Under the pieces are notes generated by a model. That model had not been told where the DNA came from and did no database searches. It saw only the letters and a list, made by a program, of their open reading frames with translations. The position numbers and the translations under genes are program-made. Shown here piece after piece: positions 1 through 64,000 of a stretch of 64,000 nucleotides of DNA. The stretch is taken from positions 1 through 64,000 of the forward strand of contig CBFHKU010000009.1 of the NCBI GenBank assembly GCA_965656495.1. The letters run 5' to 3'. Every line of letters starts with the position of its first letter. The first letter of the stretch is position 1. The stretch comes from Coraliomargaritaceae bacterium. Lineage in GTDB: Bacteria; Verrucomicrobiota; Verrucomicrobiia; Opitutales; Coraliomargaritaceae.

Positions 1-49
1 CCGCATCGTTGCCGTCTCCCAGGACATAGGCTTGCTTTGTTTTGGACAT
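1..49 (-). CDS. 5' end of an unidentified gene running off the left edge (MSKTKQAYVLGDGNDA...)
   Basis: ATG (CAT at 47-49) opens a frame with no stop to the window edge; AT-rich promoter-like region at 50-120. Too short to identify. Confidence 0.45.
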   Translation of the reverse strand, partial: MSKTKQAYVLGDGNDA

Positions 50-152
50 ATACCGAGTAATGCAGGATAAAGCCCCAAAGTAAACAAAGTATATTACACC
101 TAATGTAAAATATTAGGCTTTGAGTGCAGGTGAGCTGCGCCGTGGGCGGAAA

Positions 153-602
153 CTACTCGCTGTTGTCGGTGGGGATGGTGTTGGGCGTGGCGACCGCGAG
201 GATGGGGGTCTTGGTTTTTACCCAGAGGTTCTCCTCTTTCATGAATTTGGGCCCGACCACTTCGCAGGCTTCACCGATGGTCTTGACCGGGAGGCGTCGT
301 CCTTTGGGGGTCGCGTTGTAATTATAGGTGGCGCGAATGATGCGCTCGCTGGTGGTGACGGGGGAATCGTCTTCGGGGATTTGGAGAATCCAACCGGTGA
401 TATCCTTTTCGGCGAGGGCACCATCGGCGTCAGCAAGGAGCACCACAAATTGTTTTTTAACGGGGGGCGGTCGATTGGCGCGCTCCTCTTCCTCGATTTG
501 GATTTGGAGTTTCAGGTCGTCAATGATGGCATTGAGCTTCTGGATATCGGTATTGTTTTGTTCAAGGACGCGCTGGACGGTATCGAGGTCAATTTTAGGC
601 AT
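153..602 (-). CDS. Hypothetical protein with N-terminal coiled coil
   Basis: 149-aa ORF with natural composition, co-directional with neighbours; no recognised motif. Confidence 0.8.
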   Translation of the reverse strand: MPKIDLDTVQRVLEQNNTDIQKLNAIIDDLKLQIQIEEEERANRPPPVKKQFVVLLADADGALAEKDITGWILQIPEDDSPVTTSERIIRATYNYNATPKGRRLPVKTIGEACEVVGPKFMKEENLWVKTKTPILAVATPNTIPTDNSE

Positions 603-665
603 AGTTCAAGAGATTCACGCAGGCGGGTGAGCTGCGCAAGCGGGAATTGCGGGGCGGCTAAAAAT

Positions 666-3389
666 TTAGGGCAGGGAACCCGCCGCAACATCGACGAGGG
701 CCTCGGGGTCGAGGTATTTACGGATCGCGGCATTGACCTGCTCCGCCGTAATTCCAGCAAGTTTCTTTGGATGGGTGTCAATATACTGCGCGGGGTAGCC
801 GCGTTTCAGGAAGCTGTGGATTTGACCGGCAACCGCAGAGGTGGTGGATAGGCCGACGAGGTATTTCCCGTTGAGGGTCGTGCAGGCCGCTTCGACCTCC
901 GCTTGAGTTACCCCTTCCTGCGCCCATTGGCGAAGGACATCGAGGGTGGCGGCGCGTCCCGTCTCAAGGGTTTCAGGGGCAAAACTGGCGCTGAGGGACC
1001 AGTGGCCGGGGGTCAGTATATCGCCGGTATGGCCTGAATGAATGCTGTAAGTGAGCCCTTGTTTGACGCGGATTTCCGTCATGAGTCGGGAATGAAAACT
1101 GCCGCCGAGGATGTAGTTGCCGACCGCGAAGGGGAGGTAGTCGGGATCGGTGCGCTGCAGCCCGGTAAATTGACCGAGGGAAAGGGAAACGCTGGTTTTA
1201 TCGGGGATTTGAATGTTGAGATTTTGTGCTGCGACGGCCTGCACGGGCGGCGTATTTTCGGGGTAGGGGCTGCCGCCCTGCCAATCATCGAATGAAGCCG
1301 CGATGGCGGCCGAGAGTTGATCAAAATCAATATCGCCCGCAAAGACGAGGGTCATGGATGCGGGGCCGTAGTAGTCTTTGTGAAACTTACGGAGATCTTC
1401 AACGGTGGTGTTTTCGAGGACTTCCAGTTGTAGTTCGAGCGGGCTGCTGTAATTCGGGTGATTCTCGGGGTAGAGGAGGCGGCTGAGAGCGGAGCCCGCG
1501 CGAAAATCGGGGTTATGGGTGGCGCGCAGGATGTTGGCGCGGGTGCGTTCTTTGAGGTTGTCGAAGACTTCTTTTTCAAAGGCGGGTAGGCGGAGTTGTT
1601 CGGCGAGGAGGTCGATGACAAAACCGGCGTCGTTGCGGAGGAATTTTCCGCTGAAGCTGAGGCTGTGCGCCCCTGCTTGGAAACCGAGTTCGGCGCCGAG
1701 GGTATCGAGGCTTTCGGCAAGGGCAAAGCGGTCATTGCGTTCGGTGCCCTGGTCGAGCATCTGGGCGGTGAGGCTTGCGAGGAGTGGATTTTCGGCGGGA
1801 TTGCGGGCGTTTCCGGCGGCAAAGCTGCCGACAAAAGCGACCACTTTATCGACTGGCATATCGACCGTCACGAGGCGAATTGGGCCGATTTTGGCTTCGC
1901 GGATAGCCGGGGTAAAGTTGACGGTGGCGGCGGGTGTGGGGCCTGTTTCGCTGGGCGCGTCGGCGGGTTGGTTCCCGAGCGCGGGGTCGCGGAAGTAGTT
2001 CGGAGTGGGGAGGCTGGCGGAGATGGGCCGCTCATTTTTTTGAGGGATAAACCAACCGGTGGTGCGGGTTTGTTGAATCAGGTATTTTTCAGCGGTGCGT
2101 TGAATTTCGGCGGGGGTCACTTTTTGGATGGCCTCGGGGAGGGTGAGGTAGGTGCTCCAATCGCCGAGGGCGATGCATTCGTTGATGGCACTGGCAATCG
2201 CGTAGGGGCCGTCGCGGTCGTAAACGGTTTGGGCTTCGATCACGGATTTCGCGCGCTGTAATTCTTCCTCGCTCACGCCGCCCGCAATGAGGTTTTCAAT
2301 TTCCTGAATAATGAGGGCTTCCGCCTCCGCATGGGTGGAATCCGGGGTCAGGAAGGCGCCCAGAAAAAAGAGGCTGGGGTCGTGTAATTGAGGTGCGAAG
2401 GAGAAGGTTTGGCTGGCTTTTCCCTTGTCGTCCAGTGAGCGGTAGAGACGCCCGGTTTGGTTGGCTCCGAGGATTTGCTCAATGAGGCGAAGGGCCGCCC
2501 AGTCGCGGTGGGTGCCCTCGGGGACTTTGTGCGCGAGTGCCACGACGCCGACTTCACCGGCGCGTTCAATGGAAAGGCGGCGCTCCCCGCGTTGCTCCGG
2601 TTCAAGGGTGTCGACGGTCGGGATTGGTTCGGGTGCTTTGGGGATCGCTCCGTAATATTTGAGAATGGCCGCGAGGGTGGCGTTGCGTTCGAAGCCGCCG
2701 ATGATGGTAAGGGTCGTGTTTTCCGGCCAATAGAAGGTGTCGTAGAATTGGCGCAGTTTTTCGGGACTGGTGTTTTCGATGTCGGAGCGCCAGCCGATGA
2801 CGGGATGGCTGTAGGGGTGCGCCATGAAAGCGGTCGCGTAGATTTCCTTGATAAGGGTGCGAACGGGGTTGTTCTCGCCGCGTTCATACTCGTTGCGCAC
2901 CACCGTCATTTCAGACTCGAGGTCCTCGGCTCGGATGCGGAGGTTGCGCATGCGGTCGGCTTCGAGTTCGATGGCGAGGGGTACAAATTCGCTGGGCAGG
3001 ACGGCGTAGTAATTGGTGCGGTCGTAGTAGGTGGTGGCATTGGAGCGCGCGCCAACGCGTTCCATGGTCGGGGAGTAGCTTGCCTCGCCCGTGAAATTTT
3101 CAGTGCCTTTAAACATCATGTGCTCAAGGATGTGGGTTGCACCGGTGGTGCCGGTAACTTCGTGGCGTCCGCCTACGCCGTAGGTCACCATCACCGCCGC
3201 AACGGGAGTCTGGGCATCCGGCATAAGGAGCACGCGCAGTCCGTTATCGTTGAGGGTGTAGGACTCGATCCCGCCGCGGGTTTCGAGATGGGTGAAGCCC
3301 GTGAGGGCATCCTGAGCTTGAAGCGGTTGATGCGAGCACATGGTTGCGATAAGGAAAGCGGTGAGTCGGATGATGGCGTTATTGCTCAT
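666..3389 (-). CDS. M16 family (pitrilysin/PqqL-like) zinc metallopeptidase, exported
   Basis: Inverted zincin motif HILEH, NATT..DRTNY, two-lobed 907-aa architecture, N-terminal signal peptide. Confidence 0.92.
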   Translation of the reverse strand: MSNNAIIRLTAFLIATMCSHQPLQAQDALTGFTHLETRGGIESYTLNDNGLRVLLMPDAQTPVAAVMVTYGVGGRHEVTGTTGATHILEHMMFKGTENFTGEASYSPTMERVGARSNATTYYDRTNYYAVLPSEFVPLAIELEADRMRNLRIRAEDLESEMTVVRNEYERGENNPVRTLIKEIYATAFMAHPYSHPVIGWRSDIENTSPEKLRQFYDTFYWPENTTLTIIGGFERNATLAAILKYYGAIPKAPEPIPTVDTLEPEQRGERRLSIERAGEVGVVALAHKVPEGTHRDWAALRLIEQILGANQTGRLYRSLDDKGKASQTFSFAPQLHDPSLFFLGAFLTPDSTHAEAEALIIQEIENLIAGGVSEEELQRAKSVIEAQTVYDRDGPYAIASAINECIALGDWSTYLTLPEAIQKVTPAEIQRTAEKYLIQQTRTTGWFIPQKNERPISASLPTPNYFRDPALGNQPADAPSETGPTPAATVNFTPAIREAKIGPIRLVTVDMPVDKVVAFVGSFAAGNARNPAENPLLASLTAQMLDQGTERNDRFALAESLDTLGAELGFQAGAHSLSFSGKFLRNDAGFVIDLLAEQLRLPAFEKEVFDNLKERTRANILRATHNPDFRAGSALSRLLYPENHPNYSSPLELQLEVLENTTVEDLRKFHKDYYGPASMTLVFAGDIDFDQLSAAIAASFDDWQGGSPYPENTPPVQAVAAQNLNIQIPDKTSVSLSLGQFTGLQRTDPDYLPFAVGNYILGGSFHSRLMTEIRVKQGLTYSIHSGHTGDILTPGHWSLSASFAPETLETGRAATLDVLRQWAQEGVTQAEVEAACTTLNGKYLVGLSTTSAVAGQIHSFLKRGYPAQYIDTHPKKLAGITAEQVNAAIRKYLDPEALVDVAAGSLP

Positions 3390-3462
3390 GACTAAGAAGA
3401 GTCAGTTGGAGGAGGCTGAAGTTCCGCCTGTGAATGTTTTAAGGGTAGTCCTTGGGAGGGTT

Positions 3463-4350
3463 TTAGGCGTGGGATTGCGTGGTGAGCAATTCGATAAGTT
3501 TTTTCATTGCGGGAGTGAGGACGCGACCCTTGCGGTGGATGAGGGCGAGGGGGCGGCGGAAGCTATGTTTTTTAAAGGGAATGACTTTGAGGAGGTTTTG
3601 TGCTTCTTCGCGGGTGACGGTTGTTTGGGGTAGGATCGCGAGCCCCGCGTTGATTTCAACGGCGCGTTTTACGGTTTCAACGTTATCGAATTCCATGACG
3701 AGTTCGGAATCGATGTTGAATTCACGGAAGATGCGGTCGGTGGCTTTGCGGGTTGGGATATCCGGTTCAAAGCCGATAAATTTGTGGCCATTCAGTTCGG
3801 AGATATCGATCGTGGATTTCTTGGCAAAGGGATGTTCGGGGCTGGCGACCAGAATGAGGGTGTCGTCATGAAAGGGATGGACCTCGAGCTGTTTGTGTTT
3901 TTCCGGGTAGGCGATGAGGCCGAGGTCGATGGAATTATTCAGGATGTCTTCATAGACCATGTTGGCGCGGCGGTATTCTACGCGGATATTGACCTCCGGG
4001 TAGTCTGCCAGAAAGATTTTGATGTAGGGGGGCAGTTCATGGAGACCGATGCTGTAAACCGTGGAAATATGGATGGTGCCGCTGATTTCCTTCCGCATTT
4101 CCTGAAGCTCACTGTTCAGGGTCTCGTAGAGTCGCAGCATTTCCTTGGCGGATCCGTAGAGTTTTTTACCCTCGTTGGTGAGCCGGAACTGCTTCTGACT
4201 GCGGTCCACAATCAAGACCTTGAAGTGCTTTTCCATGCCCCGCAGTTGTTGACTGACCGCTGATTGGGTGATGCCATTCAATTTAGCCGCCCGCGAAAAA
4301 CTCTCGCTTTCAACTAGATCCGCAAAGACTTTGAAATTTTCCACGTGCAT
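3463..4350 (-). CDS. LysR family transcriptional regulator
   Basis: N-terminal HTH (SFSRAAKLNGITQSAVSQQ) plus LysR substrate-binding domain, 295 aa. Confidence 0.95.
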   Translation of the reverse strand: MHVENFKVFADLVESESFSRAAKLNGITQSAVSQQLRGMEKHFKVLIVDRSQKQFRLTNEGKKLYGSAKEMLRLYETLNSELQEMRKEISGTIHISTVYSIGLHELPPYIKIFLADYPEVNIRVEYRRANMVYEDILNNSIDLGLIAYPEKHKQLEVHPFHDDTLILVASPEHPFAKKSTIDISELNGHKFIGFEPDIPTRKATDRIFREFNIDSELVMEFDNVETVKRAVEINAGLAILPQTTVTREEAQNLLKVIPFKKHSFRRPLALIHRKGRVLTPAMKKLIELLTTQSHA

Positions 4351-4351
4351 T

Positions 4352-4412
4352 ATAAGTTTACACTATAAAGTTCTCTAATAAGAAAAACAAACAAAGAATC
4401 AGAAAAACTTAT
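4352..4412. promoter_or_regulatory. Putative LysR-type T-N11-A operator boxes in the divergent LysR/yggS intergenic region
   Basis: ATA-N9-TAT at 4352-4366 and ATC-N9-TAT at 4398-4412 in an AT-rich divergent promoter region. Confidence 0.4.
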
Positions 4413-4450
4413 GTTGTTTTTCGCGATAAATAAAACTACTAACCTGTACT

Positions 4451-5164
4451 ATGATTGGGGCTGAGGCATTTAATTCAAATTTAGCGGTTTTGCAGAGGCG
4501 GATTGCGGCAGCCTGCGCGGCATCGGGTCGAGACCTCAGCTCGGTACAATTATTGCCGGTGACCAAAAATCACGGGGTGGAAGCGGTGCAATATGCGAAC
4601 GAGGCGGGGCTGCGGGCAGTTGGAGAGAACCGCGTGCAGGAGGCCGCGAGCAAGCGCGCCGCCGCGGCGGATTTGAATCTGCGCTGGGAATTGATCGGGC
4701 ATTTGCAGTCCAACAAAGCCAAGGAAGCGGTGGCGGTCTTCGACCGCATTCAATCCGTCGATTCCCTCAAACTCCTCGAGCGTCTGGATCGCCTCGCGGG
4801 AGAGGCGGGCAAAACCCTACCGATTTTGTTGCAGTGCAACGCCGGGGCGGATCCCCGCAAATACGGATTTATGGTCGATGCGATGGAGGGAGCTATGGAG
4901 CGCGCCCTCGCAGCGGAGCATTTAAAGGTCGAGGGCCTTATGACGATTGCGCCGCTTGACGATGCCCCTGAGGTGGCGGCGCAATGCTTTGAACGATTGC
5001 GCGACTTGCGCGACGAATTGTCGGCGCGTTACGGGGTGGAACTCCGGGAATTATCGATGGGGATGACCGACGACCTCGAGGCGGCGATTGCGGCGGGCTC
5101 AACTCAGATTCGGGTCGGGACTGCCCTGTATGGTTCGCGTGCCGCGGCCGCGGATTCGCAATAA
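4451..5164 (+). CDS. yggS: YggS/PLPBP pyridoxal phosphate homeostasis protein
   Basis: Motifs VTK, GENRVQE, IGHLQSNK, LSMGMTDD, IRVGTALYG. Confidence 0.95.
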   Translation: MIGAEAFNSNLAVLQRRIAAACAASGRDLSSVQLLPVTKNHGVEAVQYANEAGLRAVGENRVQEAASKRAAAADLNLRWELIGHLQSNKAKEAVAVFDRIQSVDSLKLLERLDRLAGEAGKTLPILLQCNAGADPRKYGFMVDAMEGAMERALAAEHLKVEGLMTIAPLDDAPEVAAQCFERLRDLRDELSARYGVELRELSMGMTDDLEAAIAAGSTQIRVGTALYGSRAAAADSQ

Positions 5165-5240
5165 TTGACTTCCAAAAAGAGCAAGTGAGGGGCAAGCTTG
5201 CGGTGTCGGTCTTAAATTCGACGCGTCACAGCCCAGCCCA

Positions 5241-6173
5241 ATGGATACAGAAAAAACCTATACGCTCGAGGATCTCGACCGCTTGGAATTTCCAGGTACG
5301 GCGTTGGCGGTGCTGGGGGATCCGGTACGCCACTCCCTGAGTCCCGCCATGCACAACGCCGCCTTGGCGGTGCTTGCCGATTCCGATGCGCGCTTTGCGG
5401 ACTGGGCGTATTACCGCTTTGAAGTGCCCGCTTCGGAACTTGCCGCCGCCCTGCCTCGTTTTCACGCGAGAGGATTTGCGGGCTTGAATTTAACGGTGCC
5501 GCACAAAGTGTTGGCGCTGGAAACCGTAAGAGAACTTTCCGTCGACGCCCTTGCGATGGGCGCGGTCAATACCCTGAAACGTGCCGAATCGGGCTGGGTC
5601 GGCTACAATACCGATGGCTACGGTCTCGAGCGTGGAGTGGAATCGATGCTGGACCTGCGCCTCGAGGGCTCGGTGGTCATGCTGGCGGGATCTGGAGGGG
5701 CGGCACGCGCCGCGGCGGTGCAATGCCTCCGCTCCGGATGTTCGAAATTATATCTCGGGAACCGCAGCCCGGAACGCCTGGCGGGGCTCTGTGAAATCTT
5801 GGCAGCCATGGAGGCGCAATCGGCGGTCGAAACCTTTTCGCTGCAGGTGCTGCCGGCGGATCTGCCCGCGAACGGGATTTTCATCAATGCCACTTCCCTG
5901 GGTTTGCGCCGCGAGGATCCATCCCCGGTCGATGTGGGGGCGTTGCCCTCGGCTTGGTCGGTCTACGACATGGTTTACAATCCCCCGGAAACGCGATTGC
6001 TCGCTACGGCAAAGGCGCGTGGCATGAACTGCGCGAACGGGCTCTCGATGCTGGTACATCAGGGGGCGCGCGCCCTCGAAATTTGGACCGATTGCCCGGT
6101 CGATGCCGCAGTCATGCAGTCCGCGGCGGAAGCGGCGATCGCAGGAAATACAGGAGGTGAGCCGGATGCTTGA
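5241..6173 (+). CDS. aroE: Shikimate dehydrogenase
   Basis: GDPVRHSLSPAMHN, NLTVPHK, GAVNT, NTDGYG, GSGGAARA, INATSLG, DMVYNP. Confidence 0.95.
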   Translation: MDTEKTYTLEDLDRLEFPGTALAVLGDPVRHSLSPAMHNAALAVLADSDARFADWAYYRFEVPASELAAALPRFHARGFAGLNLTVPHKVLALETVRELSVDALAMGAVNTLKRAESGWVGYNTDGYGLERGVESMLDLRLEGSVVMLAGSGGAARAAAVQCLRSGCSKLYLGNRSPERLAGLCEILAAMEAQSAVETFSLQVLPADLPANGIFINATSLGLRREDPSPVDVGALPSAWSVYDMVYNPPETRLLATAKARGMNCANGLSMLVHQGARALEIWTDCPVDAAVMQSAAEAAIAGNTGGEPDA

Positions 6174-7074
6174 AAACTATGAAATGATACGTGCGGAGTT
6201 GCCGTGGTTCTTTCCGCTCCTCGCCTTTGTCTTTGGCGCGGTGGTGGGCAGTTTTTTGAATGTATGCATCTACCGCATCCCCAAGGATGAATCCGTCATA
6301 AGTCCGCCCTCGACCTGTGCCTGCGGCGTTCGCATACCCTGGTATTTTAACCTTCCGATTCTGAGCTGGTTGATGCTCCGTGGTCGCGCCGCCTGTTGCG
6401 GACAAGCATTCAGCCTCCGCTATCCGATAGTGGAACTCCTCACGGGATTGATTTTCCTGGCCTGTTGGCTGCAGTTTCCCCCGCTGCTTGCGGTGACGGG
6501 GATGTTCTTTGCCGCTCTCCTGCTCGTGGCAACCTTCGTTGACCTTGATCATATGATTATCCCCGACCGGTGCTCGATCGGCGGCATGTGCGGCGGGGTG
6601 ATCCTTTCCTTTTTAATACCCGGCCTCCACGGCCTTGAGGGAACCGGAGTCGGCGCACACCTTGAATCCGGAGTGACCGCTATCATTGGAGCGATTGTCG
6701 GCGCGGGCCTCGTTTATTGGCTCGCGGTGCTCGGAGAGGTGATTCTTCGTAAACCCGCGATGGGGGAGGGAGACGTGAAATTCCTCGGGTGCATCGGCGC
6801 CTTTTGCGGATGGCAGGGCGCGCTTTTTGGATTGTTCGGCGGCGCGGTGATCGGGAGCGCGATACTGCTTCCGCTTATGCTTCTGGGGCGGATCTTCGGT
6901 TGGAAGCAAACCATCATCGACGAGGAAGCAGGCACCGAAGAAGTGGTCACCTTCGGGTCGTGCGTTCCCTTTGGCCCCATGTTGGCGGTTGCGGGCCTCC
7001 TTTATTTCCTCGGTTTCAATACCTACGTGGATGCCTATCTAAACGAAGCGCTCGCGCTCTTCCGCGCTTTTTAA
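6166..7074 (+). CDS. pilD: Type IV prepilin peptidase (A24 family, PilD-like)
   Basis: GSFLNVCIYRIP, Cys cluster, VDLDHMIIPD, MGEGDVK, VPFGPML; start taken at ATG 6166 (8-nt overlap with aroE). Confidence 0.92.
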   Translation: MLENYEMIRAELPWFFPLLAFVFGAVVGSFLNVCIYRIPKDESVISPPSTCACGVRIPWYFNLPILSWLMLRGRAACCGQAFSLRYPIVELLTGLIFLACWLQFPPLLAVTGMFFAALLLVATFVDLDHMIIPDRCSIGGMCGGVILSFLIPGLHGLEGTGVGAHLESGVTAIIGAIVGAGLVYWLAVLGEVILRKPAMGEGDVKFLGCIGAFCGWQGALFGLFGGAVIGSAILLPLMLLGRIFGWKQTIIDEEAGTEEVVTFGSCVPFGPMLAVAGLLYFLGFNTYVDAYLNEALALFRAF

Positions 7075-7099
7075 GGATCGCCGCGCCGTAGAATTTCAT

Positions 7100-7136
7100 A
7101 AAAAAAACTTGGCATGCGTGGCCACTACGCTAATTT
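7100..7136 (+). promoter_or_regulatory. Putative sigma-70 promoter for tRNA-Tyr
   Basis: A-tract, TTGGCA (7109-7114), 16-bp spacer, TAATTT (7131-7136), about 20 bp upstream of the tRNA. Confidence 0.35.
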
Positions 7137-7157
7137 CCACCGTTTCAGTCTATGGAC

Positions 7158-7276
<119 letters not shown>

Positions 7277-7303
7277 GGGCCGGATGAGAACCCAAACCAA
7301 TAA

Positions 7304-7331
7304 ATTCGTGTGATCCGAGTGATTCGTAGTT
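7304..7331 (-). repeat. Short 3 x 9-bp tandem element (AACTACGAAT CACTCGGAT CACACGAAT on the minus strand)
   Basis: Plus strand reads attcgtgtg atccgagtg attcgtagt t. Confidence 0.6.
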
Positions 7332-7440
7332 CTTGTTTTCATGGTTCCTATTTCTATTACGAAAGACACCAAAAATGCGACGGCCTGCGCCCTGTGGCCA
7401 GATATGCCGTATTTTGTAACGCAGAGGAATTGAGAATGGT

Positions 7441-7635
7441 TTTTGATTGAAACGCAGAGAAGCGGAGAAATGGAGAATGGTCTTTTGATTGAAACGCAGA
7501 GAAGCGGAGAAATGGAGAATGGTCTTTTGATTGAAACGCAGAGAAGCGGAGAAATGGAGAATGGTCTTTTGATTGAAACGCAGAGAAGCGGAGAAATAGA
7601 GAATGGTCTTTTGAGTGAAACGCAGAGAAGCGGAG
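7441..7635 (+). repeat. 42-bp tandem repeat, 4 full copies plus 1 partial (TTTTGATTGAAACGCAGAGAAGCGGAGAAATGGAGAATGGTC)
   Basis: Units start at 7441, 7483, 7525, 7567 and 7609; first three identical, fourth with one substitution, fifth truncated; degenerate copy at about 7412-7440. Confidence 0.95.
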
Positions 7636-7702
7636 GAGCAGAGGAAAGGAGGGATTAATCGCTCCACTCCTTTCAAGGGGAGGTCACCTGCCCCGGTTGG
7701 AG

Positions 7703-8476
7703 CTATTCTCCGAAGAGCTTCATGAGTTGGTTGGCGGCGCGGTCGATGACTTGTTCTTTGGTGGTATCGAGAGCGCCCTTGCCGGTATTGCCGAGGAATT
7801 CGGTGGAATTCTGGAGGGCGGGGCCGACGACGTTTAGGATTTCCTGAATGATCTGGTCACCGAGCTCGGCAAAGGAGGGGCCGTCATCTGCGCCGATGTT
7901 TTCAAAGGAAAGAGCGGGTAACGGGACTTCGAGGCCCATGCCCATGAGTCCGGCATAAACGGTGCCGCCTTTGACTTGAAAGTCTTCAATGATGACTTTT
8001 TTGGCGGGTTTGTCGGAAGCGGGTTCGCTCGGGGTGCCTTCTATGTTTTCTCCACCGGCACCGGGTAGGTTTTGGACGAAGGCTTTAATATTGTTTTGAA
8101 GGTCTTTGAGGTTGGAGCCCTTGAGGGTTTTCTCGTAGCTGATCTTGGGGCCGTTGATATGCACTTTTTCAACGACGATGGTGTCGCTGGTAAGGCTGGT
8201 GGGTTTAACGTCGACTTCGATTTCACCGAGTTCAAAGATATTTTCGCTTTTATAGCCTTCGGGGTTGCCGACCTTGAGTCCGGTGATAGTCCCACTGCCG
8301 GAGGTGAGTGAGAGGTCGACCGCTTCAACACTGACGGGTGTTTGGGTGACTTTTGGACCGACGGTATTGATGGTGGTGGTGACGCCTTTGTTTAGGAGGC
8401 CGGAACCGAAGAAGAAGAGGCCAATGAGGCAAAGTGCGAAGAGGCCGAGAAGGAAAAAGAATATTTTTTTGAGCAT
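7703..8476 (-). CDS. AsmA-like membrane-anchored hypothetical protein
   Basis: N-terminal hydrophobic anchor then beta-rich GLKVGNPEGY...IVVEKVHI...SNL pattern typical of short AsmA-family proteins. Confidence 0.75.
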   Translation of the reverse strand: MLKKIFFFLLGLFALCLIGLFFFGSGLLNKGVTTTINTVGPKVTQTPVSVEAVDLSLTSGSGTITGLKVGNPEGYKSENIFELGEIEVDVKPTSLTSDTIVVEKVHINGPKISYEKTLKGSNLKDLQNNIKAFVQNLPGAGGENIEGTPSEPASDKPAKKVIIEDFQVKGGTVYAGLMGMGLEVPLPALSFENIGADDGPSFAELGDQIIQEILNVVGPALQNSTEFLGNTGKGALDTTKEQVIDRAANQLMKLFGE

Positions 8477-8578
8477 AATTTAAGAAATGTTAAAATATAT
8501 GGGGATGGCGGTATGGCGAGCTAAAAAAGTGGGCTGCTAATTGCTTTACCTTTGTATCAAAGGGGCTAGTTTCCGTTC

Positions 8579-9565
8579 ATGAGCAGTAATGTATCAGACA
8601 GCCTTGAGATAGCACGGGCGGCGATGCGGGCGGAGGCGGCGGCGATTGAAGCGTCGGCGGGTCGCCTGAGTGCTGCGTTTGAAAAGGCGGTCGAGATTTT
8701 ACAGGCGGCGGGATCGAAGGTCGTAGTCTGCGGGATCGGGAAGTCGGGTCATATCGGATCGAAATTGGCGGCGACGCTTTCCAGTAGTGGCACCCCGGCG
8801 GTTTTTCTGCACGCTGCGGAAGCGATCCATGGGGATCTGGGGCTTTATCAAGCGGGGGATCCGACGATCCTGCTTTCAAAGAGCGGGAGCACCGAGGAAT
8901 TGCTGCGCTTGTTGCCTTTTTTCCGGAAACAGGAATCGCCGATCATCGCAATCGTGGGCAATACGGAATCGCCTCTTGCGGAGGCGGCGGACGCGGTATT
9001 GGACGCGAGCGTTGAACGGGAAGCGGATCCTTTAAATTTGATGCCGACCGCGAGTTCGACGGTGAGTCTGGCGCTGGGGGATGCCTTGGCCTCGGCGCTG
9101 GTGAAGGCGCGCGGTTTTACGGCGGAGGAATTTGCAGGTTTCCATCCGGGTGGTCAGTTGGGTCGTAATCTTTTATTAACGGTGGGGGATGTAATGCACC
9201 CGCTGGAACGGGTGGCACGGGTCGCGGAATCTGCAAGCCTGCGGGAAGTGGTCATTGAGATGTCGCGTTGTGCGCTGGGTGCGGCTTGTATGGTGGATGA
9301 CAAAGGTGCATTGGTGGGGCTCCTGACGGATGGTGATGTGCGGCGATTGCTGACGGAGGAGGATCTGGATTTGAGCAAGGCGGTGGGCGAATGCATGACG
9401 CGGAATCCCATCGCGATATCGAAAGCCATCACCTTGGGGGAGGCGGTTCGTTTGATGGAAACGCGCCGTTCTCAAATTTCAGTATTACCGGTGACGGAGC
9501 CGGAGACGGGGGTTTTGCTGGGGCTCTTCCGCCTGCACGACGCCTACCAGCCGAATTTTTCCTGA
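8579..9565 (+). CDS. kdsD: KpsF/GutQ family arabinose-5-phosphate isomerase (SIS + CBS)
   Basis: GIGKSGHIG, EAIHGDLG, SKSGST, PTASS, FHPGGQLG, C-terminal CBS pair. Confidence 0.93.
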   Translation: MSSNVSDSLEIARAAMRAEAAAIEASAGRLSAAFEKAVEILQAAGSKVVVCGIGKSGHIGSKLAATLSSSGTPAVFLHAAEAIHGDLGLYQAGDPTILLSKSGSTEELLRLLPFFRKQESPIIAIVGNTESPLAEAADAVLDASVEREADPLNLMPTASSTVSLALGDALASALVKARGFTAEEFAGFHPGGQLGRNLLLTVGDVMHPLERVARVAESASLREVVIEMSRCALGAACMVDDKGALVGLLTDGDVRRLLTEEDLDLSKAVGECMTRNPIAISKAITLGEAVRLMETRRSQISVLPVTEPETGVLLGLFRLHDAYQPNFS

Positions 9566-9569
9566 TTTT

Positions 9570-11039
9570 ATGATTTCGCGAACGCCAGTAGCCCTGCGCG
9601 AGTGGATCGTCCTTGTATGCGGCGGTTTGACGATGGTCTTTACCGCCTGGGCTTTTTCGGGGATGCCGAACTGGTCGATTGTCACCTTGATGGTAGGTGG
9701 TGTATCGACTTTGTTGGCGGCGGTGGTGCCGATGCCGGATCGTTGGAATGGATTGGATGGGCAGCATGGAAATCGTGAGAATGTGCTCCGTTTGCTGCGC
9801 TTTCCCTTCTTTTGGCTGAGTCTTTTATTTTTGGTCTACATCAGCATACAGGGTCTGAATCCCCAATGGGAACAGAAGTATGTGGGGTCAGCCTGGTATA
9901 TGGAGCATTCCCCGGAGGGCAGTTATGTTGACTGGTTGCCCACCGGGGTGGATACGGACTACAAACCGGTTAGCGCCCTGCGTGTATTTAATTATTACTC
10001 GGCAGCCTTTGCTTTGAGTTGGGGGTTTTGGGTGGGCTTGCGTCGCAGAAAAACGGTATTGATGGCGCTGTGGGCATTTACGCTGAGCGGGGTCTCGATG
10101 TCGGCGGTGGCGATCGCGCAGAAATACATGGATGCGCCAAAGGTGCTGTGGTTGATCGAATCCGCGAATCCTAATTTTTGGGGATCTTTCTTTTACCGCA
10201 ATCATGGAGTGGCCTTTCTCATCCTAATCCTCATCGCCTGTGCCTTTCTGTATTTTTACCATTATAACAAGAGCCAGCGGCACATGCAGAAAGGGGGGCC
10301 GTATTTGCTCTTGTTGTTGTTCGTCTTTCTTGTGGCGCTCTCGATTGCCTTGGCGCTTTCGCGCGGCGGTATTCTCTTTGGGGCGGCATTTGTATGTTTC
10401 TTCTTATTGTTAGCCGTTTTGCGCAGTGTTTTCTCGCATTCTTTTAGGGCGGCAATTCTCGCCTCGCTCATCATATTTTGTTTTCTCGCGGGGGCGGGGT
10501 ATTCAATCCTGCGGCACATCGACGTGGATGCGATTGTCGAGCGCTTTGGCGACATTGAGGCTACGATTGAAAATATGGACACTGATAATCGTGTAATGTG
10601 CACGAAGATTACCTGGAAGATGGCGAAGCAACGCCCGGTATATGGCTGGGGTGCCGGGAGCTGGAGCTACATCTTCCCCATGTACCAAAAAAGTTATCCC
10701 AAGTTATTTTACCGGGGTTACCATTGGAAGCGTGGTTGGTGGGGGCGTAACTTCTACGTGTATGCGCACAATGACTTGGCGCAATTTATGGCGGAATATG
10801 GAATTGTGGGCTGTAGCATGGTGGTCCTTGGGGGCGCATACTGGGGTTTTCTGGCTTTGTTTCGCTCGAAGGGGAATCGCATGGCAGCCTTAATGCTCTT
10901 TGGGGGCGTGGCGGTTATTTTAAGCCATGCCTTTGTGGAGTTTATTTTTCAAAGTCCGGCCTACTGGGTGGCATTGAATGGATTTGCCTGCCTGAGTTGC
11001 AAATTGCTGGTGCTGCACCGCACGCGCATACAGCATTAA
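9570..11039 (+). CDS. O-antigen ligase (Wzy_C) family membrane protein
   Basis: Multiple TM helices, GSFFYRNH, LSRGG, GWGAGSW, AHND motifs. Confidence 0.88.
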   Translation: MISRTPVALREWIVLVCGGLTMVFTAWAFSGMPNWSIVTLMVGGVSTLLAAVVPMPDRWNGLDGQHGNRENVLRLLRFPFFWLSLLFLVYISIQGLNPQWEQKYVGSAWYMEHSPEGSYVDWLPTGVDTDYKPVSALRVFNYYSAAFALSWGFWVGLRRRKTVLMALWAFTLSGVSMSAVAIAQKYMDAPKVLWLIESANPNFWGSFFYRNHGVAFLILILIACAFLYFYHYNKSQRHMQKGGPYLLLLLFVFLVALSIALALSRGGILFGAAFVCFFLLLAVLRSVFSHSFRAAILASLIIFCFLAGAGYSILRHIDVDAIVERFGDIEATIENMDTDNRVMCTKITWKMAKQRPVYGWGAGSWSYIFPMYQKSYPKLFYRGYHWKRGWWGRNFYVYAHNDLAQFMAEYGIVGCSMVVLGGAYWGFLALFRSKGNRMAALMLFGGVAVILSHAFVEFIFQSPAYWVALNGFACLSCKLLVLHRTRIQH

Positions 11040-11049
11040 CCAGCTTAGC

Positions 11050-11898
11050 TTAAGAAAGGTAGCGAGCGCTGAGTTGCGCGGTGATGTATTCCAGGGCCTC
11101 GTCAACGCTGTCGACGACCCGGATCAACTCCAGATCCTCGGGCGAAATCGTACCCCATTCAACGAGCGCTTCGAAATTGACGATCTGTTCCCAGAATTCG
11201 CGCCCGTAGAGGACGATCGGGGGTACTTTTTCGGTTTTCTTGGTTTGGATCAGGGTGAGGGTTTCGAAGAGTTCATCGAGTGTGCCAAAACCACCGGGAA
11301 AGGCGACCAGTGCCTTTGCCATTGAAACAAACCAGTATTTGCGGACGAAGAAGTAATGGAATTCAAAACTCAGCGCTTCCGGGATGTAGGGGTTCATGGA
11401 CTGCTCAAAGGGAAGGCTGATCCCGAGCCCGATTGACTGGGCACCGGCGTTTTTGGCGCCGCGATTGGCGGCTTCCATGATACCCGGTCCCCCTCCGGAG
11501 CAAATTGTGAAACGGCCAGAATCCTCGCCCGGCAATTTCAGGGACCAGTCGGCGAGTGCTTCGGAAAGCTCCATCGCGGCCTGGTAGTAGGGCGCGGAAC
11601 GCAGCATCGCCTTGGCTTGATGCAACTGCCGGTGCAAATCCGCGCCGGGTTCGGCAGTCGCTTGAATGGTGGCTTTGACTTGGTCGAGCTCTTCGGCGGC
11701 GGCTTGCGGATCAACCAGCCGCGCGGAGCCGAAGAGGACGAGGGTGTCGCGAATCCCGGCGCTTTCGAGGCGGATGCCGGGCTCGATCATTTCACAGAGA
11801 ATCCGGATTTGGCGGGCGGAATCGGAATTTAAAAAGTCGAGGTTTTTGTAGGCTTTAAGGGGCCATTCCTGTTCTGGAGTGCTTTTTGAGGTGGTCAT
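11050..11898 (-). CDS. LOG family (TIGR00730-like) nucleotide monophosphate nucleosidase
   Basis: FGSAR, SGGGPGIMEAANRGA, FHYFFVRK, PGGFGTLDE. Confidence 0.92.
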   Translation of the reverse strand: MTTSKSTPEQEWPLKAYKNLDFLNSDSARQIRILCEMIEPGIRLESAGIRDTLVLFGSARLVDPQAAAEELDQVKATIQATAEPGADLHRQLHQAKAMLRSAPYYQAAMELSEALADWSLKLPGEDSGRFTICSGGGPGIMEAANRGAKNAGAQSIGLGISLPFEQSMNPYIPEALSFEFHYFFVRKYWFVSMAKALVAFPGGFGTLDELFETLTLIQTKKTEKVPPIVLYGREFWEQIVNFEALVEWGTISPEDLELIRVVDSVDEALEYITAQLSARYLS

Positions 11899-11917
11899 AT
11901 GCGGCAGTTAAAAGGCT

Positions 11918-11926
11918 TGTGGATAA
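11918..11926 (-). promoter_or_regulatory. Consensus DnaA box (TTATCCACA) upstream of smc
   Basis: Plus strand TGTGGATAA, a 9/9 match, in the LOG/smc divergent intergenic region. Confidence 0.5.
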
Positions 11927-12051
11927 GCTGTTTGAAACGGGGCGGTTCGACAACAATAACCCGCAGATAATTTTTGTAGTTGCGGGTAGGGGTAGCACTG
12001 TTTGTTTTAATCCTTTAACGCAAGCAATACAACTACCCGAATCATACCCAC

Positions 12052-15000
12052 ATGCATCTAAAAGAAATTTCCATCAGTGGATTTAAAAGTTTTGCGGATC
12101 GCACCCGTCTCGATTTGCGACCCGGCGTGACAGCAGTGGTGGGCCCGAATGGTTGCGGCAAAAGTAATATTGTGGATGCGATACGCTGGGTTCTGGGTGA
12201 GCAAAGCGCCAAGGCGCTGCGGGGCGCGTCCATGCAGGACGTTATTTTTGAGGGCAGCGAGAAACGGCGCTCCCTGCCGTTTTGTGAAGTGGCGTTGACC
12301 TTTACCGATTGCGAGGCGGAGCTGGGGACGGCCTTCAACGAAGTCGAGGTCTCGCGGCGGGTGAACCGCGAGGGTGGTAGCGAATACGCCATCAACGGCA
12401 AGACTTCCCGGCTCAAGGACATCCAGCGTCTCTTCGCCAACACCGGGGTGGGGCGGGTCTCCTATTCCTTTATGCTGCAGGGTCAAATCGACCAAATCCT
12501 CTCGACCAACCCTGCGGAACGACGGGTCATCTTCGAGGAAGCGGCCGGCATCACGCTTTACAAAGCCCAACGCAAAGAAGCGCTCAACAAACTCGCCTTG
12601 GTCGATGCCAACCTCGCTCGCGTCACCGACGTGATCGAGGAAGTAAGCCGCCAGATCGGGTCTCTGAAGCGTCAGGCCAGCAAGGCGCTTCGTTATCAAC
12701 GCCTGCAGCATCGTTACGCGCACCTTGATCTCGCATACGGAGCGTATCGCCATGCGAACCTGCGCGAGTCCATCGAACAGGTTGCCACTCGCGCCAAGGC
12801 CTTGCAGGAAACCCTCAAGGCGCACCGCGAAAGCCTGGTGGGGGAAGAGACCGCCCTCGCGGAGCAAAAAAATGCCCGCGCGGAAAAATTTGAAACGATG
12901 CAGGAATTGCAGCAACGTGTTTACAACCTGCGTTCCGAAAAAGAAAACGCCGATAACCAATCCGAGTTTGCCGGAATCCGCACCAAGGATTTGCAGGGCC
13001 GCATCGAAGAATTTAAAGCGGAGATCGCAGGCCTCGAGGAACAAAAGGCCGCCCTGGCTTCCCGCGCGCAGGATGCCACTCAAAACAAACAAATGCAGCT
13101 GGACGTGGTGGATGATTCCGACCGCATTTTCCAGGATCACAGCAATGCCTTGGTGAAGGCTCAGGAAGCCTTGGGAGAACTGGAGGCCGAACTGCAACAG
13201 AGCCGTCAAAACGTCTTGCACGCCGAAAACCGCCTCAACCGTGCGCGTTCCTCCTGCACCACTCTCGAAGTCGATCTCAAAACCTATCAGGTCAAGCACG
13301 CAGCCCTCAATGAAGCGCAGTTGGAATTAAAGGCGCAATCCGAGGAATTGGAAAAGGGTCGCGGGGAATTGGACACCCTTTTGGCAAAACGCAAAACGGA
13401 GGTCGCCCACAGCCAGACCTCCTTTGACTCCGCCCGCGAACGCGCATCCGCCTCACTCGCGAACTTCCGTTCCATTCAGGAAAAGATTCAGGAGCAGGAT
13501 CGCGGGATCGCCCGCAAGGCCGCGCAGCTCCACATCCTCGAAGGCCTGCAGGCAAAATTTGAGGGCTTCGGGGAAGGCGCGAAAGCGATTCTGGAAGACC
13601 GCCTCGGTGAAACCCTCTCGAAAGACAGTGTTTCCATTCTCTCCAAAGCGCTGAAGGTGCAGCCCGAATATACGAAGGCGCTGGAGGCCCTGCTCGGATC
13701 CGCAATGGAAGCCCTTTTTGTGGGCGATTCCACCAAAGCCCTCTCCGTGATCGGCAAACTCGACGCCGAGTCGCTGGGACGCGCCTGCCTGCAAATTGAC
13801 GTGGAGGCCGCCGGAATCGCTCCGCGTGTTGAACTGCCGGGACACATCCGACCCGCTGCCTCGGTGATCAGTGTCCGGGACGATGCCCTTTACGCGCCGG
13901 CGCAGCGTCTCCTGGCGGGGTGCTACTTCGTTGAAAAACTCTCGGACGCGGTGGAATTCTGGAAAGCGCATCCCGATTTTAATTTCCTCATGGTTTCGAC
14001 CGCGCAGGGTGAGATCCTCGATTGCCGCGGCTTGATTCACGGTGGGCGGGCCTCCGGTCAGCAATCCTCCAGCGTGCTCGAACGCGAGGTGGAAATACGC
14101 CGCCTGCGCGGAGAAATCGAAATGGAGCGCAAGGAACTCAACCAATTGCGCGAACAGGCTGCGCGGGTCGAGGAGGAACGCGAATCCGCCGAGGCGAACG
14201 TGGAAACCTCGCGCCAACGCCTGACGGAACTCTCCAATGAACTCTCCGCCATGACGGCAGACGCCCGCGGACAGCTTGATAAAATTGAACAAAACAAACT
14301 GAGCCGCAGTTCGGGCGAGGCGGAAATCAAAGCCCTCGACGTGCATCACAGTGAGGCCATCAAGGCGCTCGATGGAGCCAAGGAAGAATTGCAGGCCGCC
14401 GAAAAAGGACTCGAGGAAAGTCGCGGGGGCGTGGACACCATCGAAGCTGCGATCGCCAAGGCCCGAGAAAACCGTGAGTCGAAACGCGAGGCGCTCGCGG
14501 ATGTGCGGCTCGAGTTGGCGGAGAAAAAGCAACGCCTCGAAACTTTGGATCGTTCGCTGGGCGAGGTGCAGCGCGAATCGGCTGATTTGCAGGAACGCAT
14601 CCTGCGCCGCAATCAGGAGATCGACACCCTCAACGAACAGATTTCGAAATTGACCGGTACGGTGGCATCCGAGCAGGAAAAGAGCGCGGAATTGAACCGC
14701 ACGCTGGAAGTGGCGATTGCGCAACTGGACAGCGACCGCGAAGCCATGAAGGCGCTGGATGCCGAGCTGGTGCAACGCGAAAGCGCCCTCGCGGAGCGCC
14801 GGGAAGCCAGTCGCGGTGAAGAACAGGAATTGAGCAAATTGGAAGTGCGACTCGCGGAGGAGCGTTCACAAATCGGATTTATCGAGGAAAATTCCCGCGA
14901 TGCCCACCAAGCCGAACTTGGCAGCATCGATTGGAAAATGGAACTCTGGGAAGCGGCAGTTGAATTTGAGAAGCGCGTCAATCTCGACGAGATGGACGAC

Positions 15001-15759
15001 CCCGATAAACTGGCGGTGCAACCCAAATCCGAGCGGCGCGAGCCCACCGAGGAAGAGCTCGCCGAGATGGACCAGACCGACTGGAGCAGCATCGAGGAGG
15101 AGGTCCGCGAACTCAAGGGACGCCTCGCCAACATGGGGCCCGTCAATCTCGAGGCGATTGGCGAATATACCGACCTCAAGGAGCGCCACGATTTCCTGAA
15201 GCATCAAAGCGAGGATCTCTGGAATTCCAAAAATGCGCTGGTGCAATCCATTGATTCCATTAACGAGACCTCCCAGACCCTCTTCCGGGACACCTTTGAA
15301 CAGGTGCGCAAGAATTTTGCCTTCACCTACGACAAACTCTCCGGCGGGGGTTCGGCGGATTTGAAATTGATCGATGCCGATGACCCGCTTGAATCCGGGA
15401 TCGAAATCATCGCGCGCCCCCCGGGAACGCGTTTAAAGAGCGTCACCCTTCTTTCCGGCGGGCAACGTACCATGGCGGCGGTCGCGCTTCTCTTTGCCAT
15501 TTATTTGGTCAAACCCAGTCCTTTCTGCGTGCTCGATGAAATTGATGCCGCCCTTGATGATGCCAACATCGGGCGTTTCTGCGAGACCCTCCACGGGTTC
15601 ACTGACAAGTCGCAGTTCCTCATCATCACCCACAACAAGCGCACTATTTCGAATGCCGACACGGTTTTCGGGGTCACCATGCCCGAGAAGGGCGTTTCCA
15701 CTCTTATCTCGATGCGCTTCAACAAAGAGTCCAACCGCCAGGAACCCGTTGGCGCTTAA
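12052..15759 (+). CDS. smc: Chromosome segregation protein SMC
   Basis: GFKSF, Walker [10 protein letters not shown], coiled coils with hinge, LSGGQ signature, Walker [19 protein letters not shown]. Confidence 0.98.
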
Positions 15760-15782
15760 ATCTGTAACCGCTCAACCCGCCA

Positions 15783-16016
15783 GTGATATATCCCGGGCTC
15801 GATATTATTTTTCTTTTTCTCCTGACCGCCGGGATCGTTTTCTTGATAGGCTTGTGGATTTACTATGACCGGCGTGACAGCCAGCGCGAAACCGAGGGCC
15901 GCCACGACGTCATTTATCACTGTATCAAATGCAGTCATATCTACACCGGTGTTCACGGAAGCGAAGAATGCGATTGCCCCAAGTGCGGCTTTTGTAATGG
16001 TCGCTTACAATTCTGA
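15783..16016 (+). CDS. Small membrane-anchored zinc-ribbon protein
   Basis: 77 aa: one TM helix then CIKC...CPKC; fills the smc-guaA gap co-directionally; GTG start uncertain. Confidence 0.75.
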   Translation: MIYPGLDIIFLFLLTAGIVFLIGLWIYYDRRDSQRETEGRHDVIYHCIKCSHIYTGVHGSEECDCPKCGFCNGRLQF

Positions 16017-16068
16017 TAATCTTTTAGCACAGTCCTTGCTTATTTAAAACGCATCATCCAATCCATCC

Positions 16069-17616
16069 ATGGCAGAACATATTGCAGTCCTCGACTTCGG
16101 TTCCCAATACACACAGGTCATCGCCCGCCGTATTCGTGAACTGAAGGTCTTATCACGCATTTACCCCTACAACACCAAGGTGGCGGAGCTCAAACGCGCG
16201 GGGGTGAAGGGGATCATTCTATCGGGCGGCCCGTCATCGGTCCTTTCAAAAGGCTCCCCGCGCCCCGACCGCAAAATCTTCGAGATGGGTCTTCCCATCC
16301 TCGGCATTTGCTACGGCGAGCAACTCATGGCGCACCTCTTGGGCGGCAAGGTTGCCAAGAGCACCCACCGCGAATTCGGACACGGCACCCTTACCATCAA
16401 AAAGAAAGGTAAACTATTTGCAGGCTTGCCAAAAAACCTCCGCGTCTGGAATTCCCACGGGGATCGCCTCGAAAAACTCCCCTCCGGATTCGAGGCGATT
16501 GCCTCCACCGAAAATTCCCCCTACGCCACCATTCAGGATCCCAAGCGCAATTTCTTCGGCATGCAGTTTCACCCGGAGGTCGCGCATTCTGAAATGGGGA
16601 TGGAAGTCCTCGGCAATTTCATCCTGAAGATCTGCAAATGCGACCACAACTGGTCGATGGCGAACTACATCGAACATTCCATCAAGCAGATTCGGGAAAC
16701 GGTCGGCGATCAGCGTGTCATTCTCGGCCTCAGTGGCGGGGTTGATTCTTCGGTTGCCGCCGCGCTCATCCACCGCGCCATTGGCAAACAGCTCACCTGC
16801 GTCTTTGTCGACAATGGCCTCCTGCGCCTCCACGAGCGCGAACAGGTTGAAAAACTCTACGGTGACCACTTCAACCTCGACCTTCGCGTCGCCCGCAAAA
16901 GCAAGCTCTTCCTCGACCGCCTCAAGGGCGTCGCCGACCCCGAGCGCAAACGCAAGATCATCGGCAACACCTTTGTCGAAGTCTTCGACGAAGCCGTTAC
17001 CAAACTTAAAAAACGCGGCAACTACGCCTTCCTCGCACAGGGTACCCTCTATCCCGACGTCATCGAATCCGTGGCGATCGACGGCAACCCCGCCGCCCTC
17101 ATCAAGAGTCACCACAACGTCGGCGGTCTGCCCAAACGCATGAAGCTCAAACTCCTCGAGCCCCTCCGCGAACTCTTTAAGGATGAAGTCCGCGAACTCG
17201 GCACCGAGCTGGGCCTCCCCAAGGAGGTCGTTTGGCGCCAACCCTTCCCGGGACCCGGACTGGGCGTCCGCGTGATGGGCCCCATTCGCAAGGCCGACCT
17301 CGATGTCCTACGCAAAGCCGACGCGATCCTGCACGAGGAAATGATGGCAAGTGATCTTTACTACAAAGTCTGGCAATCCTTTTGCGTCTTTCTGCCGGTT
17401 AAAACGGTGGGCGTCATGGGAGACGAGCGCACATATGAAAATGTCGTAGCGCTCCGCATCGTGGAAAGCGTGGATGCCATGACCGCCGACTGGTCACGCG
17501 TTCCATACGAAGTCCTCCGAACCATCTCCAACCGCATCATCAACGAAGTCTCCGGTTGTAACCGGGTCGTCTTCGATATCAGTTCCAAGCCCCCCGGTAC
17601 GATTGAGTGGGAATAA
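16069..17616 (+). CDS. guaA: GMP synthase (glutamine-hydrolysing)
   Basis: [44 protein letters not shown]. Confidence 0.99.
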
Positions 17617-17670
17617 TTATTTGAAAAAAGCCGAACCTAGCGCCCGTTTTTGAGTCTACATCATTTAAGG

Positions 17671-18402
17671 ATGTATCGTTTTTGTATCGCATTTAGCCTT
17701 GCCGCCGCCTCGATGCTTCCCGCGCAGACCCCCACCGCCGGAAGCATCATTCAGCGCGCGCGGACCATGGTCGGGCCGGAGCCCGCCCTGGGGGATATCG
17801 TCACGCTCCGCATCGAAGGCCGGGTGCAACCGCAGGACTCAAAACTCATGCCCGCAAAAGTAGTCCTGACCGCGCGCAAACCCTGTTCCCAGCGTCTTGA
17901 AATATATGTCGATGACATTGTCGAAACAACGATCCTGCATGGCGGAGAGGCCGTGGTGATTCGTGCGCATGAAAAAGAGGGGCTCGGTCAGATGCGCCCG
18001 CTTTCTCAGGCCGAGCGCGAATGCCTCGAGCATAGCACCCGCAATTTATTCAATTTCTACACCCCCGACAACAAACACGGCGAAAATGCAAGCTATGCCG
18101 GAATCGCCAAGCATCGCGGGCAAATCTGCGATGTCATCGTTTATAACCGCCCCGGAAGAACCAAAACCCTCCGCTATTTCTCGCGCAAAGAAGCAAAACT
18201 CGTTGCGACCATCCAGGAAGTGTCCGGTGAACAGGTCGAAGTGGTCGAGGACGGCGACCTTTACGTGGACGGGATTCGCTTCCCGAGGGCGCAGCTTTAT
18301 TTTCAGGACAAGCAGCCCCTCCACCGCATGGAAGTGGATAAAGTCCTCGTAAATTCGGTCCTCGAGGAGGGAATCTTTGATATTCCCGAACAAAAGAAAT
18401 AA
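17671..18402 (+). CDS. Exported hypothetical protein (possibly LolA-like/lipoprotein-sorting fold)
   Basis: Signal peptide, beta-rich body, C-terminal DGIRFP...VN....GIFDIP pattern; fold assignment is an inference. Confidence 0.7.
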   Translation: MYRFCIAFSLAAASMLPAQTPTAGSIIQRARTMVGPEPALGDIVTLRIEGRVQPQDSKLMPAKVVLTARKPCSQRLEIYVDDIVETTILHGGEAVVIRAHEKEGLGQMRPLSQAERECLEHSTRNLFNFYTPDNKHGENASYAGIAKHRGQICDVIVYNRPGRTKTLRYFSRKEAKLVATIQEVSGEQVEVVEDGDLYVDGIRFPRAQLYFQDKQPLHRMEVDKVLVNSVLEEGIFDIPEQKK

Positions 18403-18452
18403 TTCTACCCTGTCTTGCACGCAGGGCGGCGAAGTGTTTGCTTAGGGGCATC

Positions 18453-19748
18453 ATGCAAAAGCTGGAGTTTTCCGACACCCCGAAATTTAAAACCTCCCTG
18501 CGTCGTTTCTGCGCCAAAGCGAACGTCACGGGTGACCTTGCCCAAGTCGTCAGTGGCATCCTTCAAGAGGTCAGCGCCAAGGGTGACCGCGCCGTCCTCG
18601 CCGCCACCGAACGCTTTGACGGCGCGCGATTGACCGCCCCCGCGATGCGAGTCGCACCGGCTGAACTCAAGGCCGCCCTCAAAAGCCTCTCCGCCACCGA
18701 GCGCAAAGCGATCCGCGAATCGATTGCGATGGTCAAAGATTTTCACCGCAAAACCCTCCCCAAAAACTGGCAGGCTAAAAATGCCCACGGCGCGACCGTC
18801 GGCGAGCGTTTCTATCCCATTCAGCGCGTAGGCCTTTACATCCCCGGCGGCAACGTCCCGCTGGTCTCCACCGTCATCATGACCGCGGTACTCGCCAAAC
18901 TGGTGCGTTGTCCGGAAGTCGCGGTCTGCACCCCGCCGCGCCCCGATGGCAGCATTGCCCCCGGCATGCTCGCCGCGCTCGCGATGGTTGGCATTGAGGA
19001 AGTTTACAAAGTCGGAGGCGTGCAGGCAATCGGCGCGCTGGCATACGGCACCAAGACCATCGCCCCCGTCGATAAAATCTTCGGTCCGGGTAATGCCTAC
19101 GTGATGGAAGCAAAACGCCAGGTACTCGGCACGGTCGGTATCGATCTCCTCCCCGGGCCCAGCGAAGTCATGCTCATTGCAGACGGCGGCGCGAACCCCC
19201 GTCACCTCGCCGCCGATCTCCTCGCGCAGGCGGAACACGGCAGCGGCAAGGAAATCCTTTATTACGCCACCACCAGCAAAGCGCAGGTCGCAAAAGTCGA
19301 ACGCGCCATCGCGGCGCAATTGCCCGCGCTCTGCCACGGAGAAAAATGCGCGGCGATCCTCAAGGATCGTTGCCTCGCGATCATTTGCCGCAATCTCCCG
19401 CAGACCGCCGAGGTCGCCAACTACATCGCTCCCGAGCACCTCGAGCTACAGGTCGCCGACAAAGCCTTACCCGCGCTCAATCAAGCCATCACCACCGCCG
19501 GCGCGATCCTGCAGGGCTATTACACCCCCACCGTCCTCGGTGACTTCACCGCCGGGCCCAGTCATACCCTTCCCACCGGACGCGCCGGGCGGTTCTTCAG
19601 CGGGCTTCAGGCAACCGACTTTCTGCGCCGTTCCAGCACCGTCCGTTACGATGCCCGCAGCCTCGCCAAAGCCGCCCCGGTGGTTGAAACCTTCGCCCGC
19701 CTCGAGGAACTCGACGCCCACGGCAATTCCCTCAAGATCCGCCTTTAG
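18453..19748 (+). CDS. hisD: Histidinol dehydrogenase
   Basis: [41 protein letters not shown]. Confidence 0.97.
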
Positions 19749-19756
19749 GAGCACCC

Positions 19757-20848
19757 ATGAAAAAATCCTTTGAGGCTCAAGCGCTGGCGCAGGCGCATAT
19801 TCAGGCATTGCACGCTTACGTGCCGGGTGAACAACCGCAGGGTGGGGGCTGGACGAAGCTCAACACCAATGAAAATCCTTATCCGCCCTCGGCGGCGGTG
19901 GCTCCGGCGGTCGCAGCAGAGGCGGCGAAATTGCAGTTTTATCCGGAACCGACCAGTGCGGCGCTGCGCGCTGCAATCGGCGAGTCCTTTGGCCTCAGCT
20001 CCGCGCATGTCATCATCGGGAATGGTTCGGACAACATCCTGGATTTGATCACCCGTTGTTTCGGGCAGACGCCGGGGGTGGGGCATACTGTGCCGAGTTA
20101 TTCGCTCTATCCGGTGGTGGCGGGGATGTCGGGTCAGGAATTATTGGAAGTGCCCTTTGATCGTTCGATGCGGCTCGATGTCGCGGCGATTGCGAGCCTG
20201 CAGGCGCGGGTCTTTTTCCTGACAAATCCCAATGCTCCGACCGGGGTGGCGTTTTCCCTAAAGGAAATCGAGCAGGTGTTGCAGTCGATTGACGGGCTCC
20301 TGGTGGTGGACGAGGCCTATGTCGATTTTGGGGGCGAGAGTGCCTTCCCGCTTCTGGAGGCGTATGAAAACCTGATCGTGGTACGCACTTTCTCAAAATC
20401 CTACAGCTTGGCGGGCATGCGGGTGGGTTTCGCCCTCGCCGCGCCGGAAATCATTGAATTGCTCGATCGGGTGCGCGATGCCTACAACCTCGACCGCATC
20501 GCGCAGGCCGCCGCCCTCGCGGCTTTTACAGACCGCGCCTATTTTGAAGCCCGCTGTGCGGAGGTCATCGCCACCCGCGAACAGACCCGCGCGGCGCTCG
20601 ATGCGCATGGCTGGTTCACTTATCCCTCGAGCGCCAATTTCCTGTTTACCGAGCCCAAAAACGCGGCGGGGGAATCGGGCCCCGAAGTTGCCGCCGCCCT
20701 CTTTGAACACCTCAAGGCGCAACGCGTTTTGGTGCGCTATTTCCCGGGGCATCCTTTAACTTGCGCTTTTATCCGCGTCAGCATAGGAACAGAGGCAGAA
20801 ATGCAGGTATTTTTAACCGCGATCAACTTATGGCTGAACCACGCATAG
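19757..20848 (+). CDS. hisC: Histidinol-phosphate aminotransferase
   Basis: [45 protein letters not shown] upstream. Confidence 0.96.
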
Positions 20849-21432
20849 CATCCCTTACCCGTAATACCAAGGAAACCCAGATCACGATGGAACTCGCGAT
20901 CGACGGCAACGGCGTCTCGGAAATCGAGACCGGTATTCCTTTTCTCGACCACATGCTCACCCTCTTTGCGCGCCACGGCTTCTTTGATTTAAAGCTCAAG
21001 GCGACCGGCGATATTGATGTCGATTACCACCACACCGTTGAAGACACCGGGATTGTCCTCGGGCAGGTGCTCAAGCAGGCGCTCGGCGAGAAACGCGGCA
21101 TCCGCCGCTATGGCTATTTCCTTTTACCGATGGATGAATCCCTCGCGCGGGTCGCCCTCGATCTCTCGAATCGCCCCGCCTTTGTTTACAAGGTCGATTA
21201 CAAGGACGCGATGGTGCGCGATTTTAGCATCGGCTTGGTGAAGGAATTTTTCCAGGCATTTGCGAACGAGGCGGGCTGCAACCTGCACATCAACCTCGAA
21301 TACGGCGAAGAACCGCACCACATTGCGGAGGCCATCTTTAAAGGCTTCGCCCGCGCGCTGGACAGCGCCACCACGATTGACCCGCGCCTCGGGGATGCCG
21401 TTCCCTCCACGAAGGGCAGCCTCAGCGAATAA
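20830..21432 (+). CDS. hisB: Imidazoleglycerol-phosphate dehydratase
   Basis: [38 protein letters not shown]; start at ATG 20830. Confidence 0.97.
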
Positions 21433-21489
21433 GCGGCTTCAAATTTAAAAAGGTTTGGCTGCGCGGGATTTATGACGGATTGAATAGGA

Positions 21490-22935
21490 ATGGCAAAAGT
21501 ATTGGTAATCGATGACGACGCGGATTTGCGTTACTCGCTGAAGCGCGTGCTCAGCGGGGAGGGTTATGACATACTCGAAGCGGAGAGCGGGGAGGCGGGT
21601 CTGAAGGTGGCGGCGGCGGAAAAACCGCAGGTGATTTTGTTGGACAACCGTATGCCGGGAATGACGGGCATCGAGACTTTGCAGCATTTGCGCGGGGAAA
21701 ACCCGAATGCCATGATCATTCTGATGACGGCCTTCGGGACGACACAGACCACGATTGAGGCGATGAAATTCGGGGCCTTTGATTACATCATGAAGCCCTT
21801 TGATCCGAAACAAATCGTGGGTTTAACGGCGGCGGCTCTGGCAGCTTCTTCGGATTTGGATAAAGCGAGTGCGAGCATGGGCGGGGATGCGGATTCGCAT
21901 TCGCATGTGAGTGCAGAGGATTTGGAAGGTGGGATCATTGGGAGCTCGGAGCCGATGCAGGCGGTTTTCAAGACAATTGGCCAGGTGGCGGCGAGCGACG
22001 CCACCGTGATGGTCACGGGTGAAAGCGGCACGGGTAAGGAATTGATTGCGCGGGCGATTCACCAGAACAGCTTACGATCCAACAAGCCCTATATCGCAGT
22101 CAACTGCGCCGCGATTGCGGAGAATTTAATCGAGAGTGAATTGTTTGGTCATGAAAAGGGCGCTTTTACCGGAGCGACGCAGCAACACATCGGGAAGTTT
22201 GAGCGTTGTGACGGGGGTACTATTTTTCTGGATGAAATTGGTGACATGGCGTTGGCGACCCAGACGAAAATTTTGCGTGCCTTACAGGAGGGAGAGATTC
22301 AGCGGGTGGGCGGTTCGGAAACGATCAAGGTGGATGTCCGGATGCTGGCGGCTACGAATAAACCTCTGGAAACAATGGTGGAGGAGAAGACCTTTCGGGA
22401 GGATTTGTATTATCGTTTGAATGTGGTGCGGGTGCAATTACCCGCCTTGCGCGAACGGATGGAGGATGTGCCTTCGCTGGTGGATTTCATGCTGAAACGT
22501 TTGGCGCGGGACAGCAAAGCGGAGTTAAAGCATATATCAGCGGAAGCGATGGCGGTTTTGCAGGCATATGATTGGCCGGGCAATGTTCGGGAACTGGAGA
22601 ATTTGATTTATCGCAGCGCGGTAATGGCGCAAGGAGAGGCGATTTTGGTCAAGGATTTGCCGGAGGAGGTGGTGAAAGCGGCGGGCCTTGAACCGTCGGA
22701 ACAGGCCGAAGAATCGGGATCGGGTACAGGGGCGGCGAGCGGCGATGCTTTGGACGCAGCGTATGCGCATTTGCGGAGGGAGACCGACGTGGATTTATTA
22801 CAAGCGGCAGAGCGCGCCATGATAGCGCGGGCACTTCAGGAAACCGGGGGTGAGCTTGGAGCGGCGGCAACGATTTTAGGGATGACGCGTCCCACGCTCC
22901 GCAAACGCATCGAGCAACACGGCTTGAGTGCTTGA
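21490..22935 (+). CDS. Sigma-54-dependent response regulator (NtrC family: REC, AAA+, Fis HTH)
   Basis: REC domain (DDD, LLD, KPF), [39 protein letters not shown]-terminal HTH. Confidence 0.96.
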
Positions 22936-22948
22936 GGAAAGCGAGGCG

Positions 22949-23626
22949 CTAGGTGGGGCGCACCGAGATCTGGATGCGGGCTTCCGCCGGAGCACCGAAG
23001 TTGTCGATGCCACGAATGATGACGGTGTCGCGGAGCGGCAGGTTGAAGTTCAGGGGGACGACCTGCAGGATAAAATCATTACGTTTGTTGGGGTCGGTCT
23101 CACGGCTTACATCCAGTCGCAAGGGGTCGTAAACGATCGCCTCAATCGATTCAATGTAGCGTTGATCGAGATTCACCTCGATTGTTTTAGGGGTACGCAA
23201 GCTGTCGGGTGCCCAATAGAGAACCTGAGGACTCGCATCAACGAGGACGGGTATTTGAACGAAGAGATGGAGGGTGGTGGTCGGCTCGTCCTGACCGTCC
23301 AGATAAACGAAGAGGCGCTCGTGATGTTTGCCGGTGCGCTTTCCTTTGTTGAAAATAGCAGTGACAATGCTTTTTCCCTTGGCGCGGACGATGCGTTGAT
23401 CGACTAATGAGGAAACATTTCCGGCGCTACTCTCAATGCGATTAATGCGGATGGGTTTATTGCCGTTATTCGTCACGACAAACTGAAGCTTGGCCTGCGT
23501 ATCGCTGGGGCGCATTTCGGTGCGTGCCTCGGTTTGCAGCCATTTGAGCGCGTATTCTGCCTGAGCCGCTAGACAAGGGAAAGCGAGGCAGGCCAACAAA
23601 GCCAGGGATTTGAAATGGGTAGACAT
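22949..23626 (-). CDS. Exported Ig-like protein (DUF1573-like)
   Basis: Signal peptide; F..TN.G..PI.I..I.SS pattern characteristic of DUF1573. Confidence 0.7.
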   Translation of the reverse strand: MSTHFKSLALLACLAFPCLAAQAEYALKWLQTEARTEMRPSDTQAKLQFVVTNNGNKPIRINRIESSAGNVSSLVDQRIVRAKGKSIVTAIFNKGKRTGKHHERLFVYLDGQDEPTTTLHLFVQIPVLVDASPQVLYWAPDSLRTPKTIEVNLDQRYIESIEAIVYDPLRLDVSRETDPNKRNDFILQVVPLNFNLPLRDTVIIRGIDNFGAPAEARIQISVRPT

Positions 23627-23721
23627 TGAATTAACATTATAAAGTGGAGCAGAGCTGGCAAGTTTGAAGCGGCAGGGTTTTATTGCTTCACCTTGGTATT
23701 ATTCCTTATTAGGATTTGGTA

Positions 23722-24141
23722 ATGGGAGTCTATACTGAACAAATCGAGGCGCAGGCACCGGGCAAATCAACCGCAGAATTTACAGATGCGGTGGCATCGG
23801 GTTTGCGCAAAAGTGGCCTGCGGAATGGGAGCGTGACGGTCTTTTGCTGTCATACCGGTTGCAGTCTCGTCATTATGGAAAACGCGGATCGCTCCGCGCG
23901 GCGCGACCTCGAGCGTTTTATCGAGCGTCTCGTTCCGGAGCACGATCCCGATTTTACCCACACCCTCGAAGGGCCGGACGATATGCCCAGCCATATCAAG
24001 ATGGCGCTCACGCGAACCGCCGAGGTGATTCCATTTGTGGACGGACAGCTCTGCCTCGGTACCTGGCAGGGCGTTTTTCTATGGGAGCACCGGGCGCAGA
24101 GCCAGAAACGCCGCATCGTCCTGAGCTACCAGGGGGAGTAG
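23722..24141 (+). CDS. yjbQ: YjbQ/UPF0047 secondary thiamine-phosphate synthase family protein
   Basis: HTGCSLVIMENAD, H..EGPDDMPSHIK, LGTWQGVFLWEHR. Confidence 0.93.
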   Translation: MGVYTEQIEAQAPGKSTAEFTDAVASGLRKSGLRNGSVTVFCCHTGCSLVIMENADRSARRDLERFIERLVPEHDPDFTHTLEGPDDMPSHIKMALTRTAEVIPFVDGQLCLGTWQGVFLWEHRAQSQKRRIVLSYQGE

Positions 24142-24159
24142 GGCGGCGGCTTTCGATAC

Positions 24160-25110
24160 TTATGCCCGAGAGCTTCGCTGCGTGATAATATATACGGTAA
24201 ATAAAATCGCGAATGCGATGGCAGTCAAAATGACCAGGTGTAGCGCCGCATTATCAAATTTTTCAAAGAGCCATTTTATAAGACCGGTTGCGATCAGTGC
24301 GATGCTGCAAAGGCTGCCGATCAGCCATAAAAGTTTGTCTTTGATCATGTTTTCGAAGCTGGCCTTTAACTTTGCCTCATATTGTAGGAATTTCTCATCT
24401 ATATCTTGCGTGAGGGAGTCTATTTTTTCTGAAATTGTCTGAATTTTTTCATCGAGCTTGATGAGTTCGCTTCCGATATAATTGAACGGGTAGCCGGCTT
24501 CCTGTAATCGTTTTTTTGGATCCAGTTTATATATGGATGATGACACAATGAGGTCATCGTCAATGTCTACCGGTAATGAGCGGGCAGAAGTTTTGATTCC
24601 ATCGGTGTCTTGGTAGATGTGGTCACTTTGTGAGCCGTATGGGTTTTCGGGGGTTTCGTTTTCATCAAGCAAGAGGAGGGTAAGTTTAAAGAGGTGCCCT
24701 CCTTCCTTAAGGGTGATCGGGTTGGTGGAGCCATTTCTGATTCCCCAGTTCAGGTGACCTTTAAAACCGGCATCAATTTTTGTAGCGGCTTGTACAATAC
24801 CTTCCCGCATCATGGTGGTGGTAGGGGTTACGAAGCCCATTATCATTTGTCCCGGGTATTCCGCTTCCAGGGCAGCCGATGAGAAGTCTATTTTTTCTTT
24901 ACTCGAAACAATAACCGATTCGCCCGGATTAATCTTCAGGAAATGTCCTTTAGGGATCTTCTTTTCCTCTTTTGTTGCGAGGAAACGAACCGCATTACCC
25001 AAGCGCAATTCTACTCCATTGGGATTGATTTTTATATTACTGCTCTGGTCTCCAACAATGATGCTGGATAGGATTTTTCTAATTTCCTTATCGGGAAGCA
25101 ATTGAGCCAT
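24160..25110 (-). CDS. dCTP deaminase/dUTPase-fold protein fused to a coiled coil and two C-terminal TM helices; low GC
   Basis: LLPDKEIRK, INPNGVELRLG, INPGESV, IDAGFKG, PY...YQ..G match Dcd motifs; heptad segment about aa 215-258; hydrophobic helices about aa 260-278 and 288-309. Confidence 0.85.
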   Translation of the reverse strand: MAQLLPDKEIRKILSSIIVGDQSSNIKINPNGVELRLGNAVRFLATKEEKKIPKGHFLKINPGESVIVSSKEKIDFSSAALEAEYPGQMIMGFVTPTTTMMREGIVQAATKIDAGFKGHLNWGIRNGSTNPITLKEGGHLFKLTLLLLDENETPENPYGSQSDHIYQDTDGIKTSARSLPVDIDDDLIVSSSIYKLDPKKRLQEAGYPFNYIGSELIKLDEKIQTISEKIDSLTQDIDEKFLQYEAKLKASFENMIKDKLLWLIGSLCSIALIATGLIKWLFEKFDNAALHLVILTAIAFAILFTVYIITQRSSRA

Positions 25111-25159
25111 ATTTATATTCTTTATAAATTAGGCTGTTTATCAACAAAAATAAATTTAT

Positions 25160-26707
25160 TTACTGGGCGATTGCGAGCAGCGTTTCGATGGCGGGGACAT
25201 CCTTGATGATTTGGCTGGGTTCGGGGCCGACGCCGATGTAGCGGAGGTTGGGGAGCTTGGCAGGGCCCTGGTCGCCGTGGTTGGCGACGTCCACGAGGGC
25301 TTTGAGCATCCATGCCACGTAGTTTTGGGCGTTGGCGGGAAGCGCAGCAAAATGGCGCACGGTCGAGATGTCTTCGCTCCAGCCGGGGAGTTCCTTGTAA
25401 ACGGGTTGCAGGGTGCGGCGGTAGCTGTCGTCGCGGGGGACGTGGTGGATGCTGCGGCCCTCGGCGTCGCGGTAGGCGGTGCAGATGCGGAGCGATCCGT
25501 TCCAGTCGCCGGAATGGGAGAGGGCATCGAGTTTGTTGAGGACGAGGTCCTGATAGCCACCGTAACGGAGGGCATCGCCCTTTTCAACGGCGTCATACCA
25601 ACCGACCATGCGTTGGCGTCCGGTGGTGGCTCCGAATTCGATTTGGCGGAGTTGTTGACTGAGGGGGTGGTCGAGTTCGATTTCGGAAATAAAGGCGTGG
25701 GTGCCGACCTTGGTATCGTAGGCTTTGCAGCAACCGACATTGTGGATGGCTTGGACGGGGATGCCGGCGGACTGGAAGAACTCGGGGGTAAAGGTATGGG
25801 AGGCGGTGACGTTGGGCGGGAAGCCGTGCCGTTTGTCGAGCCAGTAGGCTTGGCCGAACTCGCCGATGACGTAGCGGCCCTGGTCGACTTCGCGGAGGAT
25901 GAGTTCGCGCACGTCGGTGATTTGCGGGGCGAGGATTTGACCGGCGGCCCAGTAGGTTTCGATGAGGGCTTCGGTGTTTAGGGTGAAGGGTTCGGCGCTA
26001 GCGAAGGCGGCAAAATCAAAATCCTGGGCGGGGGCTTTTCCGGCTTGGATGATTTCGGCATTGGCGCGGGATTCCGCTTCGCCGAGGGTTGCGAAAGCGG
26101 CGAGCCAACGCTCGGGGGAAATTTGGCAGACGTGTTGAATGATGCGGCAGGTGCGCTCGATGCGTTCACGGAATTTTTCCACGAAGTGGTCTTTGGGGCC
26201 GTGGAGGTCTGCGTAATAAATTTGGAATTGCCCGACTTCATCGAGGTAGGCGGGGGTGATTCCGCGACCGGTGGAACCTCGGGCTTCGCCGCCGGGGAGG
26301 CGTTGGCGGTAGTCTTCCCATGCCAGGTCGAGGAGGCGGTGACTGAGGTCGGAGAGGAGGCAACGCTCGTCGATGGCAAGGCGTTCGAGGGCGCGGTGAC
26401 CGTGGAGTTCGGCATAGGCGCATTCCCAGAGGAATTTGCGGGGATCGGCGACCACCCCACAACCGATCGGCAGGTGTGGTACTTCGGGATCGGCGACGCC
26501 GCCCGGCAGGAGGTTGAGCTTGAGGCCTGCGACGGTGTGACCGGAGTTGGAACCGCCGTTGACTTTCATGACGGCGCCCACCGCATCGCGGTGTCCGGTG
26601 GATTCCCGTAGTTCGTTGACGATCTCAAGGATGACGCGGCCTTTGCCCTCGTCGCCGGTTGAGATGCCGGTATCGGCAATGAGTTGACTCTGAAATGGAG
26701 TGAGCAT
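25160..26707 (-). CDS. purA: Adenylosuccinate synthetase (divergent, with insertion)
   Basis: [45 protein letters not shown]; next to guaB. Confidence 0.93.
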
Positions 26708-26718
26708 GCGGGTGCAGT

Positions 26719-28296
<1,578 letters not shown>

Positions 28297-28352
28297 GCGC
28301 TGAGTGCATCAAATAGTTGTCTTTTCTCAAGCCGAAAACACATTGGAATGAA

Positions 28353-29339
28353 ATGAGAGAAATCAGGTACCAAAGCTACTCGCGTCGATTTGAGCGTCCA
28401 TTGCGGACGGCACGGGGTGAATGGGCGGTTCGCGAGGGGTATTTGTTGCGGATTCGGGAGGGGGATCGGGTAGGATATGGCGAAGTGGCACCGCTGCCTG
28501 AATTCGGGACGGAAACGCTGGCGGAAGCGGAGGCATATCTGGCGGCTTTATCGGCGGGCGGGGAGTTGGCGCTGCCGGAGCACTTACAGTGTTGCGCTTT
28601 TGGAATAAGTGCGGCCTTGGCTGGGCTACAAGGGGCAATGGTATTGCCAGATCGCGATTTTGAAGTGGCGGGGCTCTTACCGGCGGGTGAGGCAGCGGAG
28701 TCGGCCATGCTAGAAAAATGGAGTGGTGGTTATGAGGTTTTTAAATGGAAGGTGGGGGTCGAGGCGGCTGCAAGTGAGATGGCAGTTTTTGAACGACTGG
28801 CGGAGCGATTGCCGGAGGGGGGTCGTTTGCGTTTGGATGCGAACGGGGCGTGGTCGGTTGAGTTGTTGAATGAATGGCTGGAATTTTTAAAGGGCTGGGT
28901 GAATGTGGTGGAATTTGTGGAGCAGCCTTTGGCTGTGGGATTGGAGGCGGAAATGTTGGCGGCGCGGGCGGAATCGGGAATCGAGATTGCGCTGGATGAA
29001 AGTTTGAACGGAGCGGGGGCGGCACGCTGGTTGGGTGAATGGCCGGGCGTACTGGTGGTTAAAGCGCCCTTGATGGGGGACTTGGCGCGATTGCAGGCGC
29101 AACTCGAACCGGTGGCGGAACGGGTGGTGCTATCCTCGGTTTTTGAAACGGGTATCGGGTTTTTGAATACGATGGTATTGGCGGGGGCCTTGCCGAAGCT
29201 CAACTTAGCCTTGGGGTTTGATACTTTGCAGTTTTTGGATGCACTAGGGGGTCGTAAGGAGGGTGCCGTGATTGCGGCATCGGATTTGGTAGCATTGAAT
29301 CCTGAAGAAATATGGAACGCGAACCGCCATTTGATTTAG
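28353..29339 (+). CDS. menC: o-succinylbenzoate synthase (enolase superfamily)
   Basis: GYGEVAPLPEFGTE, KWKVG, RLDANG, EQP, ALDES, SSVFET; adjacent to menE. Confidence 0.88.
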   Translation: MREIRYQSYSRRFERPLRTARGEWAVREGYLLRIREGDRVGYGEVAPLPEFGTETLAEAEAYLAALSAGGELALPEHLQCCAFGISAALAGLQGAMVLPDRDFEVAGLLPAGEAAESAMLEKWSGGYEVFKWKVGVEAAASEMAVFERLAERLPEGGRLRLDANGAWSVELLNEWLEFLKGWVNVVEFVEQPLAVGLEAEMLAARAESGIEIALDESLNGAGAARWLGEWPGVLVVKAPLMGDLARLQAQLEPVAERVVLSSVFETGIGFLNTMVLAGALPKLNLALGFDTLQFLDALGGRKEGAVIAASDLVALNPEEIWNANRHLI

Positions 29340-30643
29340 CATCCCTGAAGCGGGATTGGATTGAGGGAGTTCCGGGTGGGCAGTTCACGGAGCGGGTGGC
29401 GGCATGGCTGGAAGATTTGGAGGCGACGCGCCCGGGGCCGGTTCTGCTGGCGTTGGAGGATGGATTTGAATTTGCGGCGGTTTTTATGGCAGCGGTCTAT
29501 CTCCGGCGTCCGGTGGTCTTGGGCAATCCGGCGTGGGGTTCGGTTGAATGGGGGGCGGTCGCTGGGCAGTTGAAGCCGGCGCGGGTGGTTGGTGATGCAC
29601 CGCTGGAGGTCACCGAGGCGGTGAGTGATTTGGCGGCAGGGGCGATTTTGATTCCAACCGGCGGTACGAGTGGAGGGGTCCGTTTTGCGCATCACGACTG
29701 GGGAACGCTTCGTGTCGCGGCGGAGGGTTGGCTGACTTTTGCGGGTGCCGGGGTGGAGCGCGTTTTATGTGTGCTGCCGCTCTACCATGTGAGTGGACTG
29801 ATGCAATTGGTGCGCAGTTTTGTTGGTTCGATGCAGTTTGCGATGGGGACTTGGGCGGATATCCCGCGTTGTGCGGGGCGCGCGAATCAAGGGGTGGCAA
29901 TTTCGCTGGTGGCAACGCAACTGGAGCGTTTGTTGGAGGATGATGCTTCGGTGGAGGCCTTGCGCGGGATGGAGGCGATTTATATGGGTGGTGGCCCGAT
30001 GCGGGTGGAGACGGCGGAACGGGCGCGCGCCGAAAAGTTGCCGCTGGTTTTAAGTTATGGCATGACGGAAACGGGAGCGATGGTCGCCGCTTTGAGCGTC
30101 GAGGCATTTATGTCCGGTGCCTTTGATGCGGGTCGGGCGCTGTGTCATGCAAGCCTCAGCATAATCGATGAGGCGGGGAAAATCTGCGCGCCGGGGGAGG
30201 TGGGGCGCATCCGGGTGGCGTCAAAGGCGTTGTTTCATGGTTATCATGCGGCGCGGGCAGATGGTTTGCGGGATGGGGAATTTTTGACGGACGATGCCGG
30301 TTTTTTGGATGAAGACGGGCAGTTGCACGTGGTCGGTCGAATCGATCGTTTGATTCAAAGCGGGGGAGAAAAGGTAGATCCTCAGGAGGTTGAGACCGCG
30401 ATGCTACAGGTGGAGGGGGTCGAGGCGGCGCTCGTTCTCGGGCAAGCGGATGCGGAATGGGTTGAACGGGTGGTGGCGTTTTATGTGGCGGAGTCGGATT
30501 TGGATCTCACCGCGCCGCTTGCGGGCTTGTTGGCACCGCATAAGCTTCCGAAGTTGTGCCTGCGGGTGGCGGCGTTACCGCTGAATGCATCCGGGAAAGT
30601 GGACAGCGTAAAGGTGGCGGCGCTGTTGGGGGCGGTTCAGTAA
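29312..30643 (+). CDS. menE: o-succinylbenzoate-CoA ligase (AMP-binding)
   Basis: [36 protein letters not shown]; overlaps menC. Confidence 0.85.
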
Positions 30644-31887
30644 AGCCAGTAACGGCGAAAATGTTGCTGGAAATCCTGCGCCTGGCGGGACCATTGATTC
30701 AGGAAGGGGGTCACGCGCGCGCGGTAGTCACGTGTGCTGATTTCGTTCCACCAGGCGGAACTGCCAACGTGTTTATTGAAGAGCTCGACGCGCTTAATGG
30801 CGGCGAAGTTGTTGCCGGGTTCCCATGCGGCGGTGAGCTGCATCATATGAAAACTGACTTCGGTCGGGCGCAGGCGTTTCCAGTCGGTAACGTGAACGTA
30901 GACGCCTTCAATTTCAGTGCCGGATTTTGTTTGGGTGCGCTTGATTTGGAATTGGAGTCCGGGAATGCGGAGGCGGGTGAGGGCGCCTTGTACTTCGGCG
31001 GCGGATTTCCCTTTATAGCGGAGGAAGCGGAAGGGGTAGGGGGTGCCGATACCGTGGCTGAAGCCGCCTTCCTGTGCGCCAAGCCCAAGCATGGCATAAC
31101 CGAGAACCGCCGCGAGATTCGGGATATAGGGGGAAGTGGGAATCCAGCGAAGTCCGGTCTCGGGCCAGAGCATGTCGCGTTTCCAGCCGCGCATCGGAAT
31201 GATCGTCAGTTTGGCGCGGCGAAGCTGTTCGGGATTGACCTTCTCGGGGCGAAGCCAACCGGGCGTATTGCGTGCAATGTAGGCAATTTCTCCGATGGTG
31301 AGTCCGTGCACGTAGGGGGTGAAAATATCGCCGACGTAGGAACGCCATTCGGGATCCAGCGGCGGGCCATCCACCTTCAGTCCGCCGAGGGGGTTGGGTC
31401 GGTCGAGGACGATGACTTCAACCCCATTGGCGAAGCAGGCCTCCATGGTTCGAATCATGCAACTAACGTAGGTGTAGGAGCGGACGCCGATGTCCTGCAG
31501 GTCGATGACAATGGCATCGAGTCCCTCCAGCATGTCGTTGCTCGGCCAACGGTATTTTCCATAGAGGGAGTAGACCGGGAGGCCAGTGCGTGAGTCGATG
31601 CGGTTGGGGATGGGTTTATTGGCTTTTTCGTCGCCGTAGATGCCGTGCTCAGGGCCAAAGAGGGCAACGAGGCGGGTATTGTTTGCGCGGCGCAGGACAT
31701 CGATGGTGCTTTGTCCGTGGCGGTTGACTCCGGCGGGGTGGGTTAGGAGTCCGATGCGCTTTCCGGCGAGCTGTCGAAATCCGTTTTCCTGAAGGACGTC
31801 GATGCCGAGATGAATGGATTGGGCTTGAAGGAAGCCGGAGAGGAGGAGGCCAAGGATGGGGAGTGCCAGGGCGGGTAATTTAAGCAT
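30637..31887 (-). CDS. DUF1343 / NamZ-family exo-beta-N-acetylmuramidase
   Basis: [47 protein letters not shown]; signal peptide from ATG 31887. Confidence 0.92.
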
Positions 31888-32536
31888 CGTCTTTAGGCGT
31901 AGTAGGTGAGGGTTTGGAATTACGGAGCTGTTCGATCTTATGATGGAGTCGTTGATAGCTGGCGGTGGTGCGCTTGGCAATGAAACGGTAAAGGCTCCCT
32001 GCGACGGCGCCAAGAAAAGTTCCGATAATCACACCGCCGAGCGTTGTGACTGAAAAGACGGAAAGTAGGGTGTCGAGATTGTTGCCCCAGTTGCCGGTAA
32101 AGAAGTTGTGTATGAGCGCATCAATTTCATTTTTACCAAAGGGACTGGTCTCAATGGCGAGCAAGCCGAGTGTCATGCGTCCGATTTGATAGAGGGCAAA
32201 CCAAATGGGGAGGACGGTGAAGGGATTGGTTATAAGTTGAAGTCCGGCGAGGATGGGGAGGTTTGCCCGCATGAACAGAGCGAGCAAGAGTGCCAGTGGT
32301 ATTTGGAGGCCATAGATGGGTAAGAGGGTGAGAATACAGCCAACACGTAGGGCCGGAACCGCCTGCTCCGGACGAAAGCTCCAAAGGTAGATCCGTTGGC
32401 GCGCCGCCTTCGCAAACCAATTGAGCACGGGGTAGCGGTGAAGATTGGCGCGTCTTGGAAGGGGTCGCAGCCAACGCTTGAGGCGACGGATCCGGCGCCG
32501 CTTCTCTTCAAACAAGCGATGGGATTCGTTTGTCAT
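31880..32536 (-). CDS. DUF2062 domain membrane protein
   Basis: LP.YG.Q...A...RANLP...ITNPFT pattern with TM segments. Confidence 0.85.
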
Positions 32537-32577
32537 GGAGAAGCGGTCACAATGCTGCGCGGCGACAAGGGTGGGTG

Positions 32578-34341
32578 CTAGCGTTGCTCCTGTCCGGTTT
32601 TTGCGTCGATGATCTTGAAGTTTTCGACGTGGTAGACCGGGTCGGCACGGAAGGCGAGTTTGACGCCGTAGGATTGTTCGATTTCCAGAAGCAGGTGCTC
32701 GTCCTCATTGCGCAGGCGCTCGAGGTTGGAGGGATGCAGGAGGATGCGAAGGCTGATTTCTTCGTCGACTCCATCGCGTGCCCGCAGGTGGCGAATGACG
32801 CTGATGAGACGGCGCTGGATTTCGACGCTCATGGTGCGGGAGGATTTGACGGAGCCGCGGCCGTTGCAATAGGGGCAATCGACGTTGGTGCCACTGGAAT
32901 GGCTCTCGCTGTGACGTTGGCGTGTCATCTGCATGATCCCAAGGGTTGAGATGGGCAGGATTTGACTCTTGGCTTTATCGCCGGCCATTTCGCGGCGCAT
33001 GCGCTGTAGGACCGAGTTGCGGTCTTTTTTGGATTTCATGTCGATGAAATCCATAATGACGAGTCCGCCGATATTGCGCAGACGGATTTGGCGGGCGATC
33101 TCGGTGGCGGCTTCCAGATTGACCTGAAGGATAAAGTTTTTGCCGTCTTTATTCTTGTTTTTGTGGGCGCCGGTATTGACGTCGATCGAGATGAGGGCCT
33201 CGGTTTCTTCGATGACAATTTCGCCGCCGGAGGGAAGGGGTACGCAACGCATATACGTTTGCTGTATTTGGCGTTCGATATTGAACCGCTCAAAGACGGG
33301 GATGTCATCTTTGAAGAGTTGGATTTTTGACTTCGAGCGGGGTGAGATTTTTATCACCTCTTCCATGACGCGGTCGTAGTCCTCTTTTTTATCAACGAGG
33401 ACGCGGTCCACTTCCTCGGTGAGGAAATCGCGCACAGTCCGCCCGACGAGATCGGGCTCAACGTAGAGGCAGGTGGGTTTGCGTGCGGCGTCCATTCGCT
33501 CGGTGATCCCTTCCCAGCGCTTGAGGAGGATGTGGATATCGCGAATGAAATAGCGGGCTTTTTTTCCTTCACCGGCGGTGCGAATGATAACGCCCATTCC
33601 CTCGGGAAGGGTGAGTTCGCGGAGAATACCCTTGAGGCGTGAGCGTTCCTTCTTGTCTTCGATCTTACGAGAGATGCCCATTGTACCGGCGTAGGGCATC
33701 AGGACGAGGAAACGCCCCGGCAGTGCAATATTGGTGGTGGTGCGCGGGCCTTTGGTGCCGATTTGTCCTTTGGTTATTTGGAGGACAATTTCGCTGCCGA
33801 TTGGATAGAGCTTGGGGATATCCTTGGTGGTGATTTTTTCCTGCTCTCTTTTGCGCTGCTTGTCGGATTTGTTGTCGCGCACCACTTCAATGGTGCTGTC
33901 GTTGGCGGCGGGCAGGATGTCCCAGTAATGAAGGAAGGCGTTTTTCGGCTGCCCGATATCAACGAAGGCGGCTTTGAGGCCGTGCTCGAGGTTTTGGATG
34001 CGCCCCTTGAAGATGGCGCCTACTTCGCGTGCGTCTCCGGCGCGCTCCACCTCGAATTTCTCAAGGACGCCGTCTTTTAATTGGGCGACGCGCTTTTCGA
34101 GTGGCTCGGAGTTGATGATGAGTTCCGAATAGGCCTTATCTTCTTTTTTGATGGCCTTGATGATACGGCTGACAAGCGGTTGTTTCTTAGCGCGCTTGGC
34201 AGCGGCGTCGCGAAGTTCCCTAGGGTTGATTCGCTCTGCTTTTTCCTCCGCGGGCGGAGTGGTCAGGTCTTGATCGTAGTTATCGCCACTGGGCTGTTCG
34301 TTGTTGTTGTCGTTGGAATGGATGGTGTTTGATTCTTGCAT
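32578..34341 (-). CDS. Ribonuclease E/G (Rne/Rng family)
   Basis: [47 protein letters not shown] zinc link. Confidence 0.96.
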
Positions 34342-34421
34342 GGCTTGGGAGTTTCCCGGGTTGAATGGGAGGTTGCCACGTCTCTGAAGTTTTTACTCAT
34401 AGGTCGGATACTGGCATGTGG

Positions 34422-35678
34422 TCAGGTGTAGTCCTTGCGGTGCCTGTAAATACTTTGTATTAGACCTTGGAGAAAGAAACAGCTCAAGACGAAGGAACCT
34501 CCGTAGCTTAAAAAGGGAAGCGGTAGTCCGGTGATAGGAGTAATGCCAATTGTCATACCAATATTGATAAAGAAATGGATGAGGAAGAGGACACTCACGC
34601 CGCAGGCGAGGTGCATTCCAAATCTGTCTTTAGCAAGTCCGGCGATACGGATGCCGTTGGAAACAAGGATGGCAAAGAGCCCTACAATGAAGACGCTTCC
34701 AAGAAAACCAGTTTCTTCCGCGATTACGGAGAAAATGAAGTCGTTGTGTGCAACCGCCTTTGGCAGATAACCGAGTTGTGCCTGGGTGCCTTCGAAGAGG
34801 CCTTTCCCGGTGGCACCGCCGGTGGCGGCTGATATCTTTGCTTGCATGGCATTCCAGCTTGCGCCAGTGCCATTTGGATCGACAACCTTTGGTGCAACAA
34901 AGGTGAGGATCCGGTTACGTTGATAATTATGGATGGGTAGGATGGAACGGTAGGCCTCGGCGGAAACAGCGCTAGAGTCGCTTTGTTTGATGAGGCGTGC
35001 GCGTTCGAGGTGCTGGCTGTAGGCGTAAATGTCAATACCGACGACTGACACAGCGAGCATAAATATGGCGAATGCACCGAGGAAGAATTTCCCTGAAAGG
35101 CGGGAAATATATAGAAGTGCAAAAATCATAGGTGGAAAAACAAGCGATGAGCCTAGATCAGGCTGCATAAAAATCAACCACATAGGTAACAAAAAAATAA
35201 GGGCGACTTTGGCAATAACGAGGATCGATTCACTGATGGAGCCGACCTTGGAGCGTGCCAGAATGCTGGATGCCATGATGAGGGTGCCGATTTTGGCAGC
35301 CTCGGTGGGTTGCACGGTGGTGATCCCAAGGTCAACCCAGCGTCGCGCTCCCATCATTTCGACGCTGAACGGGCTTTCGGGTCGGGCGAGCAGGAGGCCA
35401 GCGATGCCGAGGGCATAGAGGATATGGGCGTAGGACAGGAAGATTTTGTAATTTGCAACTGCAACGATTGCGTAGGTACAAAAACCGAGGAGGGTCCAGA
35501 CGATTTGTTTCTGCCAATCATTGCCGGTGTGGGATACCTGTGCCGAGAAGATAAAGAGTATGCCTGCGGCGCAAAGTAGGGCAATCGCCAGTGGGTTAAT
35601 CCAGTCCATGCGAGAGAGCCGACCCGCTCCTGCGAGGTTTTGATGGTCTTGGCTGAATCGTTGGCTGCTGGCTCGCAT
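34422..35678 (-). CDS. rodA: Rod shape-determining protein RodA (SEDS family)
   Basis: [45 protein letters not shown]. Confidence 0.92.
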
Positions 35679-35703
35679 GGCTCCGGGGAAAATCCTTCAA
35701 GTT

Positions 35704-36165
35704 TTAGTTGATATCACCGAGGTAGCATTTTTCAGCGATAAAACCATTGGCGGTGAAAAAAGATTTGATGACATCGGGAAGCAGACGACATTCTTTGATT
35801 TGGGTGAGCGGAATCCACTCGAGGCCAATTTGCTTTTTGTCATGTTCGGTTCCGGTACCAAAACCCTCAATGGTTTGAAGCGTGCAATGAAAGATGCATT
35901 CAACCTGGTGGAAATTGGCATGACTGGCGCGAAAGGCGTGGTTTTTTCCGATGTATTCACGAATGTAGGCAAATTCGCCGATTTCAATCGGGACGCCGAT
36001 TTCCTCCTGTGCTTCCCGTGCGAGGGCTTGATGGAGGGTTTCGCCGTGTTGCTGACCACCGCCGGGAAGGATATAGAAGACCCCGCTGGAGTCGCGCATT
36101 TTGATGGTAAGGAGTTTGCCATCTTCGATGATGAGGGCTCGTGCGGCAGTTCGTATATGGGTCAT
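35704..36165 (-). CDS. NUDIX hydrolase
   Basis: Nudix box [22 protein letters not shown]. Confidence 0.92.
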
Positions 36166-36292
36166 GGGATGAGCAATGGATTAAAATGGGAAAGGCACAA
36201 GACTCAAGCCTTTGAAATAGTAAGATAAAAAAATGAAGTTGAATTTTCGTGTCTTTACTTAGCTGCCTTGAAGGGCTTAGTTGTAACGCGTA

Positions 36293-37642
36293 ATGATAGA
36301 GGAGGTAAAAAGCACGGAAGCAGAGGTCCGGCAATTGATTGCCGGGCAACGCTACCCTGCGGTGGTCGCGGCGCTTGAGAGCTGGGCGGATCCCGAGATT
36401 GCAGACCTGCTGATCAATCTGGAAAAGGGACAGGAAATGCTCGTCTATCGCGCCCTCCCGAGGCAACGGGCTGCGGATGTATTTTCGTATCTTGAACCAG
36501 AGGCACAGGATGATTTCCTGAAGGCTTTGACGGATGCAGACACCCGAAGCCTTCTGGCGAATTTGAGTCCGGATGACCGTACCGCACTGTTGCAGGAATT
36601 GCCGGCACAGGTGACGCGGCGTTTGATGCAATTGTTGGGGCCGGAGGATTTGGCGGAATCGCGCCAATTGCTGGGTTATCCGGAAGAAAGCGTGGGACGT
36701 TTGATGACGCCCGACTATATCCGGATTCGGGCGGAATGGACGGTTGGCATCGCCTTGGAACACATACGCAAATACGGGCGCGATTCGGAGATTTTCAATA
36801 TACTTTATGTGACAGATGGGAATGGCAAGTTGGTTGATATAGTTCGTATGCGCCGTTTGATCATGGCTCCACTGGATCGGGCGATTGGAGACATGTTGAA
36901 TTACAACTGCGTGAGCATCTCAGCTTTTGAGGATCGCGAGGTGGCGGTTGAAATGATTCAGCGCTACGACGTGAGTGCGCTGCCGGTGGTGGATTCGGAT
37001 GGCGTGATTGTGGGCATCGTCACGGTGGACGATATCATGGACGTGGCGGAGGAGGAAACCACGGAGGACATTCAGAAGAGTGTGGCGATGGCACCGTTGG
37101 AGACGAAATACAGCATGGCGGCGCCCTTACAATTGTTCCGCAAGCGGATTGTATGGCTCCTTGTTTTGATTTTCGTGAACCTGATCTCGGCCGCAGTCAT
37201 ATCGAGTTACGAGGAGTATGTGATGGAGTTCATCACGCTGGCTCTCTTTATGCCATTGGTGATTGCGGGTGGTGGTAATTGCGGGGCGCAGTCTTCTACC
37301 CTGATGGTGCGCGCGATTGCGACGGGGGATCTTGAATTGAAAGATTGGCTCAGCGCTACCGGAAAAGAAGTATTTGTTGGGCTGATGCTGGGTGCTGCGA
37401 TGGCGGTCATTGCCGGCCTTATGAGCCAGGTTTATGGCGGCGACAGCCGGATCGCTTGGGTGGTCGGCCTGAGTATGACGTTAATCGTGTTCTCGGCGAA
37501 CACCTTCGGCGCTTTGTTGCCATTTATCCTGAGCCGCTTGCGGGTGGATCCTGCGACTGCGAGCACGCCCTTGATCACCTCGGTGATGGATGTGCTGGGG
37601 CTGATTATCTACTTCGGCGTTGCGGTGCTGGTCTTGGGCTAG
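36293..37642 (+). CDS. mgtE: Magnesium transporter MgtE
   Basis: MgtE_N, CBS pair, [22 protein letters not shown]. Confidence 0.96.
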
Positions 37643-37663
37643 CCTGCGCTGCGTGGGGCCGGG

Positions 37664-38629
37664 CTATTGAAGCCACTGGTGCCATTTTTTGCGATAGTCC
37701 TTGATGTTGAACTGATTGATTATCTGAGGCTCGGTTTCCATGCGGGGCGAATCGGGGAATTTGTCATTGTGCAGGCGCTCAACCAGAGTTTCGACGCTCA
37801 TGCGTCCCCATTCATAATAAGGGTGTACTACGAGGGCGTTCAAATAGCCCTGGTCGATGTGGATGAAGGCGGTGGGGGATGATTGAATCGCAACGGAGGG
37901 GCGTTCTCCCGCTTTCCAAGGGTAGGCGGGCATGCCAATGAGGGGCCAGTCATCGAGGAAAATCCATCCGTTGATGAGGTCGTTACGGTCTTTGTCCTCG
38001 GCGTTGCGGATTGCCTCAATCGCTGAGAAATAATTGGGTTCGCATTGTACGATGGCTTCGATGGCTTTGTAGCCAATGGCGTTGCGGACCCCGCGCAGGC
38101 GTTCTTTTTGGGCGAGGTTGGGGTTGGTGGCCATGAGGATCGCAATGCGCGCGCGCGAGGGTAGATATTCCTTGATGGTTTGCCCCGCGAGCAAACCAGC
38201 TTTGTATTCATCTGCGACAATTGCGGCGAGCGGATTAAAATCCTCAAGTTCTGTTTCAAAGAATATTATTTTTTGCCCCTGTTCCTGAGCAAAGCGAATC
38301 GCGGAGTGCGTGGTGGATTCGGTGCCCGGGCTAATGATGATACCGTCCGCATTGTTGATAAAAAGTTTGCTGAGCGAACTTTCCTGATCTTGCCCCAGCG
38401 AGCTGTCCGGGGTCAGGACGACCACCTCAACATCAATGGAATCTCGTTTACTGATGGCATGTGCGGCATCCATCGCCCCGAGTTGGGTCGCCTGGTAAAT
38501 GCTGTCTTCCCGGTCTTGTCCTACGATTCCAATACGGTATTCGCCCAGCATCTCGCGGTTCTGCGCAAAAACACAGGAGGCGATCAGCAGGGATGAGGTG
38601 GCTAAAAATTGGAGACGTGAAAGCAACAT
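37664..38629 (-). CDS. Periplasmic sugar-binding protein (RbsB-like, class I), orphan
   Basis: Signal peptide; ADGIIISP, D.YKAG..AG, ERLRG, V.HPYEWG patterns. Confidence 0.8.
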   Translation of the reverse strand: MLLSRLQFLATSSLLIASCVFAQNREMLGEYRIGIVGQDREDSIYQATQLGAMDAAHAISKRDSIDVEVVVLTPDSSLGQDQESSLSKLFINNADGIIISPGTESTTHSAIRFAQEQGQKIIFFETELEDFNPLAAIVADEYKAGLLAGQTIKEYLPSRARIAILMATNPNLAQKERLRGVRNAIGYKAIEAIVQCEPNYFSAIEAIRNAEDKDRNDLINGWIFLDDWPLIGMPAYPWKAGERPSVAIQSSPTAFIHIDQGYLNALVVHPYYEWGRMSVETLVERLHNDKFPDSPRMETEPQIINQFNIKDYRKKWHQWLQ

Positions 38630-38719
38630 TATAAAAAAACTGCCCTGAAACAGAGCATTAAAAATAAATGACTGCAGCGCGGGTATTGCCAGTCTTTTTT
38701 GGCCTTGGCTCGCGATCTA

Positions 38720-39916
38720 TCAGGCTTCGACGATATAGGTATGCGTCTCGCCGTCGTGAGTGATGCTCAGATGATTGCGGGCATCTGCCTCGGTGCTTGC
38801 TTCGGTGTAGCCGATTTCGCGTGCCGGGATTCCGTGACTTTCTGAGAGGGTAATGATTTCGGGAACGGCTGCGGGTTCACAGTATATTTCCATGCGGTGC
38901 CCCATGTTGTAGACTCGGAACATTTCTTCCGCGCTCGTATTGCTGGCTTTTTGAATCGCTTCAAAAACGGGGGGTACGGGGAGCAAATTGTTTTTGACGA
39001 AGTGAACGCCGGAGCCAAAGCGCAGGCATTTTGTTTGGCCGCCGCCGGAGCAATGCACCAAACCGCGCACCGACGGACGGTGTGCCTCGAGGAGGTCGCG
39101 GATGACCGGGGCGTAGGTACGGGTGGGGCTCAGCAGGGCCTCGCCAACGCTCAGTTTGGATCCCGGCAAGGGGTCCTCCATTTTGTAGGGCCCGCAATAC
39201 AAAAGCGCCGGATCGGTGCGCGGGTCACAGGTCTCGGGGTATTTTTCCAAATAGTAAGGTGCCAGCAAATCGTGGCGTGCGCTGGTGAGTCCATTGCTGC
39301 CGATCCCGGAATTTTCAAAATCCTCGTAGTTTGCCTGACCGGCGGAGGCGAGGCCAACAATCGCAAGGCCGGGGCGAATGTTGGCATTGTCGATGACGGC
39401 GTTGCGGGGCATCACAGCAACCGCGCAGGAATCAACGGTTGCGGTTCCGGTTAGGTCACCCACGTCGGCGGTTTCACCACCACCACTCACCACGCCTACG
39501 CCGTATTCGCGGAGTCGTTTGAGGAAATCCTCGGTGCCGGAAATAAGTGCGCCGAGAGCCTCGGCGGTAATGGCGCGGGCGTTGCGGTTAATGGTGCTGG
39601 AAATGAGGATCCCATCGATGGCGCCGATGCAGAGGAGGTCGTCGATATTCATCACGAGGCTGTCCTGGGCGGTTTTACGGAATGCCGAAGGGTCACCGGT
39701 CTCGCGGTAGTGGAGGTAGGCGAGGGTGCTTTTTGTGCCGGAACCATCGGCATGAATGACCGCGCATTTGGTGGGGTCGCCCGTCAGGACGTCGGGGCCG
39801 ATTTTGCAGAAGGCGCCCGGGAAAATTCCGCGGTCGAGGTGATCGACGACGGCGTGCACTTCTGATTTTGAAGAGGAGACGCCGCGTTGGGCGTAGCGAT
39901 CGGAGGCAGAACTCAT
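38720..39916 (-). CDS. purM: Phosphoribosylformylglycinamidine cyclo-ligase (AIR synthase, long variant)
   Basis: [47 protein letters not shown]. Confidence 0.9.
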
Positions 39917-39936
39917 AAGATGGGTGGTATGCGCTT

Positions 39937-40587
39937 TTAAATGATGGAAGGATTCGGTGCTTGCAACGCCTCAATGTGTTTCATGATTCGACGGGAAGCT
40001 TCAAGATAACGTTCGGGATGTTCGGGTCCGGGGTCAATCGTTTCGCTTGAAATCGGTGCACCGTAAACAATATCGATTGGGCCTCCGATGGAGGGGGTTT
40101 TGCGGTGCCGTCCATAAGCTTCATAGGTTCCGAAGAGCCGGGTGGGGATCACGGTGGCGCGGGATTTACAGGCAATCATACCGGCACCGGGTTTGGGGGG
40201 GAGGAGGGCGCCGTCGTTGGAGCGGGTGCCTTCAGGGTAAATCGCAACCGCACCTTCCTTTTTCAGAGCTTTGAAGATTGCCTTGAGTGAGCGGATGTCG
40301 GCGTTGTCGCGTGACACCGGGATGGTGTCGAGGGCGAGCAGGTATTTGCCGAACCAGCCCCGGTAGAGCGTGTCGCGGGCGAAATAATTGATTTGGCGCG
40401 GGATGCGTGCGCCGATCGCGGGGGGATCGAAAAAACTGACATGATTGGCGGCGAATATGACACTGCCTTGCAAGGGGATATTCCCGGCGCCATGGTTTTC
40501 AAAATCATAGCAGGTGCTGAAGAACCAATCCGCGAGGATTCGAGTGGCTTCATAGAGCGGGGGTATGGGGATGTTGCGATCAGTCAT
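39937..40587 (-). CDS. plsC: 1-acyl-sn-glycerol-3-phosphate acyltransferase
   Basis: NHVSFFD, YPEGTRS; start at ATG 40587. Confidence 0.9.
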
Positions 40588-41248
40588 TGGAGGGATGGAT
40601 GTGTTCGCAGATGAGTTCAACGACTGCTTCAAGTGAGTGCGGGCCGGTGTCGATTTTAACTGCGTGCTCTGGGCATGTGAGGGGAGCGGTCTTTCGGTTA
40701 GAATCGATTTGGTCGCGTTGGGAGATGGAATCGGTGAGCCCTTCTTTGGCGCGCCGTGCCGCGCGGGTTTCGGCGTCCGCATGCAGGAAGAAACAAAAAT
40801 CGGCGTCGGGGAAAATGACGGAGCCGATGTCGCGACCTTCCATGACTAAGCCGGGAAAATTTTTTTCACGGGCGAGCTGAGCTTGATTGCGCTGGTATTG
40901 AAAGAGAAAATCCCGGACTTCCGGCAGGGCGGCGATCAGGGAGACTGCGGCGTTGACTTGGGGTGAACGGATGTCGCTTTCTTCCGGAACGCAGCCATTG
41001 ACCGCGAGTTGTGCGCTGGAATCAAGGAGGCGGGTTTCGACCGCAAGGGATTGCAGTAGGGCGGGGATTTGCTTGGGGCAATTCGGATCAGCGCCTGCCT
41101 CTAGGAGGGCATGGGTAAGGGTGCGGTAATGGGCGCCGGTATTGACATGCATGAGGCCCAGACGCGCGGAGAGGGCGCGCGCGGTGGATGATTTCCCGGT
41201 GGCGGCGCCACCATCGATCGCCACGATTATAAAGGAGGCATCATTCAT
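40580..41248 (-). CDS. cmk: Cytidylate kinase
   Basis: AIDGGAATGKSS, TGAHYR, MEGRDIGSVIFPDA, RD..DS.R..APL. Confidence 0.95.
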   Translation of the reverse strand: MNDASFIIVAIDGGAATGKSSTARALSARLGLMHVNTGAHYRTLTHALLEAGADPNCPKQIPALLQSLAVETRLLDSSAQLAVNGCVPEESDIRSPQVNAAVSLIAALPEVRDFLFQYQRNQAQLAREKNFPGLVMEGRDIGSVIFPDADFCFFLHADAETRAARRAKEGLTDSISQRDQIDSNRKTAPLTCPEHAVKIDTGPHSLEAVVELICEHIHPSND

Positions 41249-42602
41249 GGCGCAGGCTTTCAAGGGTTTGGAAGAAGTCGGGGAAGGTTTTGCCACAGCA
41301 GGCGGGGTCTTGGATTGCGAGCCAGGGTTGTCCGTCTTCGAGGAGGTCGTAGGTCCCAAGAATTGCAAAGCTCATGGCGAAACGATGATCCTCGTAAGTC
41401 TCGATTTCAAGCAGTTGGTTTTTTGCACGCGCTTCGCTGGCGCGTTGTTTCAGGGCGTCAAGATCCGGTGTGATAGTGAGGCTGTCGTCGGTTTCGCTGA
41501 CGGCTTGACCCAGTTTCTGTAATTCACGCGCCATTCCGGCGGGTCGATCGGTTTCCTGTTTGCGGGTATGGGCGATTCCTTTGATCGATATTGCTGCGCC
41601 GAGTAGGGGGGATAGGGCGGCGTAGGTGAGGAAGGTGTCGGAGAAGTTGGCGAAGTCGATCGCGGTGGCTTGCTGAGGAAAGGCAGTGAGAGATTTCCCC
41701 CGGGCGATCCAATCGGAGGCGTTTTGCTGGACTTCAAGCCCGAGCGGTTGGAGCACCTCGACAAAGCGGGCGTCGCCCTGAAGGGGTTCGGGGCTGAGCT
41801 TGGGGATTTGTAGGCTGCCTCCGTGGAGGGCGGTGAGGGCAAGGAAATAACTGGCTGCGGACAGGTCGGGTTCAATGGAATAAAAGCCTCCCTCCGGGAC
41901 GGTGTAATGCACTGCGGGGAGGAGATAGGCGCCGACTTCGTCGGGCGCTGCGGGGTCCGCTCCAAATGCCTGTCGAACCGCGAGCGTAATGCCAATGTAG
42001 GCGGGGCGCACATGCGGTGCGATAAACTGGACATTGGCGGGGCCTGCGGGTGCAGCCATCAAGAGGGCCGACAGGATTTGACTGCTGGCGGAGGCGTCCA
42101 CCGCAACCGCGCCACCCTTGAAACCCTGCGTGTGCATCGTAAAGGGGAAATGTCCGGGTTTTTCGTGGAATTCAAATCTTGCCGCACCATTTTCAGTCAA
42201 GGCCTTGAGGAGGCCAAAGATTGGGCGTTCACGCATCGCGGGGTCACCATCGAGGGTGTAGCATCCGCCTGCTTCAATTGCCAGCAGGGCAGTCAGGAAA
42301 CGGGCGGCGGTTCCGGCGTTGCCGACCTCGAGGCGTGCGGTTTTTTTTGGGATGCGACCGCCTTCTCCTTGCAAGCGAATCGAGCAGGTGTCCGGATCTG
42401 CTTGGATTTTAAAACCGAGGGTTTCAAGCGCTTCCAGCATGATGTGCGTATCGCGACTGAAGAGGGCGCCCTCGAGGCGGGTTTCACCTTGTGACAAAGC
42501 CGCGAGAATGAGGGCGCGATTCGTGATGCTTTTGGAGCCGGGCAGGCGAAGGGTTCCCTCAATCGGACGGGCAAAGGGCGTGATTGGCAAAGGGTCAATC
42601 AT
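41241..42602 (-). CDS. aroA: 3-phosphoshikimate 1-carboxyvinyltransferase (EPSP synthase)
   Basis: PGSKSITNR, GNAGTAARF, SSQILS, RKQETDR, EDHRFAM, KTFPDFF. Confidence 0.96.
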   Translation of the reverse strand: MIDPLPITPFARPIEGTLRLPGSKSITNRALILAALSQGETRLEGALFSRDTHIMLEALETLGFKIQADPDTCSIRLQGEGGRIPKKTARLEVGNAGTAARFLTALLAIEAGGCYTLDGDPAMRERPIFGLLKALTENGAARFEFHEKPGHFPFTMHTQGFKGGAVAVDASASSQILSALLMAAPAGPANVQFIAPHVRPAYIGITLAVRQAFGADPAAPDEVGAYLLPAVHYTVPEGGFYSIEPDLSAASYFLALTALHGGSLQIPKLSPEPLQGDARFVEVLQPLGLEVQQNASDWIARGKSLTAFPQQATAIDFANFSDTFLTYAALSPLLGAAISIKGIAHTRKQETDRPAGMARELQKLGQAVSETDDSLTITPDLDALKQRASEARAKNQLLEIETYEDHRFAMSFAILGTYDLLEDGQPWLAIQDPACCGKTFPDFFQTLESLRHE

Positions 42603-43446
42603 GGTTCAGCTGATCACGGAAGTCTTTGCCCATCTTTAGCAGGCGGTGAATGGTTTTGGCATCTTCGGCTTGAAGGGCGTGCTTGAAAGCGGCGAGGCTG
42701 TTTTCAAATTCCGCGAGTGCTTCCAGGAGCGGGCCTTTATTGTGGAGCATGATTTGTTGCCAGAGCTCCGGGTCGCCGCCCGCCACGCGGGTGGTATCGC
42801 GCAATCCCGGGCCACTGAGTTGTCTCCAGACGGGATCTTTCTCGCTTAGATCCTTGCAAAGCGCCGAGGCGAGCAGGTGTGGCAAATGACTGATAGCGGC
42901 GACGCTTTGGTCGTGCTTTTCGGGGCTCATGACATGGATGCGGGTGCCGACTGCTTCCCAAAATGCCCTGGCTTTGTTGAGGGCATCGGGCGGGGTTTGT
43001 TCGGTGGGGGTAAGGATGCAGGCCGCGTCCTGAAAGAGGTCTGATCGTGCGTTTTGCAGTCCTGATTTCTCTGAACCCGCCATTGGATGTGCGCCGACAA
43101 AAGTGAAATCTTTGCCAGAAATATGTTCGAGGTCTTGGCAGATTCCTAGTTTGGTGCTGCCGACATCGGTGACCAGTGCACCTTTTTTTATGGCAGGCAC
43201 GATTTGTTTGAGCAGGGGGGCGATGCTTGCAACGGGGGTGCAGCAAATGATGAGATCGCTGTCGGCAACTGCTGCTTCAGCTTCGCAAAAAGCGGCGTCG
43301 CACCAAGTCTCGGCAAGGCATGCATCGCGACTCTCGGTTCGGCGCGTTCCGACCACCAAGCGTTGGCATAGCTCAACTTCCTTGGTTTTCATGGCCAGTG
43401 AAGCACCCAGAAGACCGGGCCCGAGGATAGTGATTTGCTCAAACAT
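42595..43446 (-). CDS. tyrA: Prephenate/arogenate dehydrogenase
   Basis: GPGLLGAS, TDVGSTK, HPMAGSE, HD...A.ISHLPH, LRDTTRVA. Confidence 0.94.
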   Translation of the reverse strand: MFEQITILGPGLLGASLAMKTKEVELCQRLVVGTRRTESRDACLAETWCDAAFCEAEAAVADSDLIICCTPVASIAPLLKQIVPAIKKGALVTDVGSTKLGICQDLEHISGKDFTFVGAHPMAGSEKSGLQNARSDLFQDAACILTPTEQTPPDALNKARAFWEAVGTRIHVMSPEKHDQSVAAISHLPHLLASALCKDLSEKDPVWRQLSGPGLRDTTRVAGGDPELWQQIMLHNKGPLLEALAEFENSLAAFKHALQAEDAKTIHRLLKMGKDFRDQLNHD

Positions 43447-43591
43447 CTTATATTCTTGAAACTTTCTTTAGCTTTTGAAGTCGAGCGATAAATACAAGCT
43501 CAGTTGGGCTTGTATTGCGAGCAATGCTTTAGACTTGCGGGATGCGTGCTTGCTGTTTTGGCTAAAAAGCTCGTTAAATAAGTAGTGATCT

Positions 43592-45352
43592 ATGTTTTTA
43601 AAAAAGAATAACAGATTGGGTTGGGCTTCGGGATTGGATCGACAGGCAGAGGATGGATACATCAAGGCGAGCTTGATCTTGCTATGTTGTGTCGCCGTTT
43701 TGGCAGCTTTTTGGATGCTCTCGAAGCTGGGTCCGAAGACTATTGACTATGAGACCATTGACACCTCGCAATATGAAGTAACGGATGCCATGCTTAAATT
43801 GCAGGAAAAAAGTCTGATTCATGAGGGCAGTTTTGATGAAATCCTGTCGCTGCGTAAACCGAGTGCCGAGGATGTAGCTATTTTAAAACAGGCCTTGGAT
43901 TTTCAAGAGGCGTACATCAAGGCGCTTCCAAGTTATGACGTGGAGGGGGAGTTGCGATTAAGAAGCCTCCGGGAGCGCTACGCCGAGCATGCCAGTTTGC
44001 CCATTCTGGAGAAAAGCCGGGCATTGGAGGCGGAAGCGGATGCGCTATCAATGAAGAAGGATTACCTGGCTGCGCACGAGCGCATGAAACACGCATTTGA
44101 ACGGCAAAAGCAGATCAACGAGCAATTTCCCCAAAGCCCGCATGTGAACCACGGACGTGCGACCCTCTTGCAACGGAAATCCCGATACCTGATTGCGGAA
44201 CCCATTTATCAGGAAAGTTTGGATTTGGAAGCGGTGGCGGATGGGCATATCAAGGCGATGGAATGGGAAGCTGCAGAGGAAACTTTGAACAATGCGATTA
44301 ACATACAGACGGATATCAATCGTTCTTACCGCGGAACAAAGCAGGCCAGCACCTTGCGATTGGAATTACTGAAGACAAAATTACTTGGGATTCAGTCGGG
44401 TCAAAGCAATCTGGAGATTGTTGCGTTGGAAGAGAAGGCTGATGCCTTGAAGGCGCAAGGTGAAATGCTGGAATCCGCGCATTGTTATCAAGAGGCGGCA
44501 CGATTACAGGGGGAGCTCAATAAAAACTTTCCGCAAAGCCCGCACGCTTCCTCAGATCGCGCTAATTATTTTTTACGCAAAGCTCAAACCGCGCAAAGCT
44601 TTGAGTTAGGCCGCACTATCGAGGCCAATCATGCCCGGCTTGAACAAATTCTGGCTGAACGCCGCACTTACGACGCAGTTGAACTCATCGCGCAACTTAG
44701 CCGCGATATTCAATACATGCAAGATGCGCATCCCCGCAGCTCGCTCTTTGATGAAGAACTCAAATTAAAGATCAGTTATCTTGCTATCATTAAAAATGAT
44801 TTGGGTTTCATTCAGGATCGTGTTTACGCGATGCTTTTACCTGTTCCTGAAGTGGAAGACTGGCATATGGCAAAAACCGAGGTAACGCAGGTGTTATATC
44901 AGTTTATTATGGGGGAAAATCCCAGCCGTAACACCGGCGAGACGAAACCGGTCGATTCGGTGAGCTGGTTGGAGGCGAAGGATTTTTGTAAACGCTTGGG
45001 CTGGATTTTGGGCAAGCCTGTGCGCCTGCCGACCGAGCATGAATTCCGTCAAGCTCTGGGGCCCTTGCGCTATGTTGTGCTTGAGAAACATGTTTGGAGT
45101 GTTTCCGATGCGAGAGAGATCGCGAGACCGGTAGGTCAAAAGGAGCCCTTCTCAAGTGGATATTACGACCTTCTGGGTAATCTCAGTGAATGGCTGGAAT
45201 CGATTGATCAATTCGATGAGGAAGATGCGCATCATATCGGTGGTCACGCCGGTGACCGAATTGAGGTGATTTTCAGTGTGCCGCGCCGCAGCACCTCACG
45301 GGCCGAGCGCAATCGCTTAACGGGCTTTCGTTTTGTCGCAAAATTAAGCTAG
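43592..45352 (+). CDS. Membrane-anchored protein with helical repeats and a C-terminal FGE-sulfatase (SUMF1) domain
   Basis: N-terminal TM; KTEVTQ, PVDSVSW.EA..FC, RLPTEHE, YDLLGNLSEW, GFR. Confidence 0.88.
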   Translation: MFLKKNNRLGWASGLDRQAEDGYIKASLILLCCVAVLAAFWMLSKLGPKTIDYETIDTSQYEVTDAMLKLQEKSLIHEGSFDEILSLRKPSAEDVAILKQALDFQEAYIKALPSYDVEGELRLRSLRERYAEHASLPILEKSRALEAEADALSMKKDYLAAHERMKHAFERQKQINEQFPQSPHVNHGRATLLQRKSRYLIAEPIYQESLDLEAVADGHIKAMEWEAAEETLNNAINIQTDINRSYRGTKQASTLRLELLKTKLLGIQSGQSNLEIVALEEKADALKAQGEMLESAHCYQEAARLQGELNKNFPQSPHASSDRANYFLRKAQTAQSFELGRTIEANHARLEQILAERRTYDAVELIAQLSRDIQYMQDAHPRSSLFDEELKLKISYLAIIKNDLGFIQDRVYAMLLPVPEVEDWHMAKTEVTQVLYQFIMGENPSRNTGETKPVDSVSWLEAKDFCKRLGWILGKPVRLPTEHEFRQALGPLRYVVLEKHVWSVSDAREIARPVGQKEPFSSGYYDLLGNLSEWLESIDQFDEEDAHHIGGHAGDRIEVIFSVPRRSTSRAERNRLTGFRFVAKLS

Positions 45353-45361
45353 TATTATATC

Positions 45362-45493
45362 TTGAGTGAAGGAAACGAAAGTGATCCTGAGGACTTGAAA
45401 CGCGCCCTCAAAAGCCAGCGAATTATTCTTTATGTCATGCTGTTGGGGATGTTGCTGCCTGTACTTTTAGCCTTCTTTTATTTCGAGCTTTGA
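45362..45493 (+). CDS. Small single-pass membrane protein, 43 aa (absent from the ORF track)
   Basis: TTG start 9 bp after the upstream stop; MSEGNESDPEDLKRALKSQRIILYVMLLGMLLPVLLAFFYFEL*. Confidence 0.6.
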   Translation: MSEGNESDPEDLKRALKSQRIILYVMLLGMLLPVLLAFFYFEL

Positions 45494-45611
45494 GGAGTGA
45501 TTTTTCTTGATTGGCGAAGGCACCGCTAGAATTTGGTATTATTTATACGGGTTTTTCGCCCCGCTTCTGAAAAATGTTTGCAATCTCACTCATTTTTGAA
45601 ATCGTTACAAT

Positions 45612-45809
45612 ATGCTAAAGCATAATGAATTTAACGTTAAAAAAAGCGCAGGCTTTGCTCTGATCGAGATTTTAATCATCTTTGTTATCGTTGTTTTGCT
45701 CGCGGTAATGACTGTTCCCGTGTTCAAAAAAATGAACGAAATGACTAAGGATGATGCCAACGCGAGCGCAACGCCCGTTCCAATTGAAGAACAGGGCATG
45801 CCGGAGTGA
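45612..45809 (+). CDS. Very short type IV pilin-like protein (prepilin N-methylation motif)
   Basis: KKSAG|FALIE cleavage site with E5, hydrophobic helix, P22; 65-aa precursor. Confidence 0.8.
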   Translation: MLKHNEFNVKKSAGFALIEILIIFVIVVLLAVMTVPVFKKMNEMTKDDANASATPVPIEEQGMPE

Positions 45810-45812
45810 TTG

Positions 45813-47285
45813 CTAGGTCTCTTTGAGAAATGCAACAAGACGCTTGGCTGTGAGTTTTCCAATTCCCGGAACTTCGCAAAATTCCGCGATGGAGGCCTCG
45901 CGCATTTTGGGTAGCGAGCCGAAATGAGCCAACAGGGCGTGGCGTTTGGCCTGACCCAGCCCCTTGAAATCCTCAAGGATGGATTCGCGCAGTCGCTGAC
46001 TGCGTAATTCGGCATTAAAACTGTTGGCAAAATGATGCGCCTCATCCCGCAAATGTTGCAGGAGACGCAGAGCAGGATCGTGCGCTTCCAGATTGAGGGG
46101 GTCGCGTCCATCGCTAAAAAGAATGGTCTCATTTTTTTTGGCGAGCCCGATCAACGCAGGCGGTTCGATGCCTTGGTTCAGGAAAGCACGCATCGCGGCA
46201 CCGACCTGTCCCGCGCCCCCATCCACCACGATTAAGTCTGGAAAAGCGGCACCCTCGTCATGAAGACGGCGATAGCGTCGCCCCACCACTTCCTCCATCG
46301 CACGAAAATCATCGTTCCCGACAAAGGATTTTATCTTGTAGCGCCGGTATTGCTTGCGGTCGGGACGCCCCTTTTTAAAAGAAACCATCGAAGCCACGCA
46401 GAAACTGCCGGAGATATGCGAAATATCGAAGCACTCAATTTGGTCGGGTCGTTTCCGGAGGGCAAGTTGCTCCATCAGCAATTGGAGGGCCGCTTTGGGG
46501 TCGGATTGCCCCAGGAGGTTGCGCTCAAATTTTCGGGTTCGCTGCGCGGTTCGTTTGAGCGCCTCAATGCGATCCCGGAAGGCGGCGGCCTTTTCGTAGT
46601 TTCGTTCGCTGGCGGCGGCCTGCATTTGCTCCTGAAGTTCCCGAAGCCATTCTTTTGCCTTGCCCTCCAGAAACTCACAGGCCGCTTCCAGTCGTTGGTG
46701 GTAATCCGCTTCGCTTATCTCATTGGGGTGTCCGTAAATTTCTGCCCGGGCGTCATCGTAGAGACGCCACAATCCGTTGCCCAAATTGACCGGTTTGGCA
46801 TCCCCCAGTAGAATCCCGAATTTGCGCTGCAAGGCCGCAAGGGTTTGACGCAAATGACCCGAGTGTGCAAAGGGTCCAAAATGGCGCGAGTGCGCGTCGA
46901 TGCGGTTGCGCGTCAGTCGAAAACGGGGCAAGGCTTCGCGCAAATCAATCCGCACGAGCAGGAAACGTTTGTCGTCCGTGAAATCGGTATTGTAGCGCGG
47001 GCGGTATTTTTTGATGAGCTGGCCTTCGAGTAGGAGTGCCTCCGCTTCGGATTTAACCCGGATAATGTCAAAATCATGGATCAGTTCCAGCATCGCCCGT
47101 ATTTTGGGTTGCGCGACAACCAGCTTGCGGGATGCCTGGAAATAAGTGGAGACGCGTTTCTTGAGGTCTTTGGCTTTGCCAACATAAATCGTCTGCCCGA
47201 GGCGATCCTTCATTAGATAAACACCGGGTTGATGTGGCAGACGCCGCACTTTTTCTTTGAGATTTATCGGATCAGGCTCTGGCAT
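45813..47285 (-). CDS. uvrC: Excinuclease ABC subunit C
   Basis: GIY-YIG (PGVYLM..IYVGKAKDL), UVR domain, ECFDISH, VDGG.GQ, RDEAH, C-terminal HhH. Confidence 0.96.
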   Translation of the reverse strand: MPEPDPINLKEKVRRLPHQPGVYLMKDRLGQTIYVGKAKDLKKRVSTYFQASRKLVVAQPKIRAMLELIHDFDIIRVKSEAEALLLEGQLIKKYRPRYNTDFTDDKRFLLVRIDLREALPRFRLTRNRIDAHSRHFGPFAHSGHLRQTLAALQRKFGILLGDAKPVNLGNGLWRLYDDARAEIYGHPNEISEADYHQRLEAACEFLEGKAKEWLRELQEQMQAAASERNYEKAAAFRDRIEALKRTAQRTRKFERNLLGQSDPKAALQLLMEQLALRKRPDQIECFDISHISGSFCVASMVSFKKGRPDRKQYRRYKIKSFVGNDDFRAMEEVVGRRYRRLHDEGAAFPDLIVVDGGAGQVGAAMRAFLNQGIEPPALIGLAKKNETILFSDGRDPLNLEAHDPALRLLQHLRDEAHHFANSFNAELRSQRLRESILEDFKGLGQAKRHALLAHFGSLPKMREASIAEFCEVPGIGKLTAKRLVAFLKET

Positions 47286-47345
47286 TTAGGCAAAATTGAT
47301 GTAAGTTACTTAGATTAAGCAAACCCGATCCCTATTAATCAAGCC

Positions 47346-48590
47346 ATGTCATCTCGCGCAAAAGTAGAAATCATAAATTTTGGCGACGAGCTACTCGTTG
47401 GGATTCGCGCCAATTCACATTTGGAATACCTGGGTGCAGAATTGGCGCGTTATGGCTTGCCGGTACGCCGCGCGAGTGTGGTCTGCGATGCCCCGGAAGA
47501 AATAAGCGGTGCGATTAAAGCGGCACTGGCGCAGTCGGATTTGGTCATCACGACCGGCGGCTTGGGGCCTACCTCGGACGACCTGACCCGCGAAACGATT
47601 GCGGAAGCGCTGGGTGCCGCGCTGGTATATGACGCGGCGGTGGAAGCTGCCATCAGTGATTACTTTCGCGTGATCAATCGCCCGATGGCGGAGCATCACC
47701 GCAGGCAATGTTATGTTTTTGAGGGAGGTGAGGTCTTGCCAAATCGAAAAGGAACGGCACCCGGTTTGTATTACCGTACCCAAGGCAAAACCGTGGTCTT
47801 GCTCCCGGGGCCCACTCAGGAGTTGCGGCCCATGTTTGAGGAGGAAGTCATTCCGCGTTTGCGCCGCGATGGTTATTTGAGTGAAACGGCGGCGTACATT
47901 CAATTGCGTACCTGTGGCTGTGGGGAATCCAGTATCGAGGCGCGTATAAAGCCTATTGTGGAGGCCGAGCCGGATTTGCAGGTGGCGTATTGTGCGCATT
48001 ATGGAATCGTAGATGTCCGTTTGAGTAGCCGTGCGGGGCACTTGGACACCGCCGATCTGGAGCGAATTGCGCAGGCCGTCGCCTATGAATGCGGCGAGGA
48101 TTTCTTTTGTTACGGCGATGGTAGTCTTGCGGAGGTCGTTCACCGGAAGCTGCGCGAGACCAATGGAACACTGGCGGTTGCCGAATCCTGCACCGGTGGA
48201 ATGCTGAGTGATGCATTTACCAATATTTCAGGGGCATCCAAGACCTTCATCGGTGGCATTGTGTGCTACTCGAATGAAGTTAAAGTGAGCCAGGTCAATG
48301 TGCCGGAATCGATCTTATTGCAGCACGGGGCGGTGAGTCCGGAATGTGCGATTGCGATGGCGGCGGGCGTGGCGGAAAGCCTGAGCGCGCATCACGGCTT
48401 GAGCGTGACCGGTTTTGCGGGACCGGAGGGTGGCAATAAAAAGAATCCGGTCGGGACGATTCACCTGGGCTATCATTCCCCGGCGGGGGTTTGGTCGAAG
48501 ACGGTTCGCTACACCGGTGGGCGTCTGGATGTGAAGGCGCGGGCGGTGCATGCGGCGCTGGACTGGATGCGGCGCGAGTTGTTCAAGTAA
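47346..48590 (+). CDS. cinA: CinA family protein (MoCF-like domain + NMN deamidase PncC domain)
   Basis: GDELL.G, TGGLGPTSDDLT, GTAPG, LPGP, AESCTGG, GAVS, TGFAGP. Confidence 0.93.
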   Translation: MSSRAKVEIINFGDELLVGIRANSHLEYLGAELARYGLPVRRASVVCDAPEEISGAIKAALAQSDLVITTGGLGPTSDDLTRETIAEALGAALVYDAAVEAAISDYFRVINRPMAEHHRRQCYVFEGGEVLPNRKGTAPGLYYRTQGKTVVLLPGPTQELRPMFEEEVIPRLRRDGYLSETAAYIQLRTCGCGESSIEARIKPIVEAEPDLQVAYCAHYGIVDVRLSSRAGHLDTADLERIAQAVAYECGEDFFCYGDGSLAEVVHRKLRETNGTLAVAESCTGGMLSDAFTNISGASKTFIGGIVCYSNEVKVSQVNVPESILLQHGAVSPECAIAMAAGVAESLSAHHGLSVTGFAGPEGGNKKNPVGTIHLGYHSPAGVWSKTVRYTGGRLDVKARAVHAALDWMRRELFK

Positions 48591-48683
48591 AAGCCCGGGG
48601 AACCGCAGGCGTGCAGCGATTCCGAATCTGGGGGGTGATTTCTCGTTGCGCTGTGCGGTGCAGGGCGCAAAATTCCCTGAACT

Positions 48684-49781
48684 ATGCCGAATAAGCCCTT
48701 TACTTTTATTTGCGGAGATGACGACTACCTCGTCTCAGAGGAGGGCAGGGCTTGGTTTGCGGCGCAAACGGAAGGGCTGGCGGATGATCTCTCGAAAGAG
48801 GTGGTCGACGGTCGGGCAGCGAACGTCGCGGAGGTGGAAGATGCCTTGCAACGTTTCACCAGTGCGGTTCAGACCCTGTCCCTCTTTGGGGAGCGCAAGG
48901 TGGTTTGGTTGAAGGATGTCAATTTTATGGCGGACAGTGTGACGGGTCGGGCGCAGGGGACCTTGGATTTGTTGGAGGTTTTAAAGGCGGCCTTGGAGGG
49001 GCTGGACCCCGAGGCGGTCGGGGTTTTGATAACGGCCTATCCAGTGGACAAGCGTCGCAGTTTTTATAAGTGGGTTCAAAAGACGGCAGATTTCAAGGCG
49101 ATGGATGCGGGACGAGATGCGGCTCAGAGGTGTGCAGAATTGGTACGTACCAGTTGTGCGAAGAGCGGCATAAAAATAGAAGCGGGTGCGGTTGAAGTGC
49201 TGGTGGCAAAAGTGAACGGCAACACCCGCCTCTTGGTGGAGGAGTGTCGCAAGCTTTGCACCTATGTCGGCGATGGCGGTGGCCCCATCACAGAGCGGGA
49301 AGTGATGGAGCTCGTTCCGAATTTCGGAGAGGCTGATTTTTTTGAGGCGGCGGATGCTTTTTTCTCATTGGATTTGGAATGGACCCTGCAGGCGCTGCGG
49401 CGCCATTTCTTCACGAACAACGACGCTCGCGGGCTTTTGGGTAGTCTGCAGTCCCGGAATCGTTTATTGATTCAGTTGCGCGTTTTGTTGGATGCGGGGG
49501 CAATCCGTTTGGGCTCAAGGGGCTTGAACAAGCAAGATTTAGAGGGCGCGGCTAGGAGCTACGCTATGCATTTTGGTGATGTTGAAGAAAAGAGTAATTT
49601 GAATGTTTTCTCGCAGAATCCCTTTTATTTGGGACGGATGGCGGGAACGGTCGGCAAGGCACCGCTCAAGAAGTGGATTGATTTCCAGTTGGCGTTTTCG
49701 GAGGCCTTCGAAGCCATCATTCAGCGGCCCAACGAACAGGAAGAAGTGTGCCGTGAGTTGGTGGTCAAGTGCCTCAGTTAG
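48684..49781 (+). CDS. holA: DNA polymerase III subunit delta
   Basis: FICGDDDYL, TLSLFGERKVV, DKR, E..KL..Y pattern; 365 aa. Confidence 0.85.
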   Translation: MPNKPFTFICGDDDYLVSEEGRAWFAAQTEGLADDLSKEVVDGRAANVAEVEDALQRFTSAVQTLSLFGERKVVWLKDVNFMADSVTGRAQGTLDLLEVLKAALEGLDPEAVGVLITAYPVDKRRSFYKWVQKTADFKAMDAGRDAAQRCAELVRTSCAKSGIKIEAGAVEVLVAKVNGNTRLLVEECRKLCTYVGDGGGPITEREVMELVPNFGEADFFEAADAFFSLDLEWTLQALRRHFFTNNDARGLLGSLQSRNRLLIQLRVLLDAGAIRLGSRGLNKQDLEGAARSYAMHFGDVEEKSNLNVFSQNPFYLGRMAGTVGKAPLKKWIDFQLAFSEAFEAIIQRPNEQEEVCRELVVKCLS

Positions 49782-49863
49782 GGATGCGGCGATTCCGGGC
49801 GGGTTTTTTTCTAGCATGTTGCCGCAAAAGCATGCAATTTGAAGGTTTCTCAATTTACAGATC

Positions 49864-51288
49864 ATGGAAACCACGCCCAATGTCCTAGCTTCTCGATACG
49901 CCTCACCCGCAATGTGCGGTATTTGGAGTGCGGAGGGACGGGTATTGCTCGAGCGGGACTATTGGCTCGCAGTCTTGCGGGCGCAACGGGATCTCGGTCT
50001 GGACATTCCGGAGGGCGCGATTGAGGCCTATGAAGCGGTGAAGGAACAGGTGGATTTGGAATCCATCCAAGAACGGGAAGCCGTTACGCGTCACGATGTG
50101 AAGGCCCGGATTGAGGAATTTTGCGCTTTGGCGGGCTATGAGCACATCCACAAAGGTTTAACGAGTCGTGACCTGACAGAAAATGTGGAGCAACTCCAGA
50201 TTCTGCGCGGCTTGGAGTTGATACGTACCAAGACGATGGCAGTGCTCCTCAAATTAGCGGATCGTGCGGAGTCCTGGAAGGATCTCGTCATCACAGCGCG
50301 CACGCACAATGTGCCGGCGCAGCCCACCACTTTCGGTAAGCGCCTCGCGATGTTCGGGGAGGATTTACTCGGTGCGGCGCGTGAACTGGATCGTTTGATC
50401 GACACATATCCGGTGCGTGGACTGAAAGGCCCAGTCGGCACTCAAATGGATTTGTTAACGCTGTTTGAGGGGGATGCCGAAAAAGTAGGGGATTTGGAGG
50501 CGCGTATTCTGGATCATCTGGGAGTGGGCGCCTCGCTGGATACCTTGGGGCAGGTTTATCCGCGCGGGCTGGATTTTGAGGTGGTTTCTAATTTTGTTCG
50601 GCTTGCTTCGGGCCCCTCCAGTTTTGCAAAGACCCTGCGGATCATGGCGGGTCATGAACTTGCAAGCGAGGGCTTTGCAAAGGGACAGGTCGGTTCATCC
50701 GCGATGCCGCACAAGATGAACAGCCGCAGTTGTGAACGGCTGAATGGATTTGCGGCGATTCTGAAGGGGCATTTAACGATGGCGGCGGAATTGAGCGGGG
50801 ATCAATGGAATGAGGGCGATGTTTCGTGCTCGGTGGTGCGGCGTGTTTTTCTGCCGGATAGTTTCTTTGCGATTGATGGTTTATTGGAGACATTCTTGAC
50901 GATTCTGAATCAAATGGAGGTGTATCCCGCCGTGATTGATCAGGAAAATCAACGTTACGGTCCCTTCTTGGCAACGACCACGCTCTTGATGGAGGCGGTC
51001 AAGGCAGGTGCGGGTCGCGAAGCAGCCCACGAAGCGATCAAGACACATGCGGTGCAGGCGGTTCGGGATTTACGTGCCGGCAAGATTCTGAAAAACGATC
51101 TGGTGGAGCGCTTGGCAACGGACGGGCGCTTGGGCTTGCCGGAAGCTCAAATCAAGGAATTGGTGGAGCGCTCCCAAACCTTGACCGGTCAGGCGAAGCA
51201 ACAGGTGGAGGCTTTTTGCGCGGTGGTGCGTCAGGAGGCGGCGCATTTCCCGGAAGCGGCCAACTATCAACCCGGCGCGATTCTTTAA
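49864..51288 (+). CDS. purB: Adenylosuccinate lyase
   Basis: RYAS, RHDV, H.GLTSRD, RTH, GSSAMPHKMN. Confidence 0.97.
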   Translation: METTPNVLASRYASPAMCGIWSAEGRVLLERDYWLAVLRAQRDLGLDIPEGAIEAYEAVKEQVDLESIQEREAVTRHDVKARIEEFCALAGYEHIHKGLTSRDLTENVEQLQILRGLELIRTKTMAVLLKLADRAESWKDLVITARTHNVPAQPTTFGKRLAMFGEDLLGAARELDRLIDTYPVRGLKGPVGTQMDLLTLFEGDAEKVGDLEARILDHLGVGASLDTLGQVYPRGLDFEVVSNFVRLASGPSSFAKTLRIMAGHELASEGFAKGQVGSSAMPHKMNSRSCERLNGFAAILKGHLTMAAELSGDQWNEGDVSCSVVRRVFLPDSFFAIDGLLETFLTILNQMEVYPAVIDQENQRYGPFLATTTLLMEAVKAGAGREAAHEAIKTHAVQAVRDLRAGKILKNDLVERLATDGRLGLPEAQIKELVERSQTLTGQAKQQVEAFCAVVRQEAAHFPEAANYQPGAIL

Positions 51289-51350
51289 GGATTGCCATTC
51301 TGCAATCGCCATTTACACACAAACTGAACTTCTCAACAACCCAATCAAAC

Positions 51351-52613
51351 ATGTCAGAACAACTAACAGGCAACTGTCTGATCGCCCAATCGGGCGGTCC
51401 TACTTCCGTTATTAATTCCAGCCTCGCCGGTGCGATCACCGAGGCACTCAACCATGAGGCAATTGAGGAAATTTATGGCGGGCTGAACGGAATTTTGGGG
51501 ATTTTGAATGAAAACCTCATCGACCTCGCGGCAGAATCGCAGCAAAGCATCCGTGCCTTGCGCCATACCCCGGGGGCGGCCTTGGGCACCTGTCGCTTTA
51601 AGCTCAAGCGTCCGGAAGATTATGCCCGCGTGCTCGAGGTCTTTGAAGCACATAATATCCGCTATTTCTTTTATGCCGGTGGCAACGATTCTCAGGACAC
51701 TGCCGACAAAATATCGAAACTGGCAAAGGAACGCGGTTATGAACTCCGCGTGATCGGAATCCCTAAAACCATTGATAATGATCTCGTCACAACAGACCAC
51801 ACGCCCGGTTATGGCAGCGTGATCAAGCATGTTGCTACGACCGTTAAAGAAGTCGCCTGCGACAACGCCGGGATGGGTCAACACGACCTGGTGCAAGTGA
51901 TCGAGGTCATGGGCCGCAGCGCGGGCTGGATTGCTGCTGGCGCCGCACTTGCGAAGCGCCGTGATGACCCCACTGGTGCGCCGCATCTCATTTATCTGCC
52001 GGAGGTGGCTTTCAGTCCGGAGAAGTATATCGCGGATGTGCAGCGCGTGCTTCAAAAAGAGAATTATTGTGTGGTAGTTGTCGGTGAAGGTCTTCTCGAT
52101 AGCGATGGCAATTACATCTCAACCGATAGCACGGGATCTGACGCCTTCGGTCATTCCCAATTAGGCGGCGCGGGAGACTACTTGCGCAAGCTCGTCGAAG
52201 ATAATCTACAGATCAAGGCACGCTCCATCAAGCTCGGCATGGCGCAGCGCGCCGCCGCCAATTGCGCCTCGGCGGTGGACAATGACGAGGCATTCCTCGC
52301 AGGTCAGGCTGCGGTTCAAGCTGCGATCAACGGTGAGACCGATAAGATGGTCACCCTCCTGCGCGGCGAAGGTGAAACCTACACTTGCGAGACCGGTTTG
52401 GCGCCGCTTTCCGAAATTGCGAATGGAGTCAAGATGCTGCCTGAAAATTGGATCAATGAAGATGGGGTCAGCATGAGCTACCACTTCTATAAATATGCGC
52501 TTCCGCTGATTCAGGGAGAGGCGGCGATGCCCTTTGAAAATGGTGTGCCAGTTCACGCAAAATTGAATTGCGAAAGAGTGGAACGCCATCTTCCCCCGCA
52601 TAACTTCGAGTAA
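51351..52613 (+). CDS. 6-phosphofructokinase (PfkA superfamily, probably PPi-dependent)
   Basis: QSGGP, GGNDSQDT, PKTIDND, EVMGR.AGW, GH.QLGG; GGxDS and PKTIDND suggest PPi as donor. Confidence 0.92.
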   Translation: MSEQLTGNCLIAQSGGPTSVINSSLAGAITEALNHEAIEEIYGGLNGILGILNENLIDLAAESQQSIRALRHTPGAALGTCRFKLKRPEDYARVLEVFEAHNIRYFFYAGGNDSQDTADKISKLAKERGYELRVIGIPKTIDNDLVTTDHTPGYGSVIKHVATTVKEVACDNAGMGQHDLVQVIEVMGRSAGWIAAGAALAKRRDDPTGAPHLIYLPEVAFSPEKYIADVQRVLQKENYCVVVVGEGLLDSDGNYISTDSTGSDAFGHSQLGGAGDYLRKLVEDNLQIKARSIKLGMAQRAAANCASAVDNDEAFLAGQAAVQAAINGETDKMVTLLRGEGETYTCETGLAPLSEIANGVKMLPENWINEDGVSMSYHFYKYALPLIQGEAAMPFENGVPVHAKLNCERVERHLPPHNFE

Positions 52614-52638
52614 ACGCGGGCAAGCTTCGAATTTCTGG

Positions 52639-52668
52639 ATGCGCTCTCTGATCGGGGGCGCATTTTTT
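52639..52668 (+). terminator. Rho-independent terminator after pfk
   Basis: ATGCGCTCTC...GGGGGCGCAT hairpin followed by T run, between convergent genes. Confidence 0.65.
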
Positions 52669-53185
52669 ATACACCCAAAGTTTGGATGCAGCGAATCGCG
52701 GTCTGCAGGCGTTCCTCGGGGCTGCCACCAATCGGTGTGAATGGCAACTGCAAGGCCTCCAGTCGCAGCAGGAATTTTTGGTGGAGGGAATCGCGGGCCT
52801 CCGGACCTTCGCGTTGACCGTGGTCTGGCACCCATGGGAAATCCGGCAAACACAGCAGGTACAGGTCATAGTGGCGGGCATTAAACTGCGCCACCAGCCA
52901 ATCCAAATTTCCGCCGAAATAATGCTCCGCGTAGATTAAGTTGGAGAGCAGGTTGGTATCATGGATAACGAGTCCCTCATTGTTTGAGGGCCGGCCGGCA
53001 TCCTCGAGCGCGATTTGACCCTTGGCGATTCTTTCGAGGTCGGTGGCCTGGGGCGCACGCTGAGTCTCGTCGACAAAAGCTCGCACGTATTCCGTGCTGT
53101 GGGGCGCGTTGAAATGCCGCGCAAGTTCGCACGCCAGGGTGCTTTTTCCGGTCGATTCAGCGCCGGTTAGGACGACTCGTTTCAT
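52667..53185 (-). CDS. NadR-type ribosylnicotinamide kinase-like P-loop protein (AAA_28)
   Basis: GAESTGKSTL, EYVR, IAKGQ, DT, YDLYLL..PD.PWV.D..R; ATGA-coupled to pnuC. Confidence 0.88.
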   Translation of the reverse strand: MKRVVLTGAESTGKSTLACELARHFNAPHSTEYVRAFVDETQRAPQATDLERIAKGQIALEDAGRPSNNEGLVIHDTNLLSNLIYAEHYFGGNLDWLVAQFNARHYDLYLLCLPDFPWVPDHGQREGPEARDSLHQKFLLRLEALQLPFTPIGGSPEERLQTAIRCIQTLGV

Positions 53186-53784
53186 GCGCTTTCCGATTGT
53201 ATGGAGGTATTCCACTCGCGCCAGCCTTTGGTCGCAAGGGCTATGAACATGATAAACAAGGTGGCACTCACGTAGTAACCCTGTGCGGCCCAGAGGCCCA
53301 CAAAGATGCAGTCCGCCACAATCCAGAATATCCAGTTTTCAATATATTTGCGACTCAACATCCACTGCGCGACAAAGGCACAACTGGTCGCAAAGGCATC
53401 AAGATAGGGCAGGTAAGCCTCGCTGTAACGATCGAGCAGGCCGCCGAGAAAAAGGCTGAAGCAGGCAATGACGAGACCGCAGCGCAGCAATAATTTTCGG
53501 GGAGTCCGTTGAATGTGAACCTTGGGCTTGCTGGTTTGGCTGGCCTTGAGCCAGTTGGACCAACCGTAGAGTGAGATAAAAATAAAGACGGTGTTGAGGA
53601 GCAAGGTGGCAAGCAGGGCGGCCTCCCAACTGAGGTAAACGTAGGTTGCGTAGCAGAGAATGAAGAGCGGCCAAGCCAGAAGCTTCTCTTTGATGCTGAG
53701 ATAAACCCCGCTAACCCCCGTCAGCATTCCAAACCATTCTGCCGGAGGGACGGCTGCAAGCTGACTCCCAATATCCTGTAGCAT
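53182..53784 (-). CDS. pnuC: PnuC family nicotinamide riboside/vitamin transporter
   Basis: Multi-TM; YGW..W, PYLDAF, AQWM..RK..ENW..W...D. Confidence 0.93.
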   Translation of the reverse strand: MLQDIGSQLAAVPPAEWFGMLTGVSGVYLSIKEKLLAWPLFILCYATYVYLSWEAALLATLLLNTVFIFISLYGWSNWLKASQTSKPKVHIQRTPRKLLLRCGLVIACFSLFLGGLLDRYSEAYLPYLDAFATSCAFVAQWMLSRKYIENWIFWIVADCIFVGLWAAQGYYVSATLFIMFIALATKGWREWNTSIQSESA

Positions 53785-53796
53785 GCTCTCGGGAGG

Positions 53797-54096
53797 TTAA
53801 TCCGCGTCGATGATACGAACACGCTCCCAATAACTTGCAAAGCGTTCGAGGAAGGCCTTGTGCAAGGGGTCGACCTGATAGGCATCATGGGCGGCGAGAT
53901 CCGGCAGCAGAACCGTGAGGCAAAAGTCGTAGGAGCGGTCGATTACGGGCCGATCACCGGTTTGAGCGGGGGTTCCCAGATGAAGCGATGCGATCGACTC
54001 AATACCCTCAAGGCTTTTCAAGCCTTCGAGAAATTCGGCGCGTTCCTCGCTTTGGAGATCCTTGCGCAGCCAAAATATAACGGTGTGTACCAGCAT
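53797..54096 (-). CDS. Dabb family stress-responsive A/B barrel protein
   Basis: HTVIFWL, R.VID.SYD, YQ.DP.H..F. Confidence 0.9.
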   Translation of the reverse strand: MLVHTVIFWLRKDLQSEERAEFLEGLKSLEGIESIASLHLGTPAQTGDRPVIDRSYDFCLTVLLPDLAAHDAYQVDPLHKAFLERFASYWERVRIIDAD

Positions 54097-54108
54097 GACA
54101 GATGGGTG

Positions 54109-54717
54109 CTATGCAAGTTGAAGCGCGTTTTCAATGCAGGCTCTCAATTCATTGTGGTCATGCGCGACCTTGAGGTCCGGGCGTTCCTGAATCAAACGTT
54201 CAGGGGGGCAAAAGAGCGCCTTATGGTCGGCGGTTTCTATCATACTGAGGTCATTGTAGGAATCACCTGCCGCGAAGGTTTCAAAATTCAGGCCCTTAAA
54301 AGCTTCAACCGCCTTCCGTTTGTGGTCGGGCAAGCGGAGGCGATAGTCTGCGATGCGACCGTCCGTGGCGATTTCGAGTTCGTGGCAGAAAAGGGTGGGG
54401 TTCCCAAGTTTGGCCATGAGCGGTCCTGCAAATTGGCTAAAGGTGTCCGAAAGAATGACGAGCCGAGTTTGTGCCGAGACCCAGTTTACGAATTCGACCG
54501 CGCCGGGTAAGGGTTCCAGCGTGCCAATGACCGCTTCGATATCCTTTAGCTTGAAGCCTTCTTTGTCCAAAATATCGAGGCGATAGCGCATGAGGGTGTC
54601 ATAGCAGGGCTCATCGCGAGTGGTACGTTTGAGCGCCTCGATTCCTGTGGTTTCTGCAAAGGCAATCCAGATTTCAGGGATGAGCACTCCTTCTAAGTCA
54701 AGGCAAACAATATGCAT
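54109..54717 (-). CDS. thrH: Bifunctional phosphoserine phosphatase/homoserine phosphotransferase
   Basis: CLDLEGVL.PEIW, TTRD, ILSDTF, AAGDSYND; start at ATG 54717. Confidence 0.95.
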   Translation of the reverse strand: MHIVCLDLEGVLIPEIWIAFAETTGIEALKRTTRDEPCYDTLMRYRLDILDKEGFKLKDIEAVIGTLEPLPGAVEFVNWVSAQTRLVILSDTFSQFAGPLMAKLGNPTLFCHELEIATDGRIADYRLRLPDHKRKAVEAFKGLNFETFAAGDSYNDLSMIETADHKALFCPPERLIQERPDLKVAHDHNELRACIENALQLA

Positions 54718-54754
54718 GACTTCTAAAGCGTTGGAAAGTGGGCTTGAGTCAATC

Positions 54755-55318
54755 TCAATCCAGAGTGCGGACACTCAGTGGCGGGAAATTCATGAGGATG
54801 GCATCCACCACGGCCTGCGCCTGTATGGGGCTCAAGGCATTGCGCTCCAAGCGGCGGGTATGCACCCCGCGCCAGACCAGTTGGCCATTTTGCGTATCAA
54901 TCACATCGATCACGAGGGTTCCTTCTTCATATTTGTCGATGAAGAGGCGCCCATAGCTGTAATCCCCGAAATACGGTTCGCGTCCAAATGGTGCCGGCCC
55001 ATGACCTAGGTCATGAACTTCGGTGCGATCTTTAGTAACGGTATGGAAGTTGATACGGAAGTCAGCTGGTTTACTGCGTGCGTAACCTTTTGCCTCAAGG
55101 CTATTCCCGATGGCGTTTTGCACGCGCCGATCCACCAGCGGACTGAGGGCAATCGTGCCATAACCCGCTCGCTCTTCGCGCGTATCAATTTGAAAGGTGG
55201 TGTATGCCTTAATGCGATCGATTTGAGCGCGGTCAAAATCCACCGCTACGGGACTCTGGCAACCTGCGATTAGTAACACTGCTCCCAGTGGAAGCATTTT
55301 GAATAAATGGGTCTTCAT
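54755..55318 (-). CDS. DUF4136 domain lipoprotein
   Basis: Lipobox IAGC; YEEGTLVIDVID....LVWRG. Confidence 0.88.
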   Translation of the reverse strand: MKTHLFKMLPLGAVLLIAGCQSPVAVDFDRAQIDRIKAYTTFQIDTREERAGYGTIALSPLVDRRVQNAIGNSLEAKGYARSKPADFRINFHTVTKDRTEVHDLGHGPAPFGREPYFGDYSYGRLFIDKYEEGTLVIDVIDTQNGQLVWRGVHTRRLERNALSPIQAQAVVDAILMNFPPLSVRTLD

Positions 55319-55372
55319 GTTGAATAATATAAGTACTCAATCAAAAATGGCAAATCTTTGCTGATCCGGTGA

Positions 55373-55960
55373 TTAATTTTCCTCTTTGGGCGCATTTCCT
55401 TCAAAAGCAGGGCGTGTGACTGTTTCAGACGCATTGATATCCTTGCGGCTCAGTACGGTGTATAGGGTCAGGCCAAGAATCCTGAAGTCCAAGAAGAGAG
55501 ATTTTTTTTCAACATACCAGAGGTCGAGTTCAAATTGGCGATCCCAGGTCAGGCCATTGCGCCCATTAACCTGAGCCCAGCCGGTGATCCCCGGACGCAC
55601 TTCATGTCTGCGCGCCTGCTCTTTGGAATAACGTGGCAAATATTCGGTTGGAAGGGGTCGTGGGCCAACGAGGCTCATCTCTCCGCGCAGGACATTCCAG
55701 AGTTCAGGGAGTTCGTCGAGGCTGGTGGAGCGCAGAAATCGTCCCCACCCGGTGGTACGCGCGGCATCGCTGCCGGAACCCGCCTGCATACTGCGGAATT
55801 TCACGATTTCGAAGGGCAGCCCCCCGCGACCCGCGCGGATTTGTCGAAAGAAAAGCGGCCGTCCCATTATGATATATTGCAGGATGCAAAGGGTCGTCAA
55901 GAGGGGTGCGAGCAGGATGAGCCCCAGTGAACTGGCGATGATGTCGATGGCGCGCTTCAT
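55373..55960 (-). CDS. Bacterial sugar transferase (PglC-like phosphoglycosyl transferase)
   Basis: KR..DI, KFRSM, R.TSLDELP, MSLVGPRP, RPGITGWAQVNGRN. Confidence 0.94.
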   Translation of the reverse strand: MKRAIDIIASSLGLILLAPLLTTLCILQYIIMGRPLFFRQIRAGRGGLPFEIVKFRSMQAGSGSDAARTTGWGRFLRSTSLDELPELWNVLRGEMSLVGPRPLPTEYLPRYSKEQARRHEVRPGITGWAQVNGRNGLTWDRQFELDLWYVEKKSLFLDFRILGLTLYTVLSRKDINASETVTRPAFEGNAPKEEN

Positions 55961-56078
55961 GGATATTTTGAATGAAATTAGGCAATCTCGCCGGATTTGG
56001 CTATTAATATTTGGTTTTCATTTGATCCTGATTTATTTTGTGCATATCGTAAGATCCAATTTAACCTATTACACTATT

Positions 56079-57251
56079 ATGATACTCGACGCGGCAGCAC
56101 GCAACTTTTCGCCTTTTAGTCTTACCCGCTTGCTCACCACCTGCTTTGGTGCGGGCAATGGTGAGAGAGCCTGTATTCTGATTGATCTCCCCGATCCACA
56201 TGACATCAAGGATTTCAAATTCCTCGAAGACGAGACCCTCTCCATCCAAAATTACGGGCACGAAGTTTTCTACAAGGGTTTCAAGGAAGGCGCCCTCGAG
56301 GTCATGAATTGGACCGGAGGTGAAATTTTCGCTTATCAGGAAACGGGTGGCAGCAATCTCGACATGGAGGATCTCTGTTGCGATCCCAGCGGCAAAGAAT
56401 TGAGTCTCGATCGGGACATATACCCGAATTACGACATCATCTTAACCGTTTCCACTTTTTCTGCGACTGCCCCCCTGACCGCCAAATGCAAAGAATTCGG
56501 CTTCCGTGGCGCAACCTTGCACGGGCTCAATCAAATCATTCTCGATACCGGGTTGGCGGTTGATTACGATCTCGTAAGTGAAGAAGCGGAGCGTTTGCGC
56601 CTTGGTTTGACTCAGGCAGATCGTTTTGAAATCGACTTTCAGGTTGAGGGCGAAGTCTATACCCTGCTCCTTCACACCAACGGTCAAGAGGCCCAAAAGA
56701 GCCATGGTTTATGTCCTCCGGGCAAACCGGACGTCGCCAATCTTCCTGCAGGCGAAGTTTACTTTGTCCCTGAAAGCGCGGAGGGTGTCTTCCCTTTTAA
56801 ATACAGTGAAGAAACCATAGGTCTTTTGCACGTGAAGGATGGCACCATCTACAAATCGCAGTTCGTCTATGGCGACTATGCGGAAATTGAAGCGCATAAC
56901 CAGCGCCTTGCGGATGATCCCATGGTGGGAGCGATTGGCGAACTCGGCTTTGGCACGCAGGTCTTACCCTTCTCAGGGCGCGATATTCAGGACGAGAAAA
57001 TTCTGGGCACGATTCATGTCGCCACCGGGCGGGATGATCACCTCGGTGGAAAAATAACCCCGGATCTTTTCAAGGAGCATAAGAATGCCTCGCATGACGA
57101 CGTCCTTTACGCGCCGCACAAGACCCCTGAAATTCGTCTCCCCGAGGCGCGAATGATTAAAGACGGAAAATCCACGGTCCTCATTCGCAACTACAAGCCT
57201 GCGGAGTTTATGGTTGCCTGCCTGGAAAACGAAACTCCGGTTGAGGTTTAA
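56079..57251 (+). CDS. M29-like (aminopeptidase T-type) metallopeptidase
   Basis: NLPAGEVY, GELGFG, DEK..GTIHVATG, HDD match the spacing of M29 metal ligands; start at ATG 56079. Confidence 0.75.
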   Translation: MILDAAARNFSPFSLTRLLTTCFGAGNGERACILIDLPDPHDIKDFKFLEDETLSIQNYGHEVFYKGFKEGALEVMNWTGGEIFAYQETGGSNLDMEDLCCDPSGKELSLDRDIYPNYDIILTVSTFSATAPLTAKCKEFGFRGATLHGLNQIILDTGLAVDYDLVSEEAERLRLGLTQADRFEIDFQVEGEVYTLLLHTNGQEAQKSHGLCPPGKPDVANLPAGEVYFVPESAEGVFPFKYSEETIGLLHVKDGTIYKSQFVYGDYAEIEAHNQRLADDPMVGAIGELGFGTQVLPFSGRDIQDEKILGTIHVATGRDDHLGGKITPDLFKEHKNASHDDVLYAPHKTPEIRLPEARMIKDGKSTVLIRNYKPAEFMVACLENETPVEV

Positions 57252-57254
57252 CCG

Positions 57255-58013
57255 ATGCCGGAGAATCCCTACGAGACAGATGCGCTCTTGCAGCAGTATC
57301 TCGTATTTCACTACGCGAATGAGGCGAAACAATTTCCCTATCCTTTTGGGGCTTCGGATGCGTTGGGTTTTCCAGTTCGCTGTGTCACGGAGGGGCTGGA
57401 TTTTGAATCAATAAAACCGGAAGCCCGGGCCCTGGATTTGGGCTGTGCGGTTGGGGGCAGCAGTTTCGAACTCGCGCGCCACGCTGCGGAGGTAATTGGG
57501 ATTGATTACTCCGAGGCTTTCATTGCTGCGGCAAGGCAGTTGCAGTCCACCGGGAAAGTTTCGGCATCACGTTTGGACGAGGGATCTTCGCAAACCCGAC
57601 TGGCATTGGAAATCGACGCCGCTATCGATCGCACCAAATTATCGTTTGAAACCGGGGATGCGCAGGATTTGCGTGCCGACCTCGGGCAATTTGATGTGGT
57701 GCTGGCATGTAATCTTATTTGTCGCTTGCCGGAACCGATGCGTTTGTTGAGTCGTTTGCCGGAATTGGTGCGCCCCGGCGGGCAGCTTTTTATTACGACT
57801 CCCTTTACCTGGCTGGAAGCATACACGCCCCGGGCGAATTGGCTCGGGGAGGGGGTAGCCGATTCCTTTGCCGGTTTGCGCGCTTCACTGGAGCCCATGT
57901 TTACACTGGAGCGTTCTTGGGATATGCCCTTCCTAATACGCGAGCATGCGCGCAAATTCCAATATAGCATCGCGCAGGCAAGCCGGTGGCGACGTTCCGA
58001 TACGAGGCCGTAG
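57255..58013 (+). CDS. Stand-alone SAM methyltransferase resembling the OvoA C-terminal (mercaptohistidine N-methyltransferase) domain
   Basis: NPYETD.LL.QYL.FHY, ALDLGCAVGGSSFELAR, NLICRL, TPFTWLE, PFLIREHARKFQ. Confidence 0.85.
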   Translation: MPENPYETDALLQQYLVFHYANEAKQFPYPFGASDALGFPVRCVTEGLDFESIKPEARALDLGCAVGGSSFELARHAAEVIGIDYSEAFIAAARQLQSTGKVSASRLDEGSSQTRLALEIDAAIDRTKLSFETGDAQDLRADLGQFDVVLACNLICRLPEPMRLLSRLPELVRPGGQLFITTPFTWLEAYTPRANWLGEGVADSFAGLRASLEPMFTLERSWDMPFLIREHARKFQYSIAQASRWRRSDTRP

Positions 58014-58031
58014 TTATGCGCTTGATTGCCC

Positions 58032-59711
58032 TTATGCTTCCAGGATGCCGGAGCTCTTGAGCAGACTCCCAATGTAGGGAATCAATTGCTTTTTACGGCT
58101 CACGATCCCGGAAAGGAAGTATACATTGTTTTTGCCGCGCTGAGGGTAATTGATCCAATCCAGAACCTGTTGTTCACCGCTCACAACGAGCAGGGAGTCC
58201 TGTGAGTTGACGTCGGTAATCAAGAGAAAGCTCAAGCCCAGTCCCTCGCTTTTGCGGTGCGCTTTCAAGGCCGCGTCCAAGGCATCGCTGTGGGCGTTGA
58301 AATTATCAAAGCCCAGTTCCTCGATCTGCGAGACGCTGTAACGGAAGTGGTTTTCAACGTATTCCTTGCAGTCGGAGCGGATGACATCTTCAGGGCTGGA
58401 ATTAAGGATGACCGACCCGGATGAGAAAATGAGTTCAGCCAAGGTCTTGCTCTCAATGCCGGCAATCGGGCTCAACCATTCCAGCAATTCGCCTTCCAGC
58501 GGTGTGGTCGTCGGACTATTGAGATGCAGGGTATCCGATATAATTCCGGACATCATCGCTCCGGCAATAGGGCGTGAAGGGGTGAGTCCACTTTTGCGAA
58601 AGAGGTCAGCTACAATAGAACAGGTCGAACCCACCGGGCGGTTGATGAAGAGGATCGGTTTTTGCGTGGGCAAGTTGCCGAGTTTGTGGTGATCCAGGAT
58701 TTCGGTAATCTGTACCTTGTCGGCGCCGTTAACGGCTTGGTTCAATTCATTGTGATCGACCAGAGCGATCCGCGTTTTGCTCGGGCGCAGAATGTCGCTC
58801 TTGGAGAAAACTCCAAGCAATTGATTGCTGTCGTTTGTGACCATGTAGAGCGGGTCATTGAGCGAGGCAATGCGGTGCTTGACCGATTGAATGCTGTCCT
58901 CCGCTGAGAAACATTTCACTTTTTTCTCAAAGAGACTATCGATATGAGTGGCGGTTCGAATGATCCAGGAGGTGGAGGCAGAATCATAGGGACTGATAAT
59001 GAGGGAAACGCCCTTATCTTTTGCAAGTTGTAGGACTTCAGGGTCCACCTCGAGTCCGCCGGTGATGACGAGGAGGCGGACGCCTTTCTCGATGCACAGT
59101 TCCTGGATGTCACGTCGGTCACCCACCACAATGATGGATTGCTCGGCGGGCATGTCGCTTTCTCTGCGGTAATTATTGAAGGATTTTATGTGCATCGCCC
59201 CGACACGTACGTAGAGTTCCTGCACGTCCAAAGGCGAAACAAGGTTTAGCGCCTCGGCGTTCAGTGAGCGCACAATGGAGTCCATATTGGTTTTTACCCG
59301 GCGCATGTCCTTGGATGAGCGGGGCTTTGGCACAAAAAATTCCCCAAGCTGGAAGAAGCTGATGACTCCGAGCAGTCGGTCCGCGGTATCGGTAACCGGG
59401 AGCGCCCGCACGTCGTATTTATCGATCAATTCGAGCGCTTCCGCACAGGTGCTTTGTGGAGTCACCTTGTGAAGCGTGCGGCTCATGATTGCCTCGATGC
59501 GCGGTGTGACATCGCCCAGGAAGACCGGAACCGGCAATTGGAAATGCTCGAGAATCGCGTCAATACGCGGGTTGGTGTTCCCACAACGCGCCGCGACATA
59601 ATTTTTCTCGCCCATCGCATGCTTGTAGGCGGAGTATGCCAGTGCAGAGCAGATGGCATCTGCGTCAGGGTTTTTGTGCCCCAGGACGTAGATTGGACTC
59701 TCTTTTTCCAT
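58032..59711 (-). CDS. ppaC: Family II Mn-dependent inorganic pyrophosphatase with CBS-DRTGG-CBS insert
   Basis: GHKNPDAD, VDHN, DHH, GST, IISDT, SRKKQ; CBS and DRTGG (GDR...ITGG) insert. Confidence 0.92.
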   Translation of the reverse strand: MEKESPIYVLGHKNPDADAICSALAYSAYKHAMGEKNYVAARCGNTNPRIDAILEHFQLPVPVFLGDVTPRIEAIMSRTLHKVTPQSTCAEALELIDKYDVRALPVTDTADRLLGVISFFQLGEFFVPKPRSSKDMRRVKTNMDSIVRSLNAEALNLVSPLDVQELYVRVGAMHIKSFNNYRRESDMPAEQSIIVVGDRRDIQELCIEKGVRLLVITGGLEVDPEVLQLAKDKGVSLIISPYDSASTSWIIRTATHIDSLFEKKVKCFSAEDSIQSVKHRIASLNDPLYMVTNDSNQLLGVFSKSDILRPSKTRIALVDHNELNQAVNGADKVQITEILDHHKLGNLPTQKPILFINRPVGSTCSIVADLFRKSGLTPSRPIAGAMMSGIISDTLHLNSPTTTPLEGELLEWLSPIAGIESKTLAELIFSSGSVILNSSPEDVIRSDCKEYVENHFRYSVSQIEELGFDNFNAHSDALDAALKAHRKSEGLGLSFLLITDVNSQDSLLVVSGEQQVLDWINYPQRGKNNVYFLSGIVSRKKQLIPYIGSLLKSSGILEA

Positions 59712-59781
59712 TATTTTTATTAATCAATGGTTTGAGTGATATTTATACAAACCAATAAATTCTGAAAGTTGATATAAAGAG

Positions 59782-59810
59782 GAAGGCCGGACTGCAAGAG
59801 CCCGGCCTTC
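59782..59810 (-). terminator. Hairpin terminator downstream of the prepilin-like gene
   Basis: GAAGGCCGG...CCGGCCTTC inverted repeat followed by CTCTTTAT on the minus strand. Confidence 0.6.
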
Positions 59811-59838
59811 GTGTTAAACTTGGATAGGCCGAGTGGCT

Positions 59839-60531
59839 CTAGTCAGCGCGAACGATGTCGTTGCTGCTGTGAACATCGAGAATGTTGCTGGTGGGTTGCC
59901 CGTTGGTGGGGTCGACGAGTTGCCCGTCTTCGCCCTCAAGGTCATTGTAGAATTGAACGTGCCCATCGAGGTAGGCAATGTGCCCGCCCAAGCCCCAGGG
60001 GGAATCCTTTGGCCAGGTTCCTGAACTGGTGAGTCCGCGGGTCCAGGTCAAAGGGGTGGTGGTTGCAGGGTCATTGCCTCCGGCAGCGAGTGCGAAGTCA
60101 TAGCCCAGAGGAACACGGGTTGTCCAGTCAGTGCTGGTTTGGAAGGCGTTGTTGGAGTCGCGATACCCGATGATCGCGGGGACATCACCGCCGTCGTTTT
60201 CGAAATCAATAAACTTGGGGTCTGAGTCGATGATCCAAACACTGGCGTCATAGAGCTCAACCTGTTTGGCAAGGAACTCAGCAACGGCATGAATGTTTTT
60301 GGTATTCAGTTTGGAAGCAGTGAGGGTGCGGACCCGCCCTCCGGAAGATGAATAGGTGGCATAGGAAACCGCGATGGAACGAATGTTGGCGGAAGAGCGC
60401 ATCTTATTGGCGGTCTCACGCACTTTACCCACCGCGGGGATGAGAATCGCGGCGAGGATGCCGATGATTGCAATAACGGTGAGGAGTTCGATCAGGGTAA
60501 AACCTGCGTTGGCTGATTTCTTTTGCTTCAT
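59839..60531 (-). CDS. PVC-type prepilin-like protein (N-methylation motif, C-terminal DGHV motif)
   Basis: NAG|FTLIELLTVIAIIGILAAILIP and GGHIAYLDGHV. Confidence 0.92.
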   Translation of the reverse strand: MKQKKSANAGFTLIELLTVIAIIGILAAILIPAVGKVRETANKMRSSANIRSIAVSYATYSSSGGRVRTLTASKLNTKNIHAVAEFLAKQVELYDASVWIIDSDPKFIDFENDGGDVPAIIGYRDSNNAFQTSTDWTTRVPLGYDFALAAGGNDPATTTPLTWTRGLTSSGTWPKDSPWGLGGHIAYLDGHVQFYNDLEGEDGQLVDPTNGQPTSNILDVHSSNDIVRAD

Positions 60532-60659
60532 AATTTAAATGTGGGGTTTGATTTGTCTGTATAAGCAGGCAAAAGCGATTTTGTTTAAAGATTGCCTTCA
60601 GGAATAGCTGGAAGCAATACTATTTTTGTGAGCCTTCCGCAGGCAGACGGCCTTCCCGT

Positions 60660-61931
60660 TTAATAGGGAAGGGGGTACTTTGCGCAGAGCGCCTGTGCGA
60701 TCTCGCGGGCCTTTGTGATGGCCTCGGCATCTTCCGGAGCGTTGAGCACCGTGTCGATGGCTTCCGCGATCTGTGCCATATCCGCCTCATTCATTCCGCG
60801 GGAGGTGACTGCGGGTGTCCCAAAGCGGATCCCGCTGGTCTGGAAGGGGCTGCGTGTTTCACCCGGTACGGTGTTTTTGTTGGCGGTGATATGGGCTTGG
60901 TCGAGTGCTATCTGGGCGACTTTACCGGTGAGCTCAGGGTCTTTTTTGCGCAGATCCAGCATGAGCAAATGGTTGTCGGTACCGCCGCTGATAACGTGGT
61001 GGCCGCGCTCACTGAGGGCATTCGCAAGCGCATTGGCATTGGCGGCAACCTGTGCCTGGTAGGCTCGGAATGATTCATTTGCGGCTTCTTTAAAACAAAC
61101 GGCTTTGGCGGCGATGACGTGCATGAGGGGGCCGCCCTGTGTTCCGGGAAAGACCGCACTGTCGATTTTCTTGGCGTGTTCACCCTTGCAGAGGATCAGC
61201 CCGCCTCGGGGGCCGCGGAGGGTTTTGTGCGTGGTGGTGGTGACAAAATCGGCATGGGGTACCGGCGAGGGGTGAACCCTCGCCGCGACCAGACCTGCGA
61301 TGTGCGCGATATCGGCCAGCAGGTAAGCGCCCACTTCGCGCGCGATTTCACCCATTCGGGCAAAATCAATGGTGCGGGAATACGCCGAAGCGCCCACCGT
61401 GATCATCTTGGGTTGTTCGCGGCGCGCACTCTCCGCGATGAGGTCGTAGTCGATGCGACCGCTCTCGGCGTTGACCCCGTAGTTGACGACTTCGTGATAG
61501 ATGCCGCTGAAATTCATCGGGTGCCCATGTGTGAGGTGACCACCATCGGAGAGGTTCATCGTGAGGATTTTGTCACCGGGGCGCAGAACCGAAAGGTAGA
61601 CGGCGGCGTTGGCCTGACTGCCCGAGTGGGGTTGGACATTGGCATGGTCGGCGCCAAAGAGGTGCTTGGCGCGCTCGATGGCGAGTTCCTCGACGCGGTC
61701 AACGTGTTCGCAGCCGCCATAGTAGCGTTTGCCGGGGTAGCCCTCAGCATACTTGTTGGTGAGGACCGAGCCTTGTGCTTCGATTACGGCGGGTAGGGTG
61801 AAGTTTTCGGAAGCGATCAATTCAATGTGGTTTTCCTGACGCTGCCGTTCCGCGGCAATTGCCTCCGCAATTTCGGGATCCAATGATTGAAGGGGTTTGT
61901 CGTCCAATTGATTAAGCGTGGTGGTAGTCAT
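60660..61931 (-). CDS. glyA: Serine hydroxymethyltransferase
   Basis: [48 protein letters not shown]. Confidence 0.99.
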
Positions 61932-61966
61932 TACATTTAGATTACGGATTTTTCAAAAGCTGCAAA

Positions 61967-63442
61967 TCAGAAGGGCCAATACCATTTATTTTTTTCTACA
62001 TGTAGCGGTTGTAGCCCGGTCTTTGTTATAGGTTCTTCGCTTTCCGGTTCGGCGTCAAGTGTGGCATCGCCACTTTCCGTTTCGTTTTCGCCAATGGGGC
62101 TTTCTTCGCTCCAAAGGGGCCACCACCATGGATCGTTCGAGTAACCGGTTTCTCCGGTTCGATCTCCGGTCAAGAGCGCCTCGCCTGCTTCGCTTTTCTG
62201 GCGACTGAAAGGCCAGACCCAGTCGCCCGGGCCCGCTTTGCCCTGATCGTCGGGATTGATGCCGGCAGCCTGTGCGCGGGCAAGCAAGGTTTCGGCAAAT
62301 GCTTTGCGCCCCGCTTGTAGGGTCGACAATTTTTCAGCTCCTTCGGGCGTCGCCGGGCGAATCCGGGTGGGTACACCGTCCAGTGGTTGGCCGGGCGCAT
62401 AGCTGTAGTAAACGAAACCGCGACCGGCTGGACTCAGGATTTTTCGCATGCCGTCATCCCAGCGGAACATGACATTTTGACCGGAAAGGAGCCAGTCGCC
62501 GTGGAGGCTCCTATCGCGTGAGGTTTCCAGACCGCCGTATTTCCGGATTGTGATCCGTTCATAAATTTCGTCAGCATGTTGAATGAGCCACGTGCCGCGA
62601 TAGAAATTGCGGGCATCCTTGCGGGAAGAAAAAATATAACCGCTGGGGGTTGCCTCTTGCTGAGCGCGGTAAGTATCGAGCCAGTCAGCGGGGGCGTTCT
62701 CGGTCGCGGTTCGGGCGATGGCGCGAAAGTCCCGGGGGGCGTCTTCGAGAATCATCCCGGCTGGAATGCGGGTGAAGTCATGACCTTTGGCGGCTTCGCG
62801 CAAGATGGAGTAATCCCCGTTTTCCCAGATCAAGTGCAGTTCGCTCCCCTGTTTTATCCAGGCACCGTGCAGGCCGCTTTCATCCGAGCCGCCCACAGTC
62901 GTGGCGGCACTGCGATCCGGGGAGACCATCACAAAAATTTTCTCTCCCGCAGCGGCTTCCATTTCCCATAATCCAAAGAAGGTATTTTCCAAGTCGGCAG
63001 CGTCTGCATCATCCCTCGCAGGCGGTTTGGCCCATTGCCCCAAGATACCATTGGGAATCGCTTTTGCAGTCAGACCTTTGGTTTCCTCGCCGGCAGTATC
63101 AATGAAGGTAGCGACGAGATCAAAGGCACCTTGGCGAAAACGGTGCTCGGAACCATCGGGCCATTTCGCGGTGGCCACACCTTCAAGGGTGGACCATTCC
63201 CCCTTGTAGACGGTTCGATCCGATCCTTTAGCTTGAAAATAAGAGGCCTCGCCGCTGGGCTTCAGGAGCACAATGACTGCTTCGCTTGTCTTGGAGGCCA
63301 CCGCCCAGGAACCTTGAAAGGGATCTTTTTCGCTTTGGCCCGCTAGATTGGCTGTAGCGATCCAATTCAGGCTCAAGCAGACGAGAGCGTGGGATAGGCT
63401 CACCTTTGGGAAGGGTGGCAATTTCAAAAAAGGAATGCGCAT
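61967..63442 (-). CDS. Exported hypothetical protein with three beta-rich repeats and a Trp-rich tail
   Basis: Signal peptide; three G.W...G.W...W.[DN]G units; ends KWYWPF. Confidence 0.8.
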   Translation of the reverse strand: MRIPFLKLPPFPKVSLSHALVCLSLNWIATANLAGQSEKDPFQGSWAVASKTSEAVIVLLKPSGEASYFQAKGSDRTVYKGEWSTLEGVATAKWPDGSEHRFRQGAFDLVATFIDTAGEETKGLTAKAIPNGILGQWAKPPARDDADAADLENTFFGLWEMEAAAGEKIFVMVSPDRSAATTVGGSDESGLHGAWIKQGSELHLIWENGDYSILREAAKGHDFTRIPAGMILEDAPRDFRAIARTATENAPADWLDTYRAQQEATPSGYIFSSRKDARNFYRGTWLIQHADEIYERITIRKYGGLETSRDRSLHGDWLLSGQNVMFRWDDGMRKILSPAGRGFVYYSYAPGQPLDGVPTRIRPATPEGAEKLSTLQAGRKAFAETLLARAQAAGINPDDQGKAGPGDWVWPFSRQKSEAGEALLTGDRTGETGYSNDPWWWPLWSEESPIGENETESGDATLDAEPESEEPITKTGLQPLHVEKNKWYWPF

Positions 63443-63500
63443 CGTATTGGAATATTTTTAGGGTACGGATTGCGCAAGTCCGTAATGCATGCCTGTGGGA

Positions 63501-64000
63501 TTAAAGGCAGCCGATACGTGAAAAATCCAAGCGACTGCGGCTGATGCATCCGCGTTCCAGTACGGCGCGGTCGCTGCGTGGATTATTTTCAATGTTCCTG
63601 CCTTCACTAAAGCGAAAACGAAAACTGCCCGAGCCGCAGGGTTCATAGAGCGATCCCAGTTGCACTTTGGCGGGCACGGTTTCTTCGAGGAGGGTTTCAG
63701 CGGTGGTGTGCTCCGGGAAGTTGACGTTGATGACCTGTCCGGCGGGCGGCGGCGCGGCGAGCAATTCCGTAGTGAGGCGGGCGGCATGCTGTGCGGCGGC
63801 GGCCTGCGAAGCCGCAAAGCTACCTTTCGTTTGTCCTTTGGAATCACGAATCGCCTCGAAGTCAGCAAACGGAACGCATTGACTGAAGGCGATTGCGGGC
63901 AAGCCCCACTGCGCCCCCTCCATCGCACCCGCCACCGTGCCCGAACTGAGAATCAGGCATTCGGTCGTGTTGTAGCCAATGTTGATCCCTGAAACAACCG
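63501..64000 (-). CDS. surE: 5'/3'-nucleotidase SurE (5' part outside the window)
   Basis: Frame reads VVSGINIGYN....LSSGTVAGAMEG, then AIAFSQ and INVNFP. Confidence 0.92.
   Translation of the reverse strand, partial: VVSGINIGYNTTECLILSSGTVAGAMEGAQWGLPAIAFSQCVPFADFEAIRDSKGQTKGSFAASQAAAAQHAARLTTELLAAPPPAGQVINVNFPEHTTAETLLEETVPAKVQLGSLYEPCGSGSFRFRFSEGRNIENNPRSDRAVLERGCISRSRLDFSRIGCL

Follow-up and report, generated by a model that had tools for sequence, protein, structure and literature searches.

We describe a solo gene of a Coraliomargaritaceae bacterium whose product joins a Dcd/dUTPase-fold head, devoid of the deaminase glutamate, to a conserved collar, a coiled-coil stalk and two transmembrane (TM) helices. 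Tentatively, and with considerable doubt, we interpret it as a trimeric accessory protein of the membrane, an effector gated by nucleotides that probably serves in defence. The family to which it belongs is rare, widely scattered and previously undescribed.

Results

A low-GC gene inserted between purA and yjbQ

The open reading frame that an earlier note on this DNA had marked is present on the reverse strand and encodes 316 residues, with the quoted motifs in the quoted order (LLPDKEIR, INPNGVELRLG, INPGESV, TPTTTMMREG, IDAGFKGHLNWG, PYG...YQDTDG). It is not a chance frame, since its homologues reach E 1e-87 and 48% identity at full length. In the window, that is, the whole stretch of 64,000 nucleotides that was analysed, the features are:

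24160..25110, reverse strand: coding sequence of the head-collar-stalk-two-TM protein, 316 aa, ATG start, stop codon at 24160-24162
24595..25110, reverse strand: Dcd/dUTPase-fold head with C-terminal lid, residues 1-172 (profile, alignment, model)
24481..24594, reverse strand: family-specific conserved collar, residues 173-210 (alignment, monomer and trimer models)
24334..24480, reverse strand: coiled-coil stalk, residues 211-259 (alignment, models, hydropathy)
24265..24333, reverse strand: TM helix 1, residues 260-282, unbroken with the stalk
24178..24243, reverse strand: TM helix 2, residues 290-311, followed by the basic tail RSSRA
25111..25159, reverse strand: leader of 49 nt with 14% GC, running from the purA stop to the ATG and included in the insertion
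24150..25159, no strand: insertion of about 1.0 kb, approximate extent, relative to the empty purA-yjbQ junction of congeners
25160..26707, reverse strand: PurA-like adenylosuccinate synthetase (PF00709), upstream flank on the same strand
23716..24141, forward strand: UPF0047/YjbQ gene, convergent flank

The gene has a GC content of 0.435 against 0.553 for the window, and a GC3 of 0.48 against 0.67-0.74 in its neighbours; among 631 sliding windows of 951 bp just one is that poor in GC, and the hand counts on which the low GC had been noticed (19/60, 22/60 and 38/60) were exact on recount. A promoter scan of the leader gave one match where 1.5 are expected from shuffled sequences, which is no evidence for a promoter.

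The proposed horizontal gain of a solo gene was supported, and the site is otherwise empty: purA and yjbQ abut in all five of the same-genus genomes examined, and an empty-site contig is present in sequencing run X10. Vertical conservation at the locus was not seen, with a homologue in 2/41 relatives and 2/401 genomes of the phylum, the two proteins being only 46% identical. The ends of the insertion showed no recognisable target-site duplication or terminal repeats. The gene was found in sequencing runs of five studies, and in a second lineage (X15) all five listed differences are synonymous; the gene is under purifying selection. The RNA runs X18 and X19 leave most of it uncovered and have no bearing on its expression.

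The head retains dUTPase-type features and lacks the deaminase glutamate

It had been proposed that the protein has a Dcd/dUTPase fold that lost the deaminase Glu and kept the Asp, and Pfam, the alignment and the structure comparison all bear this out. The Pfam family PF22769 (DCD) matches residues 5-144 (E 8.4e-12), while the models TIGR02274 (dCTP deaminase, Dcd; 53.7 bits, cut-off 92.8) and NF002598 (Dcd-like monofunctional dUTPase; 26.2 bits, cut-off 130) score below their cut-offs. In a Foldseek comparison the AlphaFold model groups with Dcd and Dcd-like dUTPase structures, with a TMt of 0.70-0.83 to Dcd and dUTPase chains and 8y1w as the best match (E 1.9e-10, TMt 0.78). The solved structures closest to the head are not deaminases but archaeal Dcd-like dUTPases without the Glu (2yzj, E 5.5e-10; 9ln0; 8y1w).

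In the alignment, W122-G123-I124 stands opposite the LEL of the M. tuberculosis enzyme 2qxx, whose Glu is the deaminase residue. That residue is marked in the enzymes by PDB entries of E138/E145 variants, and the Gly123 found in its place is nearly invariant in the family. With Glu replaced by Gly, the head is predicted to be unable to deaminate dCTP. The segment that usually reads GRSSLARLG is indeed altered, with Thr97 family-wide where the enzymes have R/K at the first basic position of the phosphate motif. The second Arg of the segment (R102) and Thr residues resembling its Ser remain, so that the phosphate site is changed but still there.

The invariant residues of the head include P30, N31, G32, T95-T99, R102, E103, G104, K111, D113 and G115, together with G118, L120, W122, R125, N126, Y158, G159, Y166, Q167 and G171. 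Among them are the dUTPase-type features: Asp113 of the (I/V)D.G motif, Arg102, T97-T99 and the YG...YQ...G lid. This set of Asp, Arg, Thr run and lid would keep an inter-subunit pocket for a pyrimidine dNTP.

The host genome encodes a separate dimeric-type dUTPase (PF08761), and the gene is therefore not a housekeeping one; three of five other host genomes have a trimeric Dut. Among 26 genomes searched of the host's order, PF00692 occurs in none and PF22769 in two, only as this membrane-anchored family. We rejected the idea that the gene stands in for a missing housekeeping dUTPase, as PF00692 is lacking throughout the order in the genomes searched and the host has the PF08761 enzyme.

A predicted trimer on a register-keeping stalk

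The coiled coil and two TM helices that had been expected after the head are corroborated by the model helices and by hydropathy: the AlphaFold model has a long helix at 211-284 and a second at 288-315, and the hydropathy cores lie at 255-273 and 292-310. Two TM helices are found in 114/119 members. The outer loop between them is of 7 residues here and of at most 19 aa in the family, and the C-terminal tail has a mean net charge of +2.4 across the family; both ends of the chain lie in the cytoplasm and the protein has no periplasmic domain, which leaves head catalysis, the membrane part or a recruited partner as the only possible outputs.

The complex model supports the homotrimer suggested earlier. 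It reached ipSAE values of 0.71, 0.68 and 0.72 (0.00 for the best of three controls), passing a mark that is also passed by 20/30 proteins solved as pairs and 1/23 solved as single chains; the runs share at least 91% of contacts, with partner pLDDT of at least 74. For the head, the predictor may have drawn on memory of solved Dcd/dUTPase trimers, and the contacts of least error are those of stalk residues 212-230, a region without a solved homologue. In the trimer model the invariant P30-N31 of one chain contacts D113-A114 of another, so that conserved residues would line an inter-subunit pocket. The collar, with the conserved residues S175, R177, P180, S191, D197, K199, L202, A205, G206 and P208, has low pLDDT in the monomer model and makes inter-subunit contacts in the trimer.

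The stalk varies in sequence and length across the family, and its contacts in the trimer model are heptad-spaced. Taken modulo 7, the head-to-TM distance falls into class 6 in 72 members, class 3 in 32, class 2 in 11 and class 4 in one, and no member falls into class 0, 1 or 5; a near-identical allele (P0005) carries exactly six additional heptads. The spacing thus changes only in steps that preserve the helical register. Among 30 aligned members, all 61 invariant columns lie at or before residue 227, in the head, the collar and the first turns of the stalk, and the remaining stalk and the TM helices are variable, the latter being ordinary hydrophobic helices with no evident pore-lining residues.

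A scattered family of uncultured bacteria

Homologues that share this architecture number more than 500 and come from at least ten phyla, which are intermixed on the family tree; the terminal branch of the window's protein measures 1.05 against a median of 0.23. A literature search did not find a description of such a protein. One study (DefensePredictor, PMC13092281) names only 'a dUTPase' in a main-text list of defence domains that are predicted but not validated. The family has remained unnoticed because all the genome matches (50/50 being metagenome-assembled genomes) come from uncultured bacteria.

Three scans of viral contigs, with the family profile, the sister family P0283 and the distant family P0268, returned no relatives, and tblastn against isolate phages and plasmids gave no full-length relative, only head-domain matches at about 30% identity, namely Sulfolobus rudivirus dUTPases and one Rhizobium plasmid ORF. 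A sequence search with the collar-stalk-TM part alone gave no usable match. A search for longer fused head forms (>553 aa) found none, which is weak evidence. One sequence, P0182, is a fusion of the head to a TIR domain (Pfam TIR_2, E 8.5e-18); no second example was found, and as a single sequence on one 1,710-bp contig it may be a chimera and serves as a lead only. Two other sequences, P0186 (integrase-N, head and NUDIX) and P0133, were rejected, as they appear to be chimeric or truncated calls.

Genomic neighbourhood

Judged by Pfam names, 25/49 loci have insertion sequence (IS), toxin-antitoxin, restriction-modification, Abi or Schlafen-like neighbours, and PADLOC matches were made by 22/142 near ORFs against 9/116 far ORFs, a modest excess (OR 2.2, p 0.08) among loci that are interrelated. 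After post-hoc removal of generic matches the specific subset is 14 against 3 (p 0.02), again from loci that are not independent. The neighbours are all housekeeping genes in the window, and likewise ordinary housekeeping genes in roughly half of the loci. A PADLOC-DB 2.0.0 scan of the protein itself matched no family at E up to 1, dNTP-depletion and dCTP deaminase models included. A defence role is only suggested: no PADLOC model fits the protein, the enrichment in defence genes is modest and the gene's neighbours in this genome are all of the housekeeping kind.

No conserved partner gene was found in 50 loci, except for an IS1-like transposase gene that adjoins the family gene in eight. In six of these it sits on the same strand, upstream by about 140 bp, and the pair has co-diverged (about 68-71% nucleotide identity); no convincing terminal inverted repeats were found around the pair in five loci. 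A dCMP-hydroxymethylase partner was also considered and rejected, as the 258 neighbour ORFs scanned gave no match to the thymidylate-synthase family. IS1595 genes adjoin the family gene in two other loci, and no transposase stands beside the gene in the window.

Discussion

How could such a protein work? In the effector reading that we tentatively favour, three copies would join through the dUTPase-like head, the collar and a coiled coil of three parallel strands leading straight into a bundle of six TM helices. A deoxynucleotide (dUTP, dCTP or a phage-made or phage-modified pyrimidine dNTP) would fill the inter-subunit pockets and order the C-terminal lid, whose chain runs on covalently into the collar and stalk. 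The stalk would relay this ordering to the TM bundle, and the bundle would disturb the membrane, so that the infected cell stops growing in a manner resembling abortive infection. We infer the ligand binding, the lid-to-stalk coupling, the membrane damage and the defence role in this sequence of events. Against this reading stand the protein's failure to match any PADLOC model, the weak near-versus-far excess of defence genes, the ordinary neighbours in the window and in about half of the loci, and TM helices that show no obvious pore-lining residues.

It is tempting to speculate further that the protein is a one-protein immune receptor, in which a Glu-less dUTPase-fold trimer reads an infection-specific pyrimidine dNTP, for example dUTP or a phage-made 5-substituted dCTP or dUTP, through a base pocket reshaped by Trp122/Gly123 in place of Leu/Glu. 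The lid, the collar and the register-keeping coiled coil would open the six-helix bundle with no second messenger or partner, and the length of the stalk would be tuned by heptad duplication. In this full form we regard the idea as unlikely. The same head may also have been recombined with other effectors, of which the one TIR fusion is a hint.

The main rival is a membrane-tethered dNTP pyrophosphatase. Here a dUTPase-type activity on dUTP, dCTP or a modified dNTP would deplete or sanitise the deoxynucleotide, for instance where phage DNA enters or replicates, with the stalk and TM hairpin merely positioning the head at the inner membrane face and the membrane left unharmed. We consider this unlikely. 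Its attraction is that the closest solved structures (2yzj, 9ln0, 8y1w) are Glu-less dUTPases, that Asp113, Arg102, the Thr/Ser run and the lid are invariant, and that dNTP depletion is an established defence strategy: Tal and colleagues (2022) reportedly described anti-phage depletion by a dCTP deaminase or dGTPase, and the SthRAP-8 dCTPase is another example. For depletion alone, however, a membrane anchor is superfluous, and so is a stalk that stays in register over 50-100 residues; moreover, Thr97 takes the first basic position of the phosphate motif family-wide, the host has its own dUTPase, and the dNTP-depletion models of PADLOC fail to match. The retained Asp, Arg and lid would fit a sensor driving a membrane effector and a tethered active dUTPase equally well.

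A role outside phage defence, either as persistence cargo of mobile elements (addiction or exclusion) or as a nucleotide-responsive regulator of a membrane process, spreading with IS elements, seems to us a little less likely still. The co-diverged IS1-like pair, the IS1595 neighbours and the many loci that, like the window, have no defence gene nearby would fit it, but no convincing terminal inverted repeats were found around the IS1-like pair in five loci, the window's gene has no transposase beside it, no conserved partner or target is visible and the reading predicts nothing specific. The gene could, finally, be a decaying, functionless remnant of a transferred dcd or dut gene with a fortuitous hydrophobic tail, as its low GC, lost catalytic Glu and long terminal branch might suggest. 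This reading is strongly disfavoured and highly improbable, given the hundreds of full-length homologues of one architecture with 61 invariant columns, the intact frame, the exclusively synonymous X15 differences and the presence of the gene in runs of five studies.

The protein shares its beta-fold head with the archaeal Dcd-like dUTPases (2yzj/2zdc from Sulfolobus tokodaii, 8y1w from Thermococcus pacificus, and 9ln0/9ln3, 'P45'), which are its best matches in sequence and fold. Both lack the deaminase Glu (Ala or Met there, Gly here) and have the (I/V)D.G Asp, the phosphate-motif Arg and the C-terminal lid. In contrast, the archaeal enzymes are soluble and of 150-170 aa, whereas the window's protein, at only about 22% identity, adds the collar, stalk and two TM helices and has Thr at the first basic position and an invariant Trp122. 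With the bifunctional dCTP deaminase:dUTPase and E. coli Dcd (2qxx, 4xjc, 1xs1) it shares the fold, trimer-type interfaces and the YG...YQ..G lid, but its catalytic Glu is replaced, its TIGR02274 score is below the cut-off, and it is membrane-anchored and not housekeeping.

Like the anti-phage dNTP-depletion systems, the gene is a single accessory one with a Dcd-superfamily domain and deoxynucleotides as its currency. The anti-phage dCTP deaminases are soluble, keep the catalytic Glu and carry an N-terminal kinase-like domain; the window's protein has lost the Glu, gained a TM hairpin and matches no PADLOC model. CBASS and Pycsar employ TM effectors with a similar logic, in which the output that kills the cell is under the control of a nucleotide-binding module. 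As a precedent, in Kongming the NTP-pyrophosphatase-fold protein KomB belongs to an effector complex activated by dITP (PMC13454610). A nucleotide-binding module governing the output would be the analogous element here. Unlike these systems, the family has no partner gene (cyclase, kinase, SIR2 or other) in 50 loci, the fold is that of dUTPases and not SAVED, CARF or HAM1, there is no homology, and the effector itself would read the ligand.

Relative to the literature searched, a family of stalked, membrane-anchored trimers of the dUTPase/Dcd fold is new. Proteins of this fold are textbook soluble enzymes of nucleotide metabolism. The clean 1-kb insertion and the empty sister sites offer a natural gain-of-gene comparison. 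If dNTP sensing and membrane action prove true, a compact module of about 320 aa would be available for study, and a direct, partner-free readout of the dNTP pool would join the logic of bacterial immunity.

The gene and its acquisition

The gene is a single open reading frame, and its product divides as follows.
24160–25110, minus strand: CDS of 316 aa
Residues 1–172: head with the Dcd/dUTPase fold
Residues 173–210: collar, family-specific and strongly conserved

Composition (GC, GC3 and leader) sets the gene apart from its surroundings. Its GC is 0.435 versus 0.553 for the window, a value as low occurring in only 1 of 631 sliding 951-bp windows; its GC3 is 0.48, that of the flanking genes being 0.67–0.74; and the 49-nt leader from the purA stop to the ATG has 14% GC. 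The hand counts of the earlier note are exact (19/60 at 24421–24480, 22/60 at 25021–25080 and 38/60 at 25201–25260). On either side are a PurA-like gene (PF00709) and a UPF0047/YjbQ gene, and the genes farther out are all housekeeping ones (hisB, a sigma-54 response regulator, a DUF1573 gene, IMPDH and a MenC-like gene). The PurA-like protein (window 25160–26707) is unusually long, at 515 aa, with a Pfam match in two stretches, the best spanning residues 242–469 only. The second lowest GC stretch of the window (44700–45350, below 0.47) spans the C-terminal part of a 586-aa ORF (43592–45352, plus strand) with an FGE-sulfatase domain.

The horizontal acquisition suspected earlier is borne out by an insertion of ~1.0 kb at an otherwise empty site, low GC and patchy occurrence. 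The purA–yjbQ site is empty in all five same-genus genomes examined (G001, G002, G004, G005 and G006; not G003), where the two stops converge within ~0–10 nt and the flanking proteins are 81–97% identical to the window's. In the window, the ~1.0 kb between the stops contains only the gene and its leader, and no transposase, repeats or target duplication were recognised there. Two of 41 relatives carry the gene, as do 2 of 401 genomes drawn from across the phylum. The other carrier, G006, is the closest relative (97% identity in purA); its homologue is only 46% identical and lies away from the purA–yjbQ site, between nadA and a BrnT toxin gene. Relatives occur in 50 species-representative genomes, all of them MAGs; searches of viral contigs, isolate phages and plasmids yielded none. 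A quick tree of 43 proteins, of which 38 have a phylum label (11 groups), requires 15 label changes (minimum 10, shuffled mean 19.1) and has some close cross-phylum pairs, such as Zixibacteria with Syntrophaceae (branch lengths 0.13); in it the window's protein has a long branch and is not next to that of G006. In one Zixibacteria MAG (L009:8258–12355) the homologue lies between the genes for the large and small aconitase-family (LeuC/LeuD-like) subunits, another insertion into a housekeeping pair.

Public runs place the stretch in marine and aquatic metagenomes from five studies (word share at least 0.66), and four runs were aligned to it. In X10 there is an identical, gene-bearing contig at depth 5, together with an empty-site contig of a flank-diverged relative at depth 52. 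In X15 the stretch is complete and differs at 31 positions; among the differences listed, five are inside the gene, all synonymous and in third position. A contig from the RNA library X18 equals 24923–25190 without a difference and includes 188 nt from the start of the gene, the leader and the purA end; it hints weakly at transcription, which may be read-through from purA.

The head domain

All the Dcd-type motifs quoted in the earlier note are found in the ORF, in the same order. The head matches PF22769 (E 8.4e-12), and its AlphaFold model has a pLDDT of ~85 over residues 1–150. The best Foldseek matches (TMt 0.70–0.83) are the Thermococcus pacificus dUTPase (8y1w), the M. tuberculosis and B. 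halodurans Dcd:dUTPases, the 'P45' dUTPase 9ln0 and E. coli Dcd, while in sequence-profile comparison the Sulfolobus tokodaii dUTPase 2yzj ranks first (E 5.5e-10).

In Dcd enzymes the Glu at the LEL position is the deaminase residue, a role reflected by the PDB entries of E138 and E145 variants among the structure matches. GHITLELSN of the M. tuberculosis enzyme aligns with GHLNWGIRN, so that this position is Gly123 and its neighbour Trp122; the replacement of the Glu thus stands, and archaeal dUTPases likewise lack it. The phosphate motif GRSSLARLG, described earlier as altered, is so in part: it reads PTTTMMREG, with Thr97 in place of the first basic residue, and the second Arg (R102) and Ser-like Thr residues are retained. 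Also retained are the Asp of IDxG (Asp113 of IDAG), the general base in dUTPases, and the lid motifs Y158-G159 and Y166-Q167...G171. With the Glu lost and a TIGR02274 score of 53.7 bits under the cut-off of 92.8, the protein is, judged by its residues, no Dcd. It is also outside the curated archaeal dUTPase family (NF002598, 26.2 bits against 130), yet nearest to it in sequence and fold.

The gene is not housekeeping. PF00692, the trimeric dUTPase, was found in 0 of 26 genomes of the order searched (the host genome G000 and 25 relatives); neither was an ordinary Dcd, PF22769 occurring only as the window's family (2/26). G000 carries a dimeric-type dUTPase, PF08761 (G000:C3:131131–131460), and PF00692 is also present in three of five acidobacterial genomes with a homologue.

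Stalk, membrane part and trimer

The coiled coil and two TM helices proposed earlier are recovered: hydropathy yields two TM cores, and the AlphaFold model has a long helix (211–284) followed by a second (288–315). The outer loop has 7 residues here and never more than 19 across 114 members, whose C-terminal tail is basic (mean net charge +2.4); both termini are therefore cytoplasmic, with nothing protruding outside the membrane.

Stalk length was measured between the AG.P motif and the final charged residue preceding TM1, in the 116 motif-bearing members (of 119) that have a TM helix after the motif; it is 51, 55, 58, 62, 65, 69, 73, 76, 80, 87, 97 or 102. Modulo 7, classes 6, 3, 2 and 4 have 72, 32, 11 and 1 members and classes 0, 1 and 5 none, counts that are descriptive only as the members are related; the lengths fit a continuous helix with its core register kept. 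P0005, a near-identical allele of 358 aa on another contig, has exactly six extra heptads (42 aa; IDERFKR, IDEKFKR, MDKTFLH, IDLQFQR, MNEQFLR, IDEQFLN) where the window has one, corresponding to window 24334–24480. Stalk length thus seems to change by tandem duplication of a 21-nt unit.

The trimer expected in the earlier note is reproduced by a three-copy co-fold, with ipSAE of 0.71, 0.68 and 0.72 (best of three controls 0.00), contact agreement of at least 91% between runs and partner pLDDT of at least 74. Of proteins solved as pairs, 20 of 30 pass the mark, as does 1 of 23 that were solved as single chains; our run departs from this calibration in using its own alignment and three copies. 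The modelled head interfaces resemble those of solved Dcd/dUTPase trimers, and the head part of the pass may be memory of these. The lowest-error contacts are at residues 212–230. Heptad-spaced contacts run from 212 to 282 and onward into TM2 (291–310), so the model draws a parallel three-stranded coiled coil continuing into the membrane. Lid and collar residues (151–193, 198–209) contact neighbouring chains, and the invariant P30-N31 contacts D113-A114 of another chain; conserved residues thus line a predicted inter-subunit pocket, as in the enzymes.

The family and its genomic company

A word-indexed search returned 562 proteins at E up to 1e-3. Among the best 120, nearly all have 300–345 aa, most cover 84–100% of the query at 42–56% identity, and at least five are 85–99% identical to it. 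A 30-member alignment has 61 invariant columns, every one at or before residue 227; the remaining stalk and the TM helices are conserved in kind only. Searching 1.84 billion cluster representatives with a profile produced 693 hits at E 1e-3, 146 at 1e-10 and 75 at 1e-30, many of them fragments. This revealed a sister family of ~325 aa built to the same plan (SPTTDLSREG ... TQVDAGF.GTLNWT ... SGYPWN ... coiled coil ... 2 TM) and, farther away, Glu-less Dcd-like proteins of 240–260 aa in which a coiled coil is combined with one or two TM helices. In P0182, a metagenomic singleton on a 1.7-kb contig, a sister-type head is joined to a TIR_2 domain (E 8.5e-18); this is a rare true fusion, hinting at effector swapping, or an assembly chimera.

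Clustering of naive ORFs within 6 kb in 50 loci found no conserved partner. The recurrent neighbour, in 8 loci, is an IS1-like transposase gene (~300 aa; NF033558 E ~1e-17, under the cut-off), ~140 bp upstream on the same strand in six (L023, L031, L032, L034, L045, L048) and also present in L046 and L001. It has 1 to 8 diverged matches per genome in the five genomes searched, and no terminal repeats of the pair were found. The pair is co-diverged (68–71% nucleotide identity), as if moved or retained as a unit. A Pfam scan of up to three nearest ORFs on each side (258 ORFs, 49 loci), with classes assigned by reading names, gave a mobile-element, toxin-antitoxin, restriction or Abi-type neighbour in 25 of 49 loci, the rest being housekeeping.

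Neighbours of homologues in individual loci
L018: hsdRMS directly upstream
L041: AbiEi/AbiEii
L047: MazE/PIN
L006, L029: SocA-Panacea
L016, L045: Schlafen/AlbA_2
L012, L019: MTES_1575 helicase-nucleases
L036: Fic and DNA methylase
Other loci: IS1, IS1595 and IS481-type genes

Four of 49 loci (L004, L021, L024, L028) have Toastrack DUF4097 proteins no more than three ORFs from the homologue, in L004 together with DUF2089/SHOCT genes; this may be chance.

PADLOC matched 22 of 142 ORFs among the three nearest (17/48 loci) and 9 of 116 ORFs lying 5.5 kb or more from the gene in those loci (7/40 loci). For the clustering in defence islands raised earlier, the odds ratio is 2.2 and p is 0.08. Removing generic hits post hoc (methyltransferase 'mad2', ABC-type ATPases, IscS as DndA) leaves 14 versus 3 (p 0.02). 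A link of the family to defence and mobile regions is suggested, not established.

Discussion

No PADLOC system model matches the window's protein, and full-text literature searches turned up no account of a protein that combines a Dcd fold with a coiled coil and TM helices. CBASS and Pycsar include nucleotide-controlled TM effectors, to which the protein would be analogous in logic, without homology. Another analogue is the dITP-activated effector complex of Kongming, to which a pyrophosphatase-fold protein is reported to belong (PMC13454610). DefensePredictor mentions 'a dUTPase' among its predicted but unvalidated defence domains (PMC13092281).

Judging by its invariant pocket and lid, the head would bind a pyrimidine deoxynucleotide as Dcd/dUTPases do. 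Specificity for dUTP or 5-substituted pyrimidines might lie in Trp122/Gly123, on the base-facing strand. In Dcd/dUTPases the C-terminal arm orders over the bound nucleotide; here it continues straight into the invariant collar and the stalk. Since there is no periplasmic and no other cytoplasmic domain, the output can come only from the head as a catalyst, from the bundle of six membrane helices or from a recruited partner.

With Asp113 and the lid in place, the protein could be a membrane-tethered dNTP pyrophosphatase, a reading that we rank second and regard as unlikely: a mere depleting enzyme would have no need of a stalk that keeps its register or of a hairpin anchor. An accessory role outside defence, ranked third, appears improbable. 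On these grounds of pocket, arm, stalk and anchor, we tentatively prefer a membrane effector gated by a nucleotide, with a probable role in conflicts with phages or other mobile DNA.
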